From positions 32,001 through 96,000 of the forward strand of contig JAGSHN010000020.1 in assembly GCA_029855935.1 (NCBI GenBank): a stretch of DNA of 64,000 nucleotides, read 5' to 3'. Shown here piece after piece: positions 1-64,000 of this stretch. The DNA comes from Candidatus Thorarchaeota archaeon (lineage in GTDB: Archaea; Asgardarchaeota; Thorarchaeia; Thorarchaeales; Thorarchaeaceae). The notes under the pieces are model-generated. The model had not been told where the DNA came from, made no database searches, and saw nothing but the letters and a program-made list of their open reading frames with translations. The position numbers and the translations under genes were made by a program. Position 1 is the stretch's first letter. The number at the start of each line of letters is the position of its first letter.

Positions 1-411
1 CACGCCATCGACGACTGGCCCAAGGTCCGTGACGACCCCAAGACCGTCAGCACAGTGAGACAGAGTGCAGTCCCACGCATCGCAGAGGCACTGCGCAGCC
101 ACCCAGTGCCGTGGTGGATTCTCCACGCCATCAGAAACTGGCCCGAGGTCCGTGACGACCCCAAGATTGTCAGCGCCATCGCAGAGGCACTGCGCAGCGG
201 TCCCAAGCCGTGGAGGATTCTCCACGTCATGAAGGGCTGGCCGGGAGTTCAAGCCCATCCGGATGTGAGAGCGGCGATAGATGATGTGGCCGAGAAGATC
301 TGTCAGGCTCGTAGTAGGCAGTGGATTCCGGACATAACATGGGAGAGCATAGTCAAGATTCCCCAGCTCAGGCAGCACGAGTGCATAGAACGCCTTCTGT
401 CCCGTGACTAG
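1..411 (+). CDS. 3' end of a helical-repeat protein, paralog of 944..3976 (5' truncated by window edge)
   Basis: Frame is open from base 1 (HAIDDWPKVRDDPK...). Carries the same IAEALRSHPxPWxILxxIxxWxxVRDDPKIV repeats and the same C-terminal cap (IVKIPQLRQHECI) as 944..3976. Confidence 0.85.
   Translation, partial: HAIDDWPKVRDDPKTVSTVRQSAVPRIAEALRSHPVPWWILHAIRNWPEVRDDPKIVSAIAEALRSGPKPWRILHVMKGWPGVQAHPDVRAAIDDVAEKICQARSRQWIPDITWESIVKIPQLRQHECIERLLSRD
79..276 (+). repeat. Coding tandem repeat, 99-bp (33-aa) unit
   Basis: atcgcagaggcactgcgcagc recurs at 79 and 178; a partial unit precedes it at 1-78. Confidence 0.85.
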
Positions 412-943
412 GAACAGCAACAATCACGCGAGTACAGAGAAGCCGCATTGTTCGAATCCGCTGTATCGTTGCAGAACCACAGTGCAGACAGAGTAATCAC
501 CGTACGGGACGCACTGCCAGGCATCGCCAAGTCTAGTTGATATCGATTCATCAATCAACCATCCGGTCGTCACAGATTGGCATATGATCTTGCCAACACG
601 AGGCGCTGCGCCTGTCATCTGCACCACCTGAGCACTGGCCACTATCGGTCGCGCAGAGAACGCGACTACGACCACTGGAAGATCTATAGGCGTAGTGTAG
701 GTGTGTGAGCTTCCAACTAGCCTGATTCTTCGCGGTCGGGTATATGACACATCACATCTGGCTGGTCCAGCAAATGGACATCTATGTTGACCCTCGAATC
801 CACGGCGGAAACTACCTAGTCACTCCTCAGGAGCCAATACAAGCCCTCGGTGCGATATGCAGAATCATCGGTCATACAATCGCGGGAAGATTTACATTAC
901 CGTATACAGACTTGGGTTCGACCCTGACGAGGGAGGGTGACGA

Positions 944-3900
944 TTGAGTCCCAGCAGCCAAGACGTGTCGAGGCTCGCAGACCTCATTGCAAGGCTTGCG
1001 CTGTACGCGATAGGCACTGTCCGCGAGAGACTCACACTAGACAACGTTGTGGGGTTCATAAGTGGTATCTGTAGTGGTGCTCCACTGGGGATTGGCGATT
1101 TTGCCCTCTCGAAGACACTCGAGGCGTTCTGGGATAGGATAGAGAGATGGGCGAGGAAGAGAGAGCTTGCGAAGACCATAAGGGGCCTCTACTTGTATCG
1201 ATCTGCCAACAGAGGCGTCAGAAAGAGTCTGGACAAGATTCCGAAGCTGATTCAAAGCAACGCGAGTAGAATTCGGAAGGAACTTGAGGCTGGTCGGTCA
1301 TTCGTCGAGATAGTCGAGGGCCTGCTCGCAGATACAGACGATATCAAGCTTCCCGAGGACTACGCAAAGAAGCTCCCAATCAATCTCCAGCATGCGATAT
1401 TTCGTGTTGTAGCATCGGGAGTCAAACTGCCTGATGTGTACAGCTTTCTCATAGGTGTGGGGATGAAGAATGACGAGATTAGCCAGGCCATAGAACTACT
1501 TCGTGCAACGCTTCAGTCCAATGCACTGGCCCGAGAACTCGTTGACCTGAGCTTCAGCACGCGTCTTGAGAGAATCGAAGTCACTCTCGACTGCGACGCT
1601 CTGACGGCTGAGCAGAATGAATCGCTCTTGCAGGACAGGACCGCACCCGAACCAACCTTCTTCAGAAGGCCGCACCTCAACTGGGTAGACCTCGAGAGAG
1701 GATACTACTATGACAGGTCCAAGCTCGTAGACGACATTGAGGACAAGTTTGCTCAGGGGAGATGGCTCCAACTCATTGTGGCGCCCTCGGGTGCAGGCAA
1801 GACAACTCTGGGACTCATCATCGGCTACAGGCACTTGACACTCTACGGCGGAATAGCATACTATGTCAATCTCGAAGACAGAAGCGATGTTGACCTGGCG
1901 AGAGATGTTGGCGAGATTGCCAAGGCCCTGAAGAGAATCAGAATGACTGCGGGGTCAAGGAGAGGTAATGATGAGGAAGACCTTGCCGACTATGATTCTG
2001 CTTCTGTTGAGGAGATTCCAAGCATACTCGTCATAGTCGACAACATTCACCTCAACCTCGGATTGGTCAAGGACTTGATACGAAGCGTCCGTAGCGCCTA
2101 CGTAGGGACTGACCTTGCCGCCGCATTGAGTATCCTCCTTCTTGCACGTGTTGGTCATGAGGACTTGCAGAGGGGTACTGAGCAGATACTTGCAGAGCTA
2201 TTCGATTCTAGACTCGGTAGGCGCATAGCCGGAACTCATACTCTTGAGAAGCGCGATTTCAAGGACGCTGTCAGAGGGATTGCCGAGGTCTTCGCAAGGG
2301 AGAGAAACATCGGAGATATCAAGTCGTTCGAGCGGGATCTGGTCAGGAGGAGCCAGGAGAGCCTGTGGTTGCTCTCTTTTGTTCTCCGAGGACTGGAAAA
2401 AGGCAGGTCAATCGAAGAGATCGACCTGTGTGAGGAGGTTGAGAAGTTCTACTATTGCGAATTCGAAAGATCAGAGCGCATCAATTCGGTCTTTCATCGT
2501 GTCCTTCATACACGCGCCAGTGAAAATGGACTTGACCTGGGACGACTTGAGCCTGCTGATGCGAGGGGAGCATTGCGTGCTGTACTGACGACCATTGCGG
2601 CACTCGGTACTCTCGGGACACCTATGCCCAAGAAATACTTGATTGAGGCTGCGGAGAGGTACGGAGTGCCAAGCGACATCGCGGGAGGCTTCCTCGAAGG
2701 CGAAGAAGCCAAAGCTGTCGTGGAGGAGATGATAGAACGTCTACGTACACTCAATGAGATTGTTGATGGAGAGATGGCGGGTGAGCAGACCGTCAGGCTT
2801 CCTCACACTACCCTTGCAGAGGTGGTCTGGAGTTGTGCAGTCAAGACAGGACGACCCAGCATCCTTGCAGAAGAGTCCCGCGATGACGATACCAGTATTG
2901 CCGCACACGACATGAGAGAACGGATCGTACTCTCGCTCCTCGACTGGTGTGCAGGATACGGCATAGTCGACAAGAATGGTGGTCCCGGCCTCTTGCCTCA
3001 GGTGATTCGGCAAGCCATCTTGGAGAACTTCTGGACTTGGAACCTTCATGTCATAGCGAACTGGTTCCGTGAGGGGGAGGACTTGCAACGACAACCGCGC
3101 CTGAGTGCTCTTGCAATTGCACTTGAGAACTATCCTGGGCTATCTATTCTTGATCTTCCTCTCTTCTCGTCGGGATTTCTTCCCGATGCATGGGAATCCT
3201 TGTTCAAAGATGCATTCCTCGTTGCCGACCGTCCGGGCCTCGTACTATACGCGATAAAATCGTTCTTTACGAGAAGACCAACGATTTTGGAAGTAGAGGC
3301 ACGCATTGATGACCTGTGCGCGGAAATCGCCCAGACACAGGAATCGAAAACTGTTTTGAGCGCCATATCCCCGTTTCTTGAGATTCGCAAGAACGAGAGA
3401 ATAGTGAATGCAATCGCTATGGTGTTGCGCAGCCATCCTGAGCCGTGGGAGATTCTCTACGTCATCAGCGACTGGTACGATGTCCGTAGCGACCCCAAAA
3501 TTGTCGTCGCCATCTCAGAGGCTATCCTTAGCCATCCTGAGCCATGGAAGATCCTTGAACCCATCAGCCTTGGAATCATCGAGTGGCCCGAGGTCAGTGG
3601 CAATTCCAAGGTCATCAACGCCATCGCAGAGGCACTGCGCAGCCATCCTAGGCCGTGGTGGATTCTCTACGCCATCAGCGACTGGGACGAGGTCCGGGAC
3701 GACCCCGAGATCGATAGCGCAGTGGGAGAGACTGCCATCCCACGCATCGCAGAGGCAATACGCAGCAGTTTCAATCCGTGGTTGATTCTACATCGTATCG
3801 TAGACTGGTCCAAGATTCAAGCGAATCCGGATGTGAGAGCGGCCATAGATGAGGTGGCCGAAACAATCTGCGAGGATCACCGTTGGGGACTGATTCCAGA

Positions 3901-3976
3901 CTGGGTGTGGGAAAACATAGTCAAGATTCCCCAGCTCAGGCAGCACGAGTGCATAAGGCGGTTTCTGTCGGAGTGA
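944..3976 (+). CDS. STAND-class P-loop NTPase (NLR-like) with N-terminal helical domain and C-terminal 33-aa repeats
   Basis: Walker A APSGAGKT (1781-1804), Walker B ILVIVDN, sensor-1-like ILLLAR, later helical/WH region with LPH motif. GGAGGGTGA RBS before a TTG start. Confidence 0.75.
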   Translation: MSPSSQDVSRLADLIARLALYAIGTVRERLTLDNVVGFISGICSGAPLGIGDFALSKTLEAFWDRIERWARKRELAKTIRGLYLYRSANRGVRKSLDKIPKLIQSNASRIRKELEAGRSFVEIVEGLLADTDDIKLPEDYAKKLPINLQHAIFRVVASGVKLPDVYSFLIGVGMKNDEISQAIELLRATLQSNALARELVDLSFSTRLERIEVTLDCDALTAEQNESLLQDRTAPEPTFFRRPHLNWVDLERGYYYDRSKLVDDIEDKFAQGRWLQLIVAPSGAGKTTLGLIIGYRHLTLYGGIAYYVNLEDRSDVDLARDVGEIAKALKRIRMTAGSRRGNDEEDLADYDSASVEEIPSILVIVDNIHLNLGLVKDLIRSVRSAYVGTDLAAALSILLLARVGHEDLQRGTEQILAELFDSRLGRRIAGTHTLEKRDFKDAVRGIAEVFARERNIGDIKSFERDLVRRSQESLWLLSFVLRGLEKGRSIEEIDLCEEVEKFYYCEFERSERINSVFHRVLHTRASENGLDLGRLEPADARGALRAVLTTIAALGTLGTPMPKKYLIEAAERYGVPSDIAGGFLEGEEAKAVVEEMIERLRTLNEIVDGEMAGEQTVRLPHTTLAEVVWSCAVKTGRPSILAEESRDDDTSIAAHDMRERIVLSLLDWCAGYGIVDKNGGPGLLPQVIRQAILENFWTWNLHVIANWFREGEDLQRQPRLSALAIALENYPGLSILDLPLFSSGFLPDAWESLFKDAFLVADRPGLVLYAIKSFFTRRPTILEVEARIDDLCAEIAQTQESKTVLSAISPFLEIRKNERIVNAIAMVLRSHPEPWEILYVISDWYDVRSDPKIVVAISEAILSHPEPWKILEPISLGIIEWPEVSGNSKVINAIAEALRSHPRPWWILYAISDWDEVRDDPEIDSAVGETAIPRIAEAIRSSFNPWLILHRIVDWSKIQANPDVRAAIDEVAETICEDHRWGLIPDWVWENIVKIPQLRQHECIRRFLSE
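3413..3870 (+). repeat. Four coding repeat units (33, 37, 41 aa and a capping unit)
   Basis: Units start at 3413, 3512, 3623 and 3746, consensus IAEALRSHPxPWxILxxIxDWxxVxxxPxI. Confidence 0.85.
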
Positions 3977-4197
3977 CTGAGAACAACAATGATCACGCAA
4001 GGGCAAGGAAGCCCACCATATCATTCTGACCACACAGAACCGGCGCAGAACCGTGGCGAAGCCAAAGCAATCTCCGTATGGGACGCAGTACAATCGAAGT
4101 GGTACCTAGTCCCTCTGTGTCCACTGCCCAAGGACACTTGGCTACCGCGAGATATGGAGCGAGGGCGGCCAGCCCCCGCGACCCCCGTGGCGCCGAA

Positions 4198-5211
4198 TCA
4201 CAGAGCGACGTTTGGCCCATTGTTCAATCTGCGCCACCACAGCCCCCGCCCCTCTCTCAGGTACCACAATGCCTTGGCGAGGTCGACAATCGCGCGCCAC
4301 GAGCTCGCCGCCACAACGACAGAGATGACGAACACCCATTTCCACAGGAGGACATCAGGTCCCGGTCCGGCGGTGGCCAACAGTGCGGTCAGGTCAACTA
4401 GGGTCCACACGCCATTCTGGTAGAGGTAGACGTACCGCGTGGGCCAGCCGATATGGATCAGGACAGATGCAAGCAGGGCCTGGGCGATGCCCACTGCACC
4501 CTCAACTATCAGGCTTGTTGTGTTCTCGCCAGCCCACAGGAACACGAGTCCCACCGAAGCCTGAGCGAGGAGTATTGCCACCAGGTACGGCACGAACACG
4601 AGGAATACTGGTGTCAACATCACCTGAAGTCTCGGGTGGAGAAGCAGGGCCGAGATGACCACGCCTCCCACTACATCCATGACCGCACTCGTTCTGGTCT
4701 TCCTTCTGAGTCCCTCTCTCCCGATGGCCAGCACGCGCTCGAAGAGTGTCCTGTCCGCTGTATTGGTCTGCACCTCGATAATATGGCGCTGTTCAAGGAT
4801 AGACAGTACCGCAAGTACGCACAGTACCACTATCCAGCTGATGATGAGCGGCCCACTGACGGGCAACACATCGGGCAACACCTGCGCCGCGACCAGTGTG
4901 CCAAGCACGAGAGCGAGGCCAGCACTTGCGAGCACGAAGAGAAGCGCGATCAACGGTCGCAGATATTCGACAGGCACGGGTCCGACTCTCTTGCCAGTCC
5001 CCGCATACTCATTGGCCACAGCCTGAGGCTCGCCCATCCGCTCAATGGCCATCAGGGCTGACCCCGGCGTGATCTCTCCGTCACCAATCCGCTCTGCCTC
5101 CTGAATGAGGTGAGTCCTGAGCTCCAGCAGATACTCCTCGTCCTCCATCGGCAGGTAGGTCCGGACACGTTCCAGATACTGGTCAATCAGACGCATCGCC
5201 CTGTCATTCAC
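4198..5211 (-). CDS. Membrane protein with N-terminal HAAS-type domain (PadR partner)
   Basis: IDQYLERVRTYLP...ELRTHL...AIERMGEPQAVA signature, then about 6 TM segments. Overlaps the padR stop by 4 bp. Confidence 0.75.
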   Translation of the reverse strand: MNDRAMRLIDQYLERVRTYLPMEDEEYLLELRTHLIQEAERIGDGEITPGSALMAIERMGEPQAVANEYAGTGKRVGPVPVEYLRPLIALLFVLASAGLALVLGTLVAAQVLPDVLPVSGPLIISWIVVLCVLAVLSILEQRHIIEVQTNTADRTLFERVLAIGREGLRRKTRTSAVMDVVGGVVISALLLHPRLQVMLTPVFLVFVPYLVAILLAQASVGLVFLWAGENTTSLIVEGAVGIAQALLASVLIHIGWPTRYVYLYQNGVWTLVDLTALLATAGPGPDVLLWKWVFVISVVVAASSWRAIVDLAKALWYLREGRGLWWRRLNNGPNVAL

Positions 5212-5588
5212 TCCCCAGATACCTCCTTCACAATCCTGTCCATCCCATCCGAGAGCTCGCGCCAGATCTTGCTCATCATCCTCACAGCCTTCTCTCCCTC
5301 CCTCGTGAGGGTGTAGTACTTCTTCGGCTTTGCAGGGTCAGTGTAGTCCCACTCCGCCGCCAGAAGTCGCCTCTTCTCAAGACGCCTAAGAATGGGATAG
5401 ACGGTCCCCTGTTCAAGCGACAGAAACGAAGCCTTCTCGTCAAGCTGCTTGACCAGCTCGTAGCCGTAGGCACGACCGCCACTGAGCAGTGCCATCACGG
5501 CAAGCGATACCGCGCCGCGCTTGACCTCCTTCGACCACCGTGTGATCTCCTCCTCGACATTGTCAGACACTCTGGTCACACTCATCAC
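5208..5588 (-). CDS. PadR family transcriptional regulator
   Basis: KRGAVSLAVMALL..RAYGYEL..QGTVYPILRRLE..KKYYTLTREG. Confidence 0.92.
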   Translation of the reverse strand: MMSVTRVSDNVEEEITRWSKEVKRGAVSLAVMALLSGGRAYGYELVKQLDEKASFLSLEQGTVYPILRRLEKRRLLAAEWDYTDPAKPKKYYTLTREGEKAVRMMSKIWRELSDGMDRIVKEVSGE

Positions 5589-5592
5589 CCGA

Positions 5593-5628
5593 CATATGGT
5601 AGCACCATATGATGGCTGTCATCATATG
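5593..5628. promoter_or_regulatory. Two overlapping inverted repeats, probable PadR operator
   Basis: CATATGGT-agc-ACCATATG (5593-5611) and CATATGATG-gctgt-CATCATATG (5606-5628), immediately upstream of the padR start. Confidence 0.6.
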
Positions 5629-5700
5629 TGGCGAACGACTGTTGGGCCATTCAGATTGGCCTGCGCAGCAGCGACGGATGGGCCCCGTCTGGCTACGGCT

Positions 5701-6774
5701 CTATTCGAATATGCAGCCGCCTGGCCGGCTCGGAGCGGGAGTGCCCTCCTTGATGTGCACGAGGATTCCGTGCGACTTGGAGAACTCGAGAACAGTCTCC
5801 ACGCAACGGGAATAGAATGCCGAGGAGTTGGGATACTCTCTGACCAGCCTATTGTAGTTCCATCTTCCGAAGATAATCTTGTCAACAAATGAGACCTGTT
5901 CGAGAAGGTCCGTTAGTCGCTGCTGGACGATATTAGGAGTCGGATACGGTTCGATACTGACCCAGGTCTTCAGGCCCAAGCCGCTGAGCCTGCGGAGTGA
6001 GGATATCCTGTCTTGAGGAGGTGCCGAGAGCGGTTCATACCGGTCCACGAAACCCTTGTCAAGAGAAACCACCGAGACTCCGTACTCATTGTCCGCAGCG
6101 TATCTCTCATCTGACAGGGAGGGGGGATAGAGGCCCTTGGTGAGCGTGGTCACGCGGACTCCAGCGCGATTCAGCCTCTCGATAATCGCAAGCGTCATGT
6201 CACGGACCCAGGGTATGACCCGGTGGTTGACGGGGTCGTACATAAACGGGTCTGTCGTGAAGGACAGGTGAACAAAGCGGATCTTGCCTCTCAGGCGTGG
6301 GAGCTCCCGGTCAAGCAGCTCCAATGCATTCCCCACAAGGCGCGGATGGAGCCAGTCCTCATATCCGGCGACTCGGCCGTACCGACGAGCCATCATCATT
6401 GCGTAGCAGGGGTACCTGCATCCGTGAGCACATCCCAGCAGGTGGTTTATTGTGTAGTCTCCGTACTCCACCCCGGTCCGGTACATTAGACTCTTGCGTC
6501 GGATTGTGGGAAATGAGTCAAAGTACACAACGTCACGCGATCTGATGTCGGTACGAATTCTACCCTCTGCAATTCGCGGGCGCCGCTCCACGTACACGCG
6601 GCCTTCCCTCTCAAGATATCGAATTGAGGCCTCAACCAGCCTTGGGTCAACACCGGAGGCAACATCCGCAAGGAGGTCTATGACTGGCATATGTTGGCCT
6701 CTGAGCTCCTCCAAGAGAGCCCTCGCCAGTTTCGCTATTTCAGCCTGTCTTGGAACCTGGATCTCCACTGGCAA
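5701..6774 (-). CDS. Radical SAM protein, spore-photoproduct-lyase-like family
   Basis: INHLLGCAHGCRYPCYA Fe-S motif, HLSFTTDPF, TLTKG, TWVSIEP. Confidence 0.8.
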   Translation of the reverse strand: MPVEIQVPRQAEIAKLARALLEELRGQHMPVIDLLADVASGVDPRLVEASIRYLEREGRVYVERRPRIAEGRIRTDIRSRDVVYFDSFPTIRRKSLMYRTGVEYGDYTINHLLGCAHGCRYPCYAMMMARRYGRVAGYEDWLHPRLVGNALELLDRELPRLRGKIRFVHLSFTTDPFMYDPVNHRVIPWVRDMTLAIIERLNRAGVRVTTLTKGLYPPSLSDERYAADNEYGVSVVSLDKGFVDRYEPLSAPPQDRISSLRRLSGLGLKTWVSIEPYPTPNIVQQRLTDLLEQVSFVDKIIFGRWNYNRLVREYPNSSAFYSRCVETVLEFSKSHGILVHIKEGTPAPSRPGGCIFE

Positions 6775-7146
6775 TTATACCATCACACGCTATCACTTCT
6801 GTATTGTGACACTTACCCTACAAACAGGCCGCCGTTCGGCCAGTGAGTCAACCCGTTTCTCCCACCACGTGTAGTCGTCCACTTGAATCACACCCCTTTT
6901 GGCATCAATATCCGGATTGCCAGTCTGACTGAAAAACCCCTCGTACACACAAGTGAGCAGAAAGTCACGCAATATGTGGAGACAATGGCCTCACCAGCTA
7001 TCTGATATCACAATGGCGCCACAAGTCACAACACGGATTGTTGGAGGCCCGGTCAGGGAACCACCTCCACTGGCACATCGAAAGATGTGGTGCTAGAAGG
7101 CTACAGCTCAGCCTCTTGCCACAGTCTTCCGAGCCTTTCGCTGGTA

Positions 7147-8580
7147 TCAATGGTGGTGCGCGTGCTCTCCCGGCGGCCTATCAGGCGCAAGACGGCCGAC
7201 AGCACGCTGAACCAGCTCCGGCAGGGCCGGATGGATATGTATCGCCCGCAGGATGGGAACGTAAGTGCCATCGCCGCAGTTCATCACGTTGGTGATCTCC
7301 TGAATCAGGATGGGAGCGTGGGGTCCGATGATTGTCGCGCCGAGAATCCGTCCATTCTCAGCATCGCAGACGACCCTAAGAAAGCCCGGAGGATAGCCCA
7401 TCGCAGCACCCTTCGCAGCACCCCCGTAGTCAATCTGGCCGACAAGCAGTCTCCTACCAGACTCGCGGGCCTCCGTCAGCGTCATTCCGACGGTGGCAAT
7501 GGGGGGATACGAGAAGATCGCACGCGGCACAGCGTGGTAGTCCATCGTGAGGAGGTTCGGTTCTCTCCCGCTCTTCTCGGCCTCAAGGACCTCGAGAAAG
7601 TTGTGCCACACGATCGACGACTCCTCGTTCGCAGTATGTCTGAACATATAGCGTCCTATGGCATCACCGAATGCCCAGATGTTCTTCTTTGTTGTCTGGA
7701 AATATTCATCCACGATCACGTAGCCTCTCTTGTCGACCTTGACACCCGTCTTCTCGGGCTTGAAGAGGTCAGCATTGCTCCGCCGGCCTGCTGCGATTAG
7801 GAGGGCCTCGCCGCTCGCCTCGACAGTGTCGCCAGTCGCCTTGTTCCTCGCTCTGACCGTCTTGATATCGCCCCTCTGTGTGACCTCTGTGACCTCATAG
7901 CCCGTGAGAACACGCATCCTCTTTGACAGCTCCTGTCGGAGCAGCTCGGAGACATCAGGGTCCTCCTTCTTCACCAGTCGCGGGTTACGTCCGACAATCG
8001 TCACCTCGGTACCGATGGCGGAGAAGAAGTGAGCGAACTCGACGGCCACAAAGCCACCACCGACAATGACCATTGACCGCGGCTGTTCCTCCAGCTCCAG
8101 CACTGTCTTGTTGGTGAGGTAGTCAACCCTGTCCAGTCCCTTGATCGGCGGGATGACCGGACGCGAGCCTGCGGCGATGAAGACGTAGGGAGCCTTGATG
8201 GTCTCATCTCCGACCCTCATCGTGTAGTCGTCGACGAACTCCCCTGTCACGTGATACCAGTCGAGACCCTCAACGGCGTTGACAGACTCGCCCATCCTCT
8301 TGGACTCGCCCAACGTCTCGTGACGCATCCGAGCCATCAGACCCTTGAAGTCCACCGCCTCGACTCGCGCGCGCAGATTGACGGCCTCGGCGTGGCGCAT
8401 CTCCATTATCACGTCGGCAACATAGGTGAGCATCTTGGTAGGTATGCAGCCTCTGTTCAGACAGGTGCCTCCGAGAGGACCGTTCTCGACAACGGCGACT
8501 CGCATCCCCCTCTCAAATGCTGCAGCCGCCAGGTTCATTCCGGCACCGGAACCGAGAACAATGAGGTCGTAGTCTTTCAT
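7147..8580 (-). CDS. Dihydrolipoamide dehydrogenase family pyridine nucleotide-disulfide oxidoreductase
   Basis: GSGAG, GGTCLNRGCIP, GGGFVAVE, WAFGD, C-terminal HIHPALPE. Confidence 0.88.
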   Translation of the reverse strand: MKDYDLIVLGSGAGMNLAAAAFERGMRVAVVENGPLGGTCLNRGCIPTKMLTYVADVIMEMRHAEAVNLRARVEAVDFKGLMARMRHETLGESKRMGESVNAVEGLDWYHVTGEFVDDYTMRVGDETIKAPYVFIAAGSRPVIPPIKGLDRVDYLTNKTVLELEEQPRSMVIVGGGFVAVEFAHFFSAIGTEVTIVGRNPRLVKKEDPDVSELLRQELSKRMRVLTGYEVTEVTQRGDIKTVRARNKATGDTVEASGEALLIAAGRRSNADLFKPEKTGVKVDKRGYVIVDEYFQTTKKNIWAFGDAIGRYMFRHTANEESSIVWHNFLEVLEAEKSGREPNLLTMDYHAVPRAIFSYPPIATVGMTLTEARESGRRLLVGQIDYGGAAKGAAMGYPPGFLRVVCDAENGRILGATIIGPHAPILIQEITNVMNCGDGTYVPILRAIHIHPALPELVQRAVGRLAPDRPPGEHAHHH

Positions 8581-8695
8581 AGTGCTCGACAGCAGCAGTA
8601 GACAGTATTAAGATTGCTTGTTGCGCAGTGTTCTCTCCGCCGACTATGTGCCGAATGCGATATCCTTTATTGACGAGGGCCTGCTGGTGGGTGGT

Positions 8696-9403
8696 GTGAA
8701 GATTCCACAGAGCTTGGCCGAGAGTCTGATTGAGGCAAGCAGAGATCACATCTGCGAACCGGCTGACTGCTGTGTGAGGCTGGTCGCCATCGCAGACCTG
8801 CCTTCCGAGTTCGGCCATTTCCAGATATGCGGTTTTGTCAGTCCGTGTGATGGCAAAGAGCACACGGCAATCATCAAGGGCAATGTGGTCGACAAGGAGA
8901 ATGTCCTGCTGAGGGTGCACTCCGAGTGTCTCACCGGCGACGTGATGGGAAGCAAGAGATGCGATTGCCGGGACCAGCTCATCACCTCGTTGAGGATGAT
9001 TGAGGAGGAGGGCACGGGCATACTCATCTACCTCCGACAGGAGGGCCGCAATATCGGCCTCACCGAGAAGATCAGGGCGTACTCCCTTCAGGACCAAGGA
9101 GTCGATACGATTGACGCAAATATGCTGCTTGGGCATCAGGCCGACGAGCGCGACTACGGTGTGGCTGCTCATATGCTCCGGACGCTGAGGATACAATCGG
9201 TCCGCCTGCTGACAAACAATCCTGACAAGATCAGGCAGCTCACCAAGCGTGGAGTTGTGATAACGGAGAGAGTTCCGCTCGTCACACCAGTGACAGAGTA
9301 CAACAGATTCTATCTGGAGACCAAGCGGAGCCGTGCAGGGCATCTGCTGGGAGAGGAGGCCGCCCTCACGTCGGTCGAGGACATCTGTGGCGATGGGTGC
9401 TGA
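8696..9403 (+). CDS. ribA: GTP cyclohydrolase II
   Basis: RVHSECLTGD, RCDCRDQL, RQEGRNIGL, LLTNNPDK. Start placed at GTG 8696 (ORF is open from 8618). Confidence 0.92.
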   Translation: MKIPQSLAESLIEASRDHICEPADCCVRLVAIADLPSEFGHFQICGFVSPCDGKEHTAIIKGNVVDKENVLLRVHSECLTGDVMGSKRCDCRDQLITSLRMIEEEGTGILIYLRQEGRNIGLTEKIRAYSLQDQGVDTIDANMLLGHQADERDYGVAAHMLRTLRIQSVRLLTNNPDKIRQLTKRGVVITERVPLVTPVTEYNRFYLETKRSRAGHLLGEEAALTSVEDICGDGC

Positions 9404-9474
9404 CCGAAGCCGCTGATACCACCTATGACAAGGTCCCCAGCGGGGGCAGGGAGCAGCGAGAAGACAGAGATCTG

Positions 9475-11367
9475 CTACCTGCGCACGACAAAGTATCCTC
9501 CAATGACTGTGATCACCGATGCCACTGCAACAGCTATGACCAGTGCGACGAGAACGGAGACTCCCGCAGAAGCCCCCTCGCCCGGGGAATACGAGAAGGT
9601 CTCGGTGGTCTCAGTTGGCTGATAGGTGGATGTTACTGTGTACTGTGGCGCTCGAAAGTAGCCGTCGTATCGTACAAGCTGCATGACAGTCCCCGGTTGG
9701 TAGACCGTCACAAAGAACGGCCCGCCTGTGATGAGATCATCCACGAGTGGGTTGGGATCCCACGAGGCATAGTCCTCGGGGGTGAGCGAGGACAGAGTCG
9801 CCTTGGGCAAGATTGGTACCATACCCACATCCACGAGATTCCAATACGAGCCGGGATAGAACTCAACAATGAGAGTGTAGTCCGACGCCTCAAGCGTTGA
9901 CTGGAGACTACGAACCTCATCGTGAAAGTTGCACTCCTCAGCCTCATAGTAGAAGTTGATCGAATAGGACACATCCTCAGCCGTGACTGGGGTGCCATCA
10001 GACCATGTCACGTTCTGAAATAGATGAAAGACGAAGCGGACTGCACCCTCCGGAACGGCCTCGTCATCAGCATGAGTGTAGGTCAGGTAGTCCGTACACA
10101 ACCACGGTACGGGGCTTCCGTCGGGTCCTATCAGGAACAACGAGTCGTAGAGGTCGCGAAAGACAGGCAGAGAGTCGAAAACAGAGGACGCCATTGGGTT
10201 GAAGGTGTCAATATCTGTTCCAATCGCCCATCTGAATGTCCCGCCGAGGGGACCGCCCTGGTCGGTCCTCAGACGGAGGAACCTGTTGGTGATCTCGGTG
10301 AGCGCTCCGTGATTCATCCGACTGACAAGCCCCTCGAAGCGGTTGGTCCTATGGGCGACGTAGGTGTAGGGCTCGAAGAGCGGAATGATTGGGCAGTCCT
10401 GCAGGATGATGGACTGGAGGTCCTCGGCCATTCCGGATACGGCCTCAAAGGACGGGGCGGTCACGAACGAATCGCGTAGAGAGTCGTACACCGCATTGGT
10501 GTAGCCCGCTATGTTCCTGTATCGATCGGTCGCAAGGTCGCCGGAGAGCTCATCGACGTACCAACGTTCGTCGGTTGCAGGAGGACTGGTACTGGGTGTC
10601 GAATACGAACAGGTCCAGATGCGGATGTCAAACCAAGTCCACCACTGAGAGAGGTAGCCAGATGGAGGGCTGTGATCGACCTTCACATCGATACTTATCG
10701 CCTCAAGAGTACCACCCACTGCGTCAGCAGTGTCGTACAAGAAGTCGGTGTCAGACCCCACATCGATTGTAATATGAAACGGGGTCCCATCAGGAGCGTC
10801 TCTGTAGCCGTCGTCATTGGCATCGACGAATCCTGCAGTGTCGAGCAGGTCGTTGGCCTCATCCACGTGTGCCTCATAGTAGGTCCCGCCCAGCCGGTTC
10901 TCGGCTGACAGTGGACTCGTGCGTGGAATGAATGAGTCGATGGGCAGTGCACCGCCATCGATCACTGAGGACACCATAGCATTCTTGTCCAATGCCAGCG
11001 CCACCGCTCTGCGAAAGGCACTGATGTTCAAAGGGTACCTCGTGCAACGGAAGAAGGCGCAGACGTAGAAGTCCATCAGGGCCGGGGCAACATCGACATA
11101 GGAGTGCCCCTGCAGGGTACCGAGGTACTGCGCTCCCAGAGGTATCCCGACGACGTCGACACTGTCGTCCAGTAGCGCTGACACCATCTGGTCGGTCTCA
11201 GCATACTGGCGATAGACGATTCCGTCGACAAATGGTCCAGTCTTGCTGAACTCCTGTGTCGACTGTGAGATGACAACTGTTACTAGAGGTGTCACAAGGA
11301 AACAGACACAAAAGACCAGTACCGACAATTCTCTGACGCTCAATTTCTGATGCCCCTTCTCTCTCAC
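9475..11367 (-). CDS. ABC transporter substrate-binding protein, family 5 (peptide/nickel), C-terminal TM anchor
   Basis: FRRAVALALDK, ANDLLDTAGF, DCPIIPL, TWSDGTPVTAEDV, GGPF. Signal peptide and C-terminal TM helix. Confidence 0.85.
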   Translation of the reverse strand: MREKGHQKLSVRELSVLVFCVCFLVTPLVTVVISQSTQEFSKTGPFVDGIVYRQYAETDQMVSALLDDSVDVVGIPLGAQYLGTLQGHSYVDVAPALMDFYVCAFFRCTRYPLNISAFRRAVALALDKNAMVSSVIDGGALPIDSFIPRTSPLSAENRLGGTYYEAHVDEANDLLDTAGFVDANDDGYRDAPDGTPFHITIDVGSDTDFLYDTADAVGGTLEAISIDVKVDHSPPSGYLSQWWTWFDIRIWTCSYSTPSTSPPATDERWYVDELSGDLATDRYRNIAGYTNAVYDSLRDSFVTAPSFEAVSGMAEDLQSIILQDCPIIPLFEPYTYVAHRTNRFEGLVSRMNHGALTEITNRFLRLRTDQGGPLGGTFRWAIGTDIDTFNPMASSVFDSLPVFRDLYDSLFLIGPDGSPVPWLCTDYLTYTHADDEAVPEGAVRFVFHLFQNVTWSDGTPVTAEDVSYSINFYYEAEECNFHDEVRSLQSTLEASDYTLIVEFYPGSYWNLVDVGMVPILPKATLSSLTPEDYASWDPNPLVDDLITGGPFFVTVYQPGTVMQLVRYDGYFRAPQYTVTSTYQPTETTETFSYSPGEGASAGVSVLVALVIAVAVASVITVIGGYFVVRR

Positions 11368-11577
11368 CTGTACTCTGGACGGCTACGAGTCCGCGTTCCG
11401 AGATATCACCGTTCTTGTGTTGGAAAGGTCACAACTCAATGAGCCATGAGAAACTAACAGCCGAGTCAGGTCCTCACAACCGAGGGGGACGGCCAACTGA
11501 TTCTCACCACCGAAGGGTATAAAACCCACACAAAGGGTTCGGGCGAGCAGTCAATGCGGCTCAGGGAAGTAGGTGAT

Positions 11578-13326
11578 ATGTCCAGCAAGAAGATGATGGG
11601 TGCTGCCCTCCTGACTCTGCTACTAGCGCTTCTGATAGTCAGCCCAATGATGACGCAGCGGCCTGTCCAGTCGGTGGCCGCACACCACAGGACCAGCTTT
11701 GCTCTTGCCGAGCTGACCATCAACCACCCGCCCGATATGACCTTCGAGAACGGGACCCGTGGCAAGAGAATCGTGTGGAACGCGACCGACCCTGACCCGA
11801 AGAATTACACGGTCACGAGGGACGGCGAGGTCTTCTCCTCAGGTCAGTGGTTCGGCGAGCCCATCATCGTGGACCTCGACTCCCTCTACGAGCAGAACCT
11901 GACCTACTCTCTCCCGCGGACGTTCACCTTTGTGTGCACCGTCTTCAATATGCAGAACCAGTCCGTGTCGGATGAGGTACTTGTCACAGTCATTCCTGAC
12001 GAGGCGGCGCCGATCATAGCCCAGCCAGAGAACATAAGCTATGAGGAGGGCAGCTTCGGTCACTACATCAGGTGGAACATAACGGAGAGCAACCCGGACT
12101 TCTACAACATCTCAAGGGTGACAGATGATCCTCAGAGCACGAACGGCACTATAGAGTACGGCGACTGGGACGGTAGCAACATATCGCTCAACGTCGATAA
12201 TGGCAACGCCACCCACTGGTATCTCTACACCCTGTTTCTCAACGACACGCTGGGCCACAACTCCACCAGCGTAGTCAATGTCACTGTCTATGAGGATCTC
12301 ACGCCCCCTACAGTGAGCTCTCCTGATGACATCGCATACGAATACGGTGCGAAGGGTAACCGCATCGTCTGGCACGTCTATGACAGCAATCCGAAGAACT
12401 ACACCATCATAATCACCTACACTTTCATCAACAAGACATACGGCTACCTTGACGAATCGCAGGTCCCGCTACAGAACATCACGCAACCCAACTGGGTCAT
12501 AGTTCATCCGACTGGCGACGACCTGATAATCGAGATTGACAACCTGTATGTCGGCAACTACACGTACAACATAACGCTCTTTGACATATACGGGCGCAAT
12601 GCCACTGATGCAGTCAACGTGACCGTATACTACGACCTGCGCGCGCCAGTCGTCACAGCCCCTGCGGACTATTCATACGAGGAGGGCTACACAGGTCACT
12701 GGGTAAATTGGACCATTGACGAGAACAATCCGAAATCGTACAATCTCACACTTGACGGCGATCTTCTCGAGGGCGGAGAGTGGAACGGCACAGGGTTCAA
12801 TGTCAGCGCCGACGGACTCTCTGTCGGCGACCACGTATTCAACCTCACACTGACGGACTACTTCAACCAGACCACCGTCTCGGCCGTTGTCGTGACAGTC
12901 GACCCGGACTCTCATCTGCCGATAGTCAGCAACATTCAGGCTCTCCAGTCCTTCCGGTCGGCAACGGAGAACAACGTCACGATACAGGCCTCTGCCTGGG
13001 ACCTCAACGGAATAAGGCTGATGCAGGTCGAGTGGCGTGTCGGCAACGATACCGGGACTGAGACAAAGAACATGACAAAGACAGACTGGGGACTCTACGT
13101 GGCGGAGATAGGCGCGTTCCAAGTAGGCACTGTCCTGTACTACAGGATACTCGCCACGGACAACTCGTCTGTGAACAATGTCAACACCACCGAGTGGATC
13201 AGACTGGAGATCACCCCGCTCGCAACACGGCCAACACCTGCGCTGGTCTGGGTGCCAGTCCTCGTCGTCGGAGTCCTCTCCTTCCTGGTGGTGACATATC
13301 TCTACGTCAAGACCCGCACACGATGA
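11578..13326 (+). CDS. Cell-surface glycoprotein with tandem ~95-aa Ig-like repeats
   Basis: Signal peptide; four repeats of P..P.DisYEeG..G..I.W...dsNP..Y.....W.G; many NxS/T sequons; C-terminal TM plus basic tail. AGGTGA RBS before ATG 11578. Confidence 0.75.
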   Translation: MSSKKMMGAALLTLLLALLIVSPMMTQRPVQSVAAHHRTSFALAELTINHPPDMTFENGTRGKRIVWNATDPDPKNYTVTRDGEVFSSGQWFGEPIIVDLDSLYEQNLTYSLPRTFTFVCTVFNMQNQSVSDEVLVTVIPDEAAPIIAQPENISYEEGSFGHYIRWNITESNPDFYNISRVTDDPQSTNGTIEYGDWDGSNISLNVDNGNATHWYLYTLFLNDTLGHNSTSVVNVTVYEDLTPPTVSSPDDIAYEYGAKGNRIVWHVYDSNPKNYTIIITYTFINKTYGYLDESQVPLQNITQPNWVIVHPTGDDLIIEIDNLYVGNYTYNITLFDIYGRNATDAVNVTVYYDLRAPVVTAPADYSYEEGYTGHWVNWTIDENNPKSYNLTLDGDLLEGGEWNGTGFNVSADGLSVGDHVFNLTLTDYFNQTTVSAVVVTVDPDSHLPIVSNIQALQSFRSATENNVTIQASAWDLNGIRLMQVEWRVGNDTGTETKNMTKTDWGLYVAEIGAFQVGTVLYYRILATDNSSVNNVNTTEWIRLEITPLATRPTPALVWVPVLVVGVLSFLVVTYLYVKTRTR

Positions 13327-13336
13327 GAGACTGCAG

Positions 13337-13873
13337 TCACCCGCTCGGAGCGCCGAGGCCTAACAGCCGGAGGACCATTGCCGGTATCTCAGAGCGATTG
13401 CTTAGGGTGACAGGTACAAGCCTGACGTCATCTCGGGCGCGGACTTGGTCCAAGAAGGGGAGCGACCGACTCTGGATTGTGCCCACTACCCGGCCCGTGT
13501 CAAGGCATCGAATCACCTCCTCCCTGAACGCCGGGGAGAACAGCTCCATCCTTCCGATCTCGTCCACAATGATGATGTGTCTCATCTCTCGTGCTGTCCT
13601 CATTGCAGGAACGGCAACCGAGTCTATATCCACGACATTGACCACGTATCTTCCAACACGCGGGCCCGAGCGGTTAGTCGCCCGAGCAAGAATACCTCTC
13701 CTGCCATCTAGCGCGACAATCTCAAAGCCCGTCCTGCGACCGCCCTCGCGAATCTCCGTGGAGTAGAACCCTCCGGCAGTGCCGCCGGGCAGCATCTCAA
13801 CGAGCCGCAATATGGCAGTAGTCTTACCAACTCGGGGCGGTCCTGTCAGGAGGATATTCAACGACCGTTTCAC
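13337..13873 (-). CDS. Nucleoside-triphosphatase (THEP1/NTPase_1 family)
   Basis: LTGPPRVGKTT, GFYSTEIREGGRRTGF, VGRYVV, IIVDEIGRMELFS. Confidence 0.9.
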   Translation of the reverse strand: MKRSLNILLTGPPRVGKTTAILRLVEMLPGGTAGGFYSTEIREGGRRTGFEIVALDGRRGILARATNRSGPRVGRYVVNVVDIDSVAVPAMRTAREMRHIIIVDEIGRMELFSPAFREEVIRCLDTGRVVGTIQSRSLPFLDQVRARDDVRLVPVTLSNRSEIPAMVLRLLGLGAPSG

Positions 13874-13878
13874 CGGAC

Positions 13879-14961
13879 TCAGCTGTCTCTCTGAACATAT
13901 GGGCGGGTGGCCTTGAACCTTGCGACGCCCATCACCTTGCGGACTGCCTTCTCGTCCAGCGGCTCGGCCTCAATCGCTCCTCTCTCCCTGGCCAACTCGA
14001 AGGCGGCCTTTCCCTCCTCAGTTCGGACGATGACCGTGGTCCACTCGTCGTCCGTGCCGATGTTCCCGCAGGAGATGTCGCTGTTCACCGCCGTGAGATC
14101 CGTGCAGTAGTGACAGGACGACGAGACAACGCCGTCAAGGTCCGTCACAGGCCACTCCTGAGTACCAGCGTTGGTGGTGACTCTGAACACTCCTGACGAG
14201 ATCTCCATCTTTGAGACGTTCTTGACATCAACTCCGTGATCAGTGAGGAACTGGGCCAGGCCCTCCCTGTTGAACGACTCCATACAGAACAGGCCCATTC
14301 TGAGAACGGTGACACCATCGTTCTCATCCTCAGACAGAGGCCCAGCCGGATGCCTTGCCAGACCAGCCAGTGCGTCGATGTCGCACGGTGTGCCCACCAC
14401 TGCAACTCTCCTGTGTCCTGCCTTCAGTGCATCAAGGAGAGTGGCCACAACGGGGGCGTGCGAGTAGATTGTGCCACCTGATCGTCTCGCCTCCGCAGGA
14501 CTGCTCACGACCTTGGCCTCGGGAGACCAGCGGTCCTCATCCGTCGGGCCAACCGCCACCACGGCCTCCACGCGTCCAGTCTCCAAGAGCGTGGAGAGTA
14601 TGGCCGTCACGACCCCGCCGTTCTGTCCACGGTGTCTATCGGATGAACAGGCCCGCCACACCGAGATGTATTGGCCGATCAGATTCACTGCACCATACGG
14701 TGTCCTCGGGCAGAACTCGTAGCAGAGTCCGCAGCTCTTGCACTTGCCCTCTAGTACGGGCACTAGCCTGCCATTGCTGTAGCTGAGAGAGAGAACCTGT
14801 TCGGGGCACACGCCGACACAGGTTCCGCACTCCACACATACCCCAGTGTCCACAACATCCTTCCTCAGTCTGCGAAACGCCCAGCGCCTGGTGTTCTCTT
14901 TGAGCCATTGTGCAGTCGTTGCCAAGCGATCGTCTATTGAACGAACCAATGGTGATCTCAC
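13879..14961 (-). CDS. Coenzyme F420 hydrogenase/dehydrogenase beta subunit (FrhB/FdhB family)
   Basis: Two 4Fe-4S motifs (CVECGTCVGVCP, CKSCGLCYEFCP), QNGGVVTA, VGTPC, GLFCMESF, CHYCTD...DISCGNIG. Confidence 0.88.
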   Translation of the reverse strand: MRSPLVRSIDDRLATTAQWLKENTRRWAFRRLRKDVVDTGVCVECGTCVGVCPEQVLSLSYSNGRLVPVLEGKCKSCGLCYEFCPRTPYGAVNLIGQYISVWRACSSDRHRGQNGGVVTAILSTLLETGRVEAVVAVGPTDEDRWSPEAKVVSSPAEARRSGGTIYSHAPVVATLLDALKAGHRRVAVVGTPCDIDALAGLARHPAGPLSEDENDGVTVLRMGLFCMESFNREGLAQFLTDHGVDVKNVSKMEISSGVFRVTTNAGTQEWPVTDLDGVVSSSCHYCTDLTAVNSDISCGNIGTDDEWTTVIVRTEEGKAAFELARERGAIEAEPLDEKAVRKVMGVARFKATRPYVQRDS

Positions 14962-15132
14962 TTCCGGACGGGTGAAGACGGGTACAACCCCGACCGTCTA
15001 TCGGTCGCGCACAGTCATCTGATCCACGCCGCGCGTCCGGGCGCGATATAACGGTTACTGAACGAAGACCGAAGCACTTCCGGTACGAAGATTTATCACG
15101 GAATCGCTGTTCTTCACACATAGAATGGTCGG

Positions 15133-15795
15133 ATGAAGAGAGAGATGAGCGAAGACATCCCTGACCTCCGACACGAGTTCTTCAGCTGGCGTGGCTTCTT
15201 CGTGGGCGGCCTCTTCATTGGCGCTCTACTCGTCATCCAGTCATACCTCGGTTTTCCTCAGGTCTGGCAAGGAGGCTTGGCGGTATACTTTGTGGCCTAC
15301 ATCATCACCTCATGCATCATAGTGGGTCTTGCCTCAGGGAGTGTCCTTGTCTTTCTCATTCCTCCTGACCAAGACGTCATAGGGGTAGCCGGACTGGGAA
15401 GCGACGACATCTCGCAGCACATCGCCCTCTTTCTCGTCATACTTGCACTCATCTTTCCCGAGCTCTTTGGCTTCATTCTATTCTACACTCTCTTTCTTCA
15501 AGACCCGTTCGCCCCGATCTGGGTCCTCGTTGCCTTTGCGGCCCCTAGTGCCGGCCTGACCGTGTCAATGTTTGACCGACTATCAGCAATCGAGAGAGAC
15601 CTCAGGCAGTTCTTCCGTGATCACGACAGGCTCGACCTCACCGAGCTTGAGTGGCTCCACGAGTTTGGCGCACGGACGCCGGTCTACAGAATGGGGATGA
15701 TCGAGACCGCCGCACGCAGGATAGAGGGCCTGAGGGTGAGGGGCAGCCTCGTGGTGAAGGATCCTCAGATGTTTCGCGTCGAGACAACGGGATGA
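15133..15795 (+). CDS. Hypothetical membrane protein
   Basis: About 4 hydrophobic segments and a soluble C-terminus. Confidence 0.65.
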   Translation: MKREMSEDIPDLRHEFFSWRGFFVGGLFIGALLVIQSYLGFPQVWQGGLAVYFVAYIITSCIIVGLASGSVLVFLIPPDQDVIGVAGLGSDDISQHIALFLVILALIFPELFGFILFYTLFLQDPFAPIWVLVAFAAPSAGLTVSMFDRLSAIERDLRQFFRDHDRLDLTELEWLHEFGARTPVYRMGMIETAARRIEGLRVRGSLVVKDPQMFRVETTG

Positions 15796-16401
15796 TTGCA
15801 GGTCTTCCCGCCCCCCAGAGGTCATAGACACAACTTGCCCCTGGTGTCGGGACGTGGTGCAGCTGACTCACCGAGGCGAGGCAGAGCTCCTGCGGAGTCG
15901 ACTAGGGTCTGACCAGAGGCAGACAGGTGCCCTGCCATAGTCCACAACTTGGGGAAATGAATACAGAAGCCTACCAATTGCAGGTGGACGGGTTTGAACC
16001 ACCGCGGCCACTGAGTCTGGTTCCGTCGCACCGACTGCGCCTTTAACGACAGCCCAGTGGGCATCAGATGAAAGAAGAGATGCCCTTGCAACGTGCCCAT
16101 TAGACACCTAGCAACTGGGTTCATCTTCAAGAGAGCGCAGCCAGCGTCCTGAGTCAATTGTCTGTTCAATGGGAGATCTGATTCCTACCACCCCCCTCTT
16201 TCGAAGGAGCAGCTGCAAGAAACCGGAGACCTGCAATGTGGTTCGTAGTACCCACCCGTAGGGATGTCATTGACCTGTGTGCAACAAGTTCTGAATCCGA
16301 GCTCAGGGGATTGAAGCCACTGCGCGGCCAGATTTGAGAGTTCTTTGAAGAGAGTTGGAAAAGAATAAGTAGAAACACACAATTGTACGGGGCAGATTGC
16401 A

Positions 16402-17475
16402 ATGCAGCCTGTCGCGCCTGGATGGACAGTAGCAGTAGTTCTTGCAGCAATTGCGGTATTCTGTTGTTGCATCCCCGGTTTTGTTCGATCAATACGCAGG
16501 GTATCCGCGACAGCGACAATTACAGGTTTTCTTCGCGACTACCTAGACCCCAGAAAGCAGTCTTCCAAACTATCATTCCTTGCATCAATTCTGCTTTCAG
16601 TCCCGCTGTATCTATACGTTCACTTTGAAGGCGGTCAGCTTCCGTGGGAGAAGATTGTTACAACGCCCTATTTTCTTGGGACAGTATGTGCAATTCCAAT
16701 CTCGGTGGTCGTCCATTTCCACTATCTTCGTTCACTATCGGGCGACTCTCTCGACGCCGTCTCTACGTCCGTAGCGTGGCCATTCATTGTCTTCGCCCTA
16801 GTCTTGACAGCAAGATTCCAAGTGCTACATCCTAGCTTTTCGATTGTATCTGGTCCCTTTCTTGGAATCTCAATCTCTTTTCTATCAGTGTTTTCGGGTG
16901 CTTTCCTCGTGGACATCTTTATGGGTGGAAGGTTGGATCGACTGTACGAAGAACTCCATGAAGAGATTGAAGCTGAAGCGGCAAGAAGGCAGGAAGAGGA
17001 CCTCCTCCGAAAGCGTGAGCTCCACAAGAGGAATATCGTCGTATTGACTGAAACTGTGCAGAGTATTGAGAGGGAGCCCAGCCAGTTTGACAGTCCCACT
17101 ATCAAGAATGCTCTTGCCGAGAGCGTACTATCTATCATCAACAGGGAGGGTGTCTACGTCCGGAGAGAGAGTGATGCCTACGAAGCGGTCATGTTCCTGA
17201 GTCTCCCGGAGGACTATCTACTATTCTCTATCACTTGTCTTGTATGGAGAGGCCGCAATCTCGAGTATGGTACTTCGGAATACAATGACTATCTCAAGAG
17301 ACTCCAAGAGGAAGTCCGTCTCTTCTGCGAAGAGACTTCAATAGACGAATCGACACTCGAAAGGATCGTGGAGGCTGCTGGGACTTCTCTTGGTGAACTG
17401 TTGAGAACGGCATTTGGACTATTGTCTCGCAAAGATATCTACAGGGACTGTTTCCAAGAGATGCAGGACGACTAG
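16402..17475 (+). CDS. Hypothetical membrane protein (about 5 TM plus helical C-terminal domain)
   Basis: 357-aa ORF with TM segments followed by a coiled-coil-like EELHEEIEAEAARRQEE stretch. Visibly more AT-rich than its neighbours. Confidence 0.65.
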   Translation: MQPVAPGWTVAVVLAAIAVFCCCIPGFVRSIRRVSATATITGFLRDYLDPRKQSSKLSFLASILLSVPLYLYVHFEGGQLPWEKIVTTPYFLGTVCAIPISVVVHFHYLRSLSGDSLDAVSTSVAWPFIVFALVLTARFQVLHPSFSIVSGPFLGISISFLSVFSGAFLVDIFMGGRLDRLYEELHEEIEAEAARRQEEDLLRKRELHKRNIVVLTETVQSIEREPSQFDSPTIKNALAESVLSIINREGVYVRRESDAYEAVMFLSLPEDYLLFSITCLVWRGRNLEYGTSEYNDYLKRLQEEVRLFCEETSIDESTLERIVEAAGTSLGELLRTAFGLLSRKDIYRDCFQEMQDD

Positions 17476-17743
17476 CAAGTCAGAGTCGGCGCGAGACTGC
17501 ACTGCGGATGAGGGTCCGTTCCTACTGCCCTGAGATGGAGGGACCCGAACTATGCTTCTCGCCCGTGGGGATAGCTGGCGTTGATACAGTCAGATGTAGA
17601 CTCGAAGACAGGCCTAGGAAACACTGGACAGCAGAGTATCTAGACCTCCGAGTATCTCATTCTCCAGTGATTGAACTCACCGTTGGCGTCAGCACAAGAC
17701 GCGGCCGGATCACCCATGCGATATGGAGGTACACGGAGAGATT

Positions 17744-18058
17744 CTACCCACCGTGACGCCTCTTCATATGCACCGCGAGACCCTCGGGTGTCCAGGCGAC
17801 CCACGCGCATTTCAGACACGTGTAGCGCTTGCTTCCCAGTCCGATTCTCGGCGGCGACTTCTCCTCAAGCTCGTAGATTGTCCCCCCATAGCCACTGCTC
17901 TTGCGGGTGACCACCTTGAAACGCTTGTCAAAGCATGTCCTGCAGATACCGAGCCTCTTCTGTGCGTCCTGAATGAAATTGTCCTCAAGAGTCTTCGGTG
18001 GCTCGAATGACTCTATCTCTTTGCCACAACTCTCACAGAGCTCAGGTATCTTAATCAC
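17744..18058 (-). CDS. Small zinc-binding protein with C-terminal C2H2 finger
   Basis: CESC...CRTC pair and YTCLKCAWVAWTPEGLAVHMKRRH (C-x2-C-x12-H-x4-H). Start placed at GTG 18058. Confidence 0.7.
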   Translation of the reverse strand: MIKIPELCESCGKEIESFEPPKTLEDNFIQDAQKRLGICRTCFDKRFKVVTRKSSGYGGTIYELEEKSPPRIGLGSKRYTCLKCAWVAWTPEGLAVHMKRRHGG

Positions 18059-18183
18059 CCGTCCGCGAAGGATAGTCCCGCAGTTTCGACGCCAAGTATT
18101 CCTAAATCCAGTATATGAATGGATTGGGTCCACACCTCGTCATCGTATCACGGAACACTCTCGACCTGGGGGCCAGTCCCCGC

Positions 18184-19728
18184 TCACTTAGAATCCGAGG
18201 CGTCACCGCTGTCCAATGTGGCAAAGCGGGCTGCAGTATAGAAGAGCTTGTCAATGCCCTCGCCAGTGATGCAGGACGTCTCCACAAAGGCGACTTTATG
18301 CAAACCCTCCCCTGATGACAACTCGTGGGCCAACGACTCGGCCCTCTTGTAGCCCTCGTCCCGGCTCACAGTCGCTCCCACCGACTCACCGCCCCTCATG
18401 TCAACCTTGTTGCCCACAATCACTATCGGCGGCAGGTGATCCAGTGAGGATTGAACCTCCTTCACCCAGAAGTCAATGGAGTTGAATGACCAGCGGTCGT
18501 CAACAGCATAGACGATCAGCACCGCATCGGTATCGCTATAGTACTCGCGCCTGCTGACTCCAGCCTTGGCTGCATCATCGAAGGACCACGATCGCAGCTG
18601 CACACGGTGAGTCGGTGTCTCAACAAGCCTCTGATAGACGTGGCCCGGTGTTGTCCCCGTAATCAGGGGATAAGAGTCCGACTCGGCGTGTAGCAGGGAG
18701 CTCTTTCCAACTCCATCCTCGCCAAGAACGATGACCTTTCTTGTCACCTCAGGCTTGATGACCCCATCAGAGTCGGTAATCGGCTCCTCAGCAACGACCA
18801 CACGCGCTGCAGATGCCCTCTCCGAGGTCTGTTCGACTGCAGCCTCCTTGGCCGCCTCCTCCGCGCTTCTGACAATCTCTTCAGAGTCAGCGGCGTGGGT
18901 CTTCTCTGACGCCTTTAGCTCTGCCTGTCCCTCGATCTTGATGCTAATCTCAGGAGCGCGTGGCTCTGGGGGGACTTCAAACTCGTCGCTTATCTTCTCG
19001 ACTGCGGCAAGGGCCTCCACGATGTCTCCAATCTCCTCGTCCGACAGCGCTCCAGTGACGACCACAGGCCTATTACCAGGTGTTGCTGCGCCCTCAGCAG
19101 TGGTCGGCGGCTCGGTCCTCGCGGCGGCTTCGTCAGACCCAGAGGTGACGGACTGTCCAGTATCGCTCTCCGTTCTGGCCGATGCTGTCGCCTTCAGCTC
19201 AACACTCACTCTGCCACTTGTCGCCACAGGACTCTCCTCTGAGGTGGCGGATGTCGGTCTCACTTCTCTCTCTGGCTTCACACTAGTCTGTGGGCGAGTC
19301 TCCGCAGTAGGGACTGATTGAGTATCTCCACTGGTCCCGGACGGGCCAACCACTGGAGACGCTGGTCCGGCCGGCTTGGGGACTGACTCCTCGGGCCCCT
19401 CCTCCTCGGGCCCCACAAGGATAGACCGCGCACGCGGCACGCCAATCCGAATGAGTGTCTCCTCGATGAGACCCGGCGCAAGCCTCTTTCCACGTGTCTT
19501 GAAGTAGGCAGAGACCTCTCTTACGACATCGTCGAAGGAACGTCCTCTGATCTTGATCTTCTTCTGAATCACACCCTTGTCGCGAATCTCAATATAGCCG
19601 ACAGCAAGCGTGACTGAAGTGGTCGTTCCCGGGACTATCAATGAAACCGCTTCCGCAGTCTGTTGAGTGGACCTAGCATGGAGTGCTCTGTCCGCGCCGT
19701 ATTTGACTGTTTCGAGATACTGCGTCAA
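18184..19728 (-). CDS. Ras/Rab-like small GTPase domain protein with N-terminal domain and low-complexity linker
   Basis: KVIVLGEDGVGKSS (G1), EYYSDTDAVLIVY, SFNSIDFW, IVGNKVD (G4), ETSCITGEGI (G5). P/S/T/E-rich linker. Confidence 0.85.
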   Translation of the reverse strand: MTQYLETVKYGADRALHARSTQQTAEAVSLIVPGTTTSVTLAVGYIEIRDKGVIQKKIKIRGRSFDDVVREVSAYFKTRGKRLAPGLIEETLIRIGVPRARSILVGPEEEGPEESVPKPAGPASPVVGPSGTSGDTQSVPTAETRPQTSVKPEREVRPTSATSEESPVATSGRVSVELKATASARTESDTGQSVTSGSDEAAARTEPPTTAEGAATPGNRPVVVTGALSDEEIGDIVEALAAVEKISDEFEVPPEPRAPEISIKIEGQAELKASEKTHAADSEEIVRSAEEAAKEAAVEQTSERASAARVVVAEEPITDSDGVIKPEVTRKVIVLGEDGVGKSSLLHAESDSYPLITGTTPGHVYQRLVETPTHRVQLRSWSFDDAAKAGVSRREYYSDTDAVLIVYAVDDRWSFNSIDFWVKEVQSSLDHLPPIVIVGNKVDMRGGESVGATVSRDEGYKRAESLAHELSSGEGLHKVAFVETSCITGEGIDKLFYTAARFATLDSGDASDSK

Positions 19729-19860
19729 GAAATCATTCCCGAGGGCAGTTGATACCTCTTGTTAGCGGTATGCTTAAGTCCAACCACCTCAAGCCGTGTC
19801 AACCTGTAGACGGACATCGGGGCCCAGCACGTCTGTTCGTCACACAGATGAGGTGATACG

Positions 19861-22800
19861 ATGGTCGATGCGAAGGCGCTTGCCAAGAAGGTTGGCAGGG
19901 GCATCCTAGTCACTGCAGCCAGTTTCGTGGCAGGCGTCGCTCTCGGACCAATCGGCCCAGCTGTTGGGGCCTTCGTCGCCAAGAAAATGGCGGAACTCGG
20001 TGTCTCAATCAGCCCTGATAGCGTCAGCAAGATGTTTGAGGACCGCATCGGGAAATCTCCAATGAACATTGCGATGCTCACGGAGAGGGAGAGCCTTGAG
20101 AACATAGCCAAGGCCATTGCCGAAGAAACAAGAGTGTCCCAAGACGAGGCCTTCGCTGCCGTGCAGTACGGAATACGCGAGCTTCGGTCGGCTCTCGATG
20201 GCGTTCTATCATCGATGCGTGAAGACAGGCGACTTCTCCACGAGGTTCTCAATCTCACTGGAGAGAACAACACAAAGATTGACGAGCTGGTCAATAATAG
20301 TAGGCTTGTTGAATCATCATTGAGGAGAATGCAGGATTCTCTTGAGATGATGGATGCTCGACTCGAGGCAGTGTTTCGGGAATTCGCACAGCTCCAGCTT
20401 AGGGGAACCAGACTCGGTCTAGAGAAACTTCGCGTCGTGAGCTTGCTTCAGCGCCAGAGTATTCTGCTGACATCGCGGTACGGTGTGCCCTACGACCCCA
20501 ACTTGTACGTTCCACGCAGACGTGAGGAGGCCGTCTTCAATGCCTTCCTGCACGACATAGGGTACTCCGACAAGAACTGCTTCCTTCTCTTGGGTGATGT
20601 CGGCATGGGCAAGACGTGGTCTATGGCTCGTTTCTCCACAATGGCTCTGGACGAGGGCCTCTTGGTGTTCTTCGTCCCGCTCTCACACGGGGTGCAGACA
20701 CTCACCAGCCTGTTCAATGTTCAGACCATTTCGAATCTGGTCAGCCTGCTGGACGAGATTCTCTCCCAAGAGGATGGAAGAACCCTGATATTCCTTGACG
20801 GTCTCGACGAACTGAGTCCGGCTGATGCTCGTCTGCTTCTTAGGCAGGTTTCAAGCAGTAGATCCAGGTACGTATCCTTCGTCTTGTCCTGCAGAGCCGC
20901 CGACTGGGCCCATAGCGACTCTCTCGTTGAGGCATCGAATCATCTTCGGCACCTGATATACGCTGATGACGATGCTACCCGACGTGCTCACGAGCGCGGT
21001 GTACAGACTCCCGTTTCGATATTCCTCTCTGAGCTTACCGACGACGAGCTGAAGATAGCCATTCAAAGATATGGCCTCCCTACCGATGGCAGCATAGCGA
21101 CGGAAGTCCTGCCGATGTTACGCAAGCCGTACTTCCTCCGCGTTGTGTCTGACTGGTTCGCGGAGCATCATTCAGTCCCACAATTAGATACCCCTGAGTT
21201 TCTCATCCTAATGGCTGGCACTGAAGATTATCAAGACTGTGTCTTCCGTCGCCTTGGAATAGTCACCCACAGGGAGGCGCTCTACAAGCTCGTGGAGTAT
21301 TTCATCATCCAGCGCCGTCACAGGTTCCCTCTCGCAAACCTCCCAATCGAATACGACACCGAAGCATTTCGCGCCTTGATCTCTTCAGGACTGATCACAC
21401 TCAGACAGGGCACACTAGGAGTTGAGGCGTCGCTGAATCCCGAGTTCTCTCTCCCCCTCATCAGCCTCACCCTTGCTCGACTCAAGGCCCAAGGCAGGCG
21501 TGAAACCGTCATAGAGTCGCTCAGGTCTTGGCTCCCCGAGATTGCTGAGTCAGCGACTCGCCTTGCAGATGCGCTTCTGAGTTATCTCGGCAGTAGCATT
21601 GATGTTCCAACTGAGATGGCACAGGAAGGAACAGATCGTACAACGACCCTGCCGCAGACTGCGGGAGAAAGTTCGATGGATAGCGCAGAGATCCAACGCC
21701 CGGCTCTAGTCGCTGTTTCACAGCCAGCCCGCATCCTTTCGTCAATTGGTGGGGTTCCGACGGAACTGACCAACGAGGTCTTTGAAGGAATACGAACTGT
21801 TCTCAACGATAGCGACACGGCGACTCGTGCTAGCGCCGCACTTGCGCTAGCACTGGCAGGAACCGCACTGGATGAACCACGAGAAGCATTTTCACTTCTG
21901 CTCACGTGCTTGACAGATGGGGAGATAGAGGTGCGTTTCAGTGCTGCCATTGGCCTCGGACTGGTGGCAACAGCGATGCACGACTGTGAAGATGCGATTT
22001 CTTCCCTGAGTAGTCTCCTCAAGAGAATTGATGACACTTGGGACATTCATCAAGCTGTGGCATTGGGTCTGGGTCTCGCCGGAACTGTCGCGAGCGACCC
22101 CCAAGAGCTGGTTTCAGCACTCAACGTAGCCCCTTGGAGCGAACCAGGACAGAAACACATCGAAACGGCCTGTGGTCACTTGCTAGCTCTTGCCTTTGTC
22201 GCGCCAGCGCTGGTTGATGTCCGAGAGGTCATCGAAGTCCTGCGGAGCAACGTGGAGCGTGGGGACGCCGTTGTGCGAGATTGCGGGGCACTTGGCCTCG
22301 GCATTGTAGGGATGATGCTGGGTCATTCACAAGAGGTACTTGATACCCTGCGTCGGCTGCTGTTCGACTCCGAAGAGACTGTGTCTGTTCGCCAACAGGC
22401 TGCACTTGGGCTCGCGCTCGCAGGCGTACTGTCAGACAGTCCAGAGGACATCTTAGTAATGGCGCTTCCCTTCCTCTCATATGATGCTGAGCCAAGCAGT
22501 GGGTTTCTTGGCCCTAGCCACGACGAACTCGATGATGGTAGCGACGAGGAGGACGAGATTCCGGATCTTCCGGCTCCTCCAGGCTACAACGGTGCAGAAG
22601 AAACGGCTCAGATTCGTGAGGCCGTTGCTGAAGGCCTTGGGCTGATTGCAACTGTATTGGAAAGAGCCCACGACGCGACAAACTTGTTGCGTCATCTCCT
22701 TGAAGACAAGAGTTACCACATACGCCGAGGGGCTGCGTTCGGGTTGGCGTTGGCCGGAACCGTAGCGAAGAACCAGAATCAAATAGTCGCTCTGCTGGCA

Positions 22801-23313
22801 TCGCTTCTTGAGAACCGACAGGAGGACACAACGGTTCGTGCGCAGGCTGCTCTCGCCCTCGCAGTGTTGAGCACTTCTCTCAGTGAGCCGGATCACATTG
22901 TAACACTGCTGGTCAATCTTCTCAAAGAACCCTATGAACACAGGCTAGTCCGAGCTAGAGCTGCGTTCGGACTTGCTCTCATTGCGACAGCAACAGATAA
23001 GCGAAGGGAGATATGTGATGTCCTAAAGTCCGTAGCCATCGAAGGAAGTAATCCGGTGCGCCCAGACGCCATAGTTGCCCTCGGCCTAGCGGCAAGCAAT
23101 ATTGGCCAGCCGTGGTACGAGATTCTAAACGATAGTAGCGATGATGACAGGAGTGGTCATAGGGTCAATGCGATACTCGCGTCTCGAGCTGCTGTCATTG
23201 GGCTGGCTTTGGACGAATTCAGGCTCCGCTCGTACTATCCCTTCTGGTACTACGTTGGCTGCTATCTGTGCTTGGCTAGACAAATCCGGCCTCGTTTCCG
23301 CACAGACGGTTGA
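19861..23313 (+). CDS. STAND/NACHT-like NTPase with C-terminal PC/HEAT-like helical repeats
   Basis: Walker A GDVGMGKT (20593-20616), Walker B LIFLDGLDE, FVLSCR, LRKPYFL; about 11 repeats with AALGLGL-type helices. GAGGTGA RBS. Confidence 0.8.
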   Translation: MVDAKALAKKVGRGILVTAASFVAGVALGPIGPAVGAFVAKKMAELGVSISPDSVSKMFEDRIGKSPMNIAMLTERESLENIAKAIAEETRVSQDEAFAAVQYGIRELRSALDGVLSSMREDRRLLHEVLNLTGENNTKIDELVNNSRLVESSLRRMQDSLEMMDARLEAVFREFAQLQLRGTRLGLEKLRVVSLLQRQSILLTSRYGVPYDPNLYVPRRREEAVFNAFLHDIGYSDKNCFLLLGDVGMGKTWSMARFSTMALDEGLLVFFVPLSHGVQTLTSLFNVQTISNLVSLLDEILSQEDGRTLIFLDGLDELSPADARLLLRQVSSSRSRYVSFVLSCRAADWAHSDSLVEASNHLRHLIYADDDATRRAHERGVQTPVSIFLSELTDDELKIAIQRYGLPTDGSIATEVLPMLRKPYFLRVVSDWFAEHHSVPQLDTPEFLILMAGTEDYQDCVFRRLGIVTHREALYKLVEYFIIQRRHRFPLANLPIEYDTEAFRALISSGLITLRQGTLGVEASLNPEFSLPLISLTLARLKAQGRRETVIESLRSWLPEIAESATRLADALLSYLGSSIDVPTEMAQEGTDRTTTLPQTAGESSMDSAEIQRPALVAVSQPARILSSIGGVPTELTNEVFEGIRTVLNDSDTATRASAALALALAGTALDEPREAFSLLLTCLTDGEIEVRFSAAIGLGLVATAMHDCEDAISSLSSLLKRIDDTWDIHQAVALGLGLAGTVASDPQELVSALNVAPWSEPGQKHIETACGHLLALAFVAPALVDVREVIEVLRSNVERGDAVVRDCGALGLGIVGMMLGHSQEVLDTLRRLLFDSEETVSVRQQAALGLALAGVLSDSPEDILVMALPFLSYDAEPSSGFLGPSHDELDDGSDEEDEIPDLPAPPGYNGAEETAQIREAVAEGLGLIATVLERAHDATNLLRHLLEDKSYHIRRGAAFGLALAGTVAKNQNQIVALLASLLENRQEDTTVRAQAALALAVLSTSLSEPDHIVTLLVNLLKEPYEHRLVRARAAFGLALIATATDKRREICDVLKSVAIEGSNPVRPDAIVALGLAASNIGQPWYEILNDSSDDDRSGHRVNAILASRAAVIGLALDEFRLRSYYPFWYYVGCYLCLARQIRPRFRTDG
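21766..23100 (+). repeat. About 11 coding helical repeats of 36-40 aa (PC/HEAT-like)
   Basis: RASAALALAL, RFSAAIGLGL, HQAVALGLGL, RDCGALGLGI, RQQAALGLAL, REAVAEGLGL, RRGAAFGLAL, RAQAALALAV, RARAAFGLAL, RPDAIVALGL. Confidence 0.8.
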
Positions 23314-23528
23314 CATCAGACTGAGAGGTCGAACGCGACAGCCAGCGATGATTCAAGCACCGATATGCAAGATGGGGACCTACGCGACGGCGATAGAACC
23401 ATTTGTTTCGGTATCACTGGTGGATTCGGCTACAGGAGAGAACGCCTCGCATATAGATAGGAACTGACTGGCAATCTACAGAAAGAAATATCACCGCGAC
23501 GCCACGTCACAGGACGCAGGGAGATGCA

Positions 23529-24071
23529 ATGGTCGACATCGACTTCGCTGACTACGTGGATGTGATAAAAGACTGGCCACAGCCGGGTCAGGCCGTCTGT
23601 GATATCAGCAGGCTCCTTGAGGACCCAACAGTGTTCCATGAGGCAGTCGTCACGCTCGCCAAGCCCCTCGTGGAACTGCGACCGAACAAGGTTGTGGGGA
23701 TAGATCAGCGCGGCCTTGCCCTGGGCAGTGCCATTGCCTACTACCTTGGATGCGGTATCGTACCGACGAGATCGATTGCCTACCTTCCGGAGGACTACAG
23801 ACGCCCTGTGGAGCTCCTCCCTGCAAGCCGCTTTGCGGACCAGAGGCTGGCGCTGGTCTCAGAGTCGATTGACCCAGGCGACCGTGTCGTGATCGTGGAC
23901 GACTGGATCACGCAGGGGACAACTGTTCTCGCCGTCAAGAGAATTGTGGAGAGGCTTGGCGCACAGGTCGTCGGCGTGGCATGTGTGATCAACAACCTGT
24001 CGGAGACTCGTCGAAAGATACTGGGCCGGCCCGAGATTCACTCTCTGATTGAGAACTTGCCCTTTGAGTAG
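23529..24071 (+). CDS. apt: Adenine phosphoribosyltransferase-like PRTase
   Basis: IKDWPQPG..CDISRLL, VVGIDQRG, GDRVVIVDDWITQGTT. Confidence 0.75.
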   Translation: MVDIDFADYVDVIKDWPQPGQAVCDISRLLEDPTVFHEAVVTLAKPLVELRPNKVVGIDQRGLALGSAIAYYLGCGIVPTRSIAYLPEDYRRPVELLPASRFADQRLALVSESIDPGDRVVIVDDWITQGTTVLAVKRIVERLGAQVVGVACVINNLSETRRKILGRPEIHSLIENLPFE

Positions 24072-24247
24072 TGGGCCAGCCCATGAGGTCATCTCCTGCG
24101 AAAGCTGTCCACTGACCTATCATTTGAGATTTCCAACAGCCAGACTTTCTGCTGGCGGTCTCTCCGCCAGATGACAGGTCGCAGACAGGCAAAAGATAGG
24201 TGAGGAGGACCGAACGGGCGCGACAATGACCCGCCGGTCCCTGTCCT

Positions 24248-25933
24248 CTATTGTTCCTCCTTCTCTTCCCGCGCTCTGAGCTCGCGTCGGAGAACCTTGC
24301 CCACAGCCGTCTTCGGCAGCTCGTCAACGAACTCGATCTCGGTGGGCACCTTGTAGGGGGACATTCGTTCCTTGCAGAATGCACGGATCTCCTCGAATGT
24401 TGCGGTCTCGCCAGGCTCGAGCACAATGAACGCCTTGACAGTCTCTCCACGCGTCGGGTGTGGGACACCGACGACCGCGGCCTCCCGTATCTTGGGGTGC
24501 TCGAACAGGACCTCCTCCACATCGCGCGGCCAGACCTTGTAGCCGCTGGCGTTGATGAGGTCCTTCTTCCTGTCGACTATGTAGGTCCACCCGTCCTTGT
24601 CCATCTTGGCAATGTCGCCAGTGAGCAGCCAACCGTCCTCCGTCAGCACGTCAGCCGTCTCGTCGGGCCTGTTATGATAGCCCTTCATCACCTGAGGCCC
24701 CTTGACACTGAGCTCTCCCACCTCACCAGGTGGCAGAATCTTGGTCCGATCATCGAGGTCGACTATGCGACAGTCGGTACTGGGCATAGGTAGACCGATA
24801 GAGCCAACCTTTCGCAGTTCCTTGTCCAGTGGGTTGGCATGAGTGACCGGGCTGGCCTCCGAGAGGCCGTAGCCCTCAATGATGATACTGTTCGTGGCCG
24901 CCTCCCACTTCCTTGTGACCTCTGCAGGCAGCGCCATTGCACCTGCGATGGCCATCTTCAACGAGGTCAGGTCGTACTTCTTGACCTCAGGATGCGAATA
25001 TATGGCTATGGCCAGAGTTGCCACAATTGGGAAGAAGGTCGGCTTCTGCGTGTGAATCAGCTTTAGCAGCTTCTTGATGTCACGAGGGTCAACGACAAGA
25101 AGAATCTTCGATGCCCAGGCGATGCCAAGATTCATTGTCACTGTCTGCCCAAAGATGTGCTGCAGCGGCAGCGCGCCAACAAAGATCTCTCTCCCCTTCT
25201 CGGCCATCCAGTCCATCCAAGCACTGCACTGCGCACAGTTCGCCTTGAGGTTGTTGTGCGTCAGCATTGCTGCCTTTGGAATACCAGTCGTACCCCCTGT
25301 GAACTGATAGACAGCGAGGTCCTCGGCCGGGTTGATCGTCACTTCTGGGGGCTCCGGTACAGCATCAGCAAGGAACTGCTCCCAGGTCATGTCGTTGGGT
25401 CCAAGTGGCGGGACCTCCTTCATCTGCTTCCTGTAGACCAGCTTTGGCGCCAGTATCCTCTTTATCTTGCTGAGCATATCCCACGCTGCTGTCACAATGA
25501 CACGCTCAAGGTTGGTCTCCTCCCGTATGGCATTCACGACCTTGAGGAAAAAGTTCATTGTCACCAATATCTTGGCGCCAGTGTCCTGAAGATATACCCT
25601 GAGTTCCTTGGGCATACTCAATGGGTTGACAGGCGTGACTATCGCACCGCATTTCAACGCGCCATAGTACGCGATGACGAACTGTGGAATATTGGGAAGC
25701 ATTAGTGCAACTGCATCGCCCTTGCGCACACCGAGTCTGTAGAAGGCGTTGGCCGCCCTGTCAACGTAATCGCCAAGCTCCTTGTAGGTTATCTCTGTAC
25801 CCTCGAAGAAGAGGGCCACATTGTCAGGATATTCTGCAATCGCCTGGTCCAAGTTGGCCCAGAGCGGACTGTCGTCCAGCTCAATCTCTCTGGGTGTACC
25901 AGGAACATAGTGTTCGTACCACGGTCGATCCAA
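24248..25933 (-). CDS. Long-chain-fatty-acid--CoA ligase
   Basis: FTGGTTGIPKAA, EGYGLSEASP, GPQVMKGY, LTGDIA..DRKKD, LPKTAVGK. Confidence 0.92.
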   Translation of the reverse strand: MDRPWYEHYVPGTPREIELDDSPLWANLDQAIAEYPDNVALFFEGTEITYKELGDYVDRAANAFYRLGVRKGDAVALMLPNIPQFVIAYYGALKCGAIVTPVNPLSMPKELRVYLQDTGAKILVTMNFFLKVVNAIREETNLERVIVTAAWDMLSKIKRILAPKLVYRKQMKEVPPLGPNDMTWEQFLADAVPEPPEVTINPAEDLAVYQFTGGTTGIPKAAMLTHNNLKANCAQCSAWMDWMAEKGREIFVGALPLQHIFGQTVTMNLGIAWASKILLVVDPRDIKKLLKLIHTQKPTFFPIVATLAIAIYSHPEVKKYDLTSLKMAIAGAMALPAEVTRKWEAATNSIIIEGYGLSEASPVTHANPLDKELRKVGSIGLPMPSTDCRIVDLDDRTKILPPGEVGELSVKGPQVMKGYHNRPDETADVLTEDGWLLTGDIAKMDKDGWTYIVDRKKDLINASGYKVWPRDVEEVLFEHPKIREAAVVGVPHPTRGETVKAFIVLEPGETATFEEIRAFCKERMSPYKVPTEIEFVDELPKTAVGKVLRRELRAREEKEEQ

Positions 25934-26035
25934 TTCGGTCTTCTCTCCTCGTCCAAGCTCTATCCAGAATGCCCTCTGATTCGTACGCCCTGAATAAATG
26001 CCTTCCGATGTTCTCGGAGAGCAATACGTGCGGCA

Positions 26036-27238
26036 CTAGCGCAGTGACAGCACGCCCTTCAACGAGAGCCTTGCGATTCGCGCGAAGATGCGTAACACGT
26101 CGCGTTTCGACAACCTCTGGCCATTCATTGAGGCAGCAACTATCCTCTGCAATTCCCTCTCGCTCTCGCCGATACGAAACAGGGTATCGGTCACGCAGCT
26201 AGTAAACAGACGTTGGGCGAGAAGCATTCCGGGCATATGCCGGCCGAAGGCATACATCCAGAGATGCTGGTAGGGCTCAAGAGTAGAGGAGCTGAGATCA
26301 TCGTTCTCAAGACAACGTGTCAGCACACAAGCCGCATACCGACCCGCCAGCATTGCATAGTGGATCCCTCCGCCGGTCAGAGGGTTGACCATTCCAGCAG
26401 CATCGCCAATGAGAACGCATCTGTCTGAGTACGTCCGCGCAATTGGGCCACCAGTGGGCAAGAGTGCCCCGCGCGCTCCTGAAAGGTCAAGGTCCCTAGG
26501 GAGACGACCGCTGCGCTGAAGGAATCGGACGAATGCCCTGAATATGCGAGGCAGTCCTGCTGCACGGGGGCTGACGACACCGATTCCCACGTTGATTGTG
26601 TGAAGCTTGGGAAACACCCAGCCATAGCCGGGATATCCGCCGAAATTCGCATAGAAGTGGCATTCTCGGTCGTCCGTGTACAGCTCGACTACTGTAGACT
26701 CCGAGACAGGGGCCTCAACCACTTGGCACGCGGTGATGTCCGAGCGGCGCCATCGGATATTCAGCCCGGTGTCCCTTGCGACAATACTGTTGACGCCATC
26801 GGCACCGACAACCGCCCTCGCGAGGATCTCGCCTCCTCCGCTCAGTGTCAGTCGTACCGTATCAGAAGATATGTGAACGCTCTTGACGCGTGTGCCCAGA
26901 CGCGCGTCCGCCCCAGCATCTACGGCCTCTCTGCGCAGGACATCATCGAAGATCACTCGGAGCGTCGTATGCATCTCCACCTGGCCTCCCAAGGCAACGC
27001 GAAGATTCGGAGAGTGAAGAACAGCGAATCGGCTGGTGCTCTCAATGACCTCACGACGGCGCCTTGCCAGATAGTGGAACTCATCCAGCACGGCCGGAGA
27101 AAAGCCTCCCCCGCAGGGCTTGTCACGTGGAAACTGCGCCCTATCCACAAGCACCACGTCGAGTCCCGCGCGCGCCAGATACCGGGCGCAGACCGACCCC
27201 GCCGGACCGGCTCCCACAACCACGACATCACGGACCAT
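26036..27238 (-). CDS. Geranylgeranyl reductase family flavoprotein
   Basis: VVGAGPAGS, FPRDKPCGG, GADGVNS, YGWVFPK, IGDAAGMVNPLTGGGI. Confidence 0.88.
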   Translation of the reverse strand: MVRDVVVVGAGPAGSVCARYLARAGLDVVLVDRAQFPRDKPCGGGFSPAVLDEFHYLARRRREVIESTSRFAVLHSPNLRVALGGQVEMHTTLRVIFDDVLRREAVDAGADARLGTRVKSVHISSDTVRLTLSGGGEILARAVVGADGVNSIVARDTGLNIRWRRSDITACQVVEAPVSESTVVELYTDDRECHFYANFGGYPGYGWVFPKLHTINVGIGVVSPRAAGLPRIFRAFVRFLQRSGRLPRDLDLSGARGALLPTGGPIARTYSDRCVLIGDAAGMVNPLTGGGIHYAMLAGRYAACVLTRCLENDDLSSSTLEPYQHLWMYAFGRHMPGMLLAQRLFTSCVTDTLFRIGESERELQRIVAASMNGQRLSKRDVLRIFARIARLSLKGVLSLR

Positions 27239-27330
27239 CCAAGGGACACCCTCCTTCCGCGCAGTCCGCGCGCATTCTCACTGATGTTCGTTGACGACCG
27301 TTCGGAATGACCACACTCTCCAGTGTGTGA

Positions 27331-28242
27331 TCACTCGGGCCTCCTTATGTAGAGCTCGAACACGCCCGACTTGAGGGAACTGTTGGGCGCGAGCTTGACA
27401 ACCGTGTTGCCTATCTTGAGAGCCTCTGGTGAACCCGTCCCCTTCTTCCACACGTCCGAGAACATCGGAGAGTGGACGTTGGTCTGAAAGTCTGATACCA
27501 CCCGTGACAGCGCCTCATCAAGATACGCCTCTGTGAGTCCCAAAGTCTCAAGGTCAACTCCCGTCCTAAACAGACGTGCCTCTTCTACCGCACCGGCCCT
27601 CAGGTCAAATGCGTAGCCTATTCCACCCACGAGATGGTACACCCCGTGCTGGACTGCCGGGATCTCGTCAAGGACCAAGACAGTCCCGTCTGTCAAGATG
27701 ACGTACTCGACATCTGCCGCATTGAATGGTATCATCGCGGCCTCCACCGCCACCTCATCCAGCTTGAGCCGGCTCGAGAAATAGTCATTCAGTGTGCGAA
27801 TCTTCAGGTCCACCCTGAGGGCATCATAGTCGCCTTGATGAACTATGTTCTTGGCCTTTCGTACAAGGACGTGAATGACTCTCTGGCACTTCCGCAGGAA
27901 GGCCAGTGTGTCGTCAGCCGTCTTGGTGAACTCTCCGGCACCGATGACGGCTCGCATATACTGCATGCCGCGGAGATTCTGCAGCAGCGTTCGGCTGAAG
28001 TATGTGATGCCCTCGGCCTCAAGAAGACCCTCGTAGTCAGCCAGCTCCTGTGGTACCGACCTCCGGATATAGACCTGCCGTGGTACCTTTTTCCGCGAGG
28101 ACTTGAAGAAGAGCGCGATGTCCAGATCTCTGTGCGGCACGTCTGCAAGCTGTCGAAGGAACGGGCCCGGAGGAAGTATCTCAGTCGCCTTTGCCTTCAG
28201 GTACAGCTTGCTGTACTTCGTGAACAGGTCCTTGCTAGACAT
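27331..28242 (-). CDS. Hypothetical protein
   Basis: 303-aa ORF with globular composition and codon pattern like its neighbours. No motif recognised. Confidence 0.65.
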   Translation of the reverse strand: MSSKDLFTKYSKLYLKAKATEILPPGPFLRQLADVPHRDLDIALFFKSSRKKVPRQVYIRRSVPQELADYEGLLEAEGITYFSRTLLQNLRGMQYMRAVIGAGEFTKTADDTLAFLRKCQRVIHVLVRKAKNIVHQGDYDALRVDLKIRTLNDYFSSRLKLDEVAVEAAMIPFNAADVEYVILTDGTVLVLDEIPAVQHGVYHLVGGIGYAFDLRAGAVEEARLFRTGVDLETLGLTEAYLDEALSRVVSDFQTNVHSPMFSDVWKKGTGSPEALKIGNTVVKLAPNSSLKSGVFELYIRRPE

Positions 28243-28436
28243 AGGGCCACTCCGCCGAAGGCATGTCGGCCTCCGCTATTATCTCTTCTTGTTCTCCTCG
28301 GTTCGGACGGGGTGGCAAGATCGGGCAAGGCAACGGAGACGGGAACACCCATTAGGTAAGAGGATGGACACCTCAAGTGACGACAAGTATAAAGGTGGAA
28401 ACCAACCGACCTCATAGACCAGAACTCCCCGCAGGT

Positions 28437-28754
28437 GTGTCTGTATTGAACAAGAACCAGAAGTCCATATTGCTGGCATCTGTTGGAACGCTGTTGTTCA
28501 TCATAGCCCTCTTCTGGCTTCTGCCGATAGAAGGCCTCTACCTTCTGGCACTGCTGACTATGTTCGCCGGGGTGATTCTCATCGGCGTGGGGACTGCACT
28601 TGCAAAGGGCTTTGACAGAACCATCGAGACGCCTGCGGAAGATTGCTATTTCTGTGGCGGGACGGGGATAGTCGACAGCCCAGAAGGGAAGAGACCGTGC
28701 CCACGGTGTGGTGGTACCGGCATAGCCCCTGATGCGGACACCACCGGACTCTGA
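28437..28754 (+). CDS. Small 2-TM protein with DnaJ-type CxxCxGxG zinc finger
   Basis: Two TM helices, then CYFCGGTG and CPRCGGTG. TATA-like GTATAAA at ~28387 supports the GTG 28437 start. Confidence 0.7.
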   Translation: MSVLNKNQKSILLASVGTLLFIIALFWLLPIEGLYLLALLTMFAGVILIGVGTALAKGFDRTIETPAEDCYFCGGTGIVDSPEGKRPCPRCGGTGIAPDADTTGL

Positions 28755-28776
28755 TGCTTCCGGCGGAGCGAGGAGA

Positions 28777-29487
28777 ATGCGACACATCCTTGCCATTGGA
28801 CATAGAGGTGCGGCCGCCCACGCTCCGGAGAATACCCTGCTGTCCTTTCAGACGGCGTGGAAGATGGGCGCCGACATGATTGAACTGGACATCCGCTCCA
28901 CGGCGGATGGTCACGTCGTATGTATCCACGATGAGGATCTGGTGCGCACCTGCCATACACAGGGCAGGGTAGGGGAGACAACCCTCGAGGTACTCAGGAG
29001 TCTGGACGCTGGTCGTGGTGAGCGGATTCCCCTCCTCTCCGAGGTTCTCGACTTCGCGAGAGGACGGGTCATGGTCAACATCGAGATAAAGGAGCAGGGT
29101 GTCGAACTCGCTGCACTGGATATGGTCGCAGAGCGAGAGATGCTTAACGAGGTCCTGTTCTCCTCCTTCATCTACGAAACGCTGGTCAGAATACGTGACA
29201 GAGAAACCGAGGCGAAGACCGGAATGCTCTATGCCAAGCCACCGGATGACCCTGTTGCAAAAGCGCTTGAGATCAAGGCCGATGCAATGAACCCTCTGTT
29301 CTTGACCGTGACACCAGAGCTTGTCGAGAGGGCCCACTCAGCCGGACTGAAGGTGTACGTCTGGACCGTGAATGACGCAGATGTGATGACCGAACTCCTC
29401 GCCATCGGTGTGGACGGAATCATCTCCGATATGCCAGATCTTGCCAGAACCGTTGTTGACGAGTACGTCGCGGGCCTGGCCAGATGA
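28777..29487 (+). CDS. Glycerophosphodiester phosphodiesterase
   Basis: IGHRGAAAHAPENTL, IELDI..TADG..CIHD, NIEIK, VWTVND, GVDGIISD. Confidence 0.92.
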   Translation: MRHILAIGHRGAAAHAPENTLLSFQTAWKMGADMIELDIRSTADGHVVCIHDEDLVRTCHTQGRVGETTLEVLRSLDAGRGERIPLLSEVLDFARGRVMVNIEIKEQGVELAALDMVAEREMLNEVLFSSFIYETLVRIRDRETEAKTGMLYAKPPDDPVAKALEIKADAMNPLFLTVTPELVERAHSAGLKVYVWTVNDADVMTELLAIGVDGIISDMPDLARTVVDEYVAGLAR

Positions 29488-29539
29488 CGCCCTGCGGCCC
29501 ATCAGTCGCGGTCCAGAGTCCGACGAACGCTTCTATGCC

Positions 29540-30319
29540 TCACTCCTGTCCCTCACCAGTGACACGCCTCACGAACCTCAGGAGGAGTTCGTAGGCCTGT
29601 TCACGGGCCGGGTGGCACGTGAGCACATGCGGGGCGCCCTCGATGAAGTGGAGTTCCTTGACCTCGGAGGATATCTTCTTGAACGCAATCTCCGCTCCAC
29701 GCGGGTCGACTGTCGTGTCTGCAGCTGCCTGAAGAATCAGTGTTGGAACCCGCACCTTGGAGAGCTCTCGTCGGATGCGCTTGGCATATCGGATCAGACG
29801 CTCGATAGCGATCAGCGGTTCTCGGTCGTATCTCGGTCGAGGCAGGTCGTACAGCTCGGCAATGTAGGAGAGGTCAATCCGACGGTACTTCTTGACCCGC
29901 CGGATGAAGGGGACGAGCTTGCCCAATATTCCTCCGAACTTGATGGCAGGAGATATTGCCACGACTCCTGAGAGGTCCTCCCCTCGTCGAATGGCGAGAT
30001 CGAACGCCAGCAGGGAGCCCATTGACACACCTGCGACAAAGACGTGCTCTGCGCCCCAACCCAGTACGTGGTCCAGACCTGCGGAGACACTGCCATACCA
30101 CGCCGCCTCATCGTTGACCGCAAGGTCCTCAGGTGTTGTACCGTGCCCGGCAATCCTGACAGCAAAAGAGGAGATGCCGTTCTCGCGCAGAAAGTCACCA
30201 AGACTCTTCATCTCAAGAGGCGTTCCGGAAAAACCGTGTATGAGAAGAAAGGATACCTTTGAGTCTTCGACCCTGTTCTCCGTGTCCTCAACTCCTAGGG
30301 ACCCCTTCAAGGTCATCAC
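29540..30319 (-). CDS. Alpha/beta hydrolase (carboxylesterase/monoacylglycerol lipase type)
   Basis: LIHGFSGTP, GHGT, GVSMG nucleophile elbow, D-TVD, C-terminal H. Confidence 0.88.
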   Translation of the reverse strand: MMTLKGSLGVEDTENRVEDSKVSFLLIHGFSGTPLEMKSLGDFLRENGISSFAVRIAGHGTTPEDLAVNDEAAWYGSVSAGLDHVLGWGAEHVFVAGVSMGSLLAFDLAIRRGEDLSGVVAISPAIKFGGILGKLVPFIRRVKKYRRIDLSYIAELYDLPRPRYDREPLIAIERLIRYAKRIRRELSKVRVPTLILQAAADTTVDPRGAEIAFKKISSEVKELHFIEGAPHVLTCHPAREQAYELLLRFVRRVTGEGQE

Positions 30320-30388
30320 CTCTTGCGTTTGGATGAGGGTGGAGAGAGGAGCAGTGCATCAGGCGATGCACCACTCAATACTCTCTCA

Positions 30389-32443
30389 CTACTCTCTCTC
30401 CATATCAGAGAACCGAAAGCCTCCCGTGAGGAAACCCAGCCTGATTCCCGCCGAAAGCCAAGATATCAGGTTCAGAATCTCAAGTCCCACAACGAGCGCC
30501 ACGAGGACTGTGATGACGCCGGCAATCTGCAGCGGGCTCGGGAAACCGGCGAACACGTAGAACGTGTACAGCGCTGTGATGGCACCGAGAACGAGACCGG
30601 CGGCTGCCACAACACGTATCAGATTACCCTCCAGCGTGTGACCCTGCTTCAGGATCCTGCTACCAAGATCCAGGTTGAGGGACAAGACGAGGACAAAGCT
30701 GATTGTGTAGAGCATAAAGATGATGGCTGCTGCTGTCATCGCCTGCTTGGTGATGCTCTTTGCACCCTCGAACATCACGACCATCAGTGCGAAGAAGAGG
30801 GATGCAGTTCCAAGCATCTGGGCACTGACGGTGGGAGAACCTCTCGAGTAGCCCACCACGCTCACGTTCCGGATGAGGAGGGAGAGGATGACCACTGCCA
30901 TCACTGTTGGCGCCTGGACAGCCATCGATACACCCGGTATCACCGATACGTTGAACCAGATGTTGGCAGGCCAGATTGCCGGAGGACCGACGCCGAAGAG
31001 GCCCAGCATGAAGGCTATGAACGCCAGCGACCCTGCAGCTGTCGCGATGACTGTCAAGAACGTCTGAGAGAAGACACAATTACCTCTGAGAATGGACTCA
31101 ATCATCAGGGCAGCCTGGGTGATCACTACCAACAGCCACGGGATGATGACAAACTGGGCCAGTGAATAGGGTGTCACGAGAATGAAGACGCTGGCCACAA
31201 CAAGTGGCAGGCCCACTATGATATCGTTCTTCCCGGCATAGAGGGCGCCGGCAAGGAACATCATGGCACCAGGTGACACGGCGATGAAGAAGGCGAGCAG
31301 CGGGGCCACCGATCCCATCAGCGTGCCAGCAAGTGATGTGCCAAAGACACCCACCATCGCGAGGAACACCATAAACCACTTCGCGCTCCCGCGGATGACC
31401 TCCTCCTGCAAGTGAGAGCTGTGACCCTCCATTGCGCCGAGACGTGGTGCCAACATCGCCCAGACTATCAACAGCAGGAGAAAGCCCTGCACGAGCCACG
31501 GAGGCGTGTAGAATGTGACGAATGAGGCATCAATCTCTTTGATGACGGGGTCAACAAACGGATCCTGGTAGAAGTGCGACCACGAGTACCAGATCTCTGT
31601 ATTGCCGACGTGCTGGACTGCCCCGTCGATGACTGCAAGACCGCCGACAACGGAGGCAATGAAGCCCGTTATGCCATAGCCCATCTTCGCGACCCTTGTG
31701 CTTCTGGCAAACTCTCGGATGTGGGATGCAGGGAGGGTCCAGAAGATGGCTACGCAGAATTGACCGATGATGAGAAGAACATATGCCGCAGCCATCAACG
31801 GCATGTACAGTGAGGATATCGCGTGGGCAACACCAACTAGGGGCCAGAACAGGGCGCTACCAAGACCAGCTATCAGCCCCGCATACGTCTTGCTCGCATC
31901 AATGTACAGCACCGACAGCAGCTGCCAAAATATCACGACAAGCGCTCCAATCACTGCCACGTTTGTGACGTAGGCGGAGACCTGGACCGACCGCTCGATG
32001 TCCACGGTCACACCGCTGTAGACGACCAGAGCGGCCACGACAACAATTATCCCACCAACGTACAATATGCTTGGATACTGCGACTCAAGCAAGAGGCCAA
32101 GCTTCTTTGAAGCGCGTGCCTGAATCAGAAGTCCAATTCCGAGCAGCCCGAGGAATACTGCACTATAGTAGATGCTGAGCGGTGACTGGTACACAAAGTA
32201 CGCGGCCTCGTATGGTAGCTCAATCAGACCACCAGCAGGAAAGGCGGCACCGCCAGTGATGTACGACAGGACAAGGCTTGCAAGGCCTATGAACCCGGCA
32301 ACGACCCCAAGCAGACCGCCAAGAGCAGCCCGCTTGCTGATCGGCTCGAATTCTCCTGAGAGGTCTTTCTCTAGCTCCGCTGTCTCATCAGATTTAGAGT
32401 ACAGCTTTCGTCCGAATGACGCAAGCGATCCTTTGGAACCCAT
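30389..32443 (-). CDS. Hypothetical polytopic membrane protein
   Basis: 684-aa, almost entirely hydrophobic with many TM segments. No family recognised. Confidence 0.7.
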   Translation of the reverse strand: MGSKGSLASFGRKLYSKSDETAELEKDLSGEFEPISKRAALGGLLGVVAGFIGLASLVLSYITGGAAFPAGGLIELPYEAAYFVYQSPLSIYYSAVFLGLLGIGLLIQARASKKLGLLLESQYPSILYVGGIIVVVAALVVYSGVTVDIERSVQVSAYVTNVAVIGALVVIFWQLLSVLYIDASKTYAGLIAGLGSALFWPLVGVAHAISSLYMPLMAAAYVLLIIGQFCVAIFWTLPASHIREFARSTRVAKMGYGITGFIASVVGGLAVIDGAVQHVGNTEIWYSWSHFYQDPFVDPVIKEIDASFVTFYTPPWLVQGFLLLLIVWAMLAPRLGAMEGHSSHLQEEVIRGSAKWFMVFLAMVGVFGTSLAGTLMGSVAPLLAFFIAVSPGAMMFLAGALYAGKNDIIVGLPLVVASVFILVTPYSLAQFVIIPWLLVVITQAALMIESILRGNCVFSQTFLTVIATAAGSLAFIAFMLGLFGVGPPAIWPANIWFNVSVIPGVSMAVQAPTVMAVVILSLLIRNVSVVGYSRGSPTVSAQMLGTASLFFALMVVMFEGAKSITKQAMTAAAIIFMLYTISFVLVLSLNLDLGSRILKQGHTLEGNLIRVVAAAGLVLGAITALYTFYVFAGFPSPLQIAGVITVLVALVVGLEILNLISWLSAGIRLGFLTGGFRFSDMERE

Positions 32444-32632
32444 CTGTCAGTCCTCACGGGATAGTCTCTGAACGCGTCCTGAACGACTTCGGGGGGTATA
32501 AATGCGTATCGGACTGCGTCTAGGTCACTCACATCTTCCTATGGCACGGACCAAAAGGGCCAGCAACGGTTGCCGCCAGCAAGTAGAAAAGAGGGACCGC
32601 CCAGTGGTCACCAGAGAAAGAAGGTGAGTGCA

Positions 32633-32779
32633 GTGCCAGAGATAGAACTCTATGTCAACGGAGAGAGGATTGCTCTCAACAGGTTCACAGCCAACGTCCT
32701 ACGAGACGTTCTGATGGCGTTCCTCCGAAACCTCCACGGTGTCGAGGTGGACGAGATCAAGAAGATTGAAGTGTCGTGA
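32633..32779 (+). CDS. Small protein resembling the C-terminal domain of MobB-type proteins
   Basis: IELYVNGERIALNRFTANVLRDVLMAFLRNLHGV. GGTGA RBS; sits directly upstream of the AOR gene. Confidence 0.55.
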   Translation: MPEIELYVNGERIALNRFTANVLRDVLMAFLRNLHGVEVDEIKKIEVS

Positions 32780-32800
32780 CTCGCATTCGGGGCGATTCCT

Positions 32801-34633
32801 TTGGAAAAGGGTTGCAGAAGCGGCAAGATGGCGTGGGTCGACCTCTCTACAGGTCGCGTGCAGGAGAAGAGACTCGAGGACTGGGTATACAAGACGTTCA
32901 TAGGCGGCAAGGGGCTCGGTGCCTACCTCCTGTACAGACACGTGATGGCAGGAACTGAACCGTTCTCTGCCAGCAACACGCTGTTCTTCCTCACAGGCCC
33001 TCTACAGGCCGTCGGCGGTCCCAGCATCGGCCGATGGAGCATCGTGACAAAGTCGCCTCTCACGGGGCTCTTTCTGGACAGCCACTGTGGCGGCCCACTG
33101 GGACGTGAGATCAAACGGGCAGGATACGACGTGCTCGCTGTGAGAGGCAAGGCAGCTGAACCAGTGGTCCTGCACGTGACTGATGACAGTATCGACATCG
33201 AGCCAGCGGAGGATGTCTGGGGCGCGGGCATATACAGGGCGACGGAGACACTACACGAGAGGTACGGCAGAGAGGCCGCTGTGTACACTATCGGTCCAGC
33301 CGGAGAGAGAGGTATTCTCTTTGCCACGGGAGCGTGCGAGATTGCACATCAGACTGGTCGCGGTGGTGTTGGTGCAGTGATGGGCTGGAAGAACCTGAAG
33401 GCCGTTGTCGCACAGGGAACTCACGTCTATCTCGCCGCGGACCCCGACGATATACGCGAGGTCAACAGAGAGGTGGCCAAGACGTGGAGGGAGAACAAGA
33501 CCGGGTTCCCAGAGATTGGGACTGCCTTCCTTGTGGAGGTGGCCAACGGGCTCGGCCAGTTCCCGACACGAAACTGGGAGGCGGGGTACTTCGAACGACA
33601 CGAAGAGCTGGATATGCGCAGCCTCCACAAAACAAGGTGGGCGGGACAGTTCTATTCGTGTCCTCACTGCATCATGCGCTGCACCCACGCCTACAAGACA
33701 CCTGACCCCGACGACCCAACGAGGGATGTCGACTCAACCGTTGAGTACGAGACTCTTGGCCTGATGGGGGGAAACCTGGGCATCTCAGACCCGATTGATG
33801 TACTTCAACTCAACTATCTGAGCGACAATTATGGCCTAGACACAATCAGTACTGGATCAGTGATTGGCTTTGCCATCGAGTGCTACAAGAGGGGCATCAT
33901 CACGTCATCCGAGCTGGGAATAGAACCGGAATTCGGCGACGTGGCATCTGCCATTCATATCCTCAAGAGCATTGTCAATAGAGTGGGAATCGGAGATACC
34001 CTGGCTCTCGGCGTCCGGAGGGCAGCGAAGAGGCTCGGGAGAGGCGCGGAGGAGTATGCGGTCCACGTAAAGGGCCTTGAGGTCGCAGCTTGGGACCCGC
34101 GTGGTAGAAGGGGGATGGGCCTCTCGTACGCCACGGCCGATGTCGGGGGAAGCCATCTGAGGGGATGGCCCGCCACGACAGATCCGCCAGATGCATCAGC
34201 GCTTGATCTCGTAGAGTCGATGGTACGGGCGAGGGACGAGAAGGTCCTCACAGACTCTCTTGTAGTCTGCCATTTCACGTACCACCTTCCTCTGAGGCTG
34301 GAGCAGAAGATTCGGCTCCTGAACGCTGCAACAGGGGAGAACTACACTGAGGAAGACATCTTTCTCTTCGCCAAGAGAGTCGCGGCTGTCACGCGGATGT
34401 TCAATGTCAGAGAGGGCATATGCAGAGAGTACGACGACCTGCCACCGAGGCTATGGCAACCCCAGAGCCAGGGGCCACGCGCTGGCCTCAGCTCCTTCGT
34501 CAGCAGGCAGGACTTCGAGGACTGTCTAGATCGGTTCTACGAGCTGAGAGGTTGGGACGCCACGGGGTGTCCCACAAGAGAGACGCTCAGGGAGCTAGGG
34601 CTTCTGGAACTCGGTATAGAGCCGATCGACTGA
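32801..34633 (+). CDS. aor: Aldehyde:ferredoxin oxidoreductase (W/Mo-pterin)
   Basis: KSPLTG, IGPAGE, GRGGVGAVMGWKNLKA, EYET, GLDTISTG, HVKGLE..WDPRG, DSLVVCHF. Confidence 0.9.
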   Translation: MEKGCRSGKMAWVDLSTGRVQEKRLEDWVYKTFIGGKGLGAYLLYRHVMAGTEPFSASNTLFFLTGPLQAVGGPSIGRWSIVTKSPLTGLFLDSHCGGPLGREIKRAGYDVLAVRGKAAEPVVLHVTDDSIDIEPAEDVWGAGIYRATETLHERYGREAAVYTIGPAGERGILFATGACEIAHQTGRGGVGAVMGWKNLKAVVAQGTHVYLAADPDDIREVNREVAKTWRENKTGFPEIGTAFLVEVANGLGQFPTRNWEAGYFERHEELDMRSLHKTRWAGQFYSCPHCIMRCTHAYKTPDPDDPTRDVDSTVEYETLGLMGGNLGISDPIDVLQLNYLSDNYGLDTISTGSVIGFAIECYKRGIITSSELGIEPEFGDVASAIHILKSIVNRVGIGDTLALGVRRAAKRLGRGAEEYAVHVKGLEVAAWDPRGRRGMGLSYATADVGGSHLRGWPATTDPPDASALDLVESMVRARDEKVLTDSLVVCHFTYHLPLRLEQKIRLLNAATGENYTEEDIFLFAKRVAAVTRMFNVREGICREYDDLPPRLWQPQSQGPRAGLSSFVSRQDFEDCLDRFYELRGWDATGCPTRETLRELGLLELGIEPID

Positions 34634-34685
34634 GCGCATCATCGTGATAAATGACTGGCCATCTGACAGACAGCAGCTGAGGCCC

Positions 34686-35438
34686 TCACTTGATGATCTT
34701 GTAGAGCTCTTCCATCTTCGCAGTGAACTCGCTGTCCGGATGACGGAGAACGACAACATATCTGCTTCCAGCCTCGATGAGCAGTGGGAGAAGCGGGATG
34801 ATGGTGGCCACCTTTGCCTTGAACTTTCCCTCCACCTGTCGCACGATATCCGCGTCCTCGTATATGCGGGGCTTCTTGTTGATCACTATCTTGATCTCCG
34901 GCACCTGAAGTTTGCGTGCCACACTCAGTGTCGCGGCAGTGCCAAGAAGGTCCTGTTCATCGACACGCGCCACCACAAAGAGAAAGTCGGCCGTCGCCAT
35001 CGAGAGGAGGGTCTCACGGTCGAGTCCGGGGTGGGTGTCAATTATCAGGTAGTCAAGTTGTTTCTCGCGTATCACGTCATTGAATCCATTCCGCAGGTCG
35101 CTCACCTCGTATCCCTCCCTGAGAATCCGGGTTATGTCCGCCGCATTCATCGACGATGGGACAAGGTATAGCCTTCCTCTCCTGATCCCCAACTCCTCGG
35201 TCAGATCCAGACATACATCAGTGATATCACAAGCCCCGCGTAGGTAGTCATTGAGTGTGTGGGGAAGACGTTCGCGTCCCTTGCCAAAGATGATGTGAAT
35301 ACCGGGGGATGCCATATCAGTGTCCATCACAGCCACACGCTTGCCATCAAGTGCCGCCACTGCAGCAAGATTGGCAGCGATATTCGACTTGCCAGTCCCA
35401 CCGCGAAACGAGTGAATGCTAACGATCTCTCCCGCCAT
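34686..35438 (-). CDS. MinD/ParA family ATPase
   Basis: HSFRGGTGKS deviant Walker A, DTDMASPG, IIDTHPGL, VINK. Start overlaps the upstream stop (TGATG). Confidence 0.88.
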   Translation of the reverse strand: MAGEIVSIHSFRGGTGKSNIAANLAAVAALDGKRVAVMDTDMASPGIHIIFGKGRERLPHTLNDYLRGACDITDVCLDLTEELGIRRGRLYLVPSSMNAADITRILREGYEVSDLRNGFNDVIREKQLDYLIIDTHPGLDRETLLSMATADFLFVVARVDEQDLLGTAATLSVARKLQVPEIKIVINKKPRIYEDADIVRQVEGKFKAKVATIIPLLPLLIEAGSRYVVVLRHPDSEFTAKMEELYKIIK

Positions 35439-36757
35439 CAGTCCGACCTCGCATCTTCCAGTATTGGTTCGGTGGCCCAGGTCACATTGTTTCCCAGGGC
35501 CCTCAGGACCTCCAGAATACGTGACGGAGGAATGTGCGTCCGAGCAGAGATAACTCGGACCGGCGTCTTGCCGTCACAGTATTCCCATATTGCGTCTAGT
35601 ATTTCGTAATCCCTCTTAGGCATTCCGATGACCTCCAGATATGCAAGGAACCTCTCGTCCCTGTCGCAGACCTTTGCATACAGCGGTCGGATGCGTACCA
35701 CCCCTCGTGCCACGAGCAGCGCGAGGAGCTCTGACAACTCTGACATCCGTAGCCCAGCGTCACGTGCGAGCTCGCCCACGGTGATCAGCCCGCGGTGTCG
35801 ACCGAGCAGGCCCACTAGTTTCCTGTGCACACTATCGGGAAACCGCTCTGCGAGAAGAGTTTCCACTGCCCCGGCTGTGATCTCTCCGCCAACGGGCACA
35901 ACAACATCCTCCTCGTTGAGGGCAACTGGCCCCTCCTCATCTACAGGGGCCACACGCGGCACATCACTCAGGTCCAGCTGGCACACAAGATTGAGAAACG
36001 CTCTCGCCTTGTTCTCAACAGACTCAGGCGAAACGGATCCCGTGACCACGAACACCACAATCTTCTCATCACACCTGCTTGCAACAAAGGAGGTTCCCAT
36101 ATCGAGCGACGGATGAACAATAGTTATTGGAAGGCGCTCGGCAGCGGTCTGCCCCGCGATGGAGACGAGCATATCGAGCAATGCCTCAAGTTCGTACATT
36201 CTCAAGTTCGACACTATTATGTGACCGTCATCGGTGAGCGCTGCGCCACGCAGTACCTCCTCTCTCTCGACCGATGAGAGAACACTCTTCAGGTCGTGGA
36301 GGACCGAGGGAGGCAGCAGGATTGTGTGATACCTGCGCGCTATTCCCGGAATCCCGTCAAATCTCCTCAGCACGAGCTCGACAGTGTCAGCAAACGACTG
36401 GAACCTTGAGTACTGTGCCCTCGAACTGTCATCATCAGTGTTTCTCAGAACCTCGTAGTACTTGCCGACGAACCGTTCGGCCAGCTCCTTGAGAATGGCG
36501 CGGTAGATCTCGACACTATCGTCTTTTCTCACAAGGGCAATGAAGTACAGGTCTCCCTTCTCTACCCAGACGAACTTGCTGTCAGCAAACGCTATCGCCT
36601 GAATCTCCTGTTCAGTAGTGCTCTCCACAAAGGACCCCACAGCCGAGAGGAATGCGGCAATCACCTCGTCAATCTTGTGAGGCCCTCCTGTGGAGTAGCG
36701 GAACAAGGGGATGCCCGTATTTCTGATAATGACAATCTCCTGCGCCAATCTTCGCAC
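35438..36757 (-). CDS. Longin-like + roadblock-like + tandem winged-helix protein
   Basis: N-terminal IVIIRNTGIPLF..AFLSAVGSF..LYFIALV..LAERFVGKY; middle RGAALTDDGHII; C-terminal TVGELARDAG and CDGKTPVRVIS HTH units. Confidence 0.6.
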   Translation of the reverse strand: MRRLAQEIVIIRNTGIPLFRYSTGGPHKIDEVIAAFLSAVGSFVESTTEQEIQAIAFADSKFVWVEKGDLYFIALVRKDDSVEIYRAILKELAERFVGKYYEVLRNTDDDSSRAQYSRFQSFADTVELVLRRFDGIPGIARRYHTILLPPSVLHDLKSVLSSVEREEVLRGAALTDDGHIIVSNLRMYELEALLDMLVSIAGQTAAERLPITIVHPSLDMGTSFVASRCDEKIVVFVVTGSVSPESVENKARAFLNLVCQLDLSDVPRVAPVDEEGPVALNEEDVVVPVGGEITAGAVETLLAERFPDSVHRKLVGLLGRHRGLITVGELARDAGLRMSELSELLALLVARGVVRIRPLYAKVCDRDERFLAYLEVIGMPKRDYEILDAIWEYCDGKTPVRVISARTHIPPSRILEVLRALGNNVTWATEPILEDARSD

Positions 36758-37030
36758 CTCTGACTCGGCCGAAAACGGCCCAATGACACTCGTCGAGCCG
36801 ATGCGGCTACCTACCTCTTACGATACCACACCTCTAGACTTGAAGCTTTCGTGCGTCCGGCATCAACCGGGTAGACTGTCGGCCTGACAGAGAGACCTTG
36901 ATTCATAACAGCAAACCTATTAACGGTTGGCTGTGGGTATTTGTTGGGGCAGGTAGTAGAGAGGCGTACCACTTCTTGATTGGACGGCCACCCCGGTGTT
37001 CTCCCCGTGTGCGCGCGTAGGTGATAGACG

Positions 37031-38065
37031 ATGACGGAAGAGACACAGACGCAGACAAACATCGTGGCAGTTGTCGTCACAGACGCTGAGGGGAAGGTCA
37101 TCGCCACTGATGAGGTCCTTCGGACAAGGCTTGGTAGTGGGGCTACGGTCTTCAACCTGCTGAGAACATCGGATCACCAAGTGCTGCAAGATGCTCTGGC
37201 ACAGGCCATAGCGAATCAGCGGAAGACCAGTGCCCAGCTGTCCATCCCGGGGCCGGGGGACAAGTGGACGGCAGGTCAGGCCGATATAGTTCCTATTGCC
37301 GTCGAGGGAAAGGCCTTGGTGCTCGTAGTCTTCTCAACGCCGCGTCCGTGCACCGGCTCGCCTGCGTATCAGCACAAGCTCAGCCTTCTTGATGCGATGA
37401 CATACGAGATCAGGTCACTTCTTCAGGAGCTCGTCACCACTCAAGAATACGTGAGGTCGCTCGCGGCCGACAACAGCGAACTCTCAGAGATTGTTGACGG
37501 CCTCCTGACAGAGGTCGGCCGCGCAGTCAGGTTGGCCAATTCCGTGAGGACCATCCTGAAACTCGAGTCCGAGCCCGTAGAGGTTCGAGTGATGGACCTT
37601 GCAACCACTGTGGAACGGTCGTTCGAGATGACAAGCGAGTTGTATCCAGATCGAAATCTTGGGCTCGTCGCAACATTCGACGAGGGTCAGTTCAAGGTGA
37701 TGTGCTCGGACCTCTTGGTGGATGCCCTCTCGGCACTGCTCAGCGTATCAGTTGAGATGTGCCATCCAGAGGAGTCCCGAATTGTTGTGGACGCCAAAAT
37801 GCAGGACGGCGACCGGGTTCTGCTCACGATCAGTGACAACGGCGAGCGAATCCCGGAGGAGAATCATGAGAAGATATTCGACATAATATGTGCGGGCCTC
37901 AGCAGATCCATTGGTCAGGGCCTCAATATGGCTGAGGAGGTACTGACTCGATGCGATGCTTCAGTCAGGCTTGTTGAAGAGCCTGCTGACGAGGGGCTTC
38001 TTCTCAGGTTCGCAATAACACTCTCCCGCGCAGGGAGCGGAACTTCATCGGTGGTGAGCAGGTAG
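37031..38065 (+). CDS. PAS + degenerate histidine kinase (HATPase-like) protein
   Basis: PAS-like VVTDAEGKVI; H-box reads MTYEIRSLL; ISDNGERIP, KIFD, IGQGLNMA. Confidence 0.7.
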   Translation: MTEETQTQTNIVAVVVTDAEGKVIATDEVLRTRLGSGATVFNLLRTSDHQVLQDALAQAIANQRKTSAQLSIPGPGDKWTAGQADIVPIAVEGKALVLVVFSTPRPCTGSPAYQHKLSLLDAMTYEIRSLLQELVTTQEYVRSLAADNSELSEIVDGLLTEVGRAVRLANSVRTILKLESEPVEVRVMDLATTVERSFEMTSELYPDRNLGLVATFDEGQFKVMCSDLLVDALSALLSVSVEMCHPEESRIVVDAKMQDGDRVLLTISDNGERIPEENHEKIFDIICAGLSRSIGQGLNMAEEVLTRCDASVRLVEEPADEGLLLRFAITLSRAGSGTSSVVSR

Positions 38066-38427
38066 TGGCAAAGATAATGATAGCCGATGACGACGTCTTC
38101 TTACACAGGGTTATGGCGAGGGTCCTTGGTCTCGGTGGCCATCAGGTCGTGGCACACGCGTACAACGGCCTAGAGGCCTTCAAGAAATATGCGAACCTCA
38201 ACGACAAGCCAGACGTTATCTTGATGGATCACCGAATGCCGGTTATGGATGGCGTCCACGCTACAAAGGAGATTCTCCGGGTTGACCCCCACGCGAAGAT
38301 TCTATTCATCAGCGCAGACGAGTCTGCAAAGGAGGAGGCGCTGAAGGCAGGGGCGGCCGGCTTTCTAGTCAAGCCAGTGAGAAGCACCATGCTCTTCAAG
38401 GAGATTGACGAGGTCCTGTCCAAGTAG
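38065..38427 (+). CDS. Single-domain response regulator (CheY-like)
   Basis: IMIADDD, VILMDHRMPVMDG, FISA, FLVKP. Confidence 0.92.
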   Translation: MAKIMIADDDVFLHRVMARVLGLGGHQVVAHAYNGLEAFKKYANLNDKPDVILMDHRMPVMDGVHATKEILRVDPHAKILFISADESAKEEALKAGAAGFLVKPVRSTMLFKEIDEVLSK

Positions 38428-38441
38428 GCAGGTGCGTACGT

Positions 38442-40226
38442 CTAGTATCCCGGACGCAGAACAGGCAACGTAATGCGGAAATGAGCGCCCTCACCGGGTG
38501 CCGTGTCAATCAACTCTAGGTCACCACCGAGGGAACGCAGTATCTCTCGGCTGAGGTAGAGTCCGAAGCCGCCTGACGACCTCGTTGAAACACCACGTGC
38601 GAACAGCCTGTCACGAATCGACGGGTCCACACCGGGGCCGTTGTCCTCAACGTCGATATAGACCACATCGTTGCTCTCAAGCCGAGCAGTAACAGTCACC
38701 TCGGGTCGGCTTGTACCGTGCATTACACTGTTTCGTATAAGGTTCTGGAGGACCATAGGCAAAAGCGAACTCCCCGCCACCATCACGTCCTTCACCTCAG
38801 ACACGTTGACCCGAAGGACAAGCCCCGGATAGGTTGAACGAGCCCAGCGTACGACATCGCACACAAGATCGAGGAGGTTCTTGATCCCCTTCTCAGACGG
38901 CTTTCCGAAGGCCTTTATCACCTCCAAGGAGCGCTCGAGCACGGTGTCGCAGGTATTGATGAGCTCCTCAATGGCGGCGATATCACCACGAGCAATGAGC
39001 TGTCGGCCCAGGTCCAGGTTTGACAGAAGTAGTGCTATGTCATTTGTCAAATCGTGGCGTAGGACGGAGGCATAGAGCTTCAGCTCCCGATGAGCCTGCT
39101 CGCGTTCCAGCTGTGCCATCTTCTTCTCAGTGACATCACGGCAGACGAAGACTATACTCACCTCGGTGTCACTGACGGCGACACCAGTGCTGACCTCCGC
39201 GAGGAATCTCGAACCATCTTTCCGCATCAGCTCAATCTCCCTTGGCTGCTTGCCTCCCGCCTGGTTTCCACGAATGAGTGGCGCCAACAGACGCCGAATC
39301 TCACCCCGACTCTCGGTGGGCACCACCAGTTCAACTATCGACTTTCCGCTGGCATCGTCGACAGAGTATCCAAATAGTCTCTCTGCGGCAGAGCTCCAGA
39401 ACTGGATTCTGAGACTCGCGTCAACTATCGCGATCGCATCGCTAGACGCTATGGCTATGGCCATGAGCCGCATACGTTCGCGACGCAGTTCCGCGGTCAC
39501 TCTCTCTCTATCGGTGACGTCAATCACTGCGGCAGAGGCGAAAGACAATGTCTCGTCCGTTGCACGCGGTACCGCGTGAATCTCCAAATGCCGGATGGTT
39601 CCCTGCCGTGTGCGTACCCGAAGCGTGTAGGTAGATGAGCGTCCTTTCTTGCGGAGGGCGGTCTGCTCGTGAAGAAGTGTCCGATCCTCGGGAAGCACAA
39701 ACTCCGTGAGGGGTCTGCCAATCAGCTCCTCAAGATCGCGTTCGACCATCTTGCAGAATGTGGAGTTCGCGTATAGGATGTGCTCTTCAAAGTCTGCTAT
39801 GAGAAATCCAATCGGAAGGTGCTCCATCTCCTTCAAGAAGTCAACATATACCGGGCGACCATCCGGACCCACTATTGTGCCCGTCTTTGGAACTCCTACA
39901 GCAGCAACAAGGCCGCTCTCTCTGTCAATCGCCCATACACTCCACGCCAGCCCAAGCCGCGACTTACCCAAATGTAGAGTGGTCTGCACGTGACCAACAT
40001 CTGACTCTCCATCAGCAATCGGGCGGATAGCCTCACCAAGAGAGCCACTCTCCCAGATTCCATCAATGTCCTCTAGTGTCTTGAGAGAACGCCCCCGTCG
40101 AGCGCGTCGGATGAGCTTCGCGAGCGGCTCGCTCACAAAGCCTAGGTCCCCCCCACGAGAGACCACCAGCATCATCGGGGCTCCCGTTGGCAGGTCCTTT
40201 GCACAATCAGCAGACCTTGATTTCAT
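38442..40226 (-). CDS. PAS-domain sensor histidine kinase (cytoplasmic)
   Basis: Two PAS domains (ILYANSTF..LIGRP; WSSAAERLFGY..RKDGSRF), RHDLTND, QNLIRNS, EDNGPGV, GFGLYLS. Confidence 0.92.
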   Translation of the reverse strand: MKSRSADCAKDLPTGAPMMLVVSRGGDLGFVSEPLAKLIRRARRGRSLKTLEDIDGIWESGSLGEAIRPIADGESDVGHVQTTLHLGKSRLGLAWSVWAIDRESGLVAAVGVPKTGTIVGPDGRPVYVDFLKEMEHLPIGFLIADFEEHILYANSTFCKMVERDLEELIGRPLTEFVLPEDRTLLHEQTALRKKGRSSTYTLRVRTRQGTIRHLEIHAVPRATDETLSFASAAVIDVTDRERVTAELRRERMRLMAIAIASSDAIAIVDASLRIQFWSSAAERLFGYSVDDASGKSIVELVVPTESRGEIRRLLAPLIRGNQAGGKQPREIELMRKDGSRFLAEVSTGVAVSDTEVSIVFVCRDVTEKKMAQLEREQAHRELKLYASVLRHDLTNDIALLLSNLDLGRQLIARGDIAAIEELINTCDTVLERSLEVIKAFGKPSEKGIKNLLDLVCDVVRWARSTYPGLVLRVNVSEVKDVMVAGSSLLPMVLQNLIRNSVMHGTSRPEVTVTARLESNDVVYIDVEDNGPGVDPSIRDRLFARGVSTRSSGGFGLYLSREILRSLGGDLELIDTAPGEGAHFRITLPVLRPGY

Positions 40227-40409
40227 AGTCTTGCCCCCAGCGCGAACGTCGTCCTTGTAGACGACAATCCAGGGTACCTCCTACCCGTATCCAGTGTAGT
40301 GCCCACAGCAGGCCTTCGCCGAATCCAGTCGGTGGATACTGAAGGCGACCCACTTGGGAGAGGTTGTCGGCCAACTAATAACAATTCCTCTGCCGCGCGA
40401 GCAGCAGAC

Positions 40410-41336
40410 TCACACAGGACGGGTAGGACGGCTCATCCCCCCTATCTCCATCTTCTTCCACTCAACCTCGTCTCCGAGCTTCAATAAGACAGAGTACAGC
40501 TCCTCGGGCTGGACGCCCAGTTTGTTGCTCACCGCCTCCAGGGACCGGGAGCCATTGCATAGCATCCGTGCACGTTTGAGAAGCCTATACTCTCGTTCCC
40601 TAAGCCCAATCAGGTCGAGAAAGGCATCGAATCTCTCGTCGCCCTGTCGGATTGATGGACACAACCTGTAGACATCCACAACACCCCATATTGCGAGGAA
40701 CTCGACCACCTTCATGATAGTGTCGACATCCATCCCGACATGCGAGGCGATGTCCTTCAGAGTTCGTTCTCCATCAATGGCGTCGATTACGCGTCCGCCG
40801 CCGGGAAATGTCCTGTGGAACTCGTCGATCAGCTCGGCCGATTCCTGAAAGAGTGTGAGTGCCTCCCTGTTGACAACAGGCACAACAAAGGGCCCCAAGT
40901 TCGATGTGACAAGAAGCAGCCCCTCGTAGTAGTTGACGGCCCGGTGGATCTCGGTCTCAAAGTCTGAGAAGGCCTCCTCAATCATCACCGGAGAATCGAG
41001 AACATCCTCGTACCGCATCAGGAACTTCCTTCCCAAGTCGCGGAGGATGGCACGCAAGATGTGAACAGGAGCACCAGAGTCGACTAACAGAACGAAAAGA
41101 ACATTCTTCCCAGCCTGTTCGTAGAGTATCTCCGATCCCTTGAAGGAGAGGCTCTGAACCGACCGCTCACCAAACTCCGATGCGAAACTCGTTATGGCGC
41201 TGAGAAAGCCCGAGAGTAGCTCATTCAGCCGGCGGGCACCTGTGAATGAGTAGTGGAATACTGGCACACCACCGCCGGCAATGACCATGAACTCTTGGAC
41301 CTTCAGTCGACCTGACAAGGCTACTGTCTCCATCAT
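40410..41336 (-). CDS. Longin-like + tandem winged-helix protein, paralog of 35438..36757
   Basis: FMVIAGGGVPVFHYS..GFLSAITSF..LFVLLV..LGRKFLMRY; IDGERTLKDIA; CNGSRSLEAVS. Confidence 0.65.
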   Translation of the reverse strand: MMETVALSGRLKVQEFMVIAGGGVPVFHYSFTGARRLNELLSGFLSAITSFASEFGERSVQSLSFKGSEILYEQAGKNVLFVLLVDSGAPVHILRAILRDLGRKFLMRYEDVLDSPVMIEEAFSDFETEIHRAVNYYEGLLLVTSNLGPFVVPVVNREALTLFQESAELIDEFHRTFPGGGRVIDAIDGERTLKDIASHVGMDVDTIMKVVEFLAIWGVVDVYRLCPSIRQGDERFDAFLDLIGLREREYRLLKRARMLCNGSRSLEAVSNKLGVQPEELYSVLLKLGDEVEWKKMEIGGMSRPTRPV

Positions 41337-41496
41337 TGCTCGGAGAAATCATCCAATAAAAGATATCTGCACGGACTTTGAACGGCGACAGGTCAGATAT
41401 CCGGCTCTGCTGTGTGGGAGAGGCAGTTCAGCCGAGAAACTGTCATATTGGTCAAGCGTCAAGGTTGCATCGCTTCCAAGACAGACGGTGAAAGAA

Positions 41497-43125
41497 GTGC
41501 TTGAGTATAGAGAGTTCCCGACAAGAAAGGCAATCAGTCACATCGCATTTGCACCGCTGTACGCACTTCTCATCAGGGTCATCTCGCTGGTCACTCAGGG
41601 CCGGCTCTTTCCCGGCCTCTCCTTGCAGCAACATCTGGTATTCTTGGCTCTGGGGATTGCGGCCGCTGCACTGACACTGGCAGTGACACCGCTATTGATC
41701 CCCAGGCTCCGATCTCTCTACGTGATGATGGCCGCTGTGGGCCTGTTCGTATCCGTGAGTCATGCCGTCCTTCATCTGATCACATTGCCGCCCGACCTCA
41801 CTTGGTACTACCGTGCGTATGTTGTCGTCTCGGCCTTCGGCGGACTCGTTCTCGTGATGAACGCCCAGACCGTGGGACTCAATGAGACAGTTGTGATCAG
41901 ATATCGCGGCAGAATTGTCGGCCTGCTCTTCGCTCTGACACTCACGCTACTCTTCGTCTACTCTGCTCTCGACCAGCTCGGACCCGACGGACTGCTCGAC
42001 GGCATCAGCATTCGAGAGGCCGTGGCAATGGTCGGGATCATCGTGAGCGCTGTGGGGGCACCTTGGCGCTGGAAACGACACCCGCTAACGGTTGCCGAGG
42101 ACGTGCAGAGCTACGTCCTTCCGACTCTCTTCATTCTCGTCTCGTATTTCTTGTGGTATCAGGCGACAATGCTCAACATAAGGGACATCTTCGAGCTCGC
42201 GGGGGAGACCTTCATCTCGCTCGGTGAGTTCTCGGGCCTTGCGATGTACGAGCCTCTGTTTCTCGCCCTTGGTGTTGTAGTCGCAGGGCTTCTCGCCGAC
42301 CTAAAGGGAAGAAAGAGAGCCTTTGACCTGCTCGTCTTGATGATGGGGATGATGGCAATCTTCAGCACGACCCTCTATGGTATCGAGAGCGTCGAGATCA
42401 CACCCGGGACGTATGAGATTCGCGTCATCCTCAACGCGCCAGCGCTGCTCGTCATTGAGAGATTCATAGAGGGCTACATGCTGTGCCTGTTCGTCATGCT
42501 CATCTGGTCCGAGGTAGGATCACCAAAGACGAGATCGAAGAGAATCGCGATGGTCTGGTCCTTCCTTCTGGCGTATATGACAGCCTTCTGGGTGCTAGGC
42601 ATAGGAGCGTTCGGCATCCAACCACCCTTTGCGATAGCGCTGTACGGACGCGAGTTCGCCATCCTCACGGCGCTCGTGGGTCTGTATCTGAGTGCCAATG
42701 TACCAGAGGTGCTGGGAAGGGAGGTGGAACTGGAGTCCCTCTCCCTCGACTTTGACGAAGAACTGGTGGAGGACACTGTCGAGGCACTGGTGGGCTCTGA
42801 CGAGTTCGAGTCAATTCTCAGCCAGCTTGAGGTGATGAACGGAACAATCGAGACCCCTGACGGACCTGTCAACGTTATGGGTGAGGAGTTCGACAAGTAC
42901 CTCCCGCTCCGCGCGATTCCCGGCATAGGCGTCAGGATGGAAGAACGCCTCAAGAGAGCCGGGTATGCCAGTGCCGTGCAACTAGCAGGTGAAACTCCGG
43001 CTCGGCTTGCAGCCAAGATTGACGGCCTGACCAGACAGAGAGCGTCGAAGATTCTGGCGGCCACTCGGAAGGCAGTCAAGGAGACGCTTCAGCGCCTTGA
43101 GAGGGGGGACGGGTCGCAAGTCTAG
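41497..43125 (+). CDS. Polytopic membrane protein with C-terminal helix-hairpin-helix domain
   Basis: About 12 TM segments, acidic linker, LRAIPGIGVRMEERLKRAGY..LAAKIDGL. Start placed after GGTGA (ORF is open from 41281). Confidence 0.7.
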   Translation: MLEYREFPTRKAISHIAFAPLYALLIRVISLVTQGRLFPGLSLQQHLVFLALGIAAAALTLAVTPLLIPRLRSLYVMMAAVGLFVSVSHAVLHLITLPPDLTWYYRAYVVVSAFGGLVLVMNAQTVGLNETVVIRYRGRIVGLLFALTLTLLFVYSALDQLGPDGLLDGISIREAVAMVGIIVSAVGAPWRWKRHPLTVAEDVQSYVLPTLFILVSYFLWYQATMLNIRDIFELAGETFISLGEFSGLAMYEPLFLALGVVVAGLLADLKGRKRAFDLLVLMMGMMAIFSTTLYGIESVEITPGTYEIRVILNAPALLVIERFIEGYMLCLFVMLIWSEVGSPKTRSKRIAMVWSFLLAYMTAFWVLGIGAFGIQPPFAIALYGREFAILTALVGLYLSANVPEVLGREVELESLSLDFDEELVEDTVEALVGSDEFESILSQLEVMNGTIETPDGPVNVMGEEFDKYLPLRAIPGIGVRMEERLKRAGYASAVQLAGETPARLAAKIDGLTRQRASKILAATRKAVKETLQRLERGDGSQV

Positions 43126-43997
43126 TCATTCGGGCCGCCGCTGAACAGTGTTCTACGCTCCGAGATCTCGCCAGTCTTGCGATGGGGAGTCCTTGCAACA
43201 GTACCATGTGCCTTCTCCATCTCTCTGGCGGCGTCGGCCAACAGTGCGGCCGTGCGAAGCATCTCGTGAGCCCCAGCCACCATCAAGAGATACCTGTGAC
43301 GTTCCGCGACCTTGAAGCATGCCTGACTGGTGATAGGCGCAATCGCCTCGCAGATCTTGATTGCTGCATACGCCTTGGCCGCTGCGTATGGGTTCGTGAA
43401 GCCACCTGCCTTGACAACACGCTCGGCAGACACTTTCTCTGCGGGGAGGGAGATGTCCTGTCTTGCCCGCACCACGGAGATAGCCTCGTCAATCACACGC
43501 TGGAGGAACCTGACCAGTCCACAGGCGGAGAAGACCTTCAGCACGTCGGCGTTGAACAGTGTCATCTCGGTCGCGTCTAGGAACTCGGGCTTTGCTCCTA
43601 TCATCGGGTCCATAGGTAGCACGACGTACCCCTGCTTGTCAAGAACAGTACTGACTCTCTTGCCATCGGCATTCTTTCTCACGAAAGCCCTCAACCCGGG
43701 GCCGTCCGTTATGTTCAGGGCAGGAACGCCACTATCGTGCAGACGCGTCCGCACCAGGGTTGGTCCAGGAAGGGCAGCATTGGGACTCACCACCACGCAC
43801 AGGTCAGGTCCCCAGCCTATGGCAGTCTCGACGACGCCCTCGCAGTGCTCGGGCTCCATATGCGCCCCGGTGGAGAGGGACCTCACCTCTATGTCAGTGC
43901 GCGTTGCCCGTTCGTCCACTATGAGGTCTATGAGAGGAAGTGAGCCGATACAGCCCAGCTTCAGGAATGCAACTCTAGTCGGGAGTCCTGTCGTCAA
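43122..43997 (-). CDS. mtd: F420-dependent methylene-H4MPT dehydrogenase
   Basis: KLGCIGS..DERATRTDI, SPNAALPGP, DPMIGA..EFLD..EM.LFNAD, GFTNPYAAAKA, AHEMLR. Confidence 0.9.
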   Translation of the reverse strand: MTTGLPTRVAFLKLGCIGSLPLIDLIVDERATRTDIEVRSLSTGAHMEPEHCEGVVETAIGWGPDLCVVVSPNAALPGPTLVRTRLHDSGVPALNITDGPGLRAFVRKNADGKRVSTVLDKQGYVVLPMDPMIGAKPEFLDATEMTLFNADVLKVFSACGLVRFLQRVIDEAISVVRARQDISLPAEKVSAERVVKAGGFTNPYAAAKAYAAIKICEAIAPITSQACFKVAERHRYLLMVAGAHEMLRTAALLADAAREMEKAHGTVARTPHRKTGEISERRTLFSGGPND

Positions 43998-44081
43998 TGC
44001 TCAGACCTGTAGTCTCGTCAGGAGGGATTATTGAAAACGCTTGTGGTCGACAGGCCACCGCACTGTGAGACCAAGCCAATC

Positions 44082-45023
44082 CTACTGCGTCTTCTCGGGC
44101 TTGCGCCACGAGGGGTTGAGGTGGTACGCAAGACCCGTCCCTGAGAGGAGGTCAAGAGCCGACAGCTCGCGAGCACAGGAGGCACAACGGAGGGTCACCC
44201 TGGGCTCGGGGGTCGCGGTGGAGCAGTCGTTGCAGAGCACCTCAATATCCAGTACTCTGATGCTGTCCACCGGGATAGGCCTTCTGCAGCCGGGGCAGGA
44301 TATCTCCTCGGTCTCGTCAACAATGACGCTCTTGAATGTCTTCCCACAGTGGGGGCAGTGAACGCCATAGACAACATATAGATTGAAGGAGCCGCACGAG
44401 GGACATCTCAGGTCGAGAATCATCTCGGTACTAGAGCACCTTGTGCACACAAACCTACGTCCCCGGCTCCGCGCAACGAGAATTCCTGCCGCAACAAGGT
44501 CCTGAAGCGTACGGTTGACCTCCTCGTCATCGCCAGGGAGGTAGCCCGCTGCGTCGGGATACTTATCAACTCCCTTGAACACGTGGTTCGGGCTCAACAG
44601 TGGGACTAGTCCGTCTTCCATTGCCTCAATGAGCCGCCGCACGCCCTTGCGTGCCAAGAGTTCGGCACGATCTGTCTGCCTCATCAGTTCTTGCAGCCGC
44701 TCGAAGGCCCTGGCAATCTCAGTGTCCCACTGTGTACTCTCAAGGTCCATCTCGTGGACGAGACGTAGCAGGTTTCTCTCAACGCGAGCCGGGTCGTCGT
44801 TGTCATCGAGAAGAACAGCGAGACAGTTGGGCTTGATCAGAACAGAGACCACAAGACCCCTGCACAGATTCGTATACCCAATCCGTGACTCCTGATGAAT
44901 GCCGTGGCCCATGAAGATTCTGAGGGCCTCCTCGCTCGTGATAGATGCACCCTCTGGCCATGACCGCCCAATCAAAGGGCCAAGGTTATCGTCCCACCAG
45001 ATGGAGTGCATCTCCCGAGGCAT
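44082..45023 (-). CDS. Longin/uDENN-like N-terminal domain fused to a multi-zinc-ribbon (TackOD1-like) domain
   Basis: WDDNLGPLIGRSWP start; LQDLVAAGIL followed by CTRC, CPSC, CPHC, CPGC, CNDC, CASC. Confidence 0.55.
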   Translation of the reverse strand: MPREMHSIWWDDNLGPLIGRSWPEGASITSEEALRIFMGHGIHQESRIGYTNLCRGLVVSVLIKPNCLAVLLDDNDDPARVERNLLRLVHEMDLESTQWDTEIARAFERLQELMRQTDRAELLARKGVRRLIEAMEDGLVPLLSPNHVFKGVDKYPDAAGYLPGDDEEVNRTLQDLVAAGILVARSRGRRFVCTRCSSTEMILDLRCPSCGSFNLYVVYGVHCPHCGKTFKSVIVDETEEISCPGCRRPIPVDSIRVLDIEVLCNDCSTATPEPRVTLRCASCARELSALDLLSGTGLAYHLNPSWRKPEKTQ

Positions 45024-45206
45024 GCGTTTGACCTCCTACAGACATGTGACGTGCATAGAAGCGATGGGACTTAAGACCATATTGTGCACGTATCACGTGG
45101 TGAGGACTGTCATATCACAGTCCCTTCGCTACTCTGACCGCAGAGTTTATCTTTGTTCGGACGGAGCGGGGCCAAACGCACGCCTACTAGTTGTGGTGGA
45201 GAGGTC

Positions 45207-45902
45207 TTGAACGGAGAAACAGTGGTAGACCTACGTTCTGTGACAAAGACCTACACGATGGGAGATGTCGAGGTACACGCGCTCAGAGGGGTCGACCTCA
45301 GGGTAGACCGAGGCGACAGGCTCGCGATAATGGGACCATCGGGCTCGGGGAAGACCACACTTCTGAACCTGATCGGGGCACTCGACAGGCCCACCTCAGG
45401 GAAGGTAATCATTGGAGGGACTGACATCACCACCCTCGATGAAAGGGCCCTGACGCAGATCAGGAGAGAGAAGATCAGTTTCATCTTCCAGTTCTTTAAT
45501 CTGATCCCGGTCCTCACTGCCTACGAGAATATCGAGGTGCCACTCATCATCGCCAATGTCGAGGAAGACAGACGCAGGGAGATTGTAAATGACCTGCTAT
45601 TGCTACTTGGCCTTGAAGACAGGGCGGACCACCTCCCCGACGAGCTCTCGGGGGGTGAACAGCAGCGCGTTGCCATTGCACGTGCGCTCGCAAAGGCTAG
45701 ATGGAGTCAGCATCCCGTGATCATCTTGGCTGACGAGCCGACGGGTGATCTTGACACAACCACCGGCGAGGAGGTCGTAAGGGCGCTTCTGGATGCCGTG
45801 GAGCACGAACACAGCACTCTGATACTCGTCACGCACGATCCCGAGGTGGCGGCCAAGATGGATCACACACTTGAGATTCGTGACGGCCGTGTGACCACCT
45901 AG
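45207..45902 (+). CDS. ABC transporter ATP-binding protein (LolD/MacB family)
   Basis: GPSGSGKT, IFQFFNLIP, LSGGEQQRVAIARAL, ADEPTGDLD, VTHD. ORF is open from 45153. Confidence 0.92.
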   Translation: MNGETVVDLRSVTKTYTMGDVEVHALRGVDLRVDRGDRLAIMGPSGSGKTTLLNLIGALDRPTSGKVIIGGTDITTLDERALTQIRREKISFIFQFFNLIPVLTAYENIEVPLIIANVEEDRRREIVNDLLLLLGLEDRADHLPDELSGGEQQRVAIARALAKARWSQHPVIILADEPTGDLDTTTGEEVVRALLDAVEHEHSTLILVTHDPEVAAKMDHTLEIRDGRVTT

Positions 45903-45918
45903 GGGAGGGAGTGAGGGG

Positions 45919-48840
45919 TTGAGCATCGTCACCGGGGAGTATGAGGCGTTCCACAACCTACGCAGAAAGGGCATCACGTTGCTATGCTTGGCTCTTGCTG
46001 CATCGCTCACAACTGGGATAGCAGTCTTCGTCGACTCGGCAGGATACTACAGATGGTCTGAGTTCATCGATAGTCGACCGGTTGCGATTCATCTCTACGG
46101 AATAGGCTTGGCCGAGCACGTCACGGACATCAGACAGGTCGATCACGTCGAGCGCGTGGCTGTGGCCTACTACGGTTGGGTCACAACGTACGTGAACAGT
46201 TCGACCCTCCATCCTGTGGAACCGAGCAGCGTGCGCCTGCAGCGTACGTGGCTAGCAAGACCCGGCCACAAGGCGCAGCAGATCAACTTCACAGAATGGC
46301 ACGGGGTCGATCTCGACGCTATGTCTGTTGGCCCGGACTTCTATCAGGCCTTCCCTCAGTTGTTCAAGAGAATCACGGGCCGGTTGCCTGCCAATGAAAC
46401 AGAGGTGGCGGTCAGTGAGGATGTCTCCTCGTGGCTCAATGTGAGTATCGGCGAGAGAGTTGGGATTGCCCCCTTCGGTACAGCCTACTCGTCTCAGTCC
46501 TCTGGCGCCTCAGCCAGCAGTGTCGCCAACGACTCTGCAGGAGGTCTTCAGGCAGACGGAGAAGACATAGCTCTTGCTACTATCGTCGGAATCTACACAC
46601 CCGTCTCGGCAGACAACTTCTTGTTCGCCCCGCTGACGACGCAGATGATTATTGGGCTTCCCGCGTTGGCGAACCACGGAGACGAGATGCTGTACATAGA
46701 GATAGACCGCAGACCTCTGACTCCAGCCAACGTCCCCGCCTCACTAGAATATCTGACCTCTGTCGAGACCGACATACTCAGGACGATCGATCCATATTAT
46801 GTCCCAGGCTCTTCGTACGAGCCCTGTTCTGTTGACAACCTGCTCGCGGATGGCGTGATTGAGTACAAACACTGGCTCGACTCGACGAGACTCACACAGG
46901 TCTTCAACTCTGGTGGGGAGCTCCTGATGGTCATCTTGGTAGTGGTGATGGCTGTCAGATACAACATCAATGATCGCCGTCCGGAGATAGAGGTCCTCCG
47001 TGCCAGAGGCGCGTCGCAGAGGACAATCAACCTGAGGATATTCAAAGAGTTCGTCGCCCTATCAGTGCTGGCCACCGTATTGGGCCTCATCGGCGGAATT
47101 GGTGCCAGCAGGATATCGATGGCAAGCCGCGGCTACCTTGTCGTCGACCCCTCAAGACTGCTCACCGAGCCTCTGATAGTGAGCATTGACTCGCTCCTGT
47201 TCAGCATTGTCATGAGCTCCCTCATGCTCTTCGCGTCAGGCATAGTCTATCAACGGGCCTTTGCACGACCTAGGCGTCAGACGAGGAAGGGACTTGTCGT
47301 CCGAATAGGCAAGCTCCTCACGATGATCAGATGGGAGTTCGTGACAATCATTCTCTCGGTCCTGTTGTTGTGGAGCCTCTATTCCAGCGGGGGCACTGTG
47401 ATGGCCTCTTCCGTTGTCGGGGTCTTCGCGAGGATGGCCCTCACTTTCGCTCCTCTGGCCATCTTCCTCGCAGTGGGCAGCCTGTTCAGCAAATGGCTCC
47501 GGAGAGGGGCAATGACGTTCTCTCGTCGCGGGACACGAGTCTTCGGACCACTTCCGGCACGTGTCGGCATCCGCAGGCCCGGCCGAAGGACGTCATCGGC
47601 CGCGCTGGTGACAATTGTCATTGTCTTCGCTATTGGTCTCACTTGGACAAACCTGACCGTCGCAGCATCACTCCCCGCGACGAAGGAGGCTCAGGCGCGC
47701 TACACCTTCTGCTCGGATATCCTGTTTCACCTAGAGTACGGTCAGTCCGAATTCTGGCCTCGGTTGATGGAGAACCTGAGTGCAATTGACAGTGTCCGGG
47801 CGTGGAGCCTCTCGTCGCACCTCTATCTCGAACTCTCAAACTACGAGATATACCGATTCGTTGGTCTCAACGCGTCGGAGATGATGCAGATTGGATATGA
47901 CTACCTTGGGCGACCGATACGCGAGAGCCCCGTTGCTCAGGCGCTCCAGCAACTTCAAGCAAGGCAGGCTGGCGCAATCATCACCAAGTCCATAGCAGAG
48001 ACATACGGCTTGTCGGAGGGAGATGCGATAAGAGCCTTCATACGGAGAGGTGGTGACAACGCCACGATCGTGACGTTTGTCGTGGTCGGCATCATGGAGG
48101 CCCTCTCACCCATTGGGATGGTGGACACTGGCACGACTGGCATGGGCTACTACTACTGGCTGGGAGAGGTCGGCTACGATGTGGTCTGGGTCAATGAGGC
48201 CTATCTCGACCTGTTCTTCGCACCCGAGGAGAGATCTTGGTCGCTGACGGTCGGCCTCGCGCCGCGCACAAACTCCACACAAGTCGGCGAGAGCATACTG
48301 GAACAAGGCGGAGGTGCCGCTCTGTCAGATCCGCCCTACTCCGATGTCACATCTGAGGTGGCCGGCTTTCTCCATCAGGAGGCCTATGAGATCACGCAGT
48401 CCGTCGACACCCTGCTAACAGTGATGTCGATTCTGACCGTCCCTGTTGTGTTTGTCCTGTACGCATCTGAGAACATAGGACACCGCCGGAGGGAGATTGC
48501 TCTGCTCCGAGCTGCAGGGGTGACGAGAGGTGAAGTGCTGAAGATCGAGGCGACGGAGATGGCCTTTCTGACGTTGATGGCCACACTGTTGCTTCTGGTC
48601 ATAGGGCCGATCATAGTCTCCAACGCGCTTCTCACCGTGCACACAACGAGCTACTCGTACCATTTTGTGGTCATTCCTGTCTTTCCGGTCGTCCTTCTTG
48701 CAGCCGTCTATCTCCTCTTCTTGGTAGCGGCATTCTTCTTTGCCTTCTTGGTCGCCTGCTTCAGCACACGAATCAGACTTGCGGAGGCACTGAACGCGAG
48801 CTGGACCGAGTCCGGTCCGTTTGGAAGAGGTGAAGAGTGA
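45919..48840 (+). CDS. FtsX/MacB-type ABC permease (duplicated)
   Basis: GRLPANETEV, RRPEIEVLRARGAS and RRREIALLRAAG motifs; two TM clusters. Confidence 0.85.
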   Translation: MSIVTGEYEAFHNLRRKGITLLCLALAASLTTGIAVFVDSAGYYRWSEFIDSRPVAIHLYGIGLAEHVTDIRQVDHVERVAVAYYGWVTTYVNSSTLHPVEPSSVRLQRTWLARPGHKAQQINFTEWHGVDLDAMSVGPDFYQAFPQLFKRITGRLPANETEVAVSEDVSSWLNVSIGERVGIAPFGTAYSSQSSGASASSVANDSAGGLQADGEDIALATIVGIYTPVSADNFLFAPLTTQMIIGLPALANHGDEMLYIEIDRRPLTPANVPASLEYLTSVETDILRTIDPYYVPGSSYEPCSVDNLLADGVIEYKHWLDSTRLTQVFNSGGELLMVILVVVMAVRYNINDRRPEIEVLRARGASQRTINLRIFKEFVALSVLATVLGLIGGIGASRISMASRGYLVVDPSRLLTEPLIVSIDSLLFSIVMSSLMLFASGIVYQRAFARPRRQTRKGLVVRIGKLLTMIRWEFVTIILSVLLLWSLYSSGGTVMASSVVGVFARMALTFAPLAIFLAVGSLFSKWLRRGAMTFSRRGTRVFGPLPARVGIRRPGRRTSSAALVTIVIVFAIGLTWTNLTVAASLPATKEAQARYTFCSDILFHLEYGQSEFWPRLMENLSAIDSVRAWSLSSHLYLELSNYEIYRFVGLNASEMMQIGYDYLGRPIRESPVAQALQQLQARQAGAIITKSIAETYGLSEGDAIRAFIRRGGDNATIVTFVVVGIMEALSPIGMVDTGTTGMGYYYWLGEVGYDVVWVNEAYLDLFFAPEERSWSLTVGLAPRTNSTQVGESILEQGGGAALSDPPYSDVTSEVAGFLHQEAYEITQSVDTLLTVMSILTVPVVFVLYASENIGHRRREIALLRAAGVTRGEVLKIEATEMAFLTLMATLLLLVIGPIIVSNALLTVHTTSYSYHFVVIPVFPVVLLAAVYLLFLVAAFFFAFLVACFSTRIRLAEALNASWTESGPFGRGEE

Positions 48841-51647
48841 TGTTCCTATTCTCTCAGCTCAGGCACGCCCCTGCCTATCTCGTCCTGACAATCGTTGTGT
48901 TCTCCATGTCGACGGGCATACTCGGCGCCGTGATGTTCTACAGCGAGTCGGCTGCGCCCCACGTTCTTGACGAGTTTCTCGACTCGGTACCGGTTGATAT
49001 GATGGCCTCCGTGACTCCTCTATTCTACGCTCAGCACAACATCTCCAGACAGGATGTTGTTGACACGTTGCTGGCACAGGATCTCATCACGAACGTCACA
49101 CAGATCTGCGACATCTACAGACTCGACTGGGAGAGCACTGACCCGCGATTCGTAGAGCTCTACTACGTCGGCGTCACACAGGAGTTTCTGGAGATGTTCC
49201 CGAGGGCGGTCACCCCAGATTCGACCAGTCTACCGCTTGACTCCAACTCGTGCTGGGTGAACCCCGAGTACCTCGAGTACTTGGGTCTCAGAATAGGCGA
49301 CAACCTCACAATCTCCGCAGGTGTGTGGCAGGAGGGCCTGCCAATCATCATCAACAAGACCTTGACGATTGTCGGGACCTTCAGCTCACAACTCTTCACT
49401 CTTCAGAGGCTTGGAATGCCTTGGGGCTCGGAGCCCGTGAAGGTCTTGACAACGTATGATGCTCTCAACAGCACGTTCGGGGCATACAAGGGACTCTTTC
49501 ACTCTGGAGGAGATTTCAACGAGCACTTTGTCGCTTCAGTGAGCCATGACGCTCTCCGAGGGAGAGACCCGTATGAGAGCTTGGAGGCACTTTCTGACCT
49601 CTCGAAACGGGTTGAGCAGGCCTTGAGTCCGTACATAATAATCACCGGTCTCGGATATCAGCTGATGGTGGCCCTTGACAACTATGCGCAGTGGCTCGCG
49701 GCAATGCGTCTCATCGCCATTGCCTTCTCTGTCCCAACGGTGATAATGGGCCTGATGCTGATCTACTATGACTCCGAACTCAGAATCGACCTCATCAGAA
49801 GGGACTCAGCCGTACTGAGGACACGAGGGGCCTCCACAGGACAGGTCATCCGATGGGTACTGGGACGCGCCCTTCTGACGGCGATATTGGGGAGCGCAGG
49901 TGCCGTGTTCGTGGGCATTGCTGGCTCCCTCGTTGGCAGTTCCACAAGGACTTTCCTCTCTCTCGACCTCTCCGCACTTGGTGTGATGCCGGTGCTGGTC
50001 ACACCGAACATCGTGTCATTCGTATTCGTATTCACGCTCATCGTGGGCCTAGTAGTATCGTTCAGTACAATCTATCGCGTCCTTGTGATCAGTGTTGCCG
50101 AGGCACATCAGACGGTGATTGCGGAGATCACGAACGAACGTGAGAAGCAGACCAATTGGCATAGTGACTTTGCTCTGTTCGTGTGCGCCTCCTACGTGCT
50201 CATCCCACTTCTCTTCATATCAGCCTACATTGTCGGTGCAGCAACTTCAACAATGCTGATAGTGGTCTTGGCTCTTGCAATATGGTCACTCGCAAGGCTG
50301 CTGGGGCGGGTGACCTCACGTGTCAAGCGGGGTCTCCTCTCAAGGCTGGCCAGAGCAAAGGCATGGATCCCCCTGCGGGTGCTGTCCGGTCACGCGCGTC
50401 TCGCGCCCCGAAGAGAGCTGATTGCATTCATATTTGGGGTAATGGTCTTTGCGGCTGGAACGTTGTCAGCGGTGGCAGCAACCACTGGGCACGAGCACGT
50501 CAACCAGCTTCATCGCTTCAATGTCGGAGCAGACATCGTAGTCACAATCTCGCCTCTGGCTCAGAATGTCACAACGTCCTTTGCCGACAATCTGACGGCA
50601 ATCGAGGGCGTGGCTGGCGCGACACCTTTCCTCTCGGCATCCGGCAGGGTCTCCTACATTGAGAAGTCGATCTCTGGCCTCACGATACGCAGCGAGAGAA
50701 ACGTACAGATCTTCGGGATTGATCCGACCACGTGGAAACAGAACGTCTTCTGGCTGCCCTATTTCTCGTACCGAGGCACCGTCGATGAGGTCCTGAATAT
50801 GATGGCCCACGACAACTCCACTGTGATGGCCTCGTTCCTACCCATCGTTGATTGGCAGCAGGGACTTCTGTCATCGATCCCAATCTACGGAGAGGACATC
50901 TCTGTGACAATCAGAGCGAATGCCTGGGACAACTCGTCATCCTGTAAGGCGCGTGATGCTCTCGCGGACCTGAGCACGTACCGTCCGTACTTTCCGGGCG
51001 AGCCCCTCGCCGAGGACTTCGTCGTGATGAATATCGTCTACGTTCAAGCGTGTCTGCGTTCGGACACTGTGACAAAGTTCTATGTCCGCACAGAGGAGGG
51101 CGCAAATGCCACCCGGGTGGTCGAGAGGATACGCAATGCTGCGCCGGAGGTGATTGCCTCAATCGAGTCGAGCGATGTGGAGATTGCGCGGACAACGAGC
51201 TCAACATCAGGCAGAGTGATGTATGGTGTCTATACGTTGAATGTCCTCTTTGCAATTCTATTTCTGACAGCTGGTTCCGCAATAGTGGCGGTGGCCAACG
51301 GTGCACGAATGCGGCGTTCATTCACAATTCTCCGAGCCGAGGGGATGAACCCCGGCCCAATAGCCCGTGACACTGCCATTGACGCGGCTGTGACAACGAT
51401 GTTGTCAGCAGTCACTGGTTCTCTGATCGGGTTGCTATTTGGATACATCGCGGCACGAATACCGTTGCTATATACTGGGTCATCGGCGATAGACTGGCTA
51501 CGTCTGCCAGTCATCCTAGAGGTGCCAGTGGGGTTGCTGAGTGCTATCTTCGCTCTCGCGCTTTCTGTGGTGATTGTCAGCACCGTGGCCGTGACCCTGC
51601 GTGGCCTGAGGAGGAACATCGCGGCTGAGATTCAATATACGGAGTGA
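48837..51647 (+). CDS. FtsX/MacB-type ABC permease (duplicated)
   Basis: RRDSAVLRTRGAS, VGADIVV, RRSFTILRAEG. 4-bp overlap with the upstream permease. Confidence 0.85.
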   Translation: MMFLFSQLRHAPAYLVLTIVVFSMSTGILGAVMFYSESAAPHVLDEFLDSVPVDMMASVTPLFYAQHNISRQDVVDTLLAQDLITNVTQICDIYRLDWESTDPRFVELYYVGVTQEFLEMFPRAVTPDSTSLPLDSNSCWVNPEYLEYLGLRIGDNLTISAGVWQEGLPIIINKTLTIVGTFSSQLFTLQRLGMPWGSEPVKVLTTYDALNSTFGAYKGLFHSGGDFNEHFVASVSHDALRGRDPYESLEALSDLSKRVEQALSPYIIITGLGYQLMVALDNYAQWLAAMRLIAIAFSVPTVIMGLMLIYYDSELRIDLIRRDSAVLRTRGASTGQVIRWVLGRALLTAILGSAGAVFVGIAGSLVGSSTRTFLSLDLSALGVMPVLVTPNIVSFVFVFTLIVGLVVSFSTIYRVLVISVAEAHQTVIAEITNEREKQTNWHSDFALFVCASYVLIPLLFISAYIVGAATSTMLIVVLALAIWSLARLLGRVTSRVKRGLLSRLARAKAWIPLRVLSGHARLAPRRELIAFIFGVMVFAAGTLSAVAATTGHEHVNQLHRFNVGADIVVTISPLAQNVTTSFADNLTAIEGVAGATPFLSASGRVSYIEKSISGLTIRSERNVQIFGIDPTTWKQNVFWLPYFSYRGTVDEVLNMMAHDNSTVMASFLPIVDWQQGLLSSIPIYGEDISVTIRANAWDNSSSCKARDALADLSTYRPYFPGEPLAEDFVVMNIVYVQACLRSDTVTKFYVRTEEGANATRVVERIRNAAPEVIASIESSDVEIARTTSSTSGRVMYGVYTLNVLFAILFLTAGSAIVAVANGARMRRSFTILRAEGMNPGPIARDTAIDAAVTTMLSAVTGSLIGLLFGYIAARIPLLYTGSSAIDWLRLPVILEVPVGLLSAIFALALSVVIVSTVAVTLRGLRRNIAAEIQYTE

Positions 51648-51653
51648 GATGAG

Positions 51654-52559
51654 ATGAGTGAGGATCTTGAGAGTCTTGCACGAGAATACAAGGTTGTCGT
51701 GCGTGATCTGATGAAGGTCTATAGAAGGGGCACACAGGAGGTCATCGCCCTCCGAGGAGTCGACTTCGAGGTCGAGCGCGGAGAGCTGCTCTCCATAGTC
51801 GGTCCATCAGGATCGGGAAAGACGACGCTCCTGAGGATGATAGGAGCGCTCGACAGACCGACAGCGGGAGTGGTCATCTTCGAGGGCGCGAACATCACGC
51901 AACTCAGCGAAGAACAGAGTATGGACTACCGAAGGCGGAGGGTCGGCTTCGTCTGGCAGACAGGAAACCTCGTCCCGGGCCTCACCGCCCTGGAGAATGT
52001 GATGCTGCCAATGCGCCTAGCTGGAAAGAAGAGAGGCGAGGCCAAGAGACGGGCGAGAGACCTTCTCACTGATTTCGGTCTCGAGGCCAGACTACGCCAC
52101 AGACCGCATCAGATGAGCGGAGGCGAGAATCAACGTGTCGCAATCTGTGTTGCACTGGCAAACAGTCCCGACCTACTACTTGCCGACGAGATCACTGGCG
52201 AGCTCGACACCGAGACAGCAGATATGGTGATGGAGACCCTCAAGCGTGCCAACAAAGAGTATGGCCTGACCATCATCAACGTGACGCACAACCCGCGCGT
52301 GGCAAGGTACGCGAGCAGGGTGCTTCGCATAAGGGACGGCCTGATCGAGGGTCAGAGACACGTTCTCTACGGCGACATCTCTGAGATAGACGCAAAGGGT
52401 AGAATCGTCATTCCGGAGGCCGTGAGGCGTCTCGCAGGTCTTCAAAAGAGGGTCGTGCTCCAAGTGACGAGTGAGGGACTGCTAGTGAAGCCCCTCCGTG
52501 TTGCCGAGGCCGAGCGCGTCAGCGAAGACCAGCCCGGAGAGGAAACAGAGAACAACTGA
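51654..52559 (+). CDS. ABC transporter ATP-binding protein with C-terminal AbrB/MraZ-like domain
   Basis: GPSGSGKT, MSGGENQRV, ADEITGELD, VTHN; tail IDAKGRIVIPEAVRRLAGL..VVLQVTSEGLLVKP. Confidence 0.88.
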   Translation: MSEDLESLAREYKVVVRDLMKVYRRGTQEVIALRGVDFEVERGELLSIVGPSGSGKTTLLRMIGALDRPTAGVVIFEGANITQLSEEQSMDYRRRRVGFVWQTGNLVPGLTALENVMLPMRLAGKKRGEAKRRARDLLTDFGLEARLRHRPHQMSGGENQRVAICVALANSPDLLLADEITGELDTETADMVMETLKRANKEYGLTIINVTHNPRVARYASRVLRIRDGLIEGQRHVLYGDISEIDAKGRIVIPEAVRRLAGLQKRVVLQVTSEGLLVKPLRVAEAERVSEDQPGEETENN

Positions 52560-52644
52560 GCGCTGGGCTCTCCTCAGCAATCTCCCGGTCGACATAGAAT
52601 CGAAAGTTCTATAGTGGGCCGTCCAGAGGTCTTTCGAGAGAACT

Positions 52645-52905
52645 ATGAGCAAGGTATCTTTGCCCTGGTCATTCTACGCCGTACTGATATCCTTCGGGGT
52701 CTTTTTCTTTAGTCTCAATGTCTACATTCTGACGAAACTCCTGTCACACCCGTGGACAAGTGACCTATGGATAGTCGGCATTGTGGGTGGATTTGTGGCG
52801 CTCATCTTCTCGGTGAGGATGGTACGAGTCCATCAGAGAAGGCTCATCGAGATGAAACGCCTCAGAGACGCTGAGATACAGCGTGCGCGGGAGAGAGAGG
52901 ACTGA
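52645..52905 (+). CDS. Small 2-TM membrane protein
   Basis: Two hydrophobic helices and a charged tail; fills the gap between neighbours. Confidence 0.6.
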   Translation: MSKVSLPWSFYAVLISFGVFFFSLNVYILTKLLSHPWTSDLWIVGIVGGFVALIFSVRMVRVHQRRLIEMKRLRDAEIQRARERED

Positions 52906-52981
52906 GCGCCGTAGTGTCTTTTCTGAACGTTCAACCTGATCGATGGAAAGAGAAGGAGGGCCACCCACCTCCTCCAGCCCA

Positions 52982-54871
52982 CTATCTTGTCTTCAGGTAG
53001 TAGCGAACGCCGACGACTACGAACGCCGCGATAATCACGCCAGTCAGTACTACCCCAAACATCAAGACCGTCGGTGGACCCACAACGACGTGGACGGCCG
53101 ACGTAGCGCTGTTGCCACCTATGTCGTAGACCGTGAGCACCACCCAGTGTTCGCCCTCCGCAAGACCGGAGAAGTCGAACCAGATGTTCTCATCCGTCCA
53201 GTCCTGCTGAACGACAACGAAGCCGTCCACCTCTATGGTATAGTTGGCCTTGAACTCGTCGCGAGCTGTCCAGTTGTAGAGGACGTTCTCGTCACCACGA
53301 TTGTAGTAGATCTCTGACGGAGAGAAGACTATGACGGGTGGAACGTCATCCGTCTTGACTGTCACAGTGACGGAATCAGAGGCGGTGTTGCCGCTCGTGT
53401 CATTGACGGTCAGCACGTACTCGTACACGCCAGCCCTGAGGCCGCTGAGGGAGACTGTCACGACCGGATAGTCGGGATTGATGGTGCCGTTGGCAGTCTC
53501 GGTCCCGTTGCGGGTCACAACATAGACATCAGGATGCTCCTCTGTGATGTTCCACGTCAGAGTGTGGCCGCTCTCTGCGAAGTAGAAGGTCACATCGGGC
53601 GGGCCCTCTATCACTGGGGAGACGTTCTCGTAGACTCGGAGCGTGATAGTGTCCGTGGCGATATTGCCATTCTGGTCCTCAGCCTCAAAGCGGAGATCGT
53701 ACACTCCCAAGTCGTAGCCTGTGACATTGAAGACCAGCGTATATGTGCTGTTCACCCACTGCTCCGTCAGGCTGAGATCATCATCAACATAGACTCGCAG
53801 CTCCTTCGGATGCTCGTCGTACACCTGCCAAGACACGGTCACGTTGTGTGTTCCGTAGAGATAAGAGACGTCACCGGGACTCACTATCACGGGGTCACGA
53901 ACATCGGTGGACACCGTGGTGAGATTGTAGTGGTACTCGCCCTTGTCAACGGGCTGTCCTCCAAAGGTGACCGTCCAGTTGATGAAGGCGGCAGGAAGAT
54001 CCTCGAACAGGACTGTCCCGTTCAGCGGGGTGTACTTCGCATCGATGACGGTGCCGTTCTTGTATGTCACATTAACGAGTGCTCCAGCAACGGGGTCAAT
54101 CGACATCTCGTAGTAGACGAAGACCTCCAGATCGTAGTAGTCAGCATCGCCGACAAACGGGGCAATCGTCTGATGGACGTACATCGCAGTGCCATTAGAC
54201 TCGAAGGCCTGAGATGCAAGCAGTTCCCCGGCATAGGGTCCCGATACCACCGTGACGTTCCATGTGTAGTTGCCAATTGGGATGTCAGTGACATTGGCAA
54301 CCCCATCAGAACCGAGCACGAGGGTGCTGTATATGGTCCCGTTGTCAAGGTACACCGTGAAGTTGAGGCCCTGCCCTGGGTCGCCCCCGACGTCGTAGAC
54401 ATTCGCCAACAGGTCGTCGTCATCGTTCTGAAGGTCGAGATTACCCAGCTGCATGTCGACGGTCGCCTCTGGACCGTTGGAGACTATCTGGCCCTCCTTC
54501 ACAGTACCTGGAGCTCCATTCCAGGTCACATTCCACTTGTACGTCCCCTGGGGGAGGTTATAGAATACAGCGTAGCCCGTGCCGTCGGTGAGTTTCGAGT
54601 CGTACAACTCTCCAGAGGTGACGTTGTACAGTGACACGTTCGCACCCATCACTTCGTAGGTATAGTTCCAGACCCTGAACTCAAAATCATCATCATCGTA
54701 CGCGTGGAGATAGTTGAACTCGCGGACATCAACTCTGAGATCCGTGGCCGCAGGCACCGAGCGGCCCATCACGGTGACGTTCCTGACAAGGTGCACTGAG
54801 GGTGGAACCAGAGCCGTACTCAAGAATACGCCAATCAATGCCACGACAAACACGCTGCGTCTCATCATCAT
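52982..54871 (-). CDS. Cell-surface glycoprotein with Ig-like repeats and C-terminal TM anchor
   Basis: Signal peptide; N-terminal beta-sandwich repeats (DDDDFEF.., DDDDLLA..); three repeats of the type seen in 11578..13326; TM plus YYLKTR. Confidence 0.75.
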   Translation of the reverse strand: MMMRRSVFVVALIGVFLSTALVPPSVHLVRNVTVMGRSVPAATDLRVDVREFNYLHAYDDDDFEFRVWNYTYEVMGANVSLYNVTSGELYDSKLTDGTGYAVFYNLPQGTYKWNVTWNGAPGTVKEGQIVSNGPEATVDMQLGNLDLQNDDDDLLANVYDVGGDPGQGLNFTVYLDNGTIYSTLVLGSDGVANVTDIPIGNYTWNVTVVSGPYAGELLASQAFESNGTAMYVHQTIAPFVGDADYYDLEVFVYYEMSIDPVAGALVNVTYKNGTVIDAKYTPLNGTVLFEDLPAAFINWTVTFGGQPVDKGEYHYNLTTVSTDVRDPVIVSPGDVSYLYGTHNVTVSWQVYDEHPKELRVYVDDDLSLTEQWVNSTYTLVFNVTGYDLGVYDLRFEAEDQNGNIATDTITLRVYENVSPVIEGPPDVTFYFAESGHTLTWNITEEHPDVYVVTRNGTETANGTINPDYPVVTVSLSGLRAGVYEYVLTVNDTSGNTASDSVTVTVKTDDVPPVIVFSPSEIYYNRGDENVLYNWTARDEFKANYTIEVDGFVVVQQDWTDENIWFDFSGLAEGEHWVVLTVYDIGGNSATSAVHVVVGPPTVLMFGVVLTGVIIAAFVVVGVRYYLKTR

Positions 54872-55413
54872 TCGTTGTCACTCTCTGATCGTCAGGCCTC
54901 ACCTTGGCCGGTGCTTAACGGCTCGAACCTTTGAGGCCAATAAAAGCGTTTCTCAGGGCGGAAGATTGTACAAGGGCTGTATTTGGGCCCACTCCACTCG
55001 CGGGTCGCCGCGGTAGAAAGAGGACTGCACTGCGCTCTCAAACCACACAGGCTCATACCGAACAGAAGCTTGGCAAATTCCAAAGACCAGAACAGGCCGC
55101 ATCCAAGTCGCGGTAGCGCCACACCCCGTGGCCCGGAGCAGAAGGGCTACGAACAAACCGCTGCTGCTCTACGCAGACATATGCAGAGGATGCTAGTATT
55201 GTTCCCTCGCGTGCTCGCTGTTCGACGATGGCCTCACCAGCGTTCTCCGCCCAAAGACGAGAATCGCTAACAACAAGGCGCCGCGCATAGCAAGGGTCCA
55301 CAGGGGGCTGCCTGGGAGGGAGGCCCTTGCTATCGTTTCCACGGCTCTGCCGTCGCGGCGGACGGAACAGCGACAGCACCCGAAAACTTGGTGGTACTCA
55401 AGTCACCTGCCGT

Positions 55414-56216
55414 CTATGCGAATACGGCAGACCGAGTGAAGCATACCAAGTCAGTCGCCAAGCTATCGAAGAAACCGCGGTCGACCAGGTAGACCTCGAC
55501 ATTACGGACAACAACTCCGCTTCGACTTCCAAACAATATGTCAAGCAGGATGTCGCGGTCAATCAGATTCACTGGAGGCACCGATGCGTAGCCCGGGCCT
55601 CGTGCCTCTTGGATGGCCTCTTGTGTGACGACTCCGTTCGTGAGAAGAACTCCCTGATTGGCCGCGTATTTCGGAAGTAGACCCCATATCCGAAGGATAG
55701 TGTCCTTTCCAACGGGCTCGTCCATCTCACACTTCTTGACGTAGGCGACCACCAGCGAGTGACCGCCGTCGTATAGCCACGTCGTCGTCATGACAACAAT
55801 GCAATCGTATCTCTCGCGTTCAACCGTGTCCTCGGTCGTAGCACGCAGGTTGAACAGGACTGTCTTCATCAGGAGGGTGAACTCGTCACCGAGAGTTCCG
55901 CGATAGCTCGGTTGAGCTCGTTTCGAGTGACGAGATTGAACTCGCGCACTCTCGCTCTCACCTGAGCAATGGAGTGCTCATCCATAGCGCCTTCACAGAG
56001 ATCGTTGTACCTGTACGGGCCGGGTCCCAGACGAACAAAGTAGGGCGGACGACCCTCCCGACGGGCCTGTCTCTGCTCAATGGACAACGAGACCGAGACT
56101 GATGCTGGGTCTCGCCCCAAGGCCTCGGCTATGTCCGTATGGTGGACAGGCTTGTCACGGGCGTGCAGCGCTAGCCATTTCCTGATTGTGAGGCGTTCGG
56201 ATTTCTCGGTCGTCAA
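55414..56216 (-). pseudogene. Mrr-like restriction endonuclease (HTH + Mrr_cat), frameshifted
   Basis: ORFs 55869..56216 and 55414..55869 join by a 1-nt shift near 55890 (AELS / DEFTLLMKTVL). QGVLLTNG..QEAIQEA..VNLIDRDILLDIL matches the Mrr C-terminus. Confidence 0.6.
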
Positions 56217-56762
56217 TTCGGGTAGCTCCTCTGAGACGATGATATCCCCGACGGGGTACGTGCTGTCGCCCTAAGGCTGGCAGATCTAACAAACTGTTTC
56301 TAGAATGGATGTGAAAATGTGCGACTTTTAGCATTTGCATGCCTAGTACGCGCGTAGCGACCACGCGAGGACAAGAATATCTTCTGGGTCGAGTGCCTTT
56401 CTCAGGAGCCAAACACATCGGCAGACAGGACGCGCGCTCTAGAGCGGCCAAGCCCCAGGCAGAGACCAAAGACCTAGAGGCAACTCTGCGCCCAGACTCC
56501 TGTCAACTAGGGTATCTGAACTCGGCAACGGCATATGGAGAGAGTACCGTTGCAGCCAATCAAATCCTGCGGTTGCTGGCTAGCCCCATCCTCAGACTGA
56601 GCCTCTTCGAAACGCACAGTAAGCCTTCCAAGCCGATGAACGTGCCAGCCAAGTGCAGTCCGTACCCACCCATCCAAGCACTCCGTTTCAAGAATAGAAC
56701 CCTTCTCTTAATCCTCTCTAGACCATAGAAACAATCGACTCAAAGTATCAAGAAACAGTCCA

Positions 56763-56772
56763 CTTTATATAA
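56763..56772 (+). promoter_or_regulatory. Archaeal TATA box
   Basis: CTTTATATAA just upstream of the aminotransferase gene. Confidence 0.55.
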
Positions 56773-56780
56773 CTCCCGGA

Positions 56781-57965
56781 GTGCCAATGGATTGGTGCCG
56801 GAACTTGTTGGCAACGAGGAACATGGATATCCCGGTCAGTCAAATACGGCTGATCTTCAACAAGACAATTGGCAGAAGGGACATCATCAACCTCACGGCG
56901 GGAATACCGGACTTTGACACACCGGACCACATCAAGAGAGCGGCGAAACGGGCAATAGAAGAGGGCTTCACACGCTACACGCACAATGCAGGCTACATCG
57001 AGACGCGAGAGGCAGTGGCGGAAAAACTGAGGCGCGACAACGGCATCGGTGCCAATCCCGAAACCGAGATAATGATGGTCGCTGGTGGGATGGGCGGCCT
57101 TCTCCTCGCCAACATGGTCTTGGTCAACCCTGGCGACGAGGTGATTGTACCAGACCCGGGCTTCGTGAGCCACCCCGCCCACGCTGCCATTGCAGGTGCC
57201 AAGTCTGTCCCTGTGCGCCTCCGCAAGGAGAACAACTTTGGCCTTCTGGCCAGGGATGTGGAGGCCGCTGTGACAAGAAAGACCAAGCTACTCATTCTCA
57301 ACAGCCCAAACAACCCGACTGGCGGGATCACATCGGACAGGGAGACACGGAAGATTGTCGATCTTGCCCTTCAGCACGACTTTTACATAGTCTCCGATGA
57401 GGCGTACGAACAGTTCTACTATACCGACCACAAGCCGCTCCTTCCGGGTAGCATCGAGGAGGCGCGGGACCACGTCGTCTCAATCTTCTCGTTGTCCAAG
57501 ACCTATGCAATGACCGGGTGGCGTATCGGAGCGGTTGTCGGACCTGCCGACATCATCCGTGCGATGGTCAAGCTCCAAGAACACTTCATAGCAATGCCAA
57601 CCTCAATATCGCAGAAGGCAGCGGAGGCCGCTCTCACGGGTCCGCAGGACTGCGTCGAGATGATGCGACGTTCGTTCAGAGAGCGCAGGAGCCTGATAGT
57701 GGAAGGCCTTCAGAAGATAGAGGGAATGGAGGTCGCGGCACCCTCTGGTGCCTTCTATGTGTTCCCTGACGTCTCGGCCTACGGGATGAGATCATACGAC
57801 CTTGTGATGAAGATGCTCAATGAGATTGGAGTGGCCACTGTTCACGGCTCGGCTTTTGGAGCTGGTGGGGAGGGGTTCATCAGGATATGCTACGCTGTGT
57901 CCAAGCGACGAATACTGAGAGCACTCAAGCTCATGTCAGACTACCTGCCACAGCTCCTCAGATGA
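56781..57965 (+). CDS. PLP-dependent aminotransferase class I/II (aspartate aminotransferase-like)
   Basis: GIPDFDTP, YTHNAG, NSPNNPTG, SDEAY, SLSKTYAMTGWRIG, GAFYVFP. Confidence 0.92.
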   Translation: MPMDWCRNLLATRNMDIPVSQIRLIFNKTIGRRDIINLTAGIPDFDTPDHIKRAAKRAIEEGFTRYTHNAGYIETREAVAEKLRRDNGIGANPETEIMMVAGGMGGLLLANMVLVNPGDEVIVPDPGFVSHPAHAAIAGAKSVPVRLRKENNFGLLARDVEAAVTRKTKLLILNSPNNPTGGITSDRETRKIVDLALQHDFYIVSDEAYEQFYYTDHKPLLPGSIEEARDHVVSIFSLSKTYAMTGWRIGAVVGPADIIRAMVKLQEHFIAMPTSISQKAAEAALTGPQDCVEMMRRSFRERRSLIVEGLQKIEGMEVAAPSGAFYVFPDVSAYGMRSYDLVMKMLNEIGVATVHGSAFGAGGEGFIRICYAVSKRRILRALKLMSDYLPQLLR

Positions 57966-58044
57966 CGCGGGACCCGGCTATGCGGCAGATCTGACATAGG
58001 CGCAGTCATCAGCTCTCGACAGTCTAGGATTCAGAGCGTGATGG

Positions 58045-59040
58045 ATGGGACAAGACATAGTGAGATTCGGAGAGGTCGTGCTGTGACTGTCACCGCCGAA
58101 CTTTGTGCGTATCTCACAGACATACTCCTTCGATGCCCACGCCGGCGGCGCGGACATGGGTGCTACCATCGCCTGCGCCCGCCTAGGACTGAGTGTGGCC
58201 CGTGTCACTAAAGTGGACGACAACTCGATAGGACATTTTCTGAGGAATCAGGCGCGACTGCTCGGCGTGGACACGTCTCACATTATGTGGGATTGCGATA
58301 GCAGATGCGGAGTCTACTTCTTTGAGTTTGGAGCGGCTCCAAGGACTAACCGCGTCATCTATGGCAGGAAGGACTCAGCGATCAGCAAGCTAAGGCCAGG
58401 CGAGATACTTTGGCGGGAGTTCCTCAAGGAGACAAAGGTGTTCCACACAAGCGGGATCACGCCCGCACTGAGTCCCAACTGCGCCGAGGCGACCATGGAG
58501 GCTCTCAAGACTGCCAAGGAAATGGGCTGCAAGGTCTCATGTGACGTGAACTACAGGGGCAAGCTCTGGAGTCCTGAGGAGGCAAGAGCATTCACGGAAC
58601 CAGCCTCTGAGTATATCGACATCCTGATCACGACAGAGGAAGACACCAAGGTCATCTACGGTATCGAGGGTGAGAGCTACGAGGATGTGGCGAGGTAACT
58701 AACCGACAAGTTCGGATTCGAAATCGTTGTGATCACCCTTCGCGAAACACCCTCGGTGTGGCACAACAGATGGTCCGTCTTCGCCTATAGCGACGGAGAG
58801 GTGTACCGGAGCCCTGGCTATGACACCGAGTTCGTGGACCGCCTCGGTGGGGATGACTCTTGCAGTGCGGGGTTCCTGTACGGCTATCTCAAGTATGGCG
58901 ACCTGCAGAAGGCTGTCGAGTTTGGTGCTGCCTTCTCGGCATTGAAACACTCGATACCGGGCGACCTCGCCTTCATCTACAAGTCCGAGGCAGAGAAGCT
59001 GATGAAGGGCCGCGAACGCGGGCTCCGGATAGAGTGGTGA
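58045..59040 (+). pseudogene. kdgK: 2-keto-3-deoxygluconate kinase (PfkB family) with two in-frame stops
   Basis: MGQDIVRFGEVVL*LSPP (TGA 58084-58086) and EDVAR*LTDKFG (TAA 58696-58698) in one continuous frame; HTSGITPALS, DVNYRGKLW, ALKHSIPGD. Confidence 0.8.
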
Positions 59041-59045
59041 TCACA

Positions 59046-59704
59046 ATGAGTGGCTGGAAGAAATCGGATGCTATGGACCTGATCGACAGGACCGCACTGA
59101 TACCAATCATACGCGTCGACGACCCTGAGACTGCGGTCAAGGTTGCTGAGGCCTTTGTGGAGGGAGGCGTGAACATTGTCGAGGTGACCTTCAGCGTCCC
59201 TGGTGCAATTGGGGTGGTGAAGACGCTGACTGAGCGACTGGGCGAAGACGTCCTCATTGGAACTGGCACCGTTCTCGATGATGCTACGGCGCGACAGGCA
59301 ATACTGGCAGGCGCCCAGTTCATCGTGAGCCCAGTCTACTCTCGCGGACTCATTGAGATGTGCAGAAGATATGACCGGCCGTGCTTCCCGGGCGCTATGA
59401 CACCCACCGATATCCTTGAGGCCTATACTATGGGCGCCGACGCGGTGAAGGTGTTTCCCTGCGGCAGCCTCGGGGGCGCCGCGTACATCAAGGCCGTGAG
59501 AGCACCCCTGCCTCAGAATGACCTAGTCCCCACTGGGGGCGTGAACCTCAAGACCGCTGGACCGCTGCTCAAGGCCTGTGCTTTCGCTCTTGGCGCGGGA
59601 GCGCAATCACCGATAGGAAGGCCATCTCAGAGGGTCGTTTCGAAGTCATCACTGAGAGTGTGCGAAAGTTTATGGAAGTGGCTCGAAGGTATCGCGGCAG
59701 GTAG
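59046..59704 (+). pseudogene. eda: KDPG/KHG aldolase, frameshifted near the C-terminus
   Basis: IPIIR, VEVT, IGTGTV, GAQFIVSP, PGAMTPTD, VKVFP, VPTGGV. After ALGAG (~59600) the family-like tail SAITDRKAISEGRFEVITESVRKF is in another frame, ending at TAG 59702-59704. Confidence 0.78.
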
Positions 59705-59705
59705 A

Positions 59706-60539
59706 CTACAGCCTCTCCGTTATCCAGTTGACGGCATCCTGCATCACAACTTCGCCCCCTTCCTCGTCGAAGGGCTCGTGATAGAGGCCCTCATATGAGC
59801 GCCACGTCTTGTCCGCCGATGCGAGATTGTCGTAGAACTTCCTTGTCACCTCCGGGACGACGATGAGGTCCTCCTCCGACTGCTGAACGAGGACGGGAAT
59901 CGCGATGGTAGGCGCTGCGGCCCTAGCTCGCGACGTTGAGGCAAAGCCCTCGGCAGCAAACCGGGCAGTGACGAAGTCGTATCTCAACGGATCCTCCTGA
60001 TTGCGTCTCACCGTTTCTGGATCTTTCGAGATGAGCGAGAGGTCCAGTCCGTTGGCGATTGGCCTCTTGACATTGATTGCCGACATCAACCTGACGAGTG
60101 CCCGAAGGACCCTGCTCACCTTCAACCTCTCACTCAGGCCCGGGTTGACGACTATCATACCGTCGAGCCTGTCCTGATGTTGTTCAGCATAGAGAACGCT
60201 TAGCAATCCGCCAAAGGAATGGCCCCATAGGAAAAGCTTCATTCCCGGATGGTGCTCTCGGATCCTGTCGACAAGTGCGTCGATGTCGTAGACGAATTCT
60301 TGGATACTCTCTACGTGACCCTTTATGCCATCGTATCTACCAAACGCACGGAGGTCCGGCACATAGACAACAAGGCCAGCCTCAGCAAAAGACCTCGGCG
60401 GAGTGATCAGCAGACCGCTGTGTGCGCCAAGCCCGTGGATGCACAGCACAACACCCCGGGGCTCGCCATCGGGGTGATACAGCTTCAGAAACATCTTCTT
60501 TCCGTCGTAGCCGACGTACTCGCTCTCTTCCTCTCTCAT
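59706..60539 (-). CDS. Lysophospholipase/monoglyceride lipase (alpha/beta hydrolase)
   Basis: CIHGLGAHS, DLRAFG, WGHSFGG, DLIV, YEGLYHE. Start placed at ATG 60539. Confidence 0.88.
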   Translation of the reverse strand: MREEESEYVGYDGKKMFLKLYHPDGEPRGVVLCIHGLGAHSGLLITPPRSFAEAGLVVYVPDLRAFGRYDGIKGHVESIQEFVYDIDALVDRIREHHPGMKLFLWGHSFGGLLSVLYAEQHQDRLDGMIVVNPGLSERLKVSRVLRALVRLMSAINVKRPIANGLDLSLISKDPETVRRNQEDPLRYDFVTARFAAEGFASTSRARAAAPTIAIPVLVQQSEEDLIVVPEVTRKFYDNLASADKTWRSYEGLYHEPFDEEGGEVVMQDAVNWITERL

Positions 60540-60750
60540 TGGAATCGGCCTCGTGACAAGGAAGACATTGATACTTGCATTCTCGTTTCCTTGGTGGGAT
60601 AAAAAGGATTGCCAGTCACATACCGAAGCTCCTAGTGGTACCAGCAGGGAGCATGTCACAACTCAGGTTTCACCACAGCCTCTTCCCAGTAGCGGGACGA
60701 AGAGTCCCACACGGTGAACCGGCAAGTCTCTCGTGCAACGGGAGTCAATA

Positions 60751-60805
60751 TTTATAAGCGCACTTATATACGACCGAGTAGTCCTATATAAAGGGGCAGG
60801 AGGAG
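60751..60805 (+). promoter_or_regulatory. TATA-rich promoter and RBS of tbp
   Basis: TTTATAA (60751), CTTATATA (60763), CTATATAAA (60784), GGAGGAG (60799). Confidence 0.55.
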
Positions 60806-60809
60806 CACT

Positions 60810-61415
60810 ATGCCTCGACCAAAACCGAAGACGAAGATAGAGAATGTGGTAGCATCAGTCATTCTGAACCAGCGGCTTGACCTCGATGAGATTGCCGCAA
60901 CAATGCCCAACGTGGAGTTTGACCCCGAACAATTCCCGGGCCTGGTGTACAGGCTCAAGAAGCCGAAGACGGCCACACTGATCTTCAACAGTGGCAAGAT
61001 GGTCTGCACGGGAGCAAAATCGGAGAAAGAGGCCCGACGCGCCGTACACAAGATAGTCAAGAACATTCGTGAGGCTGGAATTGAGATCACGGGAAAGCCG
61101 ATCATAGTGGTACAGAACATAGTGGCGAGTGCCAGCCTCGGTGCAGAGCTGAACCTCGAGCTGGCCGCGATGAAGCTGGAGAACACTCTCTATGAGCCCG
61201 AGCAGTTCCCGGGTCTTATATATAGAATGCGTGACCCGAAGGTGGTCATCCTGCTCTTCGGCTCCGGCAAGCTTGTCATCACGGGAGCCAAGTTCGAGTC
61301 GCAGATCGATGAGGCCGCCGAGAAGGTCATGGACAGGCTCATAGAGCTCGGAGTGATGCGAATCCCGGAGGGCGAGGACTGGAGTATAGAAGAAGAGGAG
61401 GAAGAGGAGGAATAG
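60810..61415 (+). CDS. tbp: TATA-box-binding protein
   Basis: Two repeats: ENVVAS..PEQFPGLVYR..IFNSGKMVCTGAK and QNIVAS..YEPEQFPGLIYR..FGSGKLVITGAK; acidic tail. Confidence 0.97.
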   Translation: MPRPKPKTKIENVVASVILNQRLDLDEIAATMPNVEFDPEQFPGLVYRLKKPKTATLIFNSGKMVCTGAKSEKEARRAVHKIVKNIREAGIEITGKPIIVVQNIVASASLGAELNLELAAMKLENTLYEPEQFPGLIYRMRDPKVVILLFGSGKLVITGAKFESQIDEAAEKVMDRLIELGVMRIPEGEDWSIEEEEEEEE

Positions 61416-61501
61416 CACAGACTCTCCTCAAAGCTGGGAGATGGCCGGCCTACAGACCGGCCACTCTCAACCCAACGCGTCAAATCTAATCTCATTCTCC
61501 C

Positions 61502-62668
61502 TCAGAATATCTCGAAACCAAGTGGTGGTATTGACAGAATCAGCACCACCATGGCCACTATGAACAGCACGACACGGAGCGGGTTAACAGGAACCGTGTC
61601 GTTCAGCGGGCCTGGATGCTCCATTCCTCGCGATAGCAGCAAGACCAGCACGGCCATCATGAAATAGCCAGCGAGAGCCATTACTATCACCGCCGCCCAG
61701 CCGATGTACTTGTGCGTCCTCGAACTGACAAGGGCTCTGAGGGCATGACCACCGTCAAGCTGGCTGGTGGGGAACAGGTTGAGCGCCGTGACAAGGCATC
61801 CCACCCATCCGGCAAATGCCACAGGGTGCAGGAATAGGGTGCCGCCAGGCGGAATCCGACCGCCGAATAGCTGTTCGTAGAGGATGAAGATGAACGGCAC
61901 TGGAAGTGAGCCAGTCATATTCGGGAATGCTGCGTCAATGGCCTCAAGCTGATCTGCAGTGACGGGGACTGACAAGAGGAACCCCACATACAGCACGACC
62001 AGGGTGACAGCAAAGCCCGCAAAGGGACCAGCCACACCGAGGTCAAACAGGTCTCTCCTGGCACGGGGAGGACTCTTCTGCTGGATGAACGCTCCGAAGG
62101 TGCCACCGATAGAGGGCAGGCCGGGGATAAAGTACGGAGGAGTGGCCTCGATATGTCGTTTCTTTGCCATCGTGTAGTGGCCCATCTCGTGCGTCGCAAT
62201 GATCCCCATCAGAGAGAGAATGAAGATCCCGGTCACAAAGATGATGTCCCAGACCGTCCAGCCACCGGGATAGAAGAGCGTTAGAAATACCGGGCTTATT
62301 GCCTGAAGGAACCCGCCCAAAGCAATGGTCGCAAGCGTTGCAACGAAGAGTGCGTAGTTTATTCGTATGTCAGACTTGCCCTCTCGCTGGATTGGAACAA
62401 AACGTACCACATACGTTCCGGCACGGCGGTCGTGCCACCGCACGATAGGCCAGACCCGAAGCTGCTCGGCCGCAGCATCGAGCTCGGAGAAGACCCACTC
62501 CTGCTCCTCTCGGCGGGGTATCACGCCGTCAGGCCATCTGAAGAGGAACACAGGCTGGCCGAACTCCAGCGCGCTGGCCAGCACCTCGAAATGACGTGAG
62601 AGAACGTTATTGAGCTCCGTGAATGTCGGGTAGCTCAGTACCCGTCCACTGTAATCATCCATAGCCAA
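61502..62668 (-). CDS. Site-2 protease (peptidase M50)
   Basis: HEMGH, GTFGAFI, AGPFAG, LHPVAFAGWVG, LNLFP..LDGGH. Confidence 0.92.
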   Translation of the reverse strand: MAMDDYSGRVLSYPTFTELNNVLSRHFEVLASALEFGQPVFLFRWPDGVIPRREEQEWVFSELDAAAEQLRVWPIVRWHDRRAGTYVVRFVPIQREGKSDIRINYALFVATLATIALGGFLQAISPVFLTLFYPGGWTVWDIIFVTGIFILSLMGIIATHEMGHYTMAKKRHIEATPPYFIPGLPSIGGTFGAFIQQKSPPRARRDLFDLGVAGPFAGFAVTLVVLYVGFLLSVPVTADQLEAIDAAFPNMTGSLPVPFIFILYEQLFGGRIPPGGTLFLHPVAFAGWVGCLVTALNLFPTSQLDGGHALRALVSSRTHKYIGWAAVIVMALAGYFMMAVLVLLLSRGMEHPGPLNDTVPVNPLRVVLFIVAMVVLILSIPPLGFEIF

Positions 62669-62744
62669 CCGTACTTGCCTCCGCCTTGAGCGGCAGACTT
62701 GCCTGCGCGCCTCTGCCTATAAGAATAATGCAGCAGGCAGAGCC

Positions 62745-64000
62745 CTACAACTCCAGCCGAGAGACTGTACAGAACGTCTCATGGATTGTCTCCAAGAGGT
62801 CACCAGTCCCGTCGCAGCCCCCGACCAGAGTGACGGGAACACCAAGCTCCCGAAGCTGCTCCGCGAGTCTGCGGTCGGACTGGGGCGCTGTGGCCACAAC
62901 AATCACATCGGCCGGAAGTATCGTTGTCTCTCCCTCAAGTTCGACCACCACGTTATTGAAGGAAACCTGTACGACCGTGGCCTCTGTGTGCATCTTGACG
63001 CCTCGTTCGCGAAGCATCTTCAGAACAACCCATCTTGTCGAACGCCCCAGTCCAGCTCCAATCGCGCTACCTCGTTCGACGATTGTCACATCTTGAGAGA
63101 ACTGTGTGGCTCTCAGCGCGGCGTAGCACCCCAGCACCATTCCCCCGACAACGACAACGCGGTCCGCAAGTCCAACACCATATTCCATCACGTGCTGCGC
63201 AGACACAACGGTCGGGGACTCTACACCATCAACAGATGGTGCTGCGTCAATCGCTCCCATCGCACAGATGACGTGGTCGAAACCCTCATTCCTCAGCATC
63301 TCCGCTGTCGCGTGCACTCCCAGCCTGAGGTCAACACTCAGACGCCGCAGCTCTCGCATCATATACGTGACATACGAGGCGAACTCACCACGGCCGGGTG
63401 CCCGTGCTGCAAGCCTCAGTCCACCCCCCAAGATGGGTCGACGCTCGTAGAGAACAACCTCAACTCCTCTCAGAGCAAGAACTCTTGCGGCCTCCATTCC
63501 CGCGGGACCGCCGCCCACAACGGCAACCCGTCCCTCTGCCGGGGGACCGACACGTCGCTCACTCTCAAAACCAGCCAGAGGGTTGATGGCACATGTGACG
63601 GCGCCAAGTGAGAACACACGGTCGAGGCAGCCCTGATTGCAACCCACGCAATAGCGGATCTCGTCCTCACGGCCCTCTCGAATCTTGCCGACCACCTCAG
63701 GGTCTGCGATGAAGGCGCGAGCCATCCCTATGAGATGGACCCGTCCCCTATCAAGGATCCTCTGCGCCACCGTCGGGCTGTTGATTCTGTTGCACGCTAT
63801 GACCGGCACATCAACGACCTCTGAGATGCCCTCCGCCAAGTACGCGTAGTGACCGCGTGGGACATCCATCGTTATCTGCGGTACCCGGGACTCGTGCCAC
63901 CCCCCGGTGACGTCGAAGCAGTCCACACCAGCCTCTTCAAACATCGGAGCAAGGCGCTTGTTGTCCTCGAGTGTGAGCCCACCCTCGACGAAGTCCTCCC
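62745..64000 (-). CDS. fadH: NADH:flavin oxidoreductase / 2,4-dienoyl-CoA reductase family (5' truncated by window edge)
   Basis: GGWHESRVP, ARAFIADP, CVGCNQGCLD..CAINP, VVGGGPAGMEAA. Frame is open to the window end. Confidence 0.8.
   Translation of the reverse strand, partial: EDFVEGGLTLEDNKRLAPMFEEAGVDCFDVTGGWHESRVPQITMDVPRGHYAYLAEGISEVVDVPVIACNRINSPTVAQRILDRGRVHLIGMARAFIADPEVVGKIREGREDEIRYCVGCNQGCLDRVFSLGAVTCAINPLAGFESERRVGPPAEGRVAVVGGGPAGMEAARVLALRGVEVVLYERRPILGGGLRLAARAPGRGEFASYVTYMMRELRRLSVDLRLGVHATAEMLRNEGFDHVICAMGAIDAAPSVDGVESPTVVSAQHVMEYGVGLADRVVVVGGMVLGCYAALRATQFSQDVTIVERGSAIGAGLGRSTRWVVLKMLRERGVKMHTEATVVQVSFNNVVVELEGETTILPADVIVVATAPQSDRRLAEQLRELGVPVTLVGGCDGTGDLLETIHETFCTVSRLEL

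What the first reader, a model, noticed from the sequence alone, without database searches (positions are those of the whole stretch)
1..3976. Tandem NLR-like genes with 33-aa repeats carrying hypervariable positions
Seen: two adjacent paralogs end in repeats IAEALRSHPxPWxILxxIxxWxxVRDDPKI. Framework codons are nearly identical (atcgcagaggcactgcgcagc at 79, 178, 3623) while fixed positions change radically: position 10 V/K/E/E/R/N, 13 W/R/E/K/W/L, 16-17 HA/HV/YV/EP/YA/HR, 22 P/Y/D/S. The order of the 41-aa and 33-aa units differs between the genes, and a 40-bp cap is identical (348-387 vs 3916-3955). Known: fungal NLRs and prokaryotic STAND defence proteins use repeat sensors diversified by shuffling. 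Inference: a variable-receptor array, possibly antiviral, with a repeat family I do not recognise. The NTPase of the upstream copy lies outside the window.
Basis: partly seen in the sequence, partly recalled or inferred. Interest (0 to 1): 0.78.

Follow-up and report, generated by a model that had tools for sequence, protein, structure and literature searches.

The report
Tandem Asgard NLR-like ATPases, SKWP-type repeats
Two neighbouring genes of an Asgard (probably Thorarchaeota) archaeon encode NLR-style switch ATPases whose sensor ends are built from the same kind of helical repeat as the SKWP/XopAD effectors of plant pathogens. The repeats show signs of recombination and fast amino-acid change, but no immune role has been shown.

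Summary
Window 1-411 is the 3' end of gene A, which starts 2.5 kb upstream of the window and has its own P-loop. Window 944-3976 is its paralog, gene B (1010 aa, about 70% identical).

Both genes have three parts:
- an all-helical N-terminal head of about 225 aa that matches no catalogued family;
- a STAND/ORC-type NBD-HD-WHD module (model pLDDT 82; best fold matches SAMD9, NLRPs, Avs3/4/5, NRC2, MalT, Cdc6/ORC);
- 3-5 helical repeats of 33 or 41 aa, then a cap.

The repeat is not an unknown family. Repeat-rich relatives hit NCBIfam XopAD/skwp at E 4e-12, and the 41-aa units align without gaps to 42-aa SKWP units.

The "hypervariable" positions are the surface positions of the solenoid (omega about 1.1, against 0.23 for the framework). 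This fits neutral or diversifying change and does not prove either.

Real dynamics are present:
- A second assembly, 99.99% identical, carries one extra 123-bp unit in B.
- A 45-codon tract shows gene conversion between A and B.
- The first repeats show excess amino-acid divergence between A and B (p 6e-5).

The family is small and patchy: 14 of 76 genomes of the host's own family, and almost none elsewhere. Antiviral function is inferred only. The scan had already met this family on other DNA (e1-5538994, e1-5456028).

The parts
1..411 (+). 3' end of gene A (the whole gene is G000:C6:29478-32411, i.e. it starts 2522 nt before the window). Contents: end of unit A1 with its 8-aa extension, unit A2 from 79, unit A3 from 178, C-terminal cap 277-408, stop 409-411.
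412..943 (+). Intergenic region. Its last ~140 nt are about 75% identical to the sequence upstream of gene A, including a TTTACATT TATA-like box about 55 nt before the start and a GAGGGAG Shine-Dalgarno-like motif 7-13 nt before the TTG start. The duplication therefore included the promoter/5' leader.
944..3976 (+). Gene B, 1010 aa, TTG start: tripartite STAND-like protein.
944..1618 (+). N-terminal head (residues 1-225). All helical, with a Gly/Ala/Ser-rich hydrophobic segment at residues 35-55 and a confident helical bundle at residues 60-160. No Pfam, PDB or fold match.
1619..2863 (+). NOD module (residues 226-640): conserved FFRRPH..W.DL lead-in, P-loop NBD, helical domain and winged-helix domain.
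1781..1807 (+). Walker A (residues 280-288, GAGKTT; G283, G285, K286 and T288 are invariant in the family).
2024..2044 (+). Walker B strand (residues 361-367, hhhhhDN). D366 and N367 are invariant. There is no second acidic residue.
2801..2806 (+). Invariant Pro620-His621 (LPH) at the end of the winged-helix domain, at the place where AP-ATPase/NB-ARC proteins carry the MHD-type histidine.
   Evidence: the comparison with MHD is from established knowledge, not tested in 3D
2864..3343 (+). Helical linker/arm (residues 641-800) between the NOD and the repeats.
3344..3844 (+). SKWP-like repeat array. It has a half-unit lead-in (residues 803-823) and units B1 824-856, B2 857-893 (4-aa insert), B3 894-934 (41 aa) and B-last 935-967. 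Each unit is modelled as a 13-residue helix, a 7-10-residue helix and a one-turn helix, with pLDDT about 90.
3697..3697 (+). Site where the near-identical assembly GCA_027031745.1 (L006) has 123 extra bases, i.e. one more 41-aa unit. The junction lies inside a 32-nt run that is identical between the two neighbouring units.
3845..3976 (+). C-terminal cap (residues 968-1010) and stop. It contains the 40-bp stretch 3916-3955 that is identical to 348-387 in gene A.

Best explanation
A and B are tandem duplicates of a small, lineage-restricted Asgard family of NLR-like STAND NTPases.

Shown:
- Each protein has an N-terminal all-helical head, then a P-loop NBD, helical domain and winged-helix module of the STAND/ORC type, then a helical arm. 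It ends in a short solenoid of SKWP-type (HEAT/armadillo-like) repeats plus a cap.

Inferred by analogy with Apaf-1, plant and animal NLRs, MalT and bacterial Avs proteins:
- The repeat solenoid holds the NOD in an off state and binds a ligand, most likely a protein from a virus or other mobile element.
- Binding allows nucleotide exchange and oligomerisation, which brings the N-terminal heads together.
- The head is then the output. Its conserved hydrophobic, small-residue-rich segment makes membrane perturbation on clustering my preferred guess. Recruitment of an unknown partner is the alternative.

How the pair evolves (shown):
- Gene conversion between the paralogs keeps parts of the NOD homogeneous.
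- Unequal recombination between repeat units changes unit number.
- The first repeats accumulate amino-acid changes at exposed positions faster than the rest of the gene.
For: Architecture:
- The AF2 model of B 225-1010 has pLDDT 81.8 and pTM 0.72, with five parallel strands and helices, then a helical domain, then a winged helix.
- Foldseek gave 53 PDB matches at E<=1e-3. The best are SAMD9 (9e-7), NLRP9/3/2/7, STAND-TPR 6mfv, paby2304, Avs3, Avs4, NRC2/3, NLRC4, NOD2, CED-4 and ORC/Cdc6.
- The VIA-align 2 structural aligner gave, as best rows spanning NBD to WHD: EfAvs5 Z 13.9 (445 aligned), AVAST5 12.9, ORC2 12.4, NRC2 11.8, paby2304 11.8, MalT 11.2, SAMD9 10.8.
- Pfam gives weak nSTAND1/nSTAND5/AAA_22 hits in B, with stronger ones in relatives (P0011 nSTAND5, 30.6 bits).
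- Invariant family motifs are GAGKTT, DNIHLN and LPH.

Modularity:
- The same repeat is fused to nSTAND5-type NTPases and to an Arf/Roc-like GTPase in relatives.
- The related NTPase core is joined to WD40 (P0014) in a relative, and to 13 TPRs in a third gene of this genome. That third gene also shows a head-like N-terminus (profile E 3.7e-4).

Repeat identity:
- NCBIfam XopAD/skwp hits at E 6e-12, 3.9e-12 and 6e-7 for repeat-rich members.
- tblastn of a 17-unit member against 72,556 plasmids hit 16 records; 13 of the 15 listed are annotated XopAD/skwp genes, the other two carry no annotation.
- The unit HMM hits LNALSKWPD 19 times in register, at 42-aa spacing apart from one skipped unit.
- BLASTP of B's C-terminus against XopAD gives 4e-4, with 41-aa units aligned gap-free.

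Dynamics:
- L006 is 99.99% identical over 23 kb but has one extra 123-bp unit.
- B codons 516-560 show no synonymous change, P 2e-8.
- B 778-893 has a nonsynonymous:synonymous ratio of 56:11 against 349:240 elsewhere, Fisher p 5.8e-5.
- Among units, omega is 0.23 at framework positions and 1.1 at variable positions.

Accessory, patchy distribution typical of conflict genes:
- 40 hits among 1.84 billion representative proteins.
- 14/76 genomes of the same family, 1/19 in one other family, and 0 of 205 in the other families of the phylum sampled.
- Only weak, partial matches in a 98%-complete genome of the same genus (best E 4e-8 over the NTPase core).
- One genome holds at least 4 NTPase copies plus repeat-only fragments.
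Against: - No functional evidence of any kind, and no PADLOC family.
- The neighbours are peptide-binding transporter proteins, a NurA/HerA pair, PadR plus a membrane protein, and a radical-SAM-like gene. This is not a recognisable defence island.
- The Walker B is DN with no second acidic residue, so hydrolysis may be slow or absent.
- The head has no fold match and a poor model (pLDDT 53), so its output role is a guess.
- Only 3-5 repeats are present, a short sensor compared with most NLR/Avs sensors.
- Omega in the first repeats is not significantly above 1 (p 0.18).
- The extra unit could be an assembly difference, not a real allele.
Confidence: 0.6

Rival explanations
1. The pair is a non-immune regulatory or scaffolding STAND switch, in the manner of MalT, of signalling ATPases, or of Asgard-specific cell biology. 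The repeats bind an endogenous partner or metabolite-loaded protein. The variation seen is ordinary drift of a recently duplicated, weakly constrained gene.
For: - No defence neighbours and no PADLOC hit.
- Overall omega of 0.3-0.5 indicates purifying selection over most of the protein.
- MalT and ORC/Cdc6 are among the structural matches.
- The same repeat is fused to an Arf/Roc-like GTPase in relatives, which suggests a general protein-binding module.
Against: - The distribution is patchy, even within the genus.
- One genome shows a copy-number burst.
- Sensor types are swapped on related NTPase cores.
- Amino-acid change is in excess in the sensor.
These are the usual marks of conflict genes, not of core regulators.
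Confidence: 0.25
2. This is a true hypervariable receptor array. Directed or strongly positive selection acts at fixed repeat positions, and frequent unit shuffling generates allelic diversity in the population, as in fungal NLRs with highly conserved internal repeats.
For: - One unit gain or loss between genomes that otherwise differ by about 1 SNP in 23 kb.
- Units B3 and B4 are 88% identical with dN/dS 1.9. Variable positions have omega 1.1 against 0.23 for the framework.
- There is an excess of nonsynonymous change in B 778-893.
- Variable positions 10, 13, 16/17 and 20 have i, i+3/4, i+7 spacing on the second helix, i.e. one helix face.
Against: - Only two assemblies exist and only 8-10 units, which are not independent.
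- Omega is not significantly above 1 (p 0.18).
- Most unit pairs are 53-79% identical, well below fungal high-identity repeats.
- There is no second DNA copy of the repeat in the genome that could act as a template for a diversity-generating retroelement.
- The pattern equals that of any solenoid surface.
Confidence: 0.2
3. The 4-unit versus 5-unit difference is an assembly artefact, i.e. a collapse or expansion of near-identical 123-bp units in a metagenome assembly, and says nothing about biology.
For: - Both sequences are metagenome-assembled.
- The two units share 89% identity.
- The breakpoint lies in a shared 32-nt run.
Against: - The longest exact repeats are 32-34 nt, shorter than the final k-mers of usual assemblers.
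- The deletion is exactly one unit and in frame, with a clean chimeric unit. This is what unequal homologous recombination gives.
Confidence: 0.35

Closest known systems
Prokaryotic STAND NTPases with helical-repeat sensors: Avs/AVAST families (Avs3, Avs4, Avs5), nSTAND1/nSTAND5 of Kaur et al. 2020 (PMC7159879), and the survey of 589 STAND clades in PMC12803255
   Same: - Tripartite order: N-terminal output, then NBD-HD-WHD, then an alpha-helical repeat sensor.
- Best structural matches include Avs3/4/5.
- Weak nSTAND1/5 Pfam hits.
- Patchy, accessory distribution.
   Different: - Below every curated Pfam cut-off, and no PADLOC model.
- The N-terminal head belongs to no known effector family.
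- The sensor is a very short array of 3-5 SKWP-type units, not TPR.
- The Walker B is DN.
- No phage-defence test exists.
SKWP repeats of the type III effectors RipS1-8 (Ralstonia) / XopAD (Xanthomonas, Pseudomonas), NCBIfam NF041399. They are described as 40-42-aa HEAT/armadillo repeats (PMC4617103, PMC3878972).
   Same: - A shared unit motif (A-[IL]-S-x-W-P after a hydrophobic L/I pair), hit 19 times in register in one XopAD protein.
- Significant profile and tblastn similarity for repeat-rich family members.
- The 41-aa units of A and B align gap-free with 42-aa SKWP units.
   Different: - The usual unit here is 33 aa, with 8 residues of the first helix missing.
- There are 3-17 units, against 18 or more.
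- The repeats are fused to NTPases in archaea, not part of a 2,500-aa secreted bacterial effector.
- Scores (about 44 bits) are far below the family cut-off of 2000 bits. Only the repeat type is shared, not family membership.
Eukaryotic NLR-type STAND proteins and SAMD9 (NLRP3/9, NLRC4, NOD2, plant NRC2/3, Apaf-1/CED-4)
   Same: NOD fold and domain order. SAMD9 is the top Foldseek match (E 9e-7) and NLRPs follow. There is an invariant His at the end of the winged helix, as in MHD-type proteins.
   Different: No NACHT or NB-ARC sequence signature (no Pfam hit at E<=1). The sensor is not LRR or WD40. TM-scores are low (0.2-0.3) because only the NOD superposes.
Fungal NLRs with highly conserved internal repeats (ANK/TPR/WD40) that diversify by unit shuffling (e.g. 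PMC13449251)
   Same: Tandem paralogs, unit-number change by recombination between units, and amino-acid change concentrated at exposed repeat positions.
   Different: Unit identity here is mostly 53-79% (one pair reaches 88%). Positive selection is not demonstrated. There are far fewer units.

Membership tests
STAND NTPase superfamily (Leipe et al. 2004 definition, from established knowledge) | Walker A P-loop GxxxxGK[ST] | tested here: met
   GAGKTT at B residues 283-288. G283, G285, K286 and T288 are invariant in the 6-sequence family alignment. The same motif is in gene A.
STAND NTPase superfamily | Walker B hhhhD followed by a second acidic residue (D/E) used for hydrolysis | tested here: inconclusive
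   The strand ILVIVD366 is present and invariant. The next residue is an invariant Asn (DNIHLN), with no acidic residue within 5 positions. The Asp is met; the second acid is not.
STAND NTPase superfamily | NBD followed by a helical domain and a winged-helix domain (NOD module) | tested here: met
   AF2 secondary structure and order. Full-module structural matches to Avs5, ORC2, NRC2, paby2304, sso1545, MalT and SAMD9.
STAND NTPase superfamily | C-terminal superstructure-forming repeats | tested here: met
   3-5 helical units of 33/41 aa with pLDDT about 90.
STAND NTPase superfamily | Nucleotide-dependent oligomerisation switch | not testable with these tools
   Needs biochemistry.
Pfam nSTAND1 (PF20703) / nSTAND5 (PF25199) | Score above the curated gathering cut-off | tested here: not met
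   B scores 14.5 bits against 27.1 and 14.8 against 34. The best relative, P0011, scores 30.6 against 34.
NACHT / NB-ARC (animal and plant NLR NTPases) | Sequence match to PF05729 / PF00931 | tested here: not met
   No such hit at E<=1 for B, or at E<=0.01 for ten relatives. The likeness is at fold level only.
XopAD/SKWP type III effector family (NCBIfam NF041399) | Tandem repeats carrying the SKWP motif | tested here: met
   - The unit HMM positions 14-23 hit (V)LNALSKWPD 19 times in register, at 42-aa spacing apart from one skipped unit, in a Pseudomonas XopAD.
- NF041399 E 4e-12 to 6e-7 for repeat-rich members.
- The listed tblastn hits in the plasmid collection fall on XopAD/skwp genes or unannotated DNA.
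- B itself matches only weakly (BLASTP 4e-4; no NCBIfam hit).
XopAD/SKWP type III effector family (NCBIfam NF041399) | Full-length family membership (cut-off 2000 bits; about 2,100-2,600-aa secreted effector) | tested here: not met
   At most 44 bits over profile positions 352-769 of 2133. Architecture and host are different.
Antiviral STAND (Avs) defence systems | Match to a known defence model, or demonstrated protection | tested here: not met
   PADLOC gives only a spurious P-loop match to mad8/Cas3 (E 0.003-0.02). Protection was not tested.
Fungal-type NLRs with highly conserved internal repeats | Units more than about 85% identical in nucleotides, with positively selected positions | tested here: inconclusive
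   Only B3/B4 (88%), A2/B3 (85%) and A2/B4 (84%) approach this. The other pairs are 53-79%. Omega at variable positions is 1.1, not shown to exceed 1.

The most novel reading that the evidence does not exclude
An Asgard-restricted family of innate-immune-type receptors. The uncatalogued N-terminal head, with its hydrophobic Gly/Ala/Ser-rich hairpin, would be a membrane-executing domain analogous to the plant CC, fungal HeLo and MLKL four-helix heads, fired by NOD oligomerisation. The SKWP-type sensor would be retuned in populations by unit gain and loss and by paralog gene conversion. That would be an archaeal counterpart of resistosome-style cell-death immunity in the closest prokaryotic relatives of eukaryotes. 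It would also give the first assigned function (ligand capture) to the SKWP repeat used by plant-pathogen effectors.
Probability: 0.15. Interest if true: 0.8.

Novelty: new variant of a known kind. Interest (0 to 1): 0.5.

Why it matters
STAND/NLR switches are the common chassis of innate immunity and regulated cell death in animals, plants, fungi and bacteria. Asgard archaea are the closest known relatives of eukaryotes, and their NLR-like repertoire is barely described. PMC11291487 only lists NLR hits found with bacterial models.

This family escapes Pfam, NCBIfam and PADLOC cut-offs. It joins an uncatalogued head to a sensor made of SKWP repeats, a repeat type so far named only in type III effectors of plant pathogens. 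I found no paper linking that repeat to archaea or to STAND proteins.

It also offers a compact, testable case of how such receptors change, through one-unit recombination and paralog conversion. If the head proves to be a membrane effector, the family would bear on the origin of resistosome-like death domains.

As it stands, it is a well-supported new family of a known kind, without any functional data.

Tried and rejected
- **Tandem Repeats Finder**, window 1-6000: no array at the repeat. The units are too diverged in DNA.
- **Family libraries on B and on the tail of A**: Pfam, NCBIfam and PADLOC gave only sub-threshold P-loop/nSTAND hits and nothing for the repeats, even at E<=5 in 17-unit relatives for Pfam.
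- **PDB sequence search with family profiles**: only P-loop fragments and a designed helical repeat at E 0.17.
- **N-terminal head**:
  - The AF2 model is poor (pLDDT 53; only residues 60-160 are confident).
  - Foldseek found nothing at E<=0.001. The best VIA Z is 5.3 (a phenylalanine ammonia-lyase helical region and the colicin N pore domain), inside the noise range for helical bundles.
  - One relative has a faint CARD hit (E 0.004-0.005), seen in 1 of 10 members, so I do not use it.
  - A word-index search for small proteins carrying only the head found none.
The searches with the 786-residue model tested essentially residues 10-407 only. The HEAT/ARM-like call therefore rests on secondary structure, the SKWP sequence link and the literature.
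- **Diversity-generating retroelement**: blastn of the repeat DNA against the whole genome found only A and B themselves, so there is no template copy. I did not search for a reverse transcriptase.
- **Synteny in a same-genus genome (G003, 98% complete)**: the flanking Pyr_redox and HerA orthologues lie on different contigs, and the radical-SAM-like neighbour was not found with this query. The locus is not collinear, so no clean insertion-site comparison was possible.
- **Complex prediction** was not run. No specific binding claim is made.
- **The STAND-like gene at window 19861-23313** has no detectable sequence similarity to B.

Full report
**What is in the sequence**

The window is G000:C6:32001-96000 of a 2.97-Mb archaeal genome in 32 contigs.
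- Frame +1 is open from base 1 to a stop at 409-411. A 1010-codon ORF runs from a TTG at 944 to 3976.
- Searching the genome with the 1010-aa protein (B) finds the missing part of the upstream gene (A) at C6:29478-32411. From the homologous TTG it is 977 aa, and it has the same P-loop and Walker B.
- A and B align end to end at about 70% amino-acid identity.
- About 140 nt upstream of each start are also about 75% identical, including a TATA-like TTTACATT and a GAGGGAG motif just before the TTG. The duplication therefore copied gene plus leader.
The 21-mer lies at 79, 178 and 3623, and the 40-bp identical cap is 348-387 against 3916-3955.

**The NTPase core**

Sequence libraries barely see these proteins.
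- Pfam gives nSTAND5, nSTAND1, AAA_22 and ATPase_2 at E 0.03-0.08, all below cut-off. NCBIfam and PADLOC give only P-loop noise.
- A family profile against PDB sequences finds only P-loop fragments.

Structure prediction is clearer.
- With a 28-row alignment, residues 225-1010 fold at mean pLDDT 81.8 and pTM 0.72. The model has a five-stranded P-loop domain, a helical domain, a winged helix with its beta-hairpin, a helical arm, and then the repeats.
- Foldseek returns 53 PDB matches at E<=1e-3. SAMD9 leads, followed by NLRP9/3/2/7, the STAND-TPR protein 6mfv, paby2304, Avs3, Avs4, NRC2/3, NLRC4, NOD2, CED-4 and ORC/Cdc6.
- The Foldseek-independent aligner VIA-align 2 ranks EfAvs5 first (Z 13.9, 445 residues). 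The rows that span NBD through winged helix are Avs5, ORC2, NRC2, paby2304, sso1545, MalT and SAMD9.
- Family-invariant residues are the P-loop G283/G285/K286/T288, the Walker B D366-N367-I368..N371, and P620-H621 at the end of the winged helix.
- The DN Walker B lacks the usual second acidic residue, so the protein may be a slow or non-hydrolysing switch. This is inference.

I file it as a STAND-type NOD by fold. I do not file it as a member of NACHT, NB-ARC or any Pfam nSTAND family, whose cut-offs it fails.

**The repeats**

- Seven hand-picked units gave an HMM. After three rounds it collects 237 units of 33 aa in about 45 proteins.
- A has 3 full units, B has 4, and each has a half-unit lead-in and a cap.
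- In the model, each unit is a 13-residue helix (unit positions 28-33 plus 1-7), a 7-10-residue helix (positions 11-20) and a one-turn helix (positions 22-25), with pLDDT about 90.
- Conserved positions are hydrophobic (1, 2, 4, 5, 11, 12, 14, 15, 18, 21, 24, 30, 33). Variable ones are 3, 7, 9, 10, 13, 16, 17, 19, 20, 22, 23, 25, 26, 28, 29 and 31.
Positions 10, 13, 16/17 and 20 lie on one side of the second helix by periodicity. I could not verify this in 3D.

A note from an earlier run of this scan on another genome (e1-5456028) called such repeats SKWP-type, and I tested that lead.
- tblastn of a 17-unit relative (P0008) against 72,556 plasmids hit 16 records. Of the 15 listed, 13 are annotated XopAD/skwp type III effector genes of Pseudomonas and two carry no annotation. 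E-values go down to 5e-8.
- NCBIfam NF041399 (XopAD/skwp) matches three repeat-rich members at 6e-12, 3.9e-12 and 6e-7.
- My unit HMM hits (V)LNALSKWPD 19 times in register, at 42-aa spacing apart from one skipped unit, in a Pseudomonas XopAD. Twenty shuffles of that protein scored at most 0.8 bits, against 5.5 for the real sequence.
- BLASTP of B's C-terminus against XopAD gives 4e-4. The 41-aa units (33 aa plus the 8-residue ..AVGETAIPR extension) align without gaps to 42-aa SKWP units.
- SKWP repeats are described as 40-42-aa HEAT/armadillo repeats of RipS/XopAD effectors of unknown function (PMC4617103, PMC3878972).
- So the repeat is a known type in a shortened form. It is not a member of the effector family (44 bits against a 2000-bit cut-off).
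- No paper in the searchable library links SKWP repeats with archaea or STAND proteins.

**The N-terminal head**

- Residues 1-225 are conserved across about 10 relatives (18-63% identity).
- They match no Pfam family, no PDB sequence and no solved fold. The best Z is 5.3, within noise.
- The model is confident only for a helical bundle at residues 60-160.
- A segment at residues 35-55 is rich in Gly, Ala and Ser and moderately hydrophobic. The 19-residue Kyte-Doolittle means are 1.4 in B, 1.7 in A, and up to 2.0 in relatives.
- A third gene of this genome (C24:97477-100950) has a head-like N-terminus (profile E 3.7e-4), a related NBD (BLASTP 2e-4) and 13 TPRs in place of SKWP units.
- Relatives of the NTPase core carry WD40 (P0014). 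The SKWP-type repeat also follows nSTAND5-type NTPases and an Arf/Roc-like GTPase.
- This swapping of sensors on a shared core is the NLR/Avs pattern.

**Evolutionary dynamics**

- A second public assembly (GCA_027031745.1, L006) is syntenic and 99.99% identical over 23 kb. Apart from one substitution, the only difference is 123 extra bases in B, one more 41-aa unit. The breakpoint lies inside a 32-nt run shared by the neighbouring units. This is what unequal homologous recombination produces. An assembly collapse cannot be excluded without reads.
- Between A and B, dN/dS is 0.3-0.5 in most domains.
- Codons 516-560 of B show no synonymous change at all (P 2e-8 given the gene-wide pS of 0.36), which indicates gene conversion.
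- Codons 778-893 (lead-in and first two units) show 56 nonsynonymous against 11 synonymous changes, compared with 349:240 elsewhere (Fisher p 5.8e-5). Omega there is about 1.5 but not significantly above 1 (p 0.18).
- Among the eight units, omega is 0.23 at framework positions and 1.1 at variable positions. The units are not independent samples.
- No further copy of the repeat DNA exists in the genome, so a retroelement template is unlikely.

**Distribution and context**

- An exhaustive phmmer search of 1.84 billion representative proteins finds only 40 proteins at E<=1e-3, and 5 at E<=1e-30.
- The sources that carry a name are Candidatus Thorarchaeota and Promethearchaeota MAGs. Earlier notes of this scan also call this genome Thorarchaeota; I did not test that directly.
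- The repeat region is found in 14 of 76 genomes of the host's own family, in 1 of 19 of one other family, and in 0 of 205 genomes of the other families of the phylum sampled.
- In the same genus, a 98%-complete genome has only distant matches. One genome of another genus has at least four NTPase copies plus repeat-only fragments on short contigs.
- The neighbours are two peptide-binding proteins, a NurA-like/HerA pair, a PadR regulator with a membrane protein, and a radical-SAM-like gene. They do not form a recognisable defence island, and the locus is not collinear in the same-genus genome.

**Verdict**

- The NLR-like reading is supported at the level of architecture and evolutionary behaviour.
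- The unknown repeat is identified as SKWP-type.
- Hypervariability and an antiviral role remain unproven.
- The scan had already met this family on other DNA: the 1070-aa relative P0005 (e1-5538994) and an SKWP-type receptor (e1-5456028).
- I rate it a new variant of a known kind, of moderate interest. Its value lies in the Asgard setting, the uncatalogued head, the link to SKWP repeats, and a directly testable one-unit polymorphism.

Noticed in passing
G000:C24:97477-100950 (+), outside the window (L029:2478-5948): A third STAND-like gene of 1157 codons. It has an N-terminus weakly similar to the A/B head (profile E 3.7e-4), a P-loop GSGKT, a Walker B LLIVEN, and about 13 very regular TPRs with highly similar units (Pfam TPR_11 E 6e-84).
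   Followed up: partly
L006:1977-5742 (= G000:C6 about 21337-25114, upstream of the window): A divergent NurA-like protein of 641 aa (Pfam NurA at exactly its 21.0-bit cut-off) overlaps a HerA/DUF87 ATPase (621 aa) by a few codons. The pair stands alone, with no Mre11/Rad50 in the 23-kb locus examined, 4 kb upstream of gene A. The HerA has 61-66% orthologues in two related genomes.
   Followed up: partly
window 4198-5588 (-): A PadR-family regulator (126 aa) is translationally coupled to a 337-aa multi-pass membrane protein with an N-terminal HAAS domain. This is a typical PadR/HAAS sensor pair, immediately downstream of gene B on the other strand.
   Followed up: no
It has no detectable sequence similarity to gene B (best BLASTP E 1.1).
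   Followed up: partly
G019 contigs C134, C156, C194, C74, C50 (L010, L016-L019): One genome of the same family holds at least four NTPase copies of this family, plus several repeat-only open frames with up to 17 units. Most sit on short contigs that end inside the repeats. This suggests a recent expansion that breaks the assembly.
   Followed up: partly
P0010 / L013 (G015:C17): The same SKWP-type repeat array (about 10 units) follows an Arf/Roc-like small GTPase domain in about 735-aa proteins that NCBI annotates as ADP-ribosylation factor-like proteins of Thorarchaeota.
   Followed up: no
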